Shown here: one piece after another, positions 1 through 56,663 of the stretch
Position numbering within the stretch: position 1 is the first letter of the stretch
How the letters are laid out: every line of letters begins with the position of its first letter
Source: Chiloscyllium plagiosum
Lineage: Eukaryota
Assembly: GCF_004010195.1 (NCBI RefSeq)
Contig: NC_057749.1
Span: 18,882,929-18,939,591 of the forward strand
DNA: 56,663 nt
Reading direction: 5' to 3'
Notes under the pieces: generated by a model
The model's database searches: none
What the model was told of the DNA's origin: nothing
What the model saw: only the letters and a program-made list of their open reading frames with translations
Made by a program: the position numbers and the translations under genes

Positions 1-117
1 CTTCAGGCTCTCTGCCTTTATTCCTGATGAAGGGCTTTTGCCCGAAACGTCAATTTTGCTGAAGCTCCTCGATGCTGCCTGAATTGCTGTGCTCTTCCAG
101 CACCATTGATCCAGAAC
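1..117 (+). mobile_element. Penelope-like element 3' end (pLTR, family A)
   Basis: Nearly the same sequence as 53816-53928, which terminates an RT-encoding PLE in this window. Confidence 0.85.
20..55 (+). ncRNA. Minimal type I hammerhead ribozyme motif (PLE family A)
   Basis: CTGATGA(24-30)-A-GGGC tttt GCCC-GAAA(44-47)-CG-TC. Core intact; helix I poorly paired in this copy. Confidence 0.6.
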
Positions 118-305
118 ATGTGGCATATGTCAGCACTGAAAGTGAAAACTATCGTGTGTAGGATGATGGAAGAATCAGCAAATGAAGCTCCTCGATGCTG
201 CCTGAATTGCTGTGCTCTTCCAGCACCATTGATCCAGAACATGTGGCATATGTCAGCACTGAAAGTGAAAACTATCGTGTGTAGGATGATGGAAGAATCA
301 GCAAA
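60..305. repeat. Perfect 123-bp tandem duplication
   Basis: 60-182 is identical to 183-305 and spans the PLE end plus unique flank. Confidence 0.95.
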
Positions 306-832
306 CATTCAAATTGTTCCTCATCATTCAGTGAGCTTCCAGAAAAGCTGAGGATGAATAAGATCAGATTGAAGTGTGATGGGTTTTCTGGAGGAAACTG
401 CTTGCTGCCAAGGTGTACACATGGAGAATGGCCATTTGGGCATGGTCGGTAAAGATGGCTGCTGACTGTGGTACAACCTTGCAAAGTTCAGAATAAGGAG
501 GTGGGACAAGATTTTTTTTAATATATGATACAACAATCACTAGCTCATTTTCAAGAAGAACAGTGGCCTGTTTCTGTTCTGTCCGCAGTTAAATGAATCC
601 TGAATGTGAACTGTTGTTCCATTCACTGCTACTGTGCAAAAAAAAGGTGCTTTGTCACAGTCAAAGGAAGATGCTTATCGGTAAGAATTTTGATATCCCA
701 TAAGTGTACTAGTTCCTCCATTTTTCTCAGCCTTCCAATAATGAGAATTAGCAGCCAGCAAGGTCCCGTCAGACTGTGAGGATTCCTTGATCATCCTCTC
801 TTGGAGGCTTTATCTCCACCCTTTTAGTAATG

Positions 833-1016
833 AGTTAAAAATCACACAACACCAGGTTATAGTCCAACAAGTTTAATTGGAAGCACACTAGCTTCTTCAT
901 CAGCGTCGCTCCGAAAGCTAGTGTGCTTCCAATTAAACCTGTTGGACTATAACCTGGTGTTGTGTGATTTTTAACTTTGTACACCCCAGTCCAACACCGG
1001 CATCTCCGAATCATGA
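833..1016 (+). mobile_element. Palindromic non-autonomous PLE derivative (family C)
   Basis: About 60-bp inverted arms (833-893 / 916-976) plus a ~40-nt unpaired 3' tail. 12-bp TSD cttttagtaatg (821-832 / 1017-1028). Same family as 31853-32065; the central hammerhead region is partly deleted. Confidence 0.8.
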
Positions 1017-1459
1017 CTTTTAGTAATGGGCTGTGAATGATTTAGAAATCGATTGACAGCATCAATGTGAGCTCCGTGACAACCCTGTTTCTCACAAACT
1101 CTGGTGTTGATTCCAGTAAATCTCTCTGCTTTGCCACACTGCAGTATCTTATCAGTCTGATTGCTTCCTATAATTAGCATCTTTCTGTCACTTTCTTGGC
1201 TGGTATTGAAATTTACACTTCCTTTGGTTGTGTCCTCTATTTCCCCATCCAACATGATGGAAAATTATAATTTAATAGAAAAAAGTTTAGAGATTTTTAA
1301 ACTCAAAGTGCTTTCATATGGTATATTGAATCATGATCACATCAAAGTATTTTTATCTTGTTTAGTTTTGAGGTTTTCAAAAAAATTACATCCCTTGTTT
1401 GTCACCACCTTGGGCCTCTGAGCTGCTTTAAAACTAATTTCTAGATGTACAAGAAGCAC

Positions 1460-1858
1460 TAAGTAAGGAGTTGGAATGTCAGTTATAAGGAGAGGCTGAG
1501 GGTTGGCCTTAGAGGTTTATAAAATCACAAGGGGATAGATAAGGCCAATAGCCAAGGCCAATAGCCAAGGTCTTTTCTCCAGGGCCCAAAATTAGAGGGT
1601 AATGTTATTGGTGAGAGAGGAAAGACTTAAAATGAACCTGAGGGATAACTTTCCCACACAGTGGGTGATGTGTAAATGGAACAAATTGCCAGAGGAAGCG
1701 GTCGGGATAGGTATAATTGCAACATTTAAAAGACATTTGGACACATGCATAGGAAAGATTTAGAGGGATTCGGGCCAAACACAGTTTAGGAAACCTGGTT
1801 GATGTGGACGAGCTGGGCCAAACGGCCTGTTTCAGTGCTGTATGACCCTATGTCTCTA
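1460..1858 (+). mobile_element. CR1/HER1 LINE 3' fragment
   Basis: Homologous to the 3' end of the long CR1 copy (about 36110-36555). Confidence 0.85.
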
Positions 1859-2114
1859 AGAGCTAGAGACAATAAAGGTTCTTGCTTGTGGTACTTAAGA
1901 CTGGGAGGTTAATGTGTGAGGATTATTGGTGTGAATTAATGTTTCCAGTGTTTTGATCCCAGCTGATGGTAATACTGTACTAGATAGGTTGGGTCCCAGA
2001 GTGAAAGCTTGACAGATCTTAAATTTTATTTTTCCTCTTTGTTTACTGCAGTGGTCAGTCACTAAACATATTCACAAGAGGCTTTTAACAAAAGAACTTC
2101 AAAAATTAAAAAAA

Positions 2115-2930
2115 TGAAAGAAAAGAGATTGCTGGAAATCTGAAACAATAATAGGAATTGCTGGAAAATCTCAGTAAGTCTGGCAGCATCTGTGATAAGA
2201 AATCAGAATTAATGTTTGGGTCCAGCGATCCTTCTTCAGAACTGATGGTAGCTAGGAAAAGAGTGGTTTTTATACAGAAGATGGGGTGGAGGGGGAGGGA
2301 GGGTGGAAATAGAGCCCAAAGAGAGAACAGAGAAAAACAGTTGAGCGGACAAGGGAGTGGTTAAAGGTCAGTCTAGGGGAATCGCTGCTAAAAGGGACTT
2401 TTAGTAGCTGACCATAGGTAATGTCATCACATAGGCTGCTACCACACAAGGTCTGGTGTGTGGGAGTGGGGGAAAGCATGAGGAAATGTGCTCAATCCCT
2501 AAAATTGTTTGCTCAATCCCTAAAATTGTTGAACTTGATATTAAGTCCAGAAGGCTGCAGGATTCACCAGCGGAAAATGAGGTTCTGCTCTTCCAGCTTG
2601 TGCTGAGCTTTGCTGAAGCACTGCAGTAAGCCTGAGACAGTGATTTGGCCAGGGAGCATGGTGATATGTTGAAGTGGCAGACAGCAGGAAGCCCAGGCTT
2701 TCTTTTTGCAGACAGAACATAGGTGTTCTCGGTAATGGTCACCTAGTCTGGACTTTGTCTCCCCAATGTAGAGGAGACTGCATGGTGAACAGCATAAATA
2801 AACATTAAGTGCTGGAGAAACACACATTCCCAAAGGAATGTCATATTAGATTCAACACTAACTCTGTTTCTCTCTGCACGGATGCTGTCAAACTTGCTGA
2901 GTTTCTCCAGCATTTTATATTTTTATTTCC
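2115..2930 (-). mobile_element. Old Penelope-like element fragment (GIY-YIG endonuclease end plus pLTR)
   Basis: Minus-strand ORFs read NVYLCCSPCSLLYIGETKSRLGDHYREHL and HKLEEQNLIFR. A decayed hammerhead-like ctgaagaagg..ggacccaaac lies near 2212-2242. Confidence 0.8.
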
Positions 2931-3219
2931 CCTTTCTATAAGCCATGCAATTTTGCTTTTATTTGAGGGCAAAACAATACGTAAATTATATCAAAAGCAC
3001 TATATAAAAAACATTTGAAATGGTCTCTTTATAAGTATCAGAGATAAAAATTTAACCCTTTTACCTGCAATAACAACTTGTAGATCATCAAACCTCTGTG
3101 AAGGATCACCCTGTTTCTACTTTAAAGTTCCCTGTTCAATGGGTATGGTTGAAATTGTTTTCGTCTGAAAAGATTTCTGCATTGACTTGATGCTGTTTCT
3201 TCAGTTATGTCTTCTCCTG

Positions 3220-3972
3220 TGTTATGACATGGGGTTAAATTCCTCCCCTCCCCGCTAATTTAAACCAGCAACACAGAAAAGATTTAACCTGTGCTGTAAT
3301 CGATTAAAATTTGAGAGGCCAAGAACTATCCCAAAATTCACTATTTTAAGTAAAAATTAACAACTTTATTTTTTAAAGCTGAACAGAGAATAAGTAACTA
3401 ACAACTATTTACAGCCCCTTTCTCCAATCTATCTTTTAGTTTTCCTTCTACATTACTGGTCTGATTTGAAACAAAATCCCGATTATGATTTACCAAAATA
3501 AAATCAAGTTTCAAAATGAGTCAGCTTGCCGAGTGTCCTCTGTATTTTCCTCTGTTTTCTTTCCTTCTTCTTAGGGATTCTGTTTCATAGTCATTGTTAG
3601 ATAAAGGTCCCTTTTCAGAGAGCAGATCTTTCTGCAAGCAGTCTCTCTCTCTAGTTGGTGCTTGGCAGTTCTCTATGCCACTCTAACTGTTCAAACTGTC
3701 TGATACTTATACCTGAAAACGTTGGATCGTTTCATTGGTTTTAATATTGTCAAAATACTGAATTCAAACTTGATTGCAGTTTGGTGACTTGGGGCATAAT
3801 TTAAATTGATTAGCTGAATTCAAATTTGTTTTTTTTATCCAGGCAACCCAGCTAATCTAGCAGTTCGACCAAATGTTACATTTTAAATTTTCCAGTACTC
3901 TGTGTGCTTCTCTAAGTCCCTGCTAGCTTTTCCACTCTCTTAAAGATACAGTACTCCTACATCTTCATAACA
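3220..3972 (-). mobile_element. Solo LTR (LTR retrotransposon/ERV family, unclassified)
   Basis: Termini TGTTATGA...TCATAACA with 4-bp TSD CCTG (3216-19 / 3973-76). Reverse-complement homologue of 23893-24617. AATAAA on the minus strand near 3365. Confidence 0.8.
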
Positions 3973-4163
3973 CCTGAGACCCTTAAAGTTCTAGTACAGC
4001 TTTACTTCTTAACACGAGTTCCTTTAAAGTCATGTGTTTAGTAGCCTTGACACTTTGAAGCCTTCTGTTTCTGGAGCTTCTCTCTTTCTAACTTCTAAAC
4101 CATTCAGAAGATTTTCTCTTTTGCCCTAATGTTTGGAGAGCTAAACTGTACTGTTGATATTTT

Positions 4164-4422
4164 TTAGTTTAGATTCCCTAAAGTGTGGAAACACGTCATC
4201 TGGCCCAACAAATCCACACTGACTCTCTGAAAGACCCACCCTCTGACTAACATACCGAACACTATGGGCAATTTAGCACGGCCAGTTCACCTGACCTGCA
4301 CATCTTTGGAGTGTGGGAGGAAACCCACGCAGACACGAGCAGAATGTGCAAACTCCACACAGACATTCGCCCGAAGCGGGAATCGAACATGGTCCCTGAC
4401 GCTGTGAGCTGGCTGTGCTAAC
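4164..4422 (-). mobile_element. HE1-type SINE
   Basis: Reverse complement of the tRNA-head/core/CR1-like-tail SINE at 25534-25826. Confidence 0.85.
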
Positions 4423-4893
4423 GTCTGTATGACATCTTTGTTTCTGAAAGAAATCTTCCCACTCAGTTACCGACTGGTTGATTCTCCCTTTCTTAAAGGG
4501 CTTAAAGTTGCTCCCTTTGCCATATAAAACCTTGTAACTGGCAGCAACCTTTTTTTTTTGCTTTTTTTCCTACTCTTCCTAAAATAATAACCTATTCATC
4601 TTGAGGGCATTTAACAGCATGTTTTAAATGTAACAAACAAAATTTCCAGACATTCCGAATCCACTTACAGAACTCAAAAATGAAACTAAAACTATGTTCC
4701 CATGCTTTTAACTCTTACAGTATAGAAATACAAACCAAGCGTAAACTTGTACATGGTTCTGTCCACTTTAGAACCCACATTTCCATATGATAATATGTAA
4801 TATACTGTCATCACATCACTATTGTTGCTTAGTGCTGTGCTGCTTTATTGCCCTTTTGAGTAATACTTCTTTCATCTCATTGATATGTAGCTA

Positions 4894-5116
4894 TGGAGAA
4901 AGTGAGGACTGCAGATGCTGGAGATCAGAGTGGACAAGTGTGAAATGCAGGGTTCTGGGGATGGGCTAGAGAAGTGGGTCTGGATGGGATAGTCTTCAGA
5001 GGGTCGATGTGGACTCTATGGGCCAAATGGCCTGATTCCACTATGTCGGGGTTCTGTGATTCTTGGTGTTATCAAATGAATGATCAGTCTGCAAGTCTTA
5101 AGGAGGCTGCCTGATC
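4894..5116 (-). mobile_element. Composite insertion: PLE 3' tail plus 163-bp copy of nearby genomic DNA
   Basis: 13-bp TSD tgatat(g/a)tagcta (4881-93 / 5117-29). 4895-4942 is a PLE tail, and 4942-5104 is a diverged copy of 5829-5991. Confidence 0.75.
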
Positions 5117-5154
5117 TGATATATAGCTAAGCCTTACAATAGTAATTGGTGTTG

Positions 5155-5405
5155 TTTTTTATTTGTTCATGGGATGACGGTAAGGATTAAGTAAGGAAGG
5201 CGGCGGCTTTCCTTCAGGAACATTGGCGAACCAATTAGATTTTTAGACAATAGTTTCATGGTCATCATTAGAATCTTAATTCCAGATTTTTATTGTATTG
5301 AAACTCCACCATCTGCTGTGTTGGGATTCTGATTTGAATTCCCAGAATACTACTTGAGTCTCTGATTAACAGTCCAGCAATAATACCACTAGGCCATCAC
5401 CTCCC
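5155..5405 (-). mobile_element. Old tRNA-derived SINE (non-HE1 family)
   Basis: Reverse-complement similarity to 5993-6325 and similarity to 18685-19020. Confidence 0.6.
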
Positions 5406-5629
5406 CTTTATTTTCTTGGCTTAAAGCTAGCGATATGCTGCACAATATTAAATTTCTTTCTATGAGACTGATAATACTGTGCAAGTAATGAGTTGGCTGA
5501 AATGCCATGAGCTATCTCAAGGGATGGATTTTGCTCATGTTTCTGGGAGCTGCAGCTTTGATTGTGGCAGATACAAACTATCATCGGGAGCTCCTTCCCC
5601 CCAGTATAGGGTGATATGGGTTGCATGCT

Positions 5630-5950
5630 GGCTCTGGTTAGCACTGCTGCCTCAGGGACCTGGGTTCAATTCCACCCTCGGGTGTGTGCACATTCTCCCC
5701 ACATCTGCATGGGTTTCCTCCATGTGCTCCAGTTTTCTCCCACAGTCCAAGATGTGCAGGCCAAATGGATTGGTCATGCTAAATTGCCCAGTGTCCATGG
5801 ATGTGCAGAGTAGGTAGATTAACCGTGGGAAATGCAGGGTTCTAGGGATGGGCTAGAGAGGTGTGTCTGGATGGGATAGTCTTCAGAGAGTTGATGTGGT
5901 CTTTATGGACCAAATGGCCTGATTCCACTCTGTAGGGGTTCTATGATTCT
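5630..5950 (+). mobile_element. HE1-type SINE
   Basis: tggttagcactgctgcctca...gggttcaattcc A/B boxes, HE1 core and CR1-like tail. Confidence 0.88.
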
Positions 5951-5992
5951 TGGTGTTATCAACTGAATGACCAGTCTGCAAGTCTTAAGGAC

Positions 5993-6325
5993 ACAGTGGT
6001 TTATAGATAATGTCACTGCATTAGTAATCTGGAGGCCAAAACTAATGCTCTGTGGATGTGGATTCAAATGTCAGGGTGGCAAGTGGTGTAACTTAAATTC
6101 ACTTAATGAAGCTGGAATGCAAAGCTATTCTCAACAGTTGTGATCATGAAAATATTAGTTGTCATTGTAAAAACTCATCTTGTTCACAAATGTTCTTTGA
6201 GGGAAGGAAATCTACCATCTTTATGTGGTCTTCATGTGACTGTAGACCCTAGCAATGCTAAACTGTCCTCCCAAATGGCTGAGGCAGCTCAAGGGTAATT
6301 TCAGGTGGGCAACAAATATTAATTT
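5993..6325 (+). mobile_element. Old tRNA-derived SINE (non-HE1 family)
   Basis: Degenerate A/B boxes (gtggtttatag / ggattcaaat). The gggcaacaaat tail resembles LINE 3' ends near 15295 and 19700. Confidence 0.6.
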
Positions 6326-6589
6326 TGCCATGCAGTGACTTGTTGGGATGTGGAATGCATTTTGAGTGTGTAATGGAGGCAGATTCAAGGGGGAAATTGG
6401 ATTCTTATCAGAAAGCGAGAGTAGAGAACCAAGGGGAAAGGTGGGGAATGGCTCTGAGTGATTTGCTCCTTCAGAGAGTCAGCATAGACATACCAACTAG
6501 CATAATGCTCTAACCACTCTGTATGGTAACATCTATAATACTACACTGCCAACACTAGCATTGCTATGATGGAACTTGTCATTGAAGTC

Positions 6590-7975
6590 ATTAATCACAA
6601 GGAGATTTGAATGAAAAGAGCTTCAATGTACCAAAAGCTGTTTGTAGCAAAGTCCAACAAACCACTGTGCCACTCACAGTTCCTACTTTTCCAGATCGTG
6701 GATGTTCTTCACAGGAAGAATAAGGGCATGTACGATTGGATTAAAAAGGCATCAGTTCCATTAGCAAATAAAACTGCTCCATTGAAAACAAAGCCAAGGC
6801 AGGCTGTCTCTGACTGCAGTAGACAGTTAGAGCGATGGATGGGACACTATCTTGGATTGTACTGTAGATACAATGTGATCACTGATAAAGCTCTGAATAT
6901 CATACTTCACCTGTTATTGAAGAGTTGAATGCCAAACCCAGAATAGATATACTTAGCTATTCGTGTGCCATTAGCAAAGCTCGAGATGGTGTTATACCAA
7001 CTAAATTCATTAAATGTGGGAAAGCAGCCCTTCTGCAGCATCTGCATGAATTTCTCTGTCTTTACTGGAAGGCAGTTCTTCTGGATATATGAATGTAAGG
7101 ATTGTGGCCCTGTGCAAGAACAAAGGCGCCCATAACCATCACTATCCCATAACCAACTACTATCACTGCTGAGGAATGTAGGTGAGGTATTTGTCTATAT
7201 TGCTCTTGTTAGCTTACAAATCTTGGTTGAACACATTGATTGTAAATCTCAAAGTGGTTTCAAGTTTAGAAGATTTACTTGAAATGAATTTATCAGTCCA
7301 GCAGCTGTAGAGAAATGCTGTGAGTAGATGAGGCACAGGACATTGTCCTTACCAATTACACCAAGGCATTGGACCATGTGAGCAGAGACAATTTATTTAA
7401 GGTGCTAGTGGACATTGAGCAGCTTCAGCAGGTAGCCATTGTGATCTCTTTCTATGATATCATTTGGATACAGTCAGTTATTTTGAGATCCACCGTGGGG
7501 TTTAAAGGGGTTGTATAGTGTTGCTGACTCTTTGACACATTCTTCTCTAAGCTGCTGTTATTTCTACAGTTCATTTACCAAGGATGTCTACTTGTATACC
7601 AGAATTAACAAAAAAACTGTTCAAACTTGCACACCTCAAATTCGGCCAAAAGTGTGCCACGTCTGCATTAGAGAATCTCCCTACACTGATGACACTCGGC
7701 TAACATTCCATACTGAGGAACATCTTTTGTGGCAATGGACAGACTCTGATAAATCTGTAAGAAGTCTAGTTTGGCCATCGCCAGCAGGAAGACCATTGTC
7801 ATGGTCCAGGGTATTGCCAGCAATCAGCATTGATGATGTGATGACACTGTTTGTTGATAGCTTCACATGTATCTTAGCTTCAGTCACTAGTAATTTGTTA
7901 CTTGATGTTGAAATCAACACCCACGTTGCAAAAGCTGCAGCTGTTATCCAAACTGAGTTGGAGAGTGTGGAATAT
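6590..7975 (+). mobile_element. Decayed RTE/BovB-clade LINE (RT region)
   Basis: Frameshifted remnants of RT motifs: accaaggcattggaccatgtgagcaga (TKAFDxVSR-like), KDVYLYTR, and RESPYTDDTRLTFHTEEHL (RELLYADD-like). Confidence 0.75.
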
Positions 7976-10319
7976 GAGATGTGTTGCAGCAATTTGCCAA
8001 GACTTCTTTGACAGCACCTCACAAACCCGTAACCTCAGTTGCCAAGTAGAACGAGTATAGCACATGAGAGCTCAACCAGCTGCTAGTCACACAGCATTCT
8101 GACTTGAAAAATGATTAAGAGTCATTGATTAAATTGGCCTCAATGATGCCCCTAAGTCATGTGGCCATAGCTAGAGAGTTCTTGAGGTAATGCTCACAAA
8201 TTGATCTCTTAACTTAAGTTGCAAGCTAGCCATGGAAAAATAATTTGAGAGAACCATGCGCAACAAAAACAAAAAGAAGTTATTAGCCAGTTAACGCCCA
8301 CATTGTATAAAAACAACATTAAGAGGGTGTTCAAATGGTCAGATATGTGTGGGAGGTGTGCAGATACTATATTTTCTTTGTTCCATTCCACAAAGTTTCA
8401 CATGATATGTTAACAGTTCACTTGAAATGATCTGTGCAGTGCAGTTCAGTCCATCTTCTTCTGATTGTGGACCTAAAGGTTTGATACCATGTCTGAAAAT
8501 TGAAGCCACAAAAGCAGTTAATTTGAGAATTGGAAAATATTTCATTCTGCTTGCAGGTAATATTCTCCATAAGTGTGCAGTGCTAAAGAGCTGAGTTGTA
8601 TGTGGTATTATGATCGCTCTGCAAAAGACTACTCATAGAACCTGGAATACAATAAGGACTGTCCTTGGGTTTTCTATTTACCTTGTGCAGTACATACAAG
8701 GCCTTTTTAACTTCTAATTTATTTGTATTTGCCCAAATAAGTGTTACAGATACAATCCAAAATATTTTGCAGTATCAAGCATTCCAAGTCCGAAAAGCAT
8801 AAGTGTTTTTATAAAGTAAAATACTCTGTCCTATAACAGTCATAAGATCTTTGGAAGTGACCATTGCCACCCAGCATCTCTGTAATGCTTCTGTTCAGAG
8901 CCTCGACCATTTTCCCACCACAACTTAGATTTATTTTAGTGAGCTCAATTCTTTTAATTCTGAATAGAGTGGTGCAAATGTTCATTGTGTAGAGATAGAA
9001 AGTTGAGATGAATGATGTGATAGATCCTGGACATGCAAATTATTCTTTTGGAATATATTTTGAAGTGTTAAATCAGAGCAATGCTGATCCAACAATCCAC
9101 TAGCTACACTCTTGAGAAACCTTTATACATGTAGCGAAGGTTTCGGGAAGACAGGTTTCAGAAGGTGGTTAATTCTCACAGAGAAATAGGTAAGAAATTG
9201 TGAATTCAAAGGAAGAGAGATAGATGTAGGCAAGTATGAGATGCTTTACTGAGTCTGACAGTATCCAACAGGATTGTAGGGCTTGGTGCTTGGCAAAGAG
9301 GCCAGGGAAGGTTAACCAAGGCTGAAGCTATGGTAGTTTGGAGCATACTGTCAATTGGGATAAAATAAACACTAGCCATGGGAATAAGGGAGTAGTTTTG
9401 AAAAATTCTGGAATTGGGAGGCCTGATGTGCATCTACAGCCATGACCTGAGTGACTAAGAAGGTGCTGGGGAAGGAGCATAATCAAGTGGGGTCTGAGAC
9501 TTTTGGAAGTGAGAAAGTAGGAAGAATTTGATTCCAGCACAAACCAGTTATATTGGAAGCAGCAAGGTTTCAAATTTGATTTAGGTTAAAGTTTTTATTT
9601 AGTAATTTTAAAATTACTTCATGTTCCACATAATTGAATAATTGACGAGAAACAAATTAGACAATTTATAGTTTGAGAAATGGATTAAAAGATAGTGTTA
9701 TATTACCAGGACATGATTGGGTAGCTCTGTAAGTGCATTTCTTTAACCTAGGTTGTGTGAGGATTAAGCTGAATATACAATGAAGTAGTTTAATTGCAGA
9801 GTTAATTATCAGGATTGTTCTGATTTGTGCAGTTTGAAATTCAGGAGTGGAAATCTTGTTAGGCTTCTGATTTGGATTGGTCCCATGACCTTGCACTGAA
9901 AATAAATACGGCAGAGAATTTGAAGTAATAAAACAGAGTAGGTTTAGAAAGAGCAAAACAATGATAGGGATAAAGCCTTGGAAGTTATGACGACCCAGAC
10001 AGGTGCTACAATTGATGACTTGTTTATCACAAGCTGTTGACTATACAGCTTGTAAAGATATGATCATGTGGGAGATGATAAATAACAAAATAAGTACATC
10101 AGTTTTAGGAGTGGAGGAAATGAAAACCTTAAGATTCTATAAATGAATGGTCAGATTGAGAAAAACAATGGTAATGTGAGGGAAAAAATGCTTATGCCAC
10201 AAGTGGTTGGGATCTGGAATGCAGTGCCCGCTTTGGTGGTGAGGGTAGATTTAAACAAAGCATTCAAGAGGGCATTGCATTGTTATCTGAAAAGGAAAAA
10301 ATGTGTAGAGTTGAGGAAG

Positions 10320-10671
10320 TAACAAAGAGGATTGATGAGGGCAGAGCGGTAGATGTGATCTATATGGACTTTAGTAAGGTGTTCGACAAGGTTCCCATGG
10401 GACACTGATTAGCAAGGTTAGATCTTGCGGGATACAGGGAGAACTAGCCATTTGGATAAGTACTGACTCAGAGGTAGAAGACAGAGGGTGGTGGTGGAGG
10501 GTTGTTTTTCAGACTGGAGGCTTGTGACCAGTGGAATGCCACAAGGATCAGTGCTGGGTCCTTTACTTTTTGTCATTTATATAAATGTTTTGGATGCGAG
10601 CATAAGAGAATCAGTTAGTAAGTTTGCAGATGGCACCAAAATTAGAGGTATAGTGGACAGTGAAGAGGATT
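10320..10671 (+). mobile_element. CR1/HER1 LINE RT fragment
   Basis: VTSGMPQGSVLGPLLFVIYIN...SKFADGTK; homologous to about 35337-35690. Confidence 0.92.
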
Positions 10672-10899
10672 AGAGCTGAAAATGTGTTGCTGGAAAAGCG
10701 CAGCAGGTCAGGCAGCATCCAAGGAGCAGGAGAATCGACGTTTTGGGCATGAGCCCTTCTTCAGGAATTCCTTCAGGAATTCAGGCTTATGCCTGAAATG
10801 TCGATTCTCCTGTTCCTTGGATGCTGCCTGACCTGCTGCGCTTTTCCAGCAACACATTTTCAGCTCTGATCTCCAGCATCTGCAGTCCTCACTTTCTCC
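10672..10899 (+). mobile_element. Palindromic PLE derivative (family A)
   Basis: About 80-bp inverted arms around decayed hammerhead cores, followed by the unpaired tail gatctccagcatctgcagtcctcactttctcc. Confidence 0.85.
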
Positions 10900-12038
10900 T
10901 CTTATTGGGAGAAGGCAGGGGAGCAGCACGCGTTAAATTGCTTCACAGAATTGGTGCAACCATGATGGGCTTCATGCTGTACAGTATAATGTTTGCAGTT
11001 TTATGATGTTGTGAAGGAGCCGGAACTGATAATAGATATCAGGAATTTGGTTTAAGCATAAGGATGATAGAACATTCGATCAGCATACTAGACAGTCTGG
11101 AAAGGAATGAGAGAATGGAGCTGGACTGTCTGTGAGTATGAGTCAGGTTAAAATTCTGTAGCTATGGATGAGTCATATGAGGCAAATCTGCACATGACCA
11201 GGGCAGGAGAATATTTGGATCAAGTGGCTCGTGGTCAAATAAGAGGAGCAGATACAAGAACAGAAATAGTTACGATGGAATACTTTCATTAGAAAGTCAA
11301 AAAGACTGCAGTAGGAGTGAAAGCATACTTTTCTGAGTTTTGTTGCATGGGCTAATCAGTTGAGGAGTGAGTTCATGGGGTGTAGTTTTAGGCCAGCAAG
11401 TGAATAATGACCAGGCGACCAGTGGGGAAAATAAAGATGGCACTTACTTTCTGAACATTGCGAGCCAGAAGGATAGAGGATAAGAGGGATCTTTGAGTAG
11501 AATTACAGCACTCACTGCAAGTTACACTGCAGGTTTGCCACTCATTTTTAAAAACAGTGGAATGTTTGTTCCATCACCGTTAAGAATGGTGACTGACCAA
11601 TCTCTGCGCACACAGTTTTACCTGTCACTGCATCACACACCGTGATGAACAACAGATGTATATTCTTTATGGTACTCCCATTGGTTAGGAGTAAACTCTT
11701 TGAATGCTTTGAAATGCAAAGGAGTAAACGTCAACTTGTTCTATCTCTTAAACAACCAAAGAGAGAGAGAGATTAGACGAAGAATAGTTGAAGGACCGTC
11801 CATCTAGCCAGAACCTAATAATGTTTACACCATATTTTATTACACCAAGAAATGTTAAATGCTTCTTGTGTCTAAAGGGGCAGCTAGTGAAAGACCAAAT
11901 GAATTAGCAACTTCAGGCAAGGTGGTCACCGAACTATGAAATGAGGCCGAGCACCCAATTTTGGATGTCCTTCCTAAAGTTTACATGTAGAAACAATCAG
12001 GAAAGAAAAGTAAGAAAAGGTCATATTGGACTTGAAAT

Positions 12039-12990
12039 ATGAATGAATGATTATATTGCCACGTGTATTTTATGTGAGAAAGCTTTTCCACAGTTGCCAT
12101 GATTGGGCACCATTTTGAATAGTTTTAAGAATAAGAAAGAAAGGATAAAGAGCTTGAAAAGAGTCCATCAGCCCAGCATGGAGGAGCCCTTACCTTTCTG
12201 GGATGAGCACAGGACCCCAGTAACAGCAGCTGCTACGTCAGTGGAGGTGATGTCGGTGAGATAGGCCCAGTGACAACAAATGGTGCCTGAAGATCAGTGA
12301 GTTTGTTAGTTGGATCTGGTGGTGAAGTTGTGGCGGAAGACATCACGGTGACATTGTGGTGAGCAGTGGTGAGAGGCATGACTCCATTAGTGGGTGTGGC
12401 CCAGGCAGTGGTGAGGTGGTGGAGGAGGTGATTTGGCCCTGCGGCAAAAGATGGCCCCTGAGGATTAGCGACTTCAGCATTAGCTGTGGCCAGCGTAGAC
12501 GGCAGCCGTGCCGTGGTGGTTCTGAGCCGGTTCAGAACTGAAATGTAGATGGAGTTTTCTTTAAGCTGCCTCTTTTCATTTTTCTCTTATTCTTAAAACT
12601 ATCAAAATGGTGCCGTATCGTGATGACAAATGACAGTTGTACGATGTGTTTTGTTGTATTTCACTGTAAAATACGCATGTCAATACGATCATTCATAATC
12701 AATGATGCCTGTATCACCATTATTCCTCCTCCTCCTTCCTTTCTGCCCTCTACCCCAGGTCCAATTAATGTTGAAGTTGCCACTCTTCAGGCACCACCTT
12801 GTGTCACTGGGTCGGTTCTCCTACGCCACCTGCACTGGACCCACCAATGTCACAGTTGCATTTCTCAGTACTGGGCCCATCTCATTGATGATTCCAGCTC
12901 AGGTCCCATGCTCGTCCTGGAAAATGAGCCCACAAGTCGCCACAACAAGGTCAACATTGGGCCCACTTGCTGCTGCTGATGCTCTCTATG
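12039..12990. mobile_element. Unclassified retroposon: plus-strand copy nested in a minus-strand copy of the same family
   Basis: 12043-12170 is an imperfect reverse complement of 12549-12698, and 12781-12930 of about 12186-12300. Both copies end in (ATTC)n-like tails. Confidence 0.6.
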
Positions 12991-13039
12991 CTTAGGATGA
13001 GGTAGGTAAAGAAAAGGATAAGAAAAGTGGTCAAGACAC

Positions 13040-13410
13040 CGGTACAGTTACAACATTTAAGACATTTGGATAGCTACATAAATAGACAAGGTTTAGAGGG
13101 ATATGGAGCAGGCATAGGCAAGTGGGACTAGTTTAGTCTGGGAAACTTGATTGGCATGGACAAGTTGGATCAAAGGGTCTGTTTCTGTGTTGTATGACTG
13201 ACTCTATGAAAAGTCCTAATGGACACAAAATATTAAACCTATTTTTCTCTTCACAGATGCTGCCAGACCTGCTGAGTTTCTCTAGTTTTTCCTGCATTTG
13301 CAAAGGAAGTACAATTACATTTAAAAGGCAACTGGAGAGTATATGAATAGAAGAGTTGCTAGGCATATGAGTTGGATTGAAGGGTCTGTTTCTGTGCTGT
13401 ATGATTCTAT
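13040..13410 (+). mobile_element. CR1/HER1 3' tail fragments interleaved with an old PLE pLTR remnant
   Basis: Two gaagggtctgtttctgtgctgtatga-like tails, with cagatgctgccagacctgctgagtt between them. Confidence 0.7.
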
Positions 13411-13584
13411 GGGCCCTGGCACAGGAGCCTTACTCCACCTCCCTCTTGATGATGTCAATTTCCTCTCTCAGATGCTGCCATACCTGATGAGTTTTCTAGT
13501 AATTTGTTGTTATTGCACATTTCCAGAGTTCACTATATTGGGCTTTTAAAGAAAAATTGGTCATATTCTTGCTTTTTTTTAACA

Positions 13585-14385
13585 GAATAAACATTGGAAC
13601 AGGAGTGGGCTATTCAGCCTCTTGAGCATGTTCATTCATTCAATACAATTGTGGCTGATTGAACACTTCAGTGCCTTTTACCCACACTATCCCCATAACA
13701 CTCTATCCCTTTGGTCAACAGAAATCTACTCAAAGACTAAGCTTCTACAGTCCTTTCTAAGTAGTCAATTTCAAAGATTTACAAACTTTCCAGTTAAAAA
13801 TTTCCCTTCGCCTCCGTCTTAACTGGTATCCCCTTATTCTTATCCCCCGATTCTGGACTCCCCAGCCAAGGGAAACAACTTAGCTGCATCTCGTCTGATT
13901 TTGCCTTTGAGCATTTTGTTGGTTTCAATGAGATCACCTCTCATTCTTTAAAACTGTAGGGAATACTGGTCCAGTTTGCTCAATCTCTTTTCCTGGGACC
14001 ATTCCACAACCCACTAACAATTCTGGTGAATCTTTGTTTTACTTTCTGTATGGCAATTATATTCTTTCTGAGATACGGAAACCAAAAGTATACATAGTGC
14101 TCCTCAGCTTCCATGCAATTACTACAAGGTGTCAGTCCTCTGTACTGAAATCATTTTGTGATAAAGGCTAATATTCTACAAGCCTTCCTAATTGCTTGCT
14201 GCACCTGCATGTTAGCCTTCAGTGACTTACTGACAGGGATACCCAGGTTCCTTTGTGCATTTACACTTTTCAATGTTTTGGTGTCTAAGAAATATTCTTA
14301 CCAAAGTGGATAACCTTACATGTTTCATTATGTTCAATTTGCTATGCTCTTGCTCACTCATTAAGCCTGCCTAAATGCTCCTGGT
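13585..14385 (-). mobile_element. Older CR1 LINE 3' fragment
   Basis: Reverse complement resembles the CR1 subfamily at 39025-40265. Confidence 0.75.
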
Positions 14386-15024
14386 GTCACTTTATGTTTT
14401 CCTTTACATTGTCCTCACAACATTCCTGCTCAGTTTTATTTTTATCATCCAACTGTAAGCCGGGGAAGACAAAATGCATGGGAAAGTTTAAGGGAGAACT
14501 GTGCTTGAGGTTGTATGTGAGGAAGGTTTTTATTCTCTGTTCCCGTGTTTTCCTCTGTATCCACTTAGGCCAGAGCAGCAGCAAACGATTTTGTTTTGTG
14601 TGGAGGTGACTTTTCCCATGTAGCTCTGTTAGCCAGTGTGGGTCCACTCTTGAAATGTATTTGAAAAGCAGCAGGCTATCTCACCTGGCCATTCTACACA
14701 CCACAGAAATGGAGATGCACAGTTGATCTTTCTTGTGCTTAACAAAGAGAAAGCTCAGTTCATTTTGGTTACTTTATGAAGAATAATAGATTCCATGGAC
14801 GTGATGACTGCTATGTATGTGTATCTCCAGGGCTTTTTGCTTTTGTCTTTCAGATCCATGGGAGTGAAAGTATTTTTAGCAGCAGGAATACATTCTATTA
14901 CAGTTGATAATTGGATGAATGATAATGGATCTTGTGAATTTAATTCATGGGTGGTTATTGGAAAATTAGCTAATGTAATGTAATTAGAATTTTGTATAAA
15001 ATCAAGAAGCCTAATGTTCCAGAT

Positions 15025-15225
15025 GGGACTTTGGTTTAATGGCTCCTCTGAAAGATGGCATCTCTGACAGAGTAGAGCTCCCTCAGAAACTGCATCGGGT
15101 ATGTCAGCCTATATATTCAAGTTGCACTTAATAAAATGTTGTGTGATTAATAGATGAATAGGAGAGTGACACAATTTTGGGACTTAGAACATCAGAGTTT
15201 TTCTGAGTGCAAGCTGAGGACTGAT
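15025..15225 (-). mobile_element. DeuSINE (SacSINE1/AmnSINE1-like) remnant
   Basis: ggtttaatggctcctctgaaagatggcatctctgacagagtagagctccctcag...gtcagcct resembles the reverse complement of the recalled Deu domain. Confidence 0.55.
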
Positions 15226-15294
15226 GTACAAAACTACAATCTGGCAGGGGAATGTGATCAAAGTGTGACAAGTTGACTTTGACAGATTTCATCC

Positions 15295-15892
15295 ATATTT
15301 CATTCTTGTCCATGGGATATGGGCGTGGCGAGCAGTGTCAGCATTTGTGCTATGACTAATTTTACTTTACATGGTAAGCTGCCTTTTTGAAGCAGTTCAT
15401 GTGGTATTCGAGAATTGGTATTGCTATCAGGATATTGACCTAGTGACATTGAAAGAGCAGCAACATAGTTCCAAGTCAGGATGATGCGTGGTATTGAAGG
15501 AAACTTGCAGGTGGTGGTTTCCCATCCATCTGCACTTGCCCTGCTAAGTGGTCAAGGTTGTGGGTTTGGAATGGGCTGTCAAAGGAGCCTTTGGAGGTTT
15601 TGTGCTGCTTCTTGGAGTGATACATAAAACTCAGACTGTGTCATTGGTAGAAGAAGTGAATGTTGAAGGTGTTGGGTGGAGTGCCAAAGCGGGCTGTTTT
15701 ACATGGCGTCAAGCTCTTGAGTATTGTTAGAACTGTGGGTTGTAGGGTGGAGTGTGCAAGGTGGGCTGTATTCCATCACACTCCTGAATTGTGCCTTCCA
15801 GATAATGGATAGGCTTTGGAAGTTGGGAAGTGAGTTACTCACCTTATACTCCCTAGATTCTGATCTGCTTTTGTAGCCCCAGTACATAGCCA
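15295..15892 (-). mobile_element. Old LINE 3' fragment (CR1/L2 group)
   Basis: Minus-strand remnant IWKAQFRSVMEYSP. Similar 3' ends occur near 19460-19750 (+) and 37790-38060 (-). Confidence 0.6.
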
Positions 15893-15979
15893 AATCAAAT
15901 CCATCTCCATTAAACCCATTGTTTGCAACACAGTAAACTTAAAACATTCAGTTAACTTCAAAATTGACCATAATGATTC

Positions 15980-16120
15980 CTAGTCGAGGAATCCTGACGA
16001 AGGGCTTATGCCTGAAACATCGATTCTCCTGCTGCTCAGATGCTGCCTGACTGGCTGTGTTTTTCCAGCACCATGCTCTTCGACTCTGATCTCCAGCATA
16101 TGCAGGCCTCGCTTTCACCT
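15980..16120 (+). mobile_element. Short solo PLE pLTR unit (family A) with hammerhead motif
   Basis: gaatc-CTGACGA-A-GGGC ttat GCCT-GAAA-ca-TC-gattc at 15989-16026, with a perfect 5-bp helix I. About 18-bp degenerate TSD (15962-79 / 16121-38). Confidence 0.8.
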
Positions 16121-18334
16121 AATTGATCATAACGGTTCTTGACCAAAATTTGTGATTAATCAATATGACCCAGGTTTATAGCTTCAACAAAATATATAAT
16201 TTTTTAGTAGCTTTAGCAGAACAAAGTTAAGCAACAAGGTAATGTAATTAACGTCTGCGATTTAAACAGACGTTAGATTTTAGATTTTAGATCCCTCCCA
16301 AACTCTCATAAATTTCAGACAGGCACAGTTAAATCAAAACAAAAAATGAACTGAGACACTGACGCTATAATCCATAATCTCGCAGGCAAATTGGATTGCA
16401 TTTTGCTTGGTCAGACAATTATACATGCAAGTAGCTTCCAGTAGATTTGGCGGAATATTCACTTAACACTTGTAACTGCGATTCTATTCTCCTAACTTCC
16501 AATAAAATGATAATGAGAGGATAATCTGAGAGCAATCAAACCTCAATCCTGAAGTTTTGCAGGCCACAATCCTTCTGATTTAAACATCGTTCAAAAACCA
16601 GTTCAGACTTTGGTTTCTCTTTTACAGAGCTTTAGTCGTCTCCCTTTGAGGCCCAGTTAAAATTCAGCATCTGCCATCTATTTAAGTGGAATGCATGTCT
16701 GAAATCGAAATGTCTAGAGCATTCTTTGAATAAGAACAAACTTGTAATTAACTTCTAGGCCTGATCTCATGCAAATATTAGTTTGTTTGCTTTTCTCTTT
16801 TATTTTAAAACAAGTTGTTGCTCACAGTCCAAAGGTCACTTTAAGCTCTCAGTTCGCAGTTTGGACTGCCAAATCAAAAATGCTTTTTAAAAAAATGAAG
16901 ATCTCAACACGAGTCCAGTTCAGTTTCTGGTCAATGGTAATCTACAGAATGTTTCTTGGAAACTCAAAAAAAAATTCATGTAGGCACAGGAATTTATAAT
17001 TTTTTGATCACATTTCACACATAATATCTTAAAATGTTTTATCATACACCTTGCATTTATTGTTTGTAAAAGTATCACTGAAGCATGAGTAACAAATTAT
17101 GCTGAACGGTTGGGTCGTGTATTGGTGAAGCATGGGCACAATATATCAATAAGCCTTTATTGGCAAATTACTAATGTAAAGGGAAATGAGGGGCATTCCA
17201 TGTTCTTCAACGAGCAAAACCTTTTCACATTGGTAAGCTAATCAGATTCCACAATATGTTTTTGAAAATCCTTTTGGAGATTATTTTCTTCATTAATAGG
17301 GTCATTTGCTTAAAGAAAAGCTTATAACGTAACAGTTAAACACTGAAAAATACATAAAATACTTAAATTCACCTTTCTGCAACCTTTGAGTAAACTGCCT
17401 TTTGTATATATGATGTTTTGGACAGACAAGGTTCCAAACAAGTACTTTTGGCTGAATAGTAAGCAATTGGTTGTTCACCTTTATGTTACAAGCTCCCAAA
17501 CATTTTTAGCTGACCTAATGATAAGTTAACACACTTGATGCGATTGTTGATGGGTTCTCTCCTCATTTCAGTGGAAGGTTCCCCTCTTCAAAAATAAAGA
17601 CAAATTTATTGTCTAGGTTGATGTTGTCTCGTGTGAAGTTAGGCCAAGTCTCAGTTTGTATAACTAATTGCAAAGTCTCCTTATGAAGTTTGTGTTAGAG
17701 GGATGGATGGGGGCATTGGTCTTGTGCTGTCCTCACTTGCCCTGACATACTCGACTTGGTTCTTGAATGCACAAATCGTTTGATGATTACTCAGTGTCCA
17801 CTTCCTGCTTTCCATATCTGGAGGGACCTGTACCCTGAGTCATTCTCCAGGTGAGTTATTGTTAGAAGGGATGAAGACCCTGAAAAGGTTTTTTTCTTGT
17901 TGTATACGGTCATGAAGCTTTCCCTCAGAGAGCCTGAGCAGTAACTCAATGTGTATAGGTATGTTTAAGTTGTCTTTTATTTAGCAAATACAGCATTCAT
18001 ATAAAAAGAGAAACTTCAAAATGTTGACATTGTGAATTTTCCTCTTACAACAGTTACATTTCCTTTTTTGCAATGTGAGTGCTATAAGGAAAACGAAGAT
18101 GAAATTATGAATCTGTTCTGTATTTCTCATTTTTCAGTATATAACGCTAAGCCTAAACACTGGAACAGCCTGTCTATTTAGTACAGAAATATTGTAAGCA
18201 AACATTGTACTTTGCATTTGTCGCCATGAAAAACACAGAACATAACCAGTATTGAAATATTAATATTTAAGCTGTGCTCCAGAGAATAATTGGAGCGGTT
18301 ATCTGGTTTGGAACAGAAAATGCTGGAAATCGGC

Positions 18335-18430
18335 AAGGCGAGGAGGAAAGTCTCGAATCCACCTCTGTCTGAACAGGAATTGAACTCATGCTTTTGATGT
18401 TAATCTGATCTATCTAACTGAGCTAACTAA
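18335..18430 (-). mobile_element. tRNA-derived SINE head remnant
   Basis: Minus strand reads agttagctcagttag...gagttcaattcc (A/B boxes). Confidence 0.45.
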
Positions 18431-18684
18431 TCCCTTGGTTTATGTAATATAGGTAAGATAAGCACAGATTTTCCTTTTATTTGAGTAATGTTTTCCTGAT
18501 TTTAAAGTAGTAAAGATTTATGAAGCTACTATTGTAGCAGAATAATTATGATCAAATTTAGCTGACACGTGCTTATTAGAGAGAAATGGATGGTCAAATC
18601 CATGTACTGCGAACTTGCCAATTGTGGACTCACATGGGTTGTGAGGCTTCCTTCATTGAAGAGCATGACCCAATGAAATTTTAA

Positions 18685-19020
18685 TTTTATTTGTTCAGAG
18701 ACGTGACTGACAAGTCTCCTATCCCTAATTGCCCTTGAACTGAGCTGCTTGCTAGACTATTTCAGAATGCAGTTCAAAGTTTCAGCCACCTTGCTGTGTG
18801 TGTGGAGTTGCATGTAAGCTAAATCTGGAAAGGGCATTAATGAACCTCACGTTATTTTAAGATGAGCAATGTTTCGTTCTCATCATCACAGAGAGTGGCT
18901 TTATACCATTGATGCATTAATTGAATGTAAACTCCCAACAACTGCCATAGTGGGGTTTGAACCATTCTCTGGAGCTCTGGCTTACTGGTCTAGTGATGGA
19001 GGCCTCACCCCACTACTATT
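18685..19020 (-). mobile_element. Old tRNA-derived SINE (same family as 5993-6325)
   Basis: Reverse-complement similarity along the head, core and tail. Confidence 0.55.
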
Positions 19021-21455
19021 TTCTCTGTGATTAATTGAAAGTTTGAATAATCTTGAAAAGTTCCCTCACTTGTTAGGCTAAAGGACCTAATGAATAAATT
19101 GATTTAACTGTATTACTAATACCAGTGTACCCAGTTAAGAGAACAGATGATGCAACCAATGTTTGTTACTTCCAGTAATTGATTCAGTGACATTTTGTAA
19201 CTTCTGCAATTTTTTTATTTAAATAGGATATCATTATGTAGAGATTTGCAACTTGTCTGTATAGTACCAACCAAAATTGCATCTGATTTAGGAGTGAAAA
19301 GGAGGATTTGCCACACCAGAGTTGGAGATGGTGATTGTTATGCTCTATATTAATGCTTGTTTTCTCCAAATTATTTTAATGTAAGAATTGCATATCGTTA
19401 AAGTCATTAGGGCATCCTGGATGCAACAATGTGTGCCAGTTATAAGATGCATTGCAGCAGTTTGACAATACTCTTCAAACAGCACATTCCAAACCCACAG
19501 CTTTCACCGTAAAAGAGTAATGGGGTTTTGCTCTAAGCCATTCCTGACCTGGCAATATGTCATCATTCCTTCACTGTTGCTGGATCAAAATTCTTGAACA
19601 TTCACCCTAACACACTGTGGGTATATTAACATTACTTGGACTGCAGCAATTCAAGAAGGTGGCTTATTGCTTCTTGAGGGCAGTTGGGGCAAGGTAATGA
19701 ATTGTGACTGTAATATATAGGCCACATTTCATGACTGCAGAAATAAAAATTGTATATTTGTAGAAACAATGTGATATTTGTGTTGGGGATCACTGCTGTT
19801 TCAGTTGCTACCTCTGATTCCATGTCTTGTATGTGTTTGAAAATGCGTTACCAGTTGATCCTTACCTGCTGAAAGAAACTAGTCAATGGGTTGTACATGA
19901 TTTCTAGCTATTTTGAAGTTCCATCTCCTATATGCTGCCAGAAGAGTTGGGATAGTACCCTCACAGAAATGATCTGGATAATGACTTTGTTATGAAAAGC
20001 AGCTTGAGACGAAATATACTTGTGTGAGAAGATTTACAAACAGTTTTGTGCAGTGTTAAGTGGTCTCACATGGTGCAGGATTTTGGATGATATTGCTGAC
20101 CGGAGTGGTTGAGATGGGAGATGGCTGTGTGATATATCCCAAGATTGAATTGGCCACTGCCACTTACTGTATGGGTGAGGTGTTGAACCTGTATCTGCTG
20201 AGCGGCTGTGAACTGAATAGAAATCAGTCATTTCAAGCAGAATCTCACCTGATTCAGATGTGATGGAATATATTAGTCAGATAAATCGCACTTCCACTTG
20301 CAACTGCAGTTGTACTTCATAGTCATACCTCTGCAAGGGAGAGCTGGAGCTGGTGGAAAGTAAAAACAGAAATGAGAGCAACAGGAATAGAACATTTTGC
20401 CGAACAAGCTCATCTTTTTTTTTAAAGCAACAAATGGTAGATAGAAACTCTGTGGGGATTTAAGGACCATGGGTGCCAACAGCGTGAGTAGTTTCTTCAA
20501 TGCTGACAAAATGATCCATGTCCCTAACATACAAGCACTCACTCCACTGGGAGCCATAGAGGGGAGCTCATTAGAATAAGCATAAAGTTGGTGCTCATTG
20601 GGAGAACATTCTGAAAAGCTCTCAACTGCCACTCCGTTTTAAATGCCTTCAGCTTATTCCTCAGAAGATCTTCTAGCCCACTCTCACCACCATACCTGGT
20701 TCTGAGCAAAGTTGAAAAAGTCTGGAAAAATACCAAATTATCTGGAACAGATGAAATCCCTGCTGAAATTCTGATACACGTGTGATACAGCTGCACAAAT
20801 TCATATCCCTCATCTGGAAAGAAAGGTGCATGATGGGGGAATCTAGGGATGCTGCGATTATGACTATTCAAGAAAAGCGAAACTAGTCCAATTATAATAA
20901 TTAGAGGAGTCTCCCTACTCTGAAAAGACCATTGAAAAGATCCTCTTGGATTGTCTGCTAGTATTGGAAGACTTCCAGAATGTCAGCCTGTTTTGTGCAT
21001 GGAAGAGCACCACATAATGATTTTCACTGTAAGCCAAGTCCCCAAGCAAAATATGTGGAACAGCAGCAATTGCTGTATCTGACCTTTGCCAACCTCACAA
21101 AAGCCATTCACTATGACAATCGTGAAGATCGATGGAGTATCCTCCTCAAATTTGGATGTCTTCATTAATTTGTCATCTTCACCATCTGTCTACTCCATGG
21201 TGACATATAAGTTGTAATTCTCACAGATCCTATCTTAGTGATGTTTGGAGTCAAACAAGGCTATGTCATCACACTGACTCTCTTCTCAACCTTCCTTGCT
21301 GCAATTCTGCATCTCACCTCCAGCAGACTACCTATCAGCGTGAAATCATCTATGGAACAAATGTGAAACTGTTAACTTACACTACTTTCAATCCAAAACC
21401 AAAATTGCTCCAATTTCAGTTATTAACCTCCAGTATGCAGATAATAAGTATCTGC

Positions 21456-22130
21456 AGCTGAAAATGTGTTGCTGGAAAAGCACAGCAGGTCAGGCAGCAT
21501 CCAAGGAACAGGAGAATCAACGTTTCGGGCATGAGCCCTTCTTCAGGAATGAGGAAAGTTTGTCTAGCAGGCTAAGATAAAACGTAGGGAGGAGGGACTT
21601 GTTGTGTTGCTATGGTCTGGCGATGGAGGAGTCCAAGGACCTGCATGTCCTTGGTGGAGTGGGAGGGGGAGTTGAAGTGAGCCACGGGGTGGTTGGGTTG
21701 GTTGGTCCGGGTGTCCCAGAGGTGTTCTCTGAAACATTCCGCAAGTAGGCGGCCTGTCTCCCCAATATAGAGGAGGCCACATCTGGTGCAGCGGATGCAA
21801 TAAATGATGTGTGTGGAGGTGCAGGTGAATTTGTGGCGGATATGGAAGGATCCCTTGGGGCCTTGGAAGGTAAGGGGGGAGGTGTGGGCGCAAGTTTTGC
21901 ATTTCTTGCGGTTGCAGGGGAAGGTGCCGGGAGTGGAGGTTGGGTTGGTGGGGGGTGTGGACCTGACGAGGGAGTCACGGAGGGAGTGGTCTTTTCGGAA
22001 CGCTGATAGGGGAGGGAAATATATCCCTGGTGGTGGGGTCCGTTTGGAGGGGCAGAAATGACGACGGATGATACGATGTATATGGAGGTTGGTGGGGTGG
22101 TATTTGAGGACCAGTGGGGTTCTGTCCTGG
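21456..22130 (-). mobile_element. 5'-truncated Penelope-like element (GIY-YIG plus pLTR)
   Basis: Homologous to 29831-30370. Minus-strand hammerhead core CTGAAGA-A-GGGC tcat GCCC-GAAA-CG-TT at about 21514-21550. A gtatctg direct repeat flanks it. Confidence 0.9.
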
Positions 22131-22162
22131 TATCTGTATGCTCATTCAGAAACTGAACTCTG

Positions 22163-23030
22163 AGTTATAGTCGTACAACACGGGAATGGACCCTTTGGTC
22201 CAAATCGTCCATTCCGACCAAGTTTCCTAAACTAAACTATTCCCATTTGCCTGCATTGTCTCTTCATGAACTTGTTCAAATGTCTTTCAAATGTTGTAAC
22301 TGTATTTGAATCTACCACTTCCTCTTGCAGGTCATTCCACATGGTGGCTCAGTGGTTAGCTCTGCTGCCTCATAGGGTCTGCCTCGGGGGACTGTCTGTG
22401 TGGAGTTTGCACGTTTTTCCTGTGTCTGTGTGGGTTTCCTCCGGGTATTCTAGTTTCCCTCGGCGGTCTGAGGATGTGCAGGTTAGGTGAACTGGTCATG
22501 CTAAATTGCCCATAGTGTTCAGGGATGTGTAGGTTAGGTGCATTAGTCAGTGTAAATGTTGAGTAATAGGGCAGAGGAATGAGTCTGGATAGGATACTCT
22601 TCGGAGGGTTGGTGTGGGTTTGTTGGGCCAAATGGCCTGTTTCCACACTTCTATACGAATTATCCTCTATGTGGAAAATGTTGCCCCTCTGGTCCCTTTT
22701 AAATCTTTCTCCTCTCACCTTAACATTATGCCCTCTAATTTTGAATTCCCCATTCCTATGGAAATTGCCTTTACTATTCGCCTTATCTATACCCCTCATC
22801 ATTTTATAAATCTACGCAAGATCACCCCTCAATTCCTATAACCCAGTGAGAAAAGTCCCAGCCTATCTGCCCTTTCCTTATAACTCAAGCCCCCCAGTCC
22901 TGGTAGCATCCTTCATCAATCTTGTCTGCATCCTCTCCAATGTTATGATATCCTTTCTATAGCAGACTAACCAGAACAGTACACATATTCCGAAAGTGGC
23001 CTCACTAATGTCCTGTACCACCGCAATATA
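22163..23030 (-). mobile_element. CR1/HER1 LINE 3' fragment
   Basis: Minus ORF remnant RGHNVKVRGERFKRDQRGN; interrupted by an HE1 SINE. Confidence 0.88.
22343..22650 (+). mobile_element. HE1-type SINE inserted in CR1
   Basis: ggtggctcagtggttagc head, HE1 core and tail. Confidence 0.88.
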
Positions 23031-23892
23031 TTGTTGACTTCTCTGAAACATATGAAACAAAGGGACATTCACTAAACAGGAAACCTAAGATACTCTTGCA
23101 ACTCCACAGAACAATACCTCTCCCAATCAATTAGAGATTGATCATCTGCAGGATCTTGGAAAACATGGATTGTTTTCCTTGTCGGGTTTCTTCTTGATGA
23201 AGGCAAACTAGAAAATTAATTCATTATTCTCCAATATGCTTGCTTGTTATTCAGGAGACTGAAGTAGAATATTTGAGGACCAGGAATTCAATGCCAGAAT
23301 AATGCCTTTGTTTAAAAACTGAAAGAACTGCAGATGCTGTAAATCAGACAAAAATAGAAATTGCTGAAAAAGCTCAGCAGGTCTGGCAGCATCTGTGAAA
23401 AGAAATCAGAGTTAAAGTTTCAGGTCCTGTGATGCTTCCTCATACTTTTGTTTACTGGATAGCAGTGATCTCTGAGCTCCCTACATGCTTCAGAAAAATA
23501 GATGAAGTACAGCTTAAAGCATGGGAGATCTGCCACCAGCAGTGCCTTTGCATGATCCTCTAAATGTGGTGGCAAGAAAGGTGGTCCAATAGCAGAATGC
23601 TCTACCAAGCCAGCATCAAGATGCTAAACACACAAAACCAGCTCCCCATGTCTTTCATATGCCTGACACCAGACTCCAGAAGCAGCTGCTCCATCCAGGA
23701 TTTGATCACTGCAGAAACTTTCTAGGAAGGCAAATACCCCTGACAGTGCATACGACTTCCAGCCTTGTGACCAACTAAAATGGAAAAGCTTCACTCAGGA
23801 ATGCATCGTAACACATCAGACTTTGTCAGGAACACTGGAGTTGAAGTCCAGGCCTTGGAGTGAGTGCACAAACCTCCAAATGACTGACTGAT

Positions 23893-24617
23893 TGTTTTGA
23901 AGGTGTTGGCGTACTGTACTTGTAAGAGAGTTAAAAGCAACAGAACTATCTTACAGAATCAAGTGTTCTGAAAAAAATATAATGTAACATTTGGTCGAAC
24001 CACTTACTTATATTGGCTGGTTGTCTGGAAACGACAAAGCATAGTTTCGAATTAGGCCAATCAGTTTAAATTATACCCCAAAAAATACCAAACTCCAAGC
24101 CAGTTTGAATTTAGTATATTAATAATCTTAAAAGCCAATTACACAATCTGATGCCTTGGGGGGGGTGGGGGGATAAGACTGGTGAAAATTAAACAATTGA
24201 GAGGAGAATTGCTAAGCTACCAGCATGTAAAGACTGTCTGAAAAATAGCTTTCTTAAAGGTACCTTTATTGATCAGTAACCTGTGAAGCAGAATCCTCCA
24301 GGGCAAGCAAAGAATAACGGAATACATAGAAAACTGAAAGCTGCCTGGCTTTGAGATAAGAAGTTTTGTTTTGTAAATCTTAATAGAGTTTTATATTAGA
24401 CTAGTATTATAGAAGGGAAGGTAAAATATAAATTGGAGGAAGGAGTTGTAAATAGTTGTTGGTTAATTATTCTCTGTTATACTTTAAGAAATAATGTTGT
24501 TAATTTTTACTTTAAATAGTTCTTGGCCCCTCGCATTTTTACAGATTATTGCACGGGCAAATTTTTTCTGTGTTGCTGCTTTAAATTAAGCAGGAGAATT
24601 TATCCCGTGTCGTAACA
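23893..24617 (+). mobile_element. Solo LTR (same family as 3220-3972)
   Basis: TGTTTTGA...TCGTAACA termini with flanking direct repeat CTGAT (23888-92 / 24618-22). Interrupts the RTE 3' end. Confidence 0.8.
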
Positions 24618-25071
24618 CTGATCTACCCAACGCTTCTACCACTGCCTACCCAGCATGTGGCAGATTGAGCATTGGACTTATCAGTCCAAGAACCAATTGA
24701 ACTAGAATGGAAGAAACATATTTTCAATCTCGAAGAGCTGCCTAAGGTTGAGTGTTCCCACTTTATTGTTGCCTGTAAACAAAACCTTATGGCTAGTGTA
24801 CGTTAGTTGTGTAGGAATATAAGTTTGCCATTGTGTAAATTAATTGAGATCATTGTTTGATTGCCAAAGTTAGTCAGAGCTCATTTTGTCAAACCCAAAA
24901 GACTTTGACTCAGGACAACCTAGAAACGCTCCACATAGACAGCCATTAGGTTAATTTTTATGTTCTGGTCTATTGTGATTGAAATAATTAAAATTACTTG
25001 ATATTGAGAAACTGGAAGTAGGGGTGAATTTATGCAACATCCTGGGCTTATTCAGTGTACTTTGTTTTATA

Positions 25072-25356
25072 GATGTAAGTTTGCTTGCTGAGCTGGAAGG
25101 TTCATTTTCAGACGTTTCGTCACCATACTAGGTAACATCATCAGTGAGCCTCCGGTGAAGCACTGGTGGTATGGCCCGCTTTTATACCTAAACACATAAA
25201 TAAAAAGTAGGCCTTACTATCAGTGCTTCACTGGAGGCTCACTGATGATGTTACCTTGTGTGATGATGAAACATCTGAAAATGAACCTTCAAGTTCAGTG
25301 AGCAAACGGACATCCAGAACCTCAACCTGAGCTGCGAATCTTCTCAAAACTTGCTA
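25072..25356 (+). mobile_element. Palindromic PLE derivative (family B)
   Basis: About 110-bp inverted arms, a ~40-nt unpaired 3' tail, and a 13-bp TSD actttgtttta(t/c)a (25059-71 / 25357-69). Confidence 0.8.
25108..25147 (-). ncRNA. Minimal type I hammerhead ribozyme motif (PLE family B), core intact
   Basis: Minus strand: tca-CTGATGA-T-GTTACC tagtat GGTGAC-GAAA-CG-TC-tga. Helices I and II are fully paired. Confidence 0.7.
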
Positions 25357-25384
25357 ACTTTGTTTTACAATTAACTCTTCCTAA

Positions 25385-26312
25385 TTTGGTCAGTGCATTG
25401 AGTACAGGAGTTGGGAGGTTGTATTGCAGCTGTACAGGACGTTGATTAGGCTGCTGTTGGAATACTATGTGCAATTCTGGTCTCTCTGCAATAGGAAGGA
25501 TGTTGTTAAACCTGCATCTAACCATGTTTTAAAGGGCGGCACAGTAGTTAGCACTGCTGCCTCACAGCGCCAGAGACCCGTGCTCAATTCCCGCCTCAGG
25601 CACCTGTCTGTGTGGAGTTTGCACATTCTTCCCGTGTCTGCGTGGGTTTCCTCCGGGTGCTCCGGTTTCCTCCCACAGTCCAAAAATGTGCAGGTTAGGT
25701 GAATTGGCCATGCTAAATTGCCCATAGTGTTAGGTGAAGGGGTCTGGGTGGGTTGCTCTTCGGAGGGTTAGTATGGACTTGTTGGGCCGAAGGGTCTGTT
25801 TCCACACTGTAAGTAACCTAATCTAAAGTTCAGAAAAGATTTACAAAGCTGTTGCCAGGTTTGGAGAATTTGAGCTATAGGGAGAGGTTGAATAGATTGG
25901 GGCTGTTTTCCCTGGAGCATCGGAGGTTGAGGGGTGACCTTATAGAGATTTATAATATCATGACAGACGTGGAGAGGGTAAATAAACAAAGTATTTTACC
26001 CGGCGTTGAGTCTAAAACTAGAGAGCATAGGTTTAAAGTGAGAGGGGAAAGATTTAAAAAGGACCTAAGGGGCAACTTTTTCACGCAGAGGCTGATGCGT
26101 TGTATGGAATGAGCAGCCAGAGGAAGTGGTGGAGGCTGATACAATTACAACATTTAAAAGGCATCTGGGTGAGTATACGAATTGGAAGAGTTTAGAGGAA
26201 TATGAGCCAAATGCTGGCAAATGTGACTAGATTAATTTAGGATATCTGATTGATATGGACGAGTAGGACCAAAGGGTCATCTGTTTCCATGCTGTACATC
26301 TGTATGACTCTG
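25385..26312 (+). mobile_element. CR1/HER1 LINE 3' fragment
   Basis: QLYRTLIRLLLEYYVQFWS and [30 protein letters not shown]; typical tail. Confidence 0.92.
25534..25826 (+). mobile_element. HE1-type SINE (well-preserved copy) inserted in CR1
   Basis: gggcggcac...gttagcactgctgcctcacagcgccagagaccc head, core, and aatcta-like tail. Confidence 0.92.
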
Positions 26313-29307
26313 AGTAAGTTCCTTATAAAAATATCAAACGCTGTAAACTAAATTTGCTTGTTTTCAAATAATTTAAGTATCATTCTGAGTATTGTTGTGG
26401 TACCTATGTTTTTTTTTCTATTAGTCTAATTTGCAGATTTAGCCAAAGCTCTGTCATTTGGCAGCATGGCAGGGCTTGTTCTTGAAGTAATTGCAATTGA
26501 AGTTATTAAGAGTGCCTTTTGGGCATTTGGTGGATTTTGGTGCATGAGTGAGGATATATTGATGAGCAAGTCATGTTACCTGCTTATAGTTGCTTTTAAA
26601 TGGTAACTATTCATGAGGAAATGAATACACAGGCGTAGATACTAATTGAATGGATTTTGGAAGAGAACCAAATTATAGAAAACAAAAAAAACCCGCTTAT
26701 TACTGTAAAGTGCTTTGAGTATTTTTGCTTCAAGATGTTCATCCCTGCTCATTTTCAGATACATTTATTTATCTTAAATGTTATTTGTGTTCATTGATTG
26801 ATTTGGTTTTTAAACTATTATGTTCATTCTCTTTAGAATGAATTTTGAGTAGTGCAAGATGTAGAACAGTGCAGTACAGTTCAGTTCCTTCGGCCCTCGA
26901 CGTTGTGATCTTTTATCCTACTCTAAGATCAAACTAACTGACATACCCTTTGTTTTACTGTCATCTATGTGCCTATCCAAAAGATTAAATGTGCCTGAGA
27001 CTCTGCTCCACTGCAAAAACACTCAGATGACACAGAGGATGCTTTTTTTTGCGAAGTCAACCATTTTTAAAATTTCATCTTGGAATTTTCCTTGTGTATT
27101 TAGACGTTGAAATATCTAACCTGTGAGCAATAAGTTTCTAATTATTCTTTTTCCTGAAACCTAGCAAAAGTTACTCTTTAAATAGGCCATATTTTCCCAG
27201 GTATAAAGCTAAAGTAGTCTGCCTTATTGGTAACAGATTGCTGTGACATTGAGTGAATCGGTAATTGGTTATGTTGGGGAAAAAAAGTTGGAAGAATTAT
27301 TTTTGGAAGCCGGATTGGCTATATACTTTTTCATTTCCTCAATGCTTTGCCCACTGTGAGATCTGATGATCGGTAGCAGCAGCATGAAGAGCTGCTGAGA
27401 GGAAGTAACACAAAATACAGAGTAATAAGAGTCTGCCATTCAATCAGATAATATGTAACTATATTCGATCAGACCGCTGTAACTATGTGGGCTATCTACT
27501 AGATATGCAGCTAAGGTAATTGATTGTATTTGTCTCCAGTTGCATGGTTGAGGTAGATGATCTGGTATTCTCCTAAGTGTCATAATTCCTATGGGACAGT
27601 TGATGGTTACAGGGTCTGGCCATATTCTGAGGTGACAAATAAGAGTTCAGTTTTCATTGTTTACAGGAGCGGCTGATGAGTGAAATTACCTGGCTGTGGT
27701 CAATGTGTTTTTGATTGATGGACTACAAGTACAAAGCTTTATTTGCCTGCTAGTTCCATAACTAACAAGATTTTAGCAGCTATGCGTGGTTTTCTTTATT
27801 GTGCGCAGACTGTCTGCGTGGAGCTGTATAGCTGAATGAATGGATAGGTGATTAATGGCAGTTCAGTGGACTCTATTCTTCATCTTTTCCTCATGTCTGC
27901 AGGCTTTAGCAAAGAGCCTTTTGTTTATGCTGTCCAGGGCCTTATTGTTAATAGGGGACTGTGGAGGATGTGGTTTGATGCAGCTTTGCAAGTATTGCAG
28001 ATAAAAGACTGAGTGCATTCTACGGGCTTGGAGTTTGAGAGTTCAAGTTTCCTTGTTATGATGTAACTATTTCATGATAATTGTTATGCACCCATATTAT
28101 TATCCTGAAAGAACAGTAACCTTTTTGCTCTCTCTCCGTGATTTCTTGTTTTGTTTTCTGATTTTTTGTTTCCCTCCTGTGTGTTTTACTGGGAATAGTT
28201 AACACTAGTTTATGTGTGAGGTTTTTTATATGTAGTAGCATTCTTTCCTCTTCAACACCAAGCACCGTCTTTCAATCCCATAGAACAATATCAGATATTA
28301 AGTGCTACTTTGTAAGTTTAGCCGAAGTATCGAATCCATGAAGAGGGGAATCCATTTGCGTATATTTTTTACAACAAGTTACCAGCGGAATCACAATAAC
28401 TCAGTTAGTACTTAACTTTCACAGTTTCCAGAAAATATTACCCCCACATATATTTCCCAAGTGTGAGTGCCTGCTCGCTGGTGTCTTTTTAACACTGCAT
28501 ACTAAAAGGAAAGCGTGATGTGCTCTATAATTCTGAATGTATTCAAGGGGAGAGGAGCTTTATGGCTTATTGGTAGTGTCCCTATCTTTGAGTCAGACGC
28601 TTTTGATAATTTATCTGATGATTAAAAGTATCTACCAAGGGAAGGTGTTGTCTCTCAAACCTCCATAAAACAGTTAGAGCTACATTTTATTGAATAGTGC
28701 CTCTACAATGCTTAAGCTGTTCTTGTTAATCAAAGCTTTTAGTTAAAACGTTAGGCCAAAGGGAATTCAAGTGTTTCTCACAGGCTGCTTCTAGAACGAG
28801 AGATGCCAATAGATATGTAGATATTGGGAAGATACAAGATGCGAATATGGACCGGTAGGCGATGTTGCAATTTCTGTATAATATTTTCCTTTATAATATT
28901 TAGGATTACGAGCTATTGCTTATCATTAAGCACGATAGGTGGAACGTGTGAATTTTACGGCATTATCTAAATGACATACTGTTAATATTTTTAATAAAAG
29001 GAGTAATGCTTCTTGTCTTGAATGGTTAAGTCTATAGCTGTAGTTGGTGTACGCTGTTCATATTTGAGGTGTTTTTTTGCTTGTGGACAAATGGTATTTT
29101 GCATACTAATGCTTGGATGTGTATTACAGCATTAACAAGATAGAGTCAGAGTTTTTATAATATGGAAAAGGTCCTTCAGCTCATTGGATCTACACTAGTC
29201 ATCAAGCAACTCTTGGGGGTTCCCATTTTTGCAAACCTTTTAGGTAGTAAGTCTCAGATTGAGCAAAGTTTTTTTTCCTCAAAAGAAAGGTTTCTCTCTA
29301 TCCAAAT

Positions 29308-30488
29308 TAGAGTGGTGCTGGAAAAGCACAGCAGGTCAGGAAGCATTCGAGGAGCAGGAAAATCAACATTTTGGGCAAAAGCCCTTTATCAGGAATGAAG
29401 GCAGGAAGCCTCCCGTTGGAGAGATAAATGGGAGGGAGGTGGGGCTGCGGAGAAGGTAGCCAAGAGTACAATAGGTGGATTGAGGTGGGATGAAGGTGAT
29501 AGGTCAGTGAGGAGGGTGGAGAGGATAGGTGGGAAGGAAGATTGGCAGGTAAGTCAAGTCATGGGGATGGTGCTGAGCTGGAAGGTTGGAACTGGGGTAA
29601 GGTGGGGGAAGGGGAAATGAGGAAACTGGTGAAGTCCACATTGATAGAAAGTGAGGGGTGCAGATGCTGGAGATCAGAGCTGAAAATGTGTTGCTGGAAA
29701 AGCGCAGCAGGTCAGGCAGCATCCAAGGAACAGGAGAATCGACGTTTCGAGCATAAGCCCTTCTTCAGGAAGTCCACATTGATGCCATGGGGTTGAAGTG
29801 TTCCGAGGTGGAAGGTGAGGTGTTCTTCCTTCAGGCTTCGGGTGGTGAGGAAGTGGCGGTGGAGGAGCCCAGGAACTGCATGTCCTCGGCAGAGTGGGAG
29901 AGGGAGTTGAAATGTTGGGCCATGGGGCGGTGGGGTTGATTGTTGCAGGTATCCCGAAGATGTTCCCTAAAGCGCTCTACGAGAAGGCGTCCAGTCTCCC
30001 CAGAGTAGAGGAGACTGCATCGGAAGCAACGGATACAATAAATGACGTTTGGTGGATGTGCAGGTGAAACGTTAATGGATGTGGAAGGCTCCTTTGGGGC
30101 TTTGGATGGAGGTGAGGGGGGAGGTGTGGGCGCAGGTTTTGCAATTCTTGCGGTGGCAGGGGAAGGTGCTAGGAGGGGAGGGTGGGTTGTTGGGGAGTGT
30201 GGGCCTGACCAGGTAGTCACGGTGGAACGGTCTTTGCGGAAAGGGGTGGGGAGAGAAATATATCCCTGCTGGTGGGGTCTGTTTAGAGGTGGCGGAAATG
30301 TCGGCGGATGATGTGGTTTATGCAAAGGTTGGTAGGGTGGAAGGTGAGCGCCGGGGGGTTCTGTCCTTGTTACAGTTGGAGCGGTGGGGTTTGAGGGTGG
30401 AGGTGCAGGATGTGGATGAGATGGGTTGGAGGGCTTTACCAACCACGTGGGAAGGGAAATTGTGGTCTTTAAAGAAGGAGGCCATTGG
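29308..30488 (-). mobile_element. 5'-truncated Penelope-like element
   Basis: GIY-YIG segment NVIYCIRCFRCSLLYSGETGRLLVERFREH; the 3' UTR/pLTR matches 53634-53928. Confidence 0.92.
29646..29768 (-). mobile_element. 123-bp solo PLE pLTR unit nested in a PLE
   Basis: Perfect 15-bp TSD gaagtccacattgat (29631-45 / 29769-83). Begins at an intact hammerhead core CTGAAGA-A-GGGC ttat GCTC-GAAA-CG-TC. Confidence 0.88.
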
Positions 30489-30777
30489 TGGTCCATTTAG
30501 ACCACATTAACTGCGTTATCCTCATCAACACACCTAAGTCACCTCATTGAAAAAGTCCATCAAATTTGTTCGACATGATCTCCCCCTGACAAAGCTGTGA
30601 TAACTATCATTGATTAATCCTTGCTCCTCCAAGTAGAGATGAATCTGCTCCTCAGAATTTTTTCTAATATTTTCCCTATGACTGATTGGCCTGTAGTTTC
30701 ATGGTTTATCCCTACCAGCCTTCTTGAATAATGGTACCAACATTAGCTTTCCTCCATGTTCTCTCGCACCCCCCCAT

Positions 30778-30985
30778 GTGGTTAGCTCATTTAGCTGGAT
30801 GGCTGGTTTGTGATTCAAAGTGATGTTAATGGTGTGAGTTCAATTGTCAAGCCAGCTGAGGTTATCAACCTGTCCCTGTGCCTGAGGCATGGTGGCCCTC
30901 AGGTTAATCCACCACCAGTCTTCTCTCTCTAATGAGAGAGCAGTCCCTGATGGTCCAGTAGGACGATGGCAATTTTATCTTTATA
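30778..30985 (+). mobile_element. tRNA-derived SINE (third family)
   Basis: gtggttagctcatttagctgg A box and gagttcaattg B box; about 200 bp; ends in a tttatcttta tail. Confidence 0.55.
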
Positions 30986-31351
30986 TTTTAAATGCTTACC
31001 TTTGTTATGAGTTATTTATAGCACAGAAACAGGCCATTCAGCACAACTGGTCCAGGCCAGTATTGATGCTGTCCTCTTTCCATGTCTTTACCCAACTACA
31101 TTTATGTAGTTTCCTATTCCAGTCTTCCTCTGTGCTTAACTAACTTCTCCTTAAATGTATCTATGCTGCTCACCTCAAACACATTCTCTTCATTGAGTAA
31201 ATAAGCTTCTTTGGAATTTCCTATTTGATTTATTGTCAGCAGTTTTACATTTGTGATCTCTAATTCTTGATCACAAGTGGAAACATCCTTTCCATATCTA
31301 CCCTTCATCTCTCTCGTCTGCTCTTTTCTCAATAGACAAGCCCCAGCCGTA

Positions 31352-31622
31352 CAGTCCATGGAATCCCGACAGTGTGGCAACAGGCCATTTGGCCCAACAA
31401 GACCACAGTGAACCTTCAAAGAGCATCCCACCCAGACCTATTCCGCTACCCTAACCATGTTATCTTTCATTTCTCATGCCCAACTCACCTAACCTACTCA
31501 TCCCTGTAAACACTCTGGGTAATTTAGCATGGCCAATTCACCTAACCTGCACATCTTTGGACTGTGGAAGGAAACCAGAGCACCTGGCGGAAACCCACAC
31601 AGACACTGGGAGAATGTGCGAA
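31352..31622 (-). mobile_element. HE1-type SINE lacking its own tRNA head
   Basis: Core and tail match HE1; homology stops at the gtttgcacattc position. Confidence 0.85.
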
Positions 31623-31627
31623 CAAAA

Positions 31628-31692
31628 TAGGAGAAGATGGTTTTGATCCATTGATCTCTGGGTTATGGGGCCAGCATGCTCCCACTGTGCGG
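31628..31692 (-). pseudogene. Initiator tRNA-Met(CAT) pseudogene/retrocopy
   Basis: Minus strand gcacagtgggagcatgctggccccataacccagagatcaatggatcaaaaccatcttctccta aligns to vertebrate tRNAi-Met (GCGCAGCGGAAGCGTGCTGGGCCCATAACCCAGAGGTCGATGGATCGAAACCATCCTCTGCTA), mostly with CpG-type changes. The 5' acceptor strand is missing. Confidence 0.85.
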
Positions 31693-31829
31693 CGGGTTCA
31701 ATGATTATCAATAATCATCGCCATTGGAAACCAAAGGGTGACAGATTCTGCCTTGCCTGGCACACGTGTGGCGCGAATGAGGGCTTGTCACTTGTCAGCC
31801 CAGGCCTGGGGATATCGTCCATTGCTGCC

Positions 31830-32790
31830 TCGTAGAGATCTACAACACAGAAGTTAAAAATCACACAACACCAGGTTATAGTCCAACGGGTTTAATTGGA
31901 AACACTAGCTTTTGGAGCGCCGCTCCTTCATCGGGTGATCATCAACCACCTGATGAAGGAGCAGCGCTCCAAAAGCTAGTGCTTCCAATTAAACCTGCTG
32001 GACTATAACCTGGTGTTGTGATTGTTAACTTTGTACACCCCAGTCCAACACTGGCATCTTCAAATTACAACACAGAAAAAGACCCTTCAGCCTATCCAGT
32101 CTACAGTGTTGAAAAACAAATACCTAACTATTCTAATCCACTTCCCAGCCTTTGACCAAGTGCACTTTTAAGTACTCAAGTATTTAGATATTATGAAGGT
32201 TTCTGCCTCCACACCTTTCCAGGCAATGGATTCCTGATTCCCACCATCAGCTGAGTGAAATTACTTTTCCTCACATCACCTTGAAACCTCCTGTCCTTTA
32301 CCTTCAGTTATGCCCACATTGATCACTCTACCAAGGGAAAAGAGTTCCTTCCTGTCTTCCTTGAATATGCCCTCATAATCTTATGCAAATCCATCTCCTC
32401 TGTTCTAAGGAAAATAACCCCACTTATCCAATCTGTTTTCGTAACTAAAATTCTCCAATCCAGGTAATATTTCTCACCTCTGCCGAAGTGTCACTTGAAT
32501 TGTTAATTCTGATTTCTCTCCACAGAAGCTGCCAGACTTGCTGAACTTTTCAAGCAATTTCTGTTTCTGTTGTCTTCTTCACCACTTTATCTCCCTGCCA
32601 CCTTAAGGGGCCAGTGTACCTGCACACCCTGTTCCCTTTGATCCTCAGGTTACTGCCATTCATCATGGATTCCTCGCCTTGTTTGTCCTGCCCAAGAGCA
32701 TCACCTCACTCTTATCCAGATTGAATTCAATTTGCCGTTGATCAGCCCATCTATATTCTCTTCCTCACTGTTTACCACCTCAGCAAGTTT
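31830..32790 (-). mobile_element. Old CR1 LINE 3' fragment (tail interrupted by PLE)
   Basis: Reverse-complement CR1 tail and ORF2 remnants. Confidence 0.7.
31853..32065 (+). mobile_element. Palindromic PLE derivative (family C) with two opposed hammerhead motifs
   Basis: 12-bp TSD tacaacacagaa (31841-52 / 32066-77). cac-CTGATGA-A-GGAGC agc GCTCC-aAAA-GC-TA-gtg at 31947-31981, with a mirror copy on the minus strand. Confidence 0.85.
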
Positions 32791-33638
32791 CGTATCACCT
32801 TTTCAGATAAGTGTATCCTCTGCATTCTTATGTCATTGTCATGAATCTTTTCTGCACTTCCTTTGATGCTTATTGCCTTTTTGTATGATGGAGATCAGAG
32901 CTATTCACAGTACTCCAAGTGTGGTGTACCAAGGTTCTCTACATATTTCACATCACTTTCTGCTTTTCAGTTTTATTTTTGTAGTGCTTTGTTTGCTGTT
33001 TTTTAAATGGTCTTCTAATTTTGTGTCTCTCCAGTGATCTGATGTGGTAGATCTCTATTGAGAATTTACAAGTGAATATTCTCTCTCCTTCCCTAGATCT
33101 GGGCCACTGAGATTAATTAAATGTGGTACTCCTAGCCTTGCAAGAGACCACAGATTCAGCCAGGCTCCTGTTTCAACTTTGAGGTATCTCTAATGCTTGC
33201 TAATTTGTAGCTCGAGATAACACCAACTCACCAATTTGTTTGTGTGATCCTGTTAAATTTATTTGTTTCTGCTTGAGGTCTATATTGGTGGGGTTGGCCA
33301 CACAAACGCAAATGAACTCCATACTCTTAGGGCATCATAAACAAAGGAATGTTTTGCATTTATTTTGCACATACCCTCATGATGATTCTAAATTCTTCAT
33401 CGCCAATTAATTGTTTTCAAGGCACAGTCTTTGTTTTAAAACACCAGTGATTACACTGCAATGTGTGATGATTGTGAAAAGCTTCGTTACTGCATGTCAT
33501 TCTTTCTTTAAATAAACATGGGAATCATATTGCACACAGTGATGAGGTAAATGATGACAGCATCTGTATATTTGGTAAGCTTAGCTCATTGATGAATATT
33601 GACCAGGGAAATTAATACTTAACCGCTCATCTTCAAGT

Positions 33639-33890
33639 CAAGAGGGTGGTGCTGGAAAAGCGCAGCAGGTCAGGCAGCATCCGAGGAGCAGGAAAATCGA
33701 CGTTTCAGGCAAAAGCCCTTCATCACAAATTCCTGAGGAAGGGCTTTTGCCCGGAATGTCGATTCCTCTGTTCCTTGGTTGCTGCCTGACTGGCTGTGCT
33801 TTTCCAGCACCACCCTCTTGACTTGAAGATGAGTGGTTAGTACTAATTTCCCTGGTCAATAATCTCCAGCATCTGCAGTCCTCACTTTCG
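33639..33890 (+). mobile_element. Palindromic PLE derivative (family A) containing an inverted copy of its flank
   Basis: 16-bp TSD cc(g/a)ctcatcttcaagt (33623-38 / 33891-906). 33821-33861 is the reverse complement of 33597-33638. Confidence 0.85.
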
Positions 33891-34489
33891 CCACTCATCT
33901 TCAAGTTCCATTGAGAATTCTGATGCTCAGCAGAGCAGGCGGTCAAAGCATTAATTTCTATCTTGTGAAAAATAGGGCTTTGGCAGTGCCATGTTCTCTT
34001 TGAGCTACATTGGAATGCCAGCCTGGGTTAAGATACTCAGGTCCTGAGTGAAGATTTGAATCTGAGACTAATGACTCATTGTAGGTACTTTAATGTTCTG
34101 TGATTTTGTGGCTCTAACTTGGGAGTATTGCTGTTGAGTCAAGTTGATGTAACCACATGATCATCCCACTCCAAGTGAACAAGTATCATAGCCATTGATA
34201 GAAAAGACCAATAATGAAACTGAAATAGATATTCCTGAACTTGAATTAGTACGAGGTTCCTATTGAAGTGACTGGTCATCCTACGCAAAAAGCAGAAGTG
34301 AAGTATATTTATGCTGAAGAATTGAAATCCATTTGTCTTCAGGCAACTTTCTGACCAGAACACACGTCTATATGATTCATTTAGTATTCAGTTACCTGTA
34401 ATACTTGAAACTTTCTTTCATTGTTTAACATCTATTTGAACTTCAGTGACATTGGCAATGGAAAGAAAAATTTGCAATTCCATGGTACT

Positions 34490-36555
34490 TTTCATTACTT
34501 CAATTCCTGTTCAGGTGAAAGGCAAGGCTGGTAGATGTACAGAATGCTGGATGATGAGAGAAATTGAAGTTTTGGTTAAGAAAAAGAAGGAACCATATGT
34601 CACGTATACGCACAGAGATCGACGAATCCTGGGAAGAATATAAAGGAAGTAGGAATATGCTTAAGAGGGAAATCAGAAGGGCAAAGAGGGGACATGAGAT
34701 AGCTTTGGAAAATAGAGCTAAGGAAAATCCAAAGGGATTTTATAAACACATTAAGGACAAAAGGGTAACTAGGGAGAGAGTAGAGGCCCCTGAAAGATCA
34801 ACAAGGCAGCCTATGTGGAGCCGCAGGAGATGGGGGAGATACTAAATGAGTATTTTTGTATCAGTATTTACTGTGGAGAAGGGCATGGAAGATATAGAAT
34901 GTGGGGAAATAGTTAGTGACATCTCGAAGAATGTCTATGTTACAGAGGAGAAGGTGCTGGATGTCTTAAAACGCATAAAAGTGGATAAATCCCCTTTACC
35001 TGATCAGGTGTATCTTAGAACTCTGTGGGAAGTTAGGGAAGTGATTGCTGGGCCTCTTGCTGAGATATTTGTATCAAAGATAGTCACAGGTGAGGTGCCA
35101 GAAGACTGGAGGTTGGCTAACGTGGTGCCACTGTTTAAGAAAAGTGGTAAGGATACGCCAGAGAATTATAGACCGGTGAGCTTGACATTCGTGGTCGACA
35201 AGTTGTTGGAGGGAATCCTGAGGGATGGGATTAACATGTATTTGGAAAGGCAAGGACTGATTAGGGATAGTCAACATGGCTTTGTGCATGGGAAATCATG
35301 TCTCAAACTTGATTTGAGTTTTTTTTTTGAAGACGTAACAAAGAGGATTGATGAAGGTAGAGCAGCAGATGTAATACTTATGGACTTCAGTAAAGTGTTC
35401 AACAAGGTTCCCCATGGGAGACTGATTAGCAAGGTTAGATCTAATGGAATACAGGGAGAACTAGCCATTTGGATACAGAACTGGCTCAAAGGTAGAAGAC
35501 AGAGGGTGGTGGTGGAGGGTTGTTTTTCAGACTGGAGGCCTGTAACCAGTGGAGTGCCACAAGGATTGGTGCTGGGTCCAGTGCTTTTTGTCATGTATAT
35601 AAATGATTTTGAATGTTAACATGGGAGGCATAGTTAGTAAGTTTGCAGATGACACCAAGATTGGAGGTGTAGTGGCCAGCGAAGAAGGTTACCTCAGATT
35701 ACAATTGGATCTTGATTAGATGGGCCAATGGGCTGAAGAGTGGCTGATGGAATTTAATTTAGATAAATGTCAGGTGCTGTGTTTTGGCAAGACAAATCTT
35801 AGCAGGACTTATACACTTAATGGTAAGGTCCTAGGGAGTGTTGCTAAACAAAGAGACCTTGGAGTGCAGGTTCATAATTGCTTGAAAGTGAGGTCTCAGG
35901 TGGATAGGATAGTGAAGAAGGTGTTTGGCATGCTTTCCTTTATTGGGCAGTACATTGAGTACAGGAGTTGGGAGGTCATGTTGCAACTGTACAGGACATT
36001 GATCAGGCCACTTTTGGAATATTGTGTGCAATTTTGGTCTCCCTTTTATTGGAACGATGTTGTGAAACTTGTAAATCTTTTCTAAACCCTTTCAAGGATG
36101 TTGCCAGGTTTGGAGGATTTGAGCTACAGGGAGAGGCTGAATAGGCTCACGCGTTTTTCCTGGATCATCGGAGGCTGAGGGGTGATGTTATAGAAGTTTA
36201 TAAAATCATGAGGGGCACGGATAGGACAAATAGACAAAGTCTTTTCCCTGGGGTGGGGAAGTCCAAAACCAGAGGGCATAGGTTTAGGGTGAGAGGGGAA
36301 AGACTTAAAAGGGACCTAAGGGGCAACTTTTTCACGCAGAGTGTGGCACGTGTATGGAATGAGCTGCCAGAGGAAGTGGTGGCGGCTGGTACAGTTGCAA
36401 AATTTAAAAGGTATCTGGATGAGGACATGAATGGGAAGGGTTTAGAGCGATACAGGCTAAGTGCTGGCGAATGGAATAGATTAGGTTAGGATATCTGTTG
36501 GCATGGATGAGTTCGATCGAAGGGTCTGTTTCCGTGCTGTATATCTCTCTGACTC
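34490..36555 (+). mobile_element. CR1/HER1 LINE, about 2-kb 5'-truncated ORF2 (RT) copy, frameshifted
   Basis: [46 protein letters not shown], then KFADDTK after a frameshift; complete 3' tail. Confidence 0.97.
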
Positions 36556-38082
36556 TTTAAAAAAAAATCCTGAAGTGTTTTACAACCAATGAAGCACTTG
36601 TGTAGTATATAAATCATAGCAACTGATTTGCACACAGCATTTCCCACACACAGTAATGAGTTGAAATTGTTGCACGTGCTACTCTGGTTGCTGACTGGGA
36701 GTGCCAAACTGACCTGGAATGGTTTGTATATACACATATATTTAGCTGAAGCAATAGGCAATTCAGTTCCTAGACCTTGCTCTGCCTTTTGATAAAATTG
36801 TGGCTGATCTGATTGTGGACTCAGTGTCACCTGCCTATTTTTTCCTCTATCTCTTGATTCCCTTGCCAATCAGCAATCTTTGATCATGACAGATAGCCTG
36901 GTTCCCTTGGGATCTGCAACTGAATTTCTTTTGATATTGAGTGAGGCAGTTCTAACATACACAATAGGTTTCCATGATCCATTCTTCTGACTAGCACTAT
37001 TTAGTTAATTTGACAAGTCCCACTTCATGTATAAACTTTTTTTTAATAACAGTAAATGTAACCTATCAAAATAATTTCATTTCAGAAGTGTTTACTCATT
37101 TAGTTTGATATTTCTCATAAGTGTGAGATGTCAAATATGACCAATTTGCGAAAAAGAATGTGGGTGAGTGGAAGATGGTATCAAACCTTGTGGGGAAGGT
37201 GGGGGCTCATTGGAAGGTGGGTAGTGGACTAAAGTTCTCAAGATGATTGCTATTTAGCTTTTGCTTGGAATGTGCTCTTATTCTCCTTCCCTGTATATGC
37301 AAACTGTTATTTACCTTTCTCAGAAGGCTTTCTAAAGTTTATCAATTTAAATAATCTTTTTGCTTCTGTAACTTTCTGAAATATTCAACAGATATTTCAA
37401 TTTGCAAGTGTCTTCACTACTCAAACAGTCCACGGAAAATGGTAACTTCAGGTATATATGCTGGTCATTTTCGTGTCCAAGAAATTCAACTCAACTAATT
37501 GACTTCCATGTAGCGGTTGCTAGTTTAAAAATTATATAATTGATTGATCAGGTCTTTGTGATACCCAGATCAATGCAAGTTTGCTTTTTAAATTGTGGAT
37601 TCGAGTTGTAAATTTACATCACTCTCTGAACTTAAGTTTTCAATAGATGTGGTCTTACATTACACAAAGAAATTGCCAGAATGTATGAGTGAATAGAGTC
37701 ACTTGTGTGCCAGAAGCAGCATGATCCAGTATGTGAGCTTAGCACGCCACACTAGAATGTCATCCCAGAAGTCTAATTGGGACTGTTATTTTTTCATTCA
37801 TTCTTGAGACATGGGCATTGTTATTACCTATTTACCCTTGGAAAGGTAGCCATAATGCAATTTCTTGAACGGCTGCACTTCATCTATTCAGGCCCTGTTC
37901 AGAAGGAGTTCTCTGGTTTTGGCCCAGTGTCTGTGAAGTAACTGTACTTGGCCAGGATGGTGAGTGACTAGGAGATGAACTTTCAGTTGGTGCTGTTCCA
38001 TGAATTGATGCCCTTATTCTTATACATGGAGAAACTGCAAGTTTGATCTATACTATTGAAGGAAAATTCCTAGTTCAATTTG

Positions 38083-38958
38083 ATGAGCCTGATGTCGGTG
38101 GTGGGCAAGTTGTTGGAGGGAATCCTGAAGGACAGGATGAACATGTGTTTAGAAAGGCAGGGAGTAATTAGGGATCGTCAACATGGCTTTGTGTGTGGGA
38201 AATCATGTCTCTCAAACTTGAATGAGTTTTTTGAAGAAGTAATAAAGAGGATCGATGAGGGCAGAGTGGTTGTTGTGATATATATGGACTTCAGTAAGGC
38301 GTTCGTCAAGGTTCCTCATGGGAGTCTGGTTAGCAAGATTAGATCTCATGGAATACAGGGAAAACTAGCCATTGGATACAGAACTGGCTCAAAGATTGAA
38401 CAAAAGAGGGTGGTAGTGGAGGGTTGTTTTTCAGATTGGAGGCCTGTGACCAGTGGGCTACAAGGATCGGTGCTGAGTCCACTACTTCTCGTGATTTATA
38501 TAAATTATTTGGAAGTGAGCATAAGAGGTATAGTTAGTAAGTTTGCAGATGACACCAAAATTGGAGGTGTAGCGGACAGTAAAGAAGGTTACCTCAGACT
38601 ACAACGGGACCTTGATCAGAGGGGCCAGTGGGCTGAGAAGTGGCAGAGTTTAATTTAGATAAATGTGAAGTGCTGCACTTTGGGAAAGCAAATCTTAGCA
38701 GGACTTATACACTTAATGGTAAGGTCCTAGGGAGTGTTGCAGAACAAAGAGACCTTGGAGTGCAGGTTCATAGCTCCTTGAAAGTGGAGTTGCAGGTAGA
38801 TAGGACAGTGAAGAAGGTGTTTGGTATGCTTTCCTTTATTGGTCAGAGTATTGAGTACAGGAGTTGGGAGGTGGGATATGGGCAGGGTGCTGGCAGGTGG
38901 AACTAGATTGGGTTGGACCGAAGGCTCTGTTTCCATTTTGTACATCTATGACTCTATG
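38083..38958 (+). mobile_element. CR1/HER1 LINE RT fragment with internal deletion
   Basis: QHGFVCGKSCLSNL..YMDFSKAF..SKFADDTK; jumps from YRSWEV directly to the 3' tail at about 38872. Confidence 0.95.
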
Positions 38959-39024
38959 ACTGTACTCCACTTAGTCTATTTGTTTCAAAACTTTGAAATG
39001 CCCAAAGAATTCTTTTTGTTTTGG

Positions 39025-40265
39025 TCATGGTTCATCTAGACATTGGTGCCTTTGTGCATGAGTCACTGAAAGTAAGCACGCACATGCTACAGGTAGTAAA
39101 GAAGGCTTTCATAGTAAGAGGATTCTAGCATAGGAACAAAGATGACTTGCTGCAATTATACACGGCACTTGAGGCCACACCTGGAATATTGTATGCAGTT
39201 TTGGTCTCCATATCTCTGAAATGATGCTCTCTCTATAGAGCGAGTGCAGTGAAGGCTAACCAAATTGATTTCTGGGGTGGTAGGACTGAAGTATGGGGAG
39301 AGACTGAGCCAATTATGATTGTATTCACTGAAGGTTTAGAATAAAGAGGAGAGATCTCATGCAAGTCCATAAAATTCTAATAGGACCAGACAAGTTAGAT
39401 GCAGAAGGGGTATTCCCAATGATGGAGGAGTCCAGAACCAAGAGTTATAATTTCAGGATAAGGGTAAATGTTTTAGGACTGAGATGAGGAGAAATTTCTT
39501 CCCAGAGAATTGGGGGGGGGAGGGGGCTGCGGTCCATGGAAATCATGACCACAGGAAATCATAGTCATAGAGATGTACAGCATGGAAACAGACCCTTCGG
39601 TCCAACCTGTCCATGCCGATCAGATATCCCAACCCAATCTAGTCCCACCTGCCAGCACCCGGCCCATATCCCTCCAAACCCTTCCTATTCATATACCCAT
39701 CCAAATGTCTCTTAAATGTTGCAATTGTACCAGCCTCCACCACTTCCTCTGGCAGCTCCGTCCATACATGTACCACTCTCTGCGTGAAAAAGTTGCCCCT
39801 GAGGTCTCTTTAATATCTTTCCCCTCTCACCCTCAACCTATGCCCTCTAGTTCTGGACTCCCCATCCCCTATTTACCCTATCCATGCCCCTCATAATTTT
39901 GTAAACCTCTATAAGGTCACCCCTCAGCCTCCAACACTCCAGGGAAAACAGCCCCAGCCTGTTCAGCCTCTCCCTATAGCTCAAATCCTCCAACCCTGTA
40001 AATCTTTTCTGAACCCTTTCAAGTTTCACAACATCTTTCCAATAGGAAGGAGACCAGAACTGCATGCAATATTCCAACAGTGGCCTAACCAAAACACTGT
40101 TGTGTTTTCAAGAAGAAACCACATATAACTCTTGTGGCTAAAGGGATCAAGTGATATGGGGGAAGGGTAGGATCAGGGTATTGAGCTTGATGATCAATCA
40201 TAATCATATTGAATAATGAAGCAGGCTCAAGGGGTTGAATGGTCCACTCTTCCAATCTTCTATGT
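39025..40265 (+). mobile_element. Older CR1 3' fragment interrupted by a younger antisense CR1
   Basis: gaggccacacctggaatattgt (RPHLEYC); resumes at about 40090. Confidence 0.75.
39558..40089 (-). mobile_element. Young CR1/HER1 3' fragment
   Basis: Minus [34 protein letters not shown]...; intact ctctatgactatgat tail. Confidence 0.95.
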
Positions 40266-42855
40266 TTCAATATTGAAGTTTGAGTGTTTTGCACTTCCCT
40301 ATCTGTAACACAACACGTGACCAAAAAAAGGCAACTGACTACGTTTATTGCTTTGTTGCTCGACAGCTGGAGAAAGTTCAGTATTTGCTCTACTTCATCC
40401 CTCCCTTATTCTCCTTTTGCTGCAACCAGTTCTTTCCAATGAGTGTCCCAACAGTGAGAAATAGACTTCAGTCAATTGAATGCATCCTTGTGATATTTTA
40501 GCAGCTTTACAGCTAAATATTTCTGTAATCTTGCAAAAGATAACCAGAGCAAGCATAGCTTCCTTAAACTTAGACTGAAGCTTCTAACAAATATTCTGAA
40601 GGTCATATCAATATCTTAGTCAGCTCATAGTAGTCTGTCTACACTTGATGCCAGGCGCAATTCACAACCTTGGAAGCCTGTATGTATGCTGTTTGCGATT
40701 TTGAAGTGCTGAGTTGTGGTTCTTTTTTATGAATGACTTTGTGTCTGCATTGTGAAATGAGTAATATCTATAAAACACAGCAGCAACTGTTTTAATAATG
40801 CAGATGCACAGTAGCTCCTGTGTTATAAGTTGAGGTTGTGGTGGAGTGCAATCACTGATGCTGTATTGCTTTGCATGTGCAGGATTGATCACTATCTGTG
40901 GCTACGTATCGGTGTACAATGTGGGCTTTTTCTATATGACTAATAATTCTTAGAAATCATCAGCAAAGACAACCAGTGAGTGAAACTCTTACATGCTTTA
41001 ACCAAGGTGGCTTAGTGCTGAATCATTTCAGTACTGCAAATGCAGTGTTTCTATACAGATATGACTGAGGCCTCTTGCAATTACAAACAGATGAACTGTA
41101 ACATATTTTTGTCAAAGTTGAAACTTTGTAGTGTGGACCAGGTCTTTCTTGTAAGACACATTCCTCCATGTGTCTTATTTGTCCTGTCAATAAGATGTTT
41201 GTCAAATAGCTGATTTTGTGTCTCGTGGTTCATGCAAAGTTCAGGAACAGTGATTTAACGGATTTACAATCAAAGATTAAATAGAAGTGTTTTAAATCCA
41301 TTTCCACAGTCCCCAGTGCATATAGACTTGTCTATTTATCTCCGCTAACAGCCAGCACTTGTGCTTGTATGTTATGTCAGTAAACTGTGGGCTGTCTTTC
41401 CCCTTCCACTCCTCTTGCCTTCTTCCTGACCACTCATGCAGATGAAGGTCAGCAGCCTTAACCTAGATCCCCATTGACTCCACTAGTGACTGGCTCTCAG
41501 GAAGGCATATAGCATTCATGACGTATCCCACGCTGACATTCATAGCAGATGCAACCTACTTTAGTGTCTTCTTTCCAGAACAAATTAGGCATATTTCTGA
41601 AGCAAATGGATTAAGTGATGTAGAATGGTAAAATCCCTTCCTGCAGATGGACGCTATCTGGTCCCCATCACCTGTTGAAGGTCCTATTAGTCCTAATCCC
41701 TGATCTTTGCTCAAACCTCTGCAAGTTAATCGATTTTAGAGTAGGTATCCAAATTCTATTTGAATTGACTTTAACCACCCTTTCAGGCAGTCCGTTCTAA
41801 ATCATTTATAACTCACAGTGGAAAATTGTTCTCCTTGTATTCTTTGATTGTTGATGAAATATTTTAAATATATATCCCCTGGTCAGAAGATGAGCAGCTA
41901 TGCTCAGCTCAGACAATAGTGTTTTTTGGGCCTTTTAAACTTTTCAGTTCCAAAATAAATACCTTTCTTTTGTTCTGGTTATAAATGGACTTTGTGGCTA
42001 ATTTGCCTAGTCATGCCATCCATGGGACGAATCTGCTTTACGGCAGCGCATTGAGATTGTCCTAAGGTAAAAGGCAGAGTGATAGTTGAGGCTTCTTAAC
42101 TGGTGGTTCTAAGTTTTTGAGTTGTAGGTCAGGATGAGGTGTGTGATCAAAAACTAGGAAGGGTTTAATCTTATTTGATATCTCTCATGATTAGTTATGA
42201 CAAAATAGGTGCTATTGTGTGTTGTAAGAGGATTGGATGAGATGTCAAAATTGGCAGATTTTTATATTTAACTGCAATGAATGGATTTTCCTCTAAAGAT
42301 GTCCTGTGCTGAGGACAGGGAAACCAAGCTAATGTTCCACATCTGATCTTTGCGCAGATGTGAAACATTAGTCTGTCTTCCTCTTTATACACTTTGCTTG
42401 ACTTGCTGAGTCACTATTCTCACTATTTTCTATTTGTTTTAGTTCCTGTCATTCAGAGGTGTGTGCCGTTTCTGAGCATCTATAACCAGATCCTGGAAAA
42501 TGGGTAAAGACTTGAATATGCATGGATTCAGATTCTTCCTAGATGTCCAACTTCCGGTCTAACAAAAAATGGGAGCTAGAGAAAGTCTAGCCAGTGTTTA
42601 GGAGTATTCAGGTGTAGGGCATGAGATTCTCCCAAAATCAAAACACAAGCATTTTGTAGATTGCACTTTGTGACATTTGATGGTAACTCAGCGGTTTCTG
42701 CGTTAGAATTTGTGTATTACTAGGTAATGAGCCAGTGCTGTTAAACTGGACTCATCAATTGCTTGCAGATTGAGTGAAAGTAACCTTTGGGTTCTTATAT
42801 TTTGCCCCTTTAGAAGAGATAAAAGCCATGCAACCAACAAATTACACCTGCAAAA

Positions 42856-42930
42856 TCTCTCTCTCTCACGCTCTCTCTCTCTCTCTGTCTCTCTCTCGCA
42901 TGCTCGATCTTTTGTGCTCTCTCTCTGCCC
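42856..42930. repeat. Imperfect (CT)n microsatellite
   Basis: tctctctctctcacgctctctctctctctctgtctctctctc... Confidence 0.9.
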
Positions 42931-44331
42931 TTCTCCATCAGGAAGGGGTTATGCTGCCAGCCCAAAATGCATGCGATGGCCAAGTAAAGTAACAAAAGAT
43001 GTGCCTAGAGAATGTATAAATGAAAATAGCAGAAGCTGGTGTCAATTCAATGTACAGCTTGACCTGTACGTTTTTATAAGCTGTTACTGTGGCACTTGCC
43101 AGGGAGGGGATCTTGTTTTTTGTCCTGCTCAGTTTTCGAGCCAAGGTCAAATGGGGCACTCCGATCCGCAGCAATCTTAGAGCATATTGGTTTTATCATA
43201 GAATCCCTGCAGTGTGGAAACAGATCATTTGGCTCAACAAGTCCACACTGACTTTTAAATTAGCTTGTTAAGAAATGTGTGGTGTGTTGGACATGACCCC
43301 AAGTCTTTAACTGACTATTTTAAGTTTGCAATAATCCTGAAGATTTACTTTGCATTCCAAGAATCTAGACAGGGCGATGATGAATAGAACTTGACCTTGG
43401 AAACCCAAGAGCTCAGAAAGTTGTATGCTTCCCAGCAATTCAAATACATTTTGATTTTAACGAAAATGTACTGACATGTCTTTGGTTTCCATTTTATTAT
43501 TTACGTTCTTTCCCTAAAAGATAGACAATCTGATCTTTTATTTCCGGTCAATAATCTCTCTGCCTTAATCCCAGCCTTCAAAACCTTGGAAAACTTTCTC
43601 TTTATTAAATTGTGTCTCTGCAACACCCAGAGAATGAATTCATAAATAATTTCCAAAGTGGGATCTTCTGCTTCAATTTGGTAAACTTACCATACTTCAA
43701 CAGGTTAGCTAGCCTGCACAATTGATGTTTTGTTATTAAAGTACTGTTTGTTAGTTCTTCACATACAGTATGTGAAGGAATAGAGAGGGTGACATTCTCT
43801 TTCTGATTTACATCTAAAGACATTTATCAACTGGATTCTGGGGGCAAGGAGCTTAGCTTAATAAACTTTCCGGAAGGTAGCTGCGTATTTATATCCTCAC
43901 AACAAGAAGCTGTGAAAGTCTTTGCATGAGAATTTGATCTATGATTCTTTAACACCCCCAACAAACTTGCTGGTGTAAGTTTACAGAGATACAATGAGTT
44001 GTGACATGCTACTTAGTTCAGCTTCACTTCCTAGGCTCGCTACTAAGAAGGGCAAGAGGAGCAAAACTCTGCGATTGCCATCCATCTCCAAGTCACTATT
44101 TGGCCAATAGTTTTCCTTCTTCATTGCTGGTCAAAATCCTGGAATCTGTGACTCAACTATGGGAGTTTTTCCAGCGAAACTGTCAATAACCAAAGTACAA
44201 AACTCAGCTACTTTGGATAACTAGAGATGAGCAATGAAAACAGCTTTCAGTGACTAAAAGTGTGGTACTGGAAAACCACAGCCGGTCAGGCAGCATCCAA
44301 GGAGCAGGAGAGTTGATGTTTCGAGCATAAA

Positions 44332-44412
44332 NNNNNNNNNNNNNNNNNNNNNNNNNNNNNNNNNNNNNNNNNNNNNNNNNNNNNNNNNNNNNNNNNNNNN
44401 NNNNNNNNNNNN
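44332..44412. other. Assembly gap (N run) between a PLE pLTR and a CR1 tail
   Basis: 81 Ns. Left flank 44255-44331 is a minus-strand PLE end; right flank 44413-44540 is a minus-strand CR1 tail. Confidence 0.99.
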
Positions 44413-44871
44413 GTCCAACTTGTCCATGCCGACCAGATATCCCAACCCAATCTAGTCCTAGCTGCCAGCACCCGGCCCATATCCCTCCAAACCCTTCCTA
44501 TTCATATACCCATCCAGGTGCCTTTTAAATGTTGCAATTAGTTGGAGTGGAGAGTGGAGCGGATAGGTGGGACGGAAGATGGACAGGTAGGACAATTCAA
44601 GAGGGTGGTGCTAAGTTGGAGGGTTGGACCTGGGTTGAGGTAGGGGGAGGGGAGATGAGGAAGCTGATGAAATTGACAACGTGGATTATCCCAGATGCAA
44701 CCCATCTGGCTGAAAATTTCCTAGTGAGGATTCACACTATTCTAAGCACGATAGTAAAACATTTCTCTGCAGCAGTTTCCTCCTTGTGTGTATTTAGAAA
44801 CTCATCTCTGATTCTAGTTGTTACTGAACTCTTGGGCTCTTGGGCAATGTTTCTGCGTTTCTTTCACTGAA

Positions 44872-44967
44872 GATTCCTGAAGAAGGGCTCATGCCCGAAA
44901 CTTTGATTCTCCTGCTCCTTGGATGCTGCTTGACCTGCTGCGATTTTCCAGCAACACATTTTCAGCT
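44872..44967 (+). mobile_element. Short solo PLE pLTR unit (family A)
   Basis: gattcctgaagaagggctcatgcccgaaac...acattttcagct. Confidence 0.85.
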
Positions 44968-45183
44968 AAGATGTGAACTTCAGTCAAGGAGCTGATGGTG
45001 TCTCTAATTTTGCTTTGAAAGGATTACAAATTCTGCTCTCACTTTCTATGTTAGACTTCAGATTGAGTGAAAAGTCGGGATTTGTTAGGAATTTGGGGCT
45101 CATTTTAGGTTTTGTGTGTGTGTCCCCATCTGCCTGCCCGTCAAGCCATATTTTACTTGTGATTGTTTTTGTTTGTCTTGCAG

Positions 45184-45327
45184 GCCACCCAGCAGTTTCT
45201 AGAAGAGATCAACAAGTGGACAACGCAACATGGTGTCTCTCCCCTGTCCTGGAACGCAGCAGTCAAATTTCTAATGGCCAGAAAATTTGACGTTTACCGT
45301 GCCATTGAACTATTCCACTCATACCGG
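45184..45327 (+). CDS. ptpn9: PTPN9/PTP-MEG2 coding exon (exon 2 equivalent), N-terminal CRAL-TRIO/Sec14 region
   Basis: Polypyrimidine tract plus cag acceptor at 45181-83 and gtaggc donor at 45328. 144 nt, phase 0/0. Translates ATQQFLEEINKWTTQHGVSPLSWNAAVKFLMARKFDVYRAIELFHSYR, near-identical to the recalled human PTPN9 segment ATKQFLEEINKWTVQYNVSPLSWNVAVKFLMARKFDVLRAIELFHSYR. Confidence 0.96.
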
Positions 45328-45352
45328 GTAGGCTGACTTCTTATTGTTAATG

Positions 45353-45490
45353 GATTCTGGATTAGTGGTGCTGGAAGAGCACAGCAGTTCAGGCAGCAGC
45401 TCCTCGGATGCTGCCTGAACTGCTGTGCTCTTCCAGCACCAATAATCCAGAATCTGGTTTCCAGCATCTGCAGTCATTGTTTTTACCTAG
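45353..45490 (+). mobile_element. Palindromic PLE derivative immediately downstream of ptpn9 exon 2
   Basis: 46-bp inverted arms (45353-98 / 45409-54, one mismatch), PLE tail, and perfect 15-bp TSD ttcttattgttaatg (45338-52 / 45491-505). Confidence 0.88.
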
Positions 45491-46922
45491 TTCTTATTGT
45501 TAATGATTCTTGCAAGATTATGTAGGTTGTCAGTCTTTTGATCTCTGAGTAACATAACCTGGTTCTGTGGAATCTGAATTGAAAAAAAACATTGTCCCAT
45601 TATGACATGTATCTGTGAATATGTGTATTTGAGAGAGAAATAGATTTGTTTTGTGCACACTGAGCAGTCTGCATGTGGGGAAAGGAGTGGATTATGATAT
45701 CATCACCCTTGTTTTCTCGATTACTTGCATAATGGGTAACACTATTTTGCATTAATTTTGAGTGTTCTGCAGTTTATTTGTGCTGAACATCGACGTTCTT
45801 TGTTTTTGCATCATATGTTCCACTGAAGGATTTATGGTTATGCAAATATGAAGCAGATAGATCGCATTCACCCAGTTCATTACTTTTGCAAATAAATGAT
45901 CAGCAAATATGTTCAAACAGGAAGAAGTTATACTGGCAACAAAAGTCCTTGAACCCTGACATCATGAAGGAATTAAATAATCTCAATTGGAGCCTTAATT
46001 TCGTACATGCATCTCGAAAGTGTACTTTCAAAAAGAAAAGTGAGAAAGTATTTCTTTTTTAAGTTTTCTTTATTCTGTTGTTGTTCTTTGCTTAAAGTGT
46101 TAATATTTAAGCAAATTAGGATGTTTCCCTGGGATTTTGTTTAAATGAGCTAAAGAGATGGGAGAGTGTTTAAATATCAGCAAGACTTACCTTCCCCTCC
46201 CTTCTGTTGGATTCTGTGCATGTTTTTAACCATCAAACTCATTGTACTGTAAACCTAAGGATATCGGGAATGGGGGAGAATAGGAGAATAGAGCTGAGGT
46301 AGAGAGTTGTCATGAGTGAATGATGGAACGGGCTTGATAAAATATATATTGTCTATTCTTATTTCTTTGGTTCTTATCTTGAACAACTGTTCAAAATACA
46401 AGGGATGGGAGGAATATAGTTTTGTTACTAACTTTTTACTGGTCCTTTGACACTAGTTGCTTTTTATATAGTGTCATATGGCATGGAAAGTTTGTGCTTC
46501 CTTCAGATTAATGCTGGCTCTTGAATATTCAGCTTCTCAAGTCCCCATAGCTATTAATTCCCATTTTCCCTACTTTGGTTCTATATTTCTTAATATTGTT
46601 AACTGACAAAAGTTCTCTTGGGCTCAGTTTTGTGATCCATGTTAAGGTTCTGTGAATTGTGATGACTTTTGGCGATGACTGTGACAGTGGAACTTGGCTA
46701 AAAAAAAGCTTCCGTTGGAGGCAGCTCAATGACCAATTCTTGTGTGAATTTAAGAAGTTGAACTCTACCTGAGGAACTACCTGAGTTTTGTAAAACCTTT
46801 ATAGTGTCATGGAGTACCATGTGTGTTAAGGGTACTGCCAGAAAATCTGTAGGATTGGTCATTGTTGGCTTGGTAAAGTGTAGTTTATGATTTCTGCTGA
46901 AGACAGTTTGCCTGTAAATTTG

Positions 46923-47052
46923 GATTCCTGAAGAAGGGCTTAAGCCCAAAACGTCGATTCTCCTGTTCCTTGGATGCTGCCTGACCTGCTGCGCTTTTCC
47001 AGCAACACATTTTCAGCTCTGATCTCTAGCATCTGCAGCCCTCACTTTCTCT
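46923..47052 (+). mobile_element. 130-bp solo PLE pLTR unit (family A)
   Basis: 11-bp TSD ctgtaaatttg (46912-22 / 47053-63); hammerhead core with GAAA mutated to AAAA. Confidence 0.88.
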
Positions 47053-48245
47053 CTGTAAATTTGTGTTTCATTTACATTGATTTTGGTTTGATTGTTAAAG
47101 TAAAAGATGTAACAAGTGAAATGCTGTTAGTTGTTTTCCTTTGCTTGCTTAGTTTGGTAACTTTAGATCTTTTAGGTTATTGGTCTATGTGGCGACCATG
47201 ACAATAGTCACACACCTTTCCTTGTCAAAGTTGTGAAATCTCTCCTATACCACATCCATTCCTTTTCCTTCCTTCAACAGACATCGGTGTTTTTAAGACC
47301 AAACTTGGTGATACCTAATGGCTGGCTGTTTTCTCAGTTAGCTTGTCTCCTAGTTTGCTTAAACAAAAGTATCCCCTTTTAACTTGGTTATTCTTTTGTG
47401 AGGGAGTCACCAAATGTGAGTGCGTTCAACATTTGAGGTTTCGAATAGATGAATAATTCTGTTTGAGACTGCAGCTTTTGAGTTGATAATTTTCTTATAT
47501 TTGTGTCTTTTCCATTTTATTTGTTTCTATCGCTGCTTAAGTAGAAGGCGGCAATGGAAAACCATAAGGCGAGGGAAAGGGTACATTTCTTAAAGATAAA
47601 CAATGCATGGCCACCGACAATTTGTTTATTACTGAACTTATTCAAGAAAAAGATATTGAGAAGAAACTGCTATTCACCCATGTTGCGTTTTACTGACCTA
47701 GTTAGAAAGACTGCTGTACTTATCTATGTGTGCATTTGTTTGTGTATGTCTCCTGTTTTCAGCTCCTTTTGGGATTCAAGCAGTAGATGAAGACAAACTG
47801 CCTAAAGTCCAATTGGAGGGTATCCAAAAATTCAGATCCCACACAGTAATTCATAAGCCATGTGCAAAGGACAAATTCTTTCCCACAGCTGTTGATTCCA
47901 CTTCTACCCTGCTTTCGCCCTGAATAAAAACATAGTTGTGGATAGACTGGATTAGGTTGCTGCATTCTGTGCTAGAAATTAAAGGCATTCTAAGTCATTG
48001 CTGCCAACTCAGAATTAGGAACACAACAAGTAACGCCAGACCAACCCTTGTCTTGTATTCTGATTAGAATTACATTTAATGTGTTGTGCACTGTCCTCCA
48101 TTCCATCTGTGGAAGCCTACCAACATTTCACTTGGCTTGTGTGCTGACGCAGTCATGTAACTGTACAGCCTGAAAGTAATTTTGACTCATTCCTTCTCCA
48201 ATGCCAAATGCAGCTTGAGGACTGTAATGTTTTGTTTCGCATATA

Positions 48246-50437
48246 CCGTATATACCCGTGCATATGCCAACCTCATGTATACGTTGGACCCTTATTTTTG
48301 GCCAAAAATCTGGTATGTTTCATATAAGTCGACCCTAGTTTTTCAGGGTTTTTTTTCCTAACCATATATACATCCTTAAAGGCCATAATTTGCACATTTT
48401 TGATGCAAATATAAAAGCATCTTATGGCAGCCCTCGACCTTGTCTCCCTGCTGTTGCCTCATTTTCTTAGAAGTAGGTATTGCATACAGTTGTGCTTTGA
48501 ACATGTTGTGAAACTCCCCCAAACTTTGCTGACAAAACGGGATTCCGAAGAAACCAGTATGCACCACCGTTTAAACTGAAAGTTATTGTAGTTGCAGAGA
48601 AGAATAACAATAGCGTAGCTGCAAAGGAATTCTGTGTTTCTGAAAAACCTGTCCGAGCTTGGAGGAAAAAAGCTACACAGTTAAAGGCTATGCCAAAACA
48701 GAAGTATGCAAACCGAGGAAAGCTGAACCAGTGGCCACAACCAGAAGAAAAGATTGCTGACTGGATAATTCAGTGTTGTCCGACTGGAAGCATACTGACT
48801 CGACAGTGTATAAGAATGCATGCCAAAAATGAAGCAAAAAAAATGGATTCAGTGATTTCAAAGCCAGTGCTGGATGGTACAGTAGGTTTATGAAAAGGTA
48901 TGATCCAGTGCTTAGACAGAAAACCAAGATTGCCCAACATCTACCAGCAGAACTTAACGACAAGGTTAATAGGGTCCATCGCTTTGTCGTCAGAACTTGG
49001 AAGGAAAATGGGTACAGGTTCGCATGCATCGGCAATCTGGACGAAACTCCAATGAACTTTGATATGGCAGACAACAGAACTGTGGACAAGAGTGGAGCAC
49101 CTGCAGTTTTTTTTTGTCTCTAACCAAGATTGGAGCAAAAACAGTTTTGGTTAAGACTACTGTCATGAAAGGAGTTGATTCCCTGTGGTACTTGGTTGTA
49201 TGGCAGATCGAACAAAATTAAAGCCTATGGTGATTTTTAAGTGGAAAACTCTGCCCAAACAGAAATTTCCCAAAGGCATTGTTGTCCTCATCCATTAAAA
49301 AGGGTGGATGGATGAAGGTGACTGCAAGACTTGGATTAAGGAGGTCTGGAATAAGCAACCAGGTGGACTTAGAAAGGAAAAAAACGCTTACTGGTTTTGG
49401 GATATGTTCAGATCACACAGAGTAATAAGTGTTATCAGTGAACTTCGAGCTAACAATTCTGACATTGCAGTGATTCCTGGAGGCCATATGACCTTTTAAG
49501 GATTTAGTACGGAAGAAATGGGACACTTTGGATGCAAGAAGGGGAAGAAAGCTTCACAAAGGGTGGCAATGTGTACTCCATTACTTGCAACTGTATGTGA
49601 GTGAATTGTTGAGTCCTGGAAGGAGATGAAAACTGAAATCATTGTGAAAGCCTTCAAAAAATGTGAAATTTCTAATGCTTTCGATGGTACGGAGGATGAC
49701 TGTATGGTCAGATGGAAGTGATGACAAATCAATTGATGATCCCCTTGACAGTGCAGATGAGGATGATCCATACGACGATATGGTTGACCCATACAACTGG
49801 AATGAATTATTCTGTGGTGCAACTGATGAGGACAGTGAGTTTGAAGGATTCTAATGGACTTTTGCATTACTGGTAACTTATAGTTTTAAGCAGCTATCCC
49901 ATAATATTTGTGATATACGGTGAGAAGAGTTTTTTTTGCTGTGAATATTAGTTTTTTTAATGTAAAGTATTTTTCGTATACTATTAACAGTTTCATGCGG
50001 TCGTCTTTTAATAAAATACTATCAAACTATTTTTGTTTTTACTGTTCCTCTGTTTTAATTTCATGAATTGTGTGTTGTACAAATACCCCAGGTAGATGGC
50101 CTGACCACCTGCTGGTATGCCTATTAACTTTTGCACATCTATGTACACCTACATGCACATTACGGTACTGGTAACTGGAAAACGGTACGACAGTACCGTT
50201 CTACTGTAGCAAGCAGAATGGAGACCGTTATTTTGCAGATTAATATTCAATAATAGCCATAATTCTTTTTCCTTTTGTTGTTTATAATTTTATATAGAGA
50301 TCTGGCTCTTCATTTTTTTTGACTCATGCCAAGCTTGAATTCCATCCCCTCAAACAATAACTCGTGTATAAGTCGACCCCCTAATTTCAGCCTGGAAAAC
50401 GGTCTCCAAAACTCGACCTATGCACGAGTATATACGG
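48246..50437 (+). mobile_element. pogo/Tc2-type (POGK-like) DNA transposon with both ends intact and a decayed transposase
   Basis: TIRs CCGTATATACCCGTGCATA / TATGCACGAGTATATACGG and TA TSDs (48244-45, 50438-39). Frameshifted ORF has a Brinker-like DBD (YAPPFKLKVI..AAKEFCVSEKPVRAWRK), a CENP-B-type HTH (WPQPEEKIADWI; FKASAGW..RFMKR), DDE_1 motifs (IGNLDETP, GWMDE, WDMFRSH, IPGG) and an acidic tail. Confidence 0.93.
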
Positions 50438-52013
50438 TAGCTCCCCAACTATACTTGTGCAATAGCATGTCACTTCATCGGAGCTGCAATTATTTCACGT
50501 GGACAACAAAGTGCCTTATTGTCAACTATGAATTGCATATTAAAATAAATTATTGGACTCCTGTCAGTTATCTGATTGTTCAGGTCCTTGCCTATCTTGA
50601 TGCCTGTCCAGAAGCAGATACAGTTTTCTAAATTGAATTGCCCTGGAAAGGACTTCACTCCCACCATAGATCGACAGTTTATGTTTTTGGCATGGTGCTG
50701 GTGTTGAAGTGCAGGATAAGAAATTTGTATTGTTTTGGAATTGGCATTTTGTGGAGTAGAATTATTCTATTAAATGCTTTTTAAAAATTATTTAAGTTCA
50801 ACAAAAATAACTGATGCTGAATATAATATGGTTATAACCGACTATGGCGCAATATAACCAATCCAACTGTAGAGAGAAAAGACGCACAATCCTTTTGTGT
50901 GTAACTTTTATCACAGCTGAAATTGATCAAACCTGTTTTTCTTTTGTATACATCTGTGTTTACTGCCACCCCTACCTCATCTTTTAAGTCTAAATCTCCC
51001 ATTTATAAAGCAGGTGGACAACTGTTAATCCAGAAACTCTCAGGAAGAATTCTCTCTCCCTCACCTGCTGTTCCAATTCCTAAGGGAAGTGGGGAGAAGA
51101 GGGTGTGCTGAGGAAGGGGCAACAGCAACAGTTGCACAACACAGAAATGAATAGCACTAGTTTCCTGTCCCCGTGCATAATGATGACATTAGCTCCACCT
51201 ACTTCCTGTTCCAGTGCATTGGCAGGAGCTGGTGTTTTTCATCAACTGCAGGATGTGCACACTCAGCTCATGTAGGTAACGTGCCTGTGATGCTGCAGGT
51301 AACTGTGTGTATCTGAAACGCCAGCTTAATTGTTGCATTTCAGGTTTCTAGCACATGTGGTTTTCTCTGCTCAGGTGCAACTTGAGTTCTGCCAAGATTA
51401 TCAATTCAGGGATATGATGGGTAAGAAGGAAGCTGCAAACATCAGAGATAAGATTTAGGGTCCACTGCATCTATCTGTCAATTCTAGATGTGTTAGATTG
51501 TTTTTTTAATGGAGAATGAGTTATGCATACATCTTAAAAGAGGAAGAAAGGTACTTGCCATCACACTGTCTCAAACTTGGCAGGTAAAGTGTTGTTGAGA
51601 ATATGAAAATGATAAACTGAAGTTCGCTTATTTGATGAAAGTCATAACAGTCGCTGATGTGTAGCTCTTTCATTCCCATTTTTCTAGATTATCTGCATGT
51701 ATTGAATATCTAAATATGAAGATCCACTGTTGACAAGTAATTCAGACTTTTGTATCAAGAAGCCCCACAAATTAAATTGATGTGATCTTTGCAAAGCCAG
51801 AGCTGAAACACAATACACTTCACTTAAAAGAATTAGAGTCATAGAGTTTACAGGAAAGTACCTCGTCATTTGAAAATATATTTGTGGTCACTATACTTCA
51901 CCGATTGGTTGCTGGGTAATGATTTGTAGAATATCATGGTGAGAGTGAACACTTTTTTTCTTTATACCTTGCAGTTTTATAGAGTAAATGAAATACCTTT
52001 GGTTTATTTCCAG

Positions 52014-52103
52014 GATACAAGGTTGAAAGAAGGGATTGTGAAGTTGAAACCACATGAAGAGCCTCTTAGGTCTGAACTGCTGAGTGGCAAATTCACCATC
52101 TTG
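52014..52103 (+). CDS. ptpn9: PTPN9/PTP-MEG2 coding exon (exon 3 equivalent)
   Basis: ttccag acceptor ending 52013 and gtaagt donor at 52104. 90 nt, in frame with the previous exon. Translates DTRLKEGIVKLKPHEEPLRSELLSGKFTIL versus recalled human ETRRKEGIVKLKPHEEPLRSEILSGKFTIL. Confidence 0.96.
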
Positions 52104-52950
52104 GTAAGTTTGTGGTTTGTCTTTTCCTTTATGATTTTCCAACTTGGTGGTGGTTGGGAGCACCATAAACAGGAAATGTTATCCTTTGCTGTATGATTTA
52201 GCATTTATAGTTCACCAGATCGTGAATTAAACATTTATACATGGAATCATAGTTCCAGGGAACAGGGATCTAAATAGTACCCCACAGGGACTTTTTGGCA
52301 GAAGTTTGAAGAGAAAGCTACTGACATTGTTCGATTCTACCTCCTTCCCAAGATCCACAAGCCTGACCACCCTGGCCGACCCATTGTCTCAGCATGCTCC
52401 TGCCCCACTGAACTCATCTCCACCTACCTCGACACTGTCCTATCCCCCCTAGTCCAGGAACTCCCCACATACGTTCAAGCCACCACCCACGCCCTGCACC
52501 TCCTCCAAGACTTCCGTTTCCCCGGCCCCCAACGCCTCATCTTCACCATGGATATCCAATCCCTCTACACCTCCATCCGCCATGACCAGGGCCTCCAAGC
52601 CCTCCGTTTGTTTCCTCTCCCGATGTCCCCAACAGTACCCTTCCACCGACACACTCATTCGTTTGGCCGAACTGGTCCTCACCCTTAACAATTTCTCCTT
52701 TGAATCCTCCCACTTCCTCCAGACCAAAGGGGTAACCATATGAGCCCCAGCTATGCCTGTCTCTTTGTTGGCTACGTAGAGCAGTTGACCTTCCGTAATT
52801 ACACCGGCACCACTCCCCACCTCTTCCTCCGCTACATTGATGACTGCATTGGCACCACCTCGTGCTCCCGCGAGGAGGTTGAGCAATTCATCAACTTCAC
52901 CAACACATTCCACCCTGACCTTAAATTTACCTGGACCATCTCCGACACCT

Positions 52951-53633
52951 NNNNNNNNNNNNNNNNNNNNNNNNNNNNNNNNNNNNNNNNNNNNNNNNNN
53001 NNNNNNNNNNNNNNNNNNNNNNNNNNNNNNNNNNNNNNNNNNNNNNNNNNNNNNNNNNNNNNNNNNNNNNNNNNNNNNNNNNNNNNNNNNNNNNNNNNNN
53101 NNNNNNNNNNNNNNNNNNNNNNNNNNNNNNNNNNNNNNNNNNNNNNNNNNNNNNNNNNNNNNNNNNNNNNNNNNNNNNNNNNNNNNNNNNNNNNNNNNNN
53201 NNNNNNNNNNNNNNNNNNNNNNNNNNNNNNNNNNNNNNNNNNNNNNNNNNNNNNNNNNNNNNNNNNNNNNNNNNNNNNNNNNNNNNNNNNNNNNNNNNNN
53301 NNNNNNNNNNNNNNNNNNNNNNNNNNNNNNNNNNNNNNNNNNNNNNNNNNNNNNNNNNNNNNNNNNNNNNNNNNNNNNNNNNNNNNNNNNNNNNNNNNNN
53401 NNNNNNNNNNNNNNNNNNNNNNNNNNNNNNNNNNNNNNNNNNNNNNNNNNNNNNNNNNNNNNNNNNNNNNNNNNNNNNNNNNNNNNNNNNNNNNNNNNNN
53501 NNNNNNNNNNNNNNNNNNNNNNNNNNNNNNNNNNNNNNNNNNNNNNNNNNNNNNNNNNNNNNNNNNNNNNNNNNNNNNNNNNNNNNNNNNNNNNNNNNNN
53601 NNNNNNNNNNNNNNNNNNNNNNNNNNNNNNNNN
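52951..53633. other. Assembly gap (N run)
   Basis: 683 Ns inside the PLE. Confidence 0.99.
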
Positions 53634-53834
53634 AGTTCCAAACTTCCAGCTCAGCACTGTCCCCATGACTTGTCCTACCTGCCTATCTTATTTTCCACCT
53701 ATCCACTCCACCCTCTCCTCCCTGACCTATCACCTTCATCCCCTCCCCCACTCACCTATTGTACTCTATGCTACTTTCTCCCCAACCCCACCCTCCTCTA
53801 GCTTATCTCTCCACGCTTCAGGCTCTCTGCCTTT

Positions 53835-53870
53835 ATTCCTGATGAAGGGCTTTTGCCCGAAACGTCGGTT
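53835..53870 (+). ncRNA. Minimal type I hammerhead ribozyme motif in a PLE pLTR, core intact
   Basis: CTGATGA(53839-45)-A-GGGC tttt GCCC-GAAA-CG-TC(53865-66); weak helix I. Confidence 0.65.
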
Positions 53871-55266
53871 TTACTGCTCCTCGGATGCTGCCTGAACTGC
53901 TGTGCTCTTTCAGCACCACTAATCCAGATACTGACATTGTTGCTGGGTAATACAGTAGGGTCCAATTATCAGTTCATGGATACTGTTCTGCCTATATTCA
54001 CTTAAAGAGTAGCTAGGTAAGCACATGAGGGAGGACAAACAAAGTGAGATAAAGAGGGAGGCAGGATGGCACTCCTATAAAGTATAAATCCCAGTAGAGA
54101 CCAGTTCAACCTGTCTCTGAGCTGTAAATCCTATGTGATTGGACAACTAAGAGATGTGATCGATAAAGTTGAGTTTGCAGCAGTGATGGCATATTTGCAA
54201 TAATCTTGGCCCTAATTGACTCTTGTTTGAGTATGGTTTTGTTCTTATTCTGCTTGACTGTGTGATTGCAGTCCTTGCTTCAGTCTCTTCCATGACACTT
54301 GATGCTTTCTTGAAGAAGTAATGCCTGTTCTTGGCTGTGTTGAAATAGATTTTCATCCCTCTCTGTTATATTCCTTGGAGGCCTGATGTAAATCCCAGTA
54401 GTTTTGGGAGTGTCAGAGCAGCAGTGAGCCATTTTGGCAACTTTCACAATTTTGTTTCCTCCTTTGACCCAGTGGTGATGGCCTAGTTACCTCTCTGAGA
54501 AGTTAGTAGATCAATTTTACCACAATTATGAGCTCATTTTCAGATAAAAATGTCTACATATCATAATTAAAAATCGTACCTTTTTTCTGTAGCTCAAATT
54601 ACTGCTCCATGGGATGAAGAGGACAATATTGACATGAGATGCCCTGATTAGAGAGCATGACTACAACTGTATAAAATAAACATGGTTAGGAAGATTCTAG
54701 AAATGACTCTTTGTGATTTACTGGAAAATGTATGTACAATGCATTCCAAAAGTGCAGTGAAATTTTATTTATTCATTCGTTCATTTAGATACAATGATGG
54801 AAAGGCAGAAACTTTCCTACCTCCCACCTTGGGGTTTTTTCCAGGTCTCCACCTTCGTTCTACCTGAGAAGGATGTGATATTACATAAGTGCTTCTTGGA
54901 CAGGATAAGGAAGGAGAAAAGTGAAAGAAATTTGCGATCAGGAAGTAGCAGCTTTAGGATGGAAGAAACTTAACATGGATTTATTTGTAGGCAATTGTGA
55001 CAACAATGTAAAAGCATCTTTGATCACAAGCTTAAAACTAAAAATCATAAATTTCTGAAGGCTTAAAATTTATTACATTGAATTGGATCAAGTTTAGAAT
55101 TGTATTTTATCTAAAATGATTCCAGCAATGCATTTGTTCCTCTAACTTCTCTTGGCATTAATTTGCAGAGTATTGCATCAAATGGACAGTTTTTGTTGCT
55201 GGAAAAATCAAAAGCTTGGCATACGAAAAAGTTATTTAACATTAAAGCTTTAATTAAATGTTTAAG

Positions 55267-56663
55267 TTTTTTTTAATAGATATTTTTATTAGAAATTTAA
55301 CAGTTTTACAAGTTTACAAAAATAAACAAAACTCTCAAGTACAAACATTGATATACAATTAAATCTTAAATATATAATAACCAAAATTTAACAAAAGAAA
55401 AATACAGAGGAAAAAAAAAACAAAACTCAACTAACTACTAATCTAACCTCCAACTAACTGGAGTGTATATTTAAGTCTCTTACATTATTCAAATAAGATA
55501 AAGAGAAAAAAAAAACAGCAGATAACATAGAAATTGGGTAGTGAGGTACATGCTCGGAATGTGTTAACATCAAATGTAACAAAACCCGTATTCGTGCGGG
55601 ATTCCTCTCCCAAGGGGCCCCGGACTGGCCAGGTTCGTAATCTCAATTAAATAAAAGCTCTTGTTAGGATAGCCGAAATATCTGTATTCATGTAATTCTA
55701 GAAGGGCTGCCATATTTTATAAAATAATTCGGTCTTTCGGTGCACCATATTTGTAAGGAAGTCAAGGGGAATACATTCCATAATTAATCTGTGCCAATTT
55801 GAAAGTCCAGGGGGGCCCTCAGCCACCCAGTTTACCAAAATATTTTTCCTTGCCCAGAAAGAGAGAATAAAAAATAGTCTCTTCCCATGCATGTCCAGGG
55901 AGGATAAGTTCGAAAAGCCTAAAATGAGAGATACGGGGTCCACTTTAATTTCCGTTCCTAAAATTTCTGTCAGGGCACTTGCTACTTTAGTCCAGTATCT
56001 GCGGATCTTATGACAGGTCCATAGACAATGTACAAGAGTGCCCATCTCTATTTTACATTTGGGACACATAGGAGATGCCCCTGCCCTAAATTTTGCCAAT
56101 CGATCTGGTGCTATATTGGCCCAATGAAGTATCTTCAGCTGGATAGCCTGAGTTCTGTTACAGATAGTGATTCTTCTAGCGTTTTCCCAAATGTCATTCC
56201 ACATATCTGTAGAGATTTCTAGTCCCAATTCCTGATCCCATGTTTTAAGCAGATTGTCCATATCTCCCGATACTTCATCATTTAGTAAATGATAAATAGT
56301 ACTGATGGAGGATACCCCCATTGTCGTAGTACTCTACATTCTCTATCTGATTTATAAAGACTATCTAATAACGTAGTCTTCTTCTGTATATAGTCTCGAA
56401 TTTGGAAGAATCGATAGAGGTCTCCATTAGGTAATCCGAATTTTTGATGCAGCTATTCAAAAGACATCAGGACCCCATCTTTAAATAGGTCCCCTAGACA
56501 TGAAATACCCCTGGGATCTTCAGAGTTTAAAAGAGGCATCTGTAAACCCCGGTTGGAATCCCCATGCTCCCACTATCGACGCATAGGGGGATGTTTTATG
56601 TGAGTTGCCCTCATTTTGCCGCATTATATTCCAAGCTTTAATTGTATTTAGTATTATAGGGTT
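55267..56663 (-). mobile_element. L1/Tx1-clade LINE 3' end (ORF2 C-terminus, 3' UTR, poly(A))
   Basis: Minus ORF 55698-56321 has a zf-RVT-like CPKCKIEMGTLVHCLWTC and IQLKILH..ARKNILVNW motifs. AATAAA and an A-rich tail lie on the minus strand near 55267-55290. Continues beyond the window. Confidence 0.9.

Follow-up and report, generated by a model that had tools for sequence, protein, structure and literature searches.

The 56,663 nucleotides of shark DNA analysed here as a whole (the window) carry short motifs that combine a hammerhead core with a four-nucleotide palindrome at the place of helix III, which raises the question of what these motifs are, how the families that they form relate to each other, and whether they may act as ribozymes. 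A preliminary description considered them minimal type I hammerheads (min-HHR) of Penelope-like elements (PLEs) in which a 4-nt palindrome replaces helix III, and both the anatomy of the motifs and their element context support that view. Their identity as PLE minimal hammerhead motifs can be held with high confidence, and very likely they reside in the terminal repeat module of Penelope-like retroelements belonging to at least four lineages in one genome.

Family A follows the pattern CTGANGA-A-GGGC-N4-GCCC-GAAA-CG-TC, for which a structured descriptor finds 10 sites in the window, the total being 10-11 motifs when the decayed one at 33733-33760(+), read separately, is counted (Table 1). The strict pattern is matched by three of these ten sites (24, 21519 and 53839), while at 29741-29768(-) a G.U wobble in helix II is the sole departure from it. 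All five family A motifs announced previously were located (24-51, 15994-16021, 21519-21546, 29741-29768 and 53839-53866), as were the minus-strand motif of family B, intact at 25111-25144(-), and the family C motif placed near 31947-81 with a mutated G, found at 31950-31978(+) and carrying A in place of G12. The partner of the latter at 31906-31934(-), absent from the preliminary description, reads CCGATGA and AAAA. The other family C copy, presented as an intact GAAA at about 913, does contain that box, but it is part of a head-to-head pair that has been truncated, and its strand lacks CTGATGA. The decayed fourth family, here D, is indeed present at 2210-2239(-), its intact form being matched 1,391 times in the genome by a pattern that leaves positions 15.2/16.2 unconstrained. 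The mini-copy at 29646-29768(-) interrupts the endonuclease frame of an older family A element and is flanked by 15-bp target-site duplications (29631-29645 and 29769-29783), and positions 52951-53633 within the family A element at 52278-53928 are N in the sequence examined.

Table 1. Hammerhead motifs and associated element parts in the window.
Feature	Positions	Strand	Remarks
Family A unit, cut at window start	1-115	+	hammerhead 24-51 fits strict pattern
Family C head-to-head pair, truncated within hammerhead	846-963		GAAA-GC-TA half present; + strand without CTGATGA
Family D decayed hammerhead, GGGTC/GACCC type	2210-2239	-	read from sequence
Family A head-to-head pair	10668-10871		hammerhead 10737-10764(-) with G12 to A; + partner truncated inside motif
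Family A hammerhead	15994-16021	+	11.1 changed; CG decayed to CA
Family A hammerhead	21519-21546	-	core intact; H17 = U
Family B head-to-head inverted pair	25072-25314		25111-25144(-) intact; 25242-25275(+) decayed
Older family A element, 3' part	29311-29593	-	dead hammerhead 29365-29392: G8 to A, G12 to A, CG to TG
Young family A mini-copy, 123 nt	29646-29768	-	hammerhead (29741-29768) and 3' module
Older family A element, decayed reading frame	29834-30496	-	CxxC-type linker and start of GIY-YIG endonuclease
Family C head-to-head pair	31847-32034		hammerheads 31950-31978(+) and 31906-31934(-); both decayed
Family A head-to-head pair	33597-33864		hammerheads 33699-33726(-) and 33733-33760(+); both decayed
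Family A hammerhead	44877-44904	+	palindrome broken (CT)
Family A hammerhead	46928-46955	+	G12 to A
Family A Penelope-like element	52278-53928	+	RT frames 52278-52949; 3' untranslated part; intact hammerhead 53839-53866; end near 53928

The core boxes CUGANGA and GAAA are present, and U16.1 is followed by an H17 that is never G, the cleavage-site triplet being GUC in families A and B and CUA in family C. Helix II is closed by G10.1-C11.1 (GGGC/GCCC in A, GUUACC/GGUGAC in B, GGAGC/GCUCC in C, GGGUC/GACCC in D) and it does covary: a compensated sublineage with GAGC/GCTC counts 539 copies, whereas the two single changes (1,530 and 1,230) would predict ~21. Helix I displays only 2-4 contiguous pairs, with means of 2.1 (A), 2.25 (B) and 2.45 (C), and reaches 4 bp in just one sublineage of A; among 14 distinct family B sequences, its pair 1.3-2.3 is U-A in 7, C-G in 6 and unpaired in 1. 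The extra nucleotide described after CUGANGA is confirmed as an unpaired base between A9 and G10.1, namely A in families A, C and D and U in family B. An extra core nucleotide of this kind is reportedly that of the CChMVd plus-strand hammerhead.

Exact matches across the genome amount to 87,506 for family A, 1,009 for B and 17,099 for C, and the reversed-pattern controls gave 0 matches genome-wide. Within the window a loose pattern matched 13 times versus 5.21 +/- 2.10 expected, a number reached in 0 of 100 shuffles, and the structured descriptor retrieved 92 distinct motifs from 268,764 bases (window plus loci) and none from the reversed sequence. A single cartilaginous-fish genome is thus seen to contain more than 100,000 sequence-intact minimal hammerheads and at least four co-resident Penelope lineages. 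The Rfam hammerhead models, to which the preliminary description had looked, matched nothing at gathering score, and relaxing E to 10 yielded no hammerhead either, for the window or for stretches of 130 and 271 bases. Conservation was evaluated in 46 copies picked through an anchor downstream, regardless of the motif itself: departures from the reference affect 45 of 828 core and helix II sites outside CpG, versus 122 of 874 flank sites (Fisher p 2.6e-09), so that core and helix II are conserved in excess of the flanks. Nevertheless, of the 43 unselected family A copies in which a motif can be recognised, only 6 retain it intact, as do 3 of the 10 sites in the window.

The hammerhead is carried on the sense strand in each lineage, either downstream of the RT/GIY-YIG reading frame or overlapping its end, and 75-126 nt separate it from the 3' end of the 5'-truncated units. 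These units show two alternative 3' ends ~35 nt apart (~+90/+125 in A, ~+77/+114 in B and ~+85/+120 in C), an optional 3' "tail" being a PLE signature (Frangieh 2024, PMC11167929; Craig 2021). Most genomic copies are 5'-truncated, often to ~120 nt comprising the hammerhead and the 3' module, and are often joined to an inverted partner, as in the head-to-head pairs at 10668-10871, 25072-25314, 31847-32034 and 33597-33864; both 5' truncation and inverted 5' partners have been described for PLEs (Craig 2021). Most of them are dead-on-arrival products, and decay chiefly affects three CpG sites in or adjoining the core.

The coding remains agree with this context to different degrees. Six of 20 family B loci have an endonuclease motif 264-428 nt upstream of the hammerhead and in the same orientation, the Pfam GIY-YIG score being 22.7 bits in locus L040 (cut-off 22.6) and 20.8 bits in L043. 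Family A presents RT and endonuclease pieces upstream, both in the window and in loci L001 and L022; its frame at 29834-30496 stays under the Pfam GIY-YIG cut-off (E 0.014, 16.1 bits) and aligns with the family B endonuclease (BLASTP E 2e-08), and the element at 52278-53928 gives RVT_1 at E 0.0028, also under the cut-off. For family C a piece of upstream frame appears in 3 of 20 loci, its link to a full RT/endonuclease frame being provided by a relative in another shark's annotation (P0006) and not by a copy read here; the endonuclease region of this relative aligns to those of A and B with E 4e-06 and 2e-04, respectively. The families had been called unrelated, but with endonuclease pieces 26-39% identical and a downstream sequence box common to A and D, they are distantly related PLE lineages.

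The helix III hairpin is absent, and positions 15.2/16.2 are self-complementary, CG in A, B and D and GC in C. The palindrome had been said to covary, and it does differ between families; this is, however, a single between-family switch, with ACGU in A, B, D and further lineages among the matches listed and AGCU in C. Among the 100 of 41,210 further matches that were listed, 90 carry CG or its decay products CA/TG, 5 carry GC and 5 another dinucleotide. Genome-wide variant counts revealed no alternative-palindrome sublineage in either family: double-transversion variants number 34 in A (AT 20, AC 6, GT 5, GC 3) versus 87,506 CG copies, and 13 in C (TG 9, TA 3, CA 1, CG 0) versus 17,099, in agreement with random mutation and not with selected alternative palindromes. 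Moreover, families A and B have ACGU in common and differ in helix I, so the palindrome cannot be the family barcode, restricting pairing between families, that had been suggested.

Much of this architecture is already in print. The structural features put forward as possibly undescribed, namely the extra base, G10.1-C11.1 and the palindromic 15.2/16.2, as well as the dimer model, are all present in Cervera and De la Pena 2014 (PMC4209133), where min-HHR are known from fishes, coelacanth and frogs. The motifs there have the same core boxes and lack of a helix III hairpin, form consensus families with covariation, and occur as opposite-strand pairs 100-700 bp apart. On the contrary, helix I appears shorter here (2-4 contiguous pairs versus the 4-5 stated for min-HHR) and the copy number far higher, with 87,506 exact motifs in one family versus ~4,000 in coelacanth and ~9,000 in Xenopus (PMC4209133). 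A literature search, with Repbase and Dfam outside its scope, found no paper on shark families of min-HHR. With its biology already published, the finding mainly adds a well-documented case and opens no new question by itself; the more than 100,000 intact-looking hammerheads, versus thousands in coelacanth or frog, provide a large natural mutation set for the constrained positions, and the shark copies are a good sequence source for testing in-vivo cutting by minimal hammerheads.

More distant systems share part of these features. Newt satellite and viroid double hammerheads (Forster et al. 1988, via PMC4209133 and PMC6765202) also combine a palindromic centre with a helix III that is weak or missing, and a shared helix III has been proposed for them, but they keep a stem of 1-2 bp with a small loop and a longer helix I with loop contacts (PMC4209133), while here helix III is reduced to the 4-nt palindrome. 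The extra core nucleotide of De la Pena and Flores 2001 (via PMC4209133) is, as in the shark motifs, one unpaired base between A9 and G10.1; the viroid case is a type III monomeric ribozyme.

How such motifs might cut is best approached through the dimer action proposed for min-HHR, whose in vitro activity is only low (Cervera and De la Pena 2014, PMC4209133; for dimer action also the review PMC6765202). A lone copy would be unable to close helix III, whereas two copies, sharing one longer-than-unit transcript or borne by separate transcripts, could pair their ACGU (or AGCU) tetranucleotides and exchange helix I strands of 2-4 bp, forming a double hammerhead that would cut after GUC in families A and B or after CUA in C. 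Cleavage as a dimer in vivo is considered possible, with a chance slightly short of even. In nearest-neighbour calculations the double-hammerhead fold is never the minimum for any pair, being 1-10 kcal/mol worse than two separate monomers, and monomer folds are no stabler than shuffles (z 0.53 and -0.70), although such energy calculations do not decide the matter.

These energies, together with the very short helix I, also bear on a somewhat unlikely alternative, that the hammerhead-shaped RNA is kept for a non-cutting job, as a recognition or folding module for the RT/endonuclease beside the RT start sites or as a frame leader, with cleavage dispensable. Work on the anole PLE concurs with it in part, since catalytic mutants leave insertion in vitro unchanged, unprocessed RNA is the main substrate, and reportedly no reads start or end at the cleavage site; yet in vitro cleavage by this hammerhead has been shown, complete with C3/G8 controls and C3G/G8C rescue (Frangieh 2024, PMC11167929). 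The A9-U-G10.1 triplet of family B reads AUG, with its frame running open over 23 codons in 15 of 20 loci (for the other two frames, 36 open codons are seen in 1 and 2 loci of the 20), and a cut would part this AUG from its frame. Family B resembles in this the Poseidon element PAc of Anolis carolinensis (PMC11167929), a likeness of described layout: stem II opens with the start codon, the cut site follows ~25 nt further on, the unit ends (RT start sites) fall ~70-110 nt into the frame, and a tail of 30-40 nt is optional. Families A and C, on the contrary, showed no open frame starting in the motif in the sampled sequences. Against a non-cutting role, C3-A9, G12-A14, A15.1, U16.1 and H17 (never G) are kept across lineages with differing helices and flanks, and a plain protein-binding hairpin would not require catalytic positions.

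That the hammerheads are selfish passengers or relics without benefit, carried because they lie inside the module that RT copies first, is improbable. This possibility was raised by Craig 2021, hammerhead-free PLE clades proliferate well (Craig 2021), and the copy numbers consist mostly of 3' mini-copies, which include the motif simply because of where it lies; but passengers would hardly explain the better conservation of core and helix II in unselected copies, the compensatory changes in helices II and I, or the persistence of the motif among lineages with 26-39% endonuclease identity. Still more remote is their being non-LTR retrozymes, tandem non-autonomous repeats making small circular RNAs, even though a preprint derives vertebrate ones, including one from a cartilaginous fish, from PLE terminal repeats, to which their type I hammerheads are likewise linked (Li et al. 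2026). Retrozymes form tandem arrays and their hammerheads are canonical, while the copies here are 3' fragments, dispersed or head to head in the window and not head to tail, and have no hairpin at helix III such as canonical type I hammerheads possess; two family B motifs 387 nt apart on one strand in locus L044 belong to a complex duplicated, inverted arrangement.

Returning to the minimal hammerheads of PLE terminal modules as ribozymes, for 20 of the 30 family A loci sampled, as for 7 of the 10 copies in the window, the start of the mini-copy or head-to-head junction falls 3-9 nt upstream of C3, and this could mean that the template RNA begins at the hammerhead. It is conceivable, albeit unlikely, that the ribozyme then serves as a switch between messenger and reverse-transcription-template fates, private to each lineage. 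Helix I would be limited to the few bases available at the RNA start, cutting would remove the 5' leader, along with the start codon in the case of family B, and the lineage-specific helix I strands together with the different palindrome of family C might keep the switch private.

A permissive version of the core, in which CTGANGA is followed after a gap by GAAA, matched the window 13 times, against 5.21 ± 2.10 matches expected, and 13 was reached by none of 100 shuffles. The stricter descriptor, which called for a helix II, a single extra base behind A9, and GAAA-NN-T-H, assigned ten sites to family A, two to family B and two to family C, these being minimal-hammerhead lineages of Penelope-like elements (PLEs) told apart by helix II. 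Structured motifs numbered 92 distinct instances in the 268,764 bases of the window and the loci fetched genome-wide around intact motifs, with none in the same bases reversed. Motif coordinates of the preliminary description were accurate to within a few bases, and the decayed fourth family that it placed at about 2212-2242 is real (family D). The intact GAAA reported at about 913 holds for its GAAA-GC-TA half, but the head-to-head pair to which it belongs is truncated, and CTGATGA is missing from that strand. Rfam searches of the window and short stretches, at the gathering score and with E up to 10, returned no hammerhead family at any threshold. Sub-threshold Rfam matches to the microRNA families MIR860, MIR4371, MIR397 and mir-558 were discarded, being the long hairpins formed by head-to-head element pairs, as was a perfect-looking hairpin matched below threshold by mir-558 or mir-943, in which two family A 3' parts face each other, each truncated at a point past the hammerhead and hence motif-free.

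Counts were obtained as exact pattern matches across the 3.56-Gb genome, with reversed patterns as controls. A broader pattern from which A, C and D were left out matched 41,210 times, compared with 570 for its control, and its first 100 matches carried CG (43), CA (30), TG (17), GC (5) or other dinucleotides (5) at positions 15.2/16.2. For family D, the first 100 of its matches showed CG in 22, CA in 30, TG in 28, TA in 4 and others in 16; CG is thus mostly decayed, indicating that this family is old. Further lineages appear among the first 100 broader-pattern matches, for instance with helices II GUCACC/GGGGAC, a relative of family B, and GAGUC/GACUC, which is D-like; these, one with GUCGCC/GGGGAC and the compensated GAGC/GCUC sublineage of family A are known from pattern listings alone.

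Features located in the window and genome-wide matches of the family patterns
Feature	Window position (strand)	Exact genome matches	Reversed control
Family A pattern		87,506	0
Family B pattern		1,009	0
Family C pattern		17,099	0
Family D pattern (15.2/16.2 left free)		1,391	0
Decayed family D motif	2210-2239 (-)
Downstream box of families A and D	2150-2210 (-)	198,123
Inverted 5'-truncated partners (head-to-head)	10668-10871
Inverted 5'-truncated partners (head-to-head)	25072-25314
Inverted 5'-truncated partners (head-to-head)	31847-32034
Inverted 5'-truncated partners (head-to-head)	33597-33864
Hairpin of two facing family A 3' parts	45354-45453
Dead family A motif	29365-29392 (-)
Family A mini-copy (123 nt) with its flanking target-site duplication	29631-29783 (-)
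Decayed family A frame	29834-30496 (-)
Family A reverse-transcriptase frames	52278-52949
Stretch reading N	44332-44412
Stretch reading N	52951-53633
Intact family A motif	53839
Other reverse-transcriptase fragment (Pfam RVT_1, E 4.7e-18)	34846-35619 (+)
Other reverse-transcriptase fragment (Pfam RVT_1, E 3.9e-17)	38074-38658 (+)
Other reverse-transcriptase fragment	30537-30698 (-)

Coding frames were then considered for the relationship among families, described in the preliminary description as unrelated PLEs. Upstream frames of family B match Pfam GIY-YIG in locus L040 (22.7 bits; the cut-off is 22.6) and in L043 (20.8 bits), and in 6 of 20 loci the endonuclease motif precedes the hammerhead on its own strand by 264-428 nt. 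In family A, reverse-transcriptase frames are followed by a stretch reading N and then by the intact motif, while the decayed frame, comprising a CxxC linker and the start of GIY-YIG (Pfam E 0.014, below cut-off; BLASTP E 2e-08 against the family B endonuclease), precedes the dead motif; the same frame-then-motif order is displayed by L001 and L022. The second stretch reading N takes up the remainder of the family A frame, and its equivalent is also masked in L001, L004, L005 and L025. For family C, 3 of 20 loci have a frame piece 460-810 nt before the motif, with uncharacterised proteins from three shark species as its database relatives. One of them, P0006, spans the CxxC linker and the endonuclease region, the latter aligning to the A and B endonucleases (E 4e-06 and 2e-04). 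A Pfam search of these relatives gave no match, and their source database lists PF26215 for three of them. Through the upstream piece and P0006, family C would be indirectly tied to a reverse transcriptase/endonuclease frame. A GIY-YIG family search of the shark's own genome produced one weak match among 150 scored of 14,403 candidates. The lineages are distantly related PLEs rather than unrelated ones, and A and D also have in common a downstream box, GATGCTGCC-N-GAC-N-TGCTG, despite their different helix II and spacer. This box is situated about 17-40 nt downstream of the predicted cleavage site and, in family A copies, gives way to a small hairpin and an AC-rich stretch adjoining the short unit end. 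The other reverse-transcriptase fragments of the window look like a different retroelement class.

When the 70 fetched loci were oriented on the motif and unit ends measured downstream from the CTGA start, homology between copies stopped at two alternative points (about +90 and +125 in A, +77 and +114 in B, +85 and +120 in C), and upstream extent in the three families varied between a few bases and over 500. Two 3' stops together with a variable upstream extent mean 5' truncation plus an optional extension of ~35 nt, and Craig et al. 2021 and Frangieh et al. 2024 (PMC11167929) give as PLE signatures both an optional 3' extension, or "tail", and an inverted 5'-truncated partner, the latter also present in the window. 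The family A mini-copy, consisting of hammerhead and 3' module, interrupts an older family A element in its endonuclease frame. A 15-bp target-site duplication brackets the mini-copy, and the last 3 bases of this duplication match the 5' end of the element itself. Family A 5' ends and head-to-head junctions are concentrated 1-9 nt ahead of the CTGA start; the 30 loci, picked for intact motifs so that ends inside the motif go uncounted, give 12 plain ends and 8 inverted junctions, and 7 of 10 window copies behave likewise. The tandem pair of motifs in L044 was examined as a candidate retrozyme and rejected; tandem retrozymes are the subject of a 2026 preprint (Li et al. 2026), which covers one cartilaginous fish.

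Selection for an intact motif makes the fetched loci themselves unfit for judging constraint, and incidental copies in the loci, found via a 13-base box downstream of the motif, were used after removal of ascertained copies. Only 6 of the 43 box-found family A copies with a recognisable motif are intact, a low share that fits neutral decay after insertion. Relative to a natural reference copy, the 46 box-found copies exhibit 45 differences in 828 non-CpG core and helix II positions versus 122 in 874 flank positions (p 2.6e-09), the flank excess being partly a sublineage difference. This sublineage part is itself the relevant signal, because masters altered their flanks and kept the motif. Excess core conservation over flanks, whose absence the preliminary description named as a refuting outcome, is thus present. 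Decay in these copies is focused on three CpGs, namely C11.1-G12, 15.2-16.2 and C17-G1.1.

Between families, every helix II pair differs save G10.1-C11.1. Within family A, the compensated GAGC/GCTC sublineage amounts to 539 copies versus about 21 predicted under independence, the single changes accounting for 1,530 and 1,230 copies; this compensation is one lineage event rather than many. Helix I is very short, averaging 2.1 (A), 2.25 (B) and 2.45 (C) contiguous pairs. Among 14 distinct family B sequences one of its pairs is U-A in 7, C-G in 6 and unpaired in the other, a covariation score reached by 1 of 500 shuffles. As for the 4-nt helix III remnant, proposed to be a covarying palindrome, the difference between AGCU in C and ACGU in all other lineages stands, but no within-family covariation was found genome-wide in A or C. 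Double-transversion variants total 34 in family A (AT 20, AC 6, GT 5, GC 3), in proportions that fit two independent mutations biased toward A/T, and 13 in family C, with CG in 0. The palindrome claim consequently comes down to a single ACGU-to-AGCU difference.

Double hammerheads were modelled for natural copies with nearest-neighbour energies, sharing helix III, swapping helices I and keeping helix II within each strand. They fell 1-10 kcal/mol short of two monomers folded separately and were never the cofold minimum, and monomer folds were no more stable than shuffles. A+C heterodimers kept 2 of 4 helix III pairs, with -0.3 to -1.6 kcal/mol versus -13 to -26 for homodimers. A+B heterodimers, with their common ACGU, scored on par with homodimers though helix I pairs are absent. 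The model gives helix I formation no reward, is unable to judge such short helices, and neither supports nor refutes a pairing code. Considering that A+C loses helix III pairs and A+B does not, the palindrome sets C apart but is no general code for the families. Support for the palindrome code inferred in the preliminary description is weak.

Cervera and De la Pena 2014 (PMC4209133) report that all examined PLEs, including those of fishes, coelacanth and Xenopus, bear minimal hammerheads in their flanking repeats, and mention (i) consensus families "full of covariations", (ii) a conserved base between positions 9 and 10.1, (iii) the G10.1-C11.1 pair, (iv) a palindromic 15.2-16.2, (v) motif pairs on opposite strands and (vi) low in vitro activity of dimeric constructs; a 2019 review (PMC6765202) restates the dimer model, citing Lunse et al. 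2017. Searching the literature turned up no publication about shark PLE hammerheads. The observation first made is correct: the kind of element was already known, its members here are new and their copy number is unusually large. Family B resembles the anole element of Frangieh et al. 2024 (PMC11167929), and its unit ends sit where that text maps the RT start sites of the anole element. In family B, represented in the window by the motif at 25111-25144 (-), the extra U turns A9-U-G10.1 into an AUG, whose frame in 15 of 20 loci stays open for 23 codons and reaches the short unit end. In L043, also of family B, the upstream endonuclease frame likewise reads through the motif.
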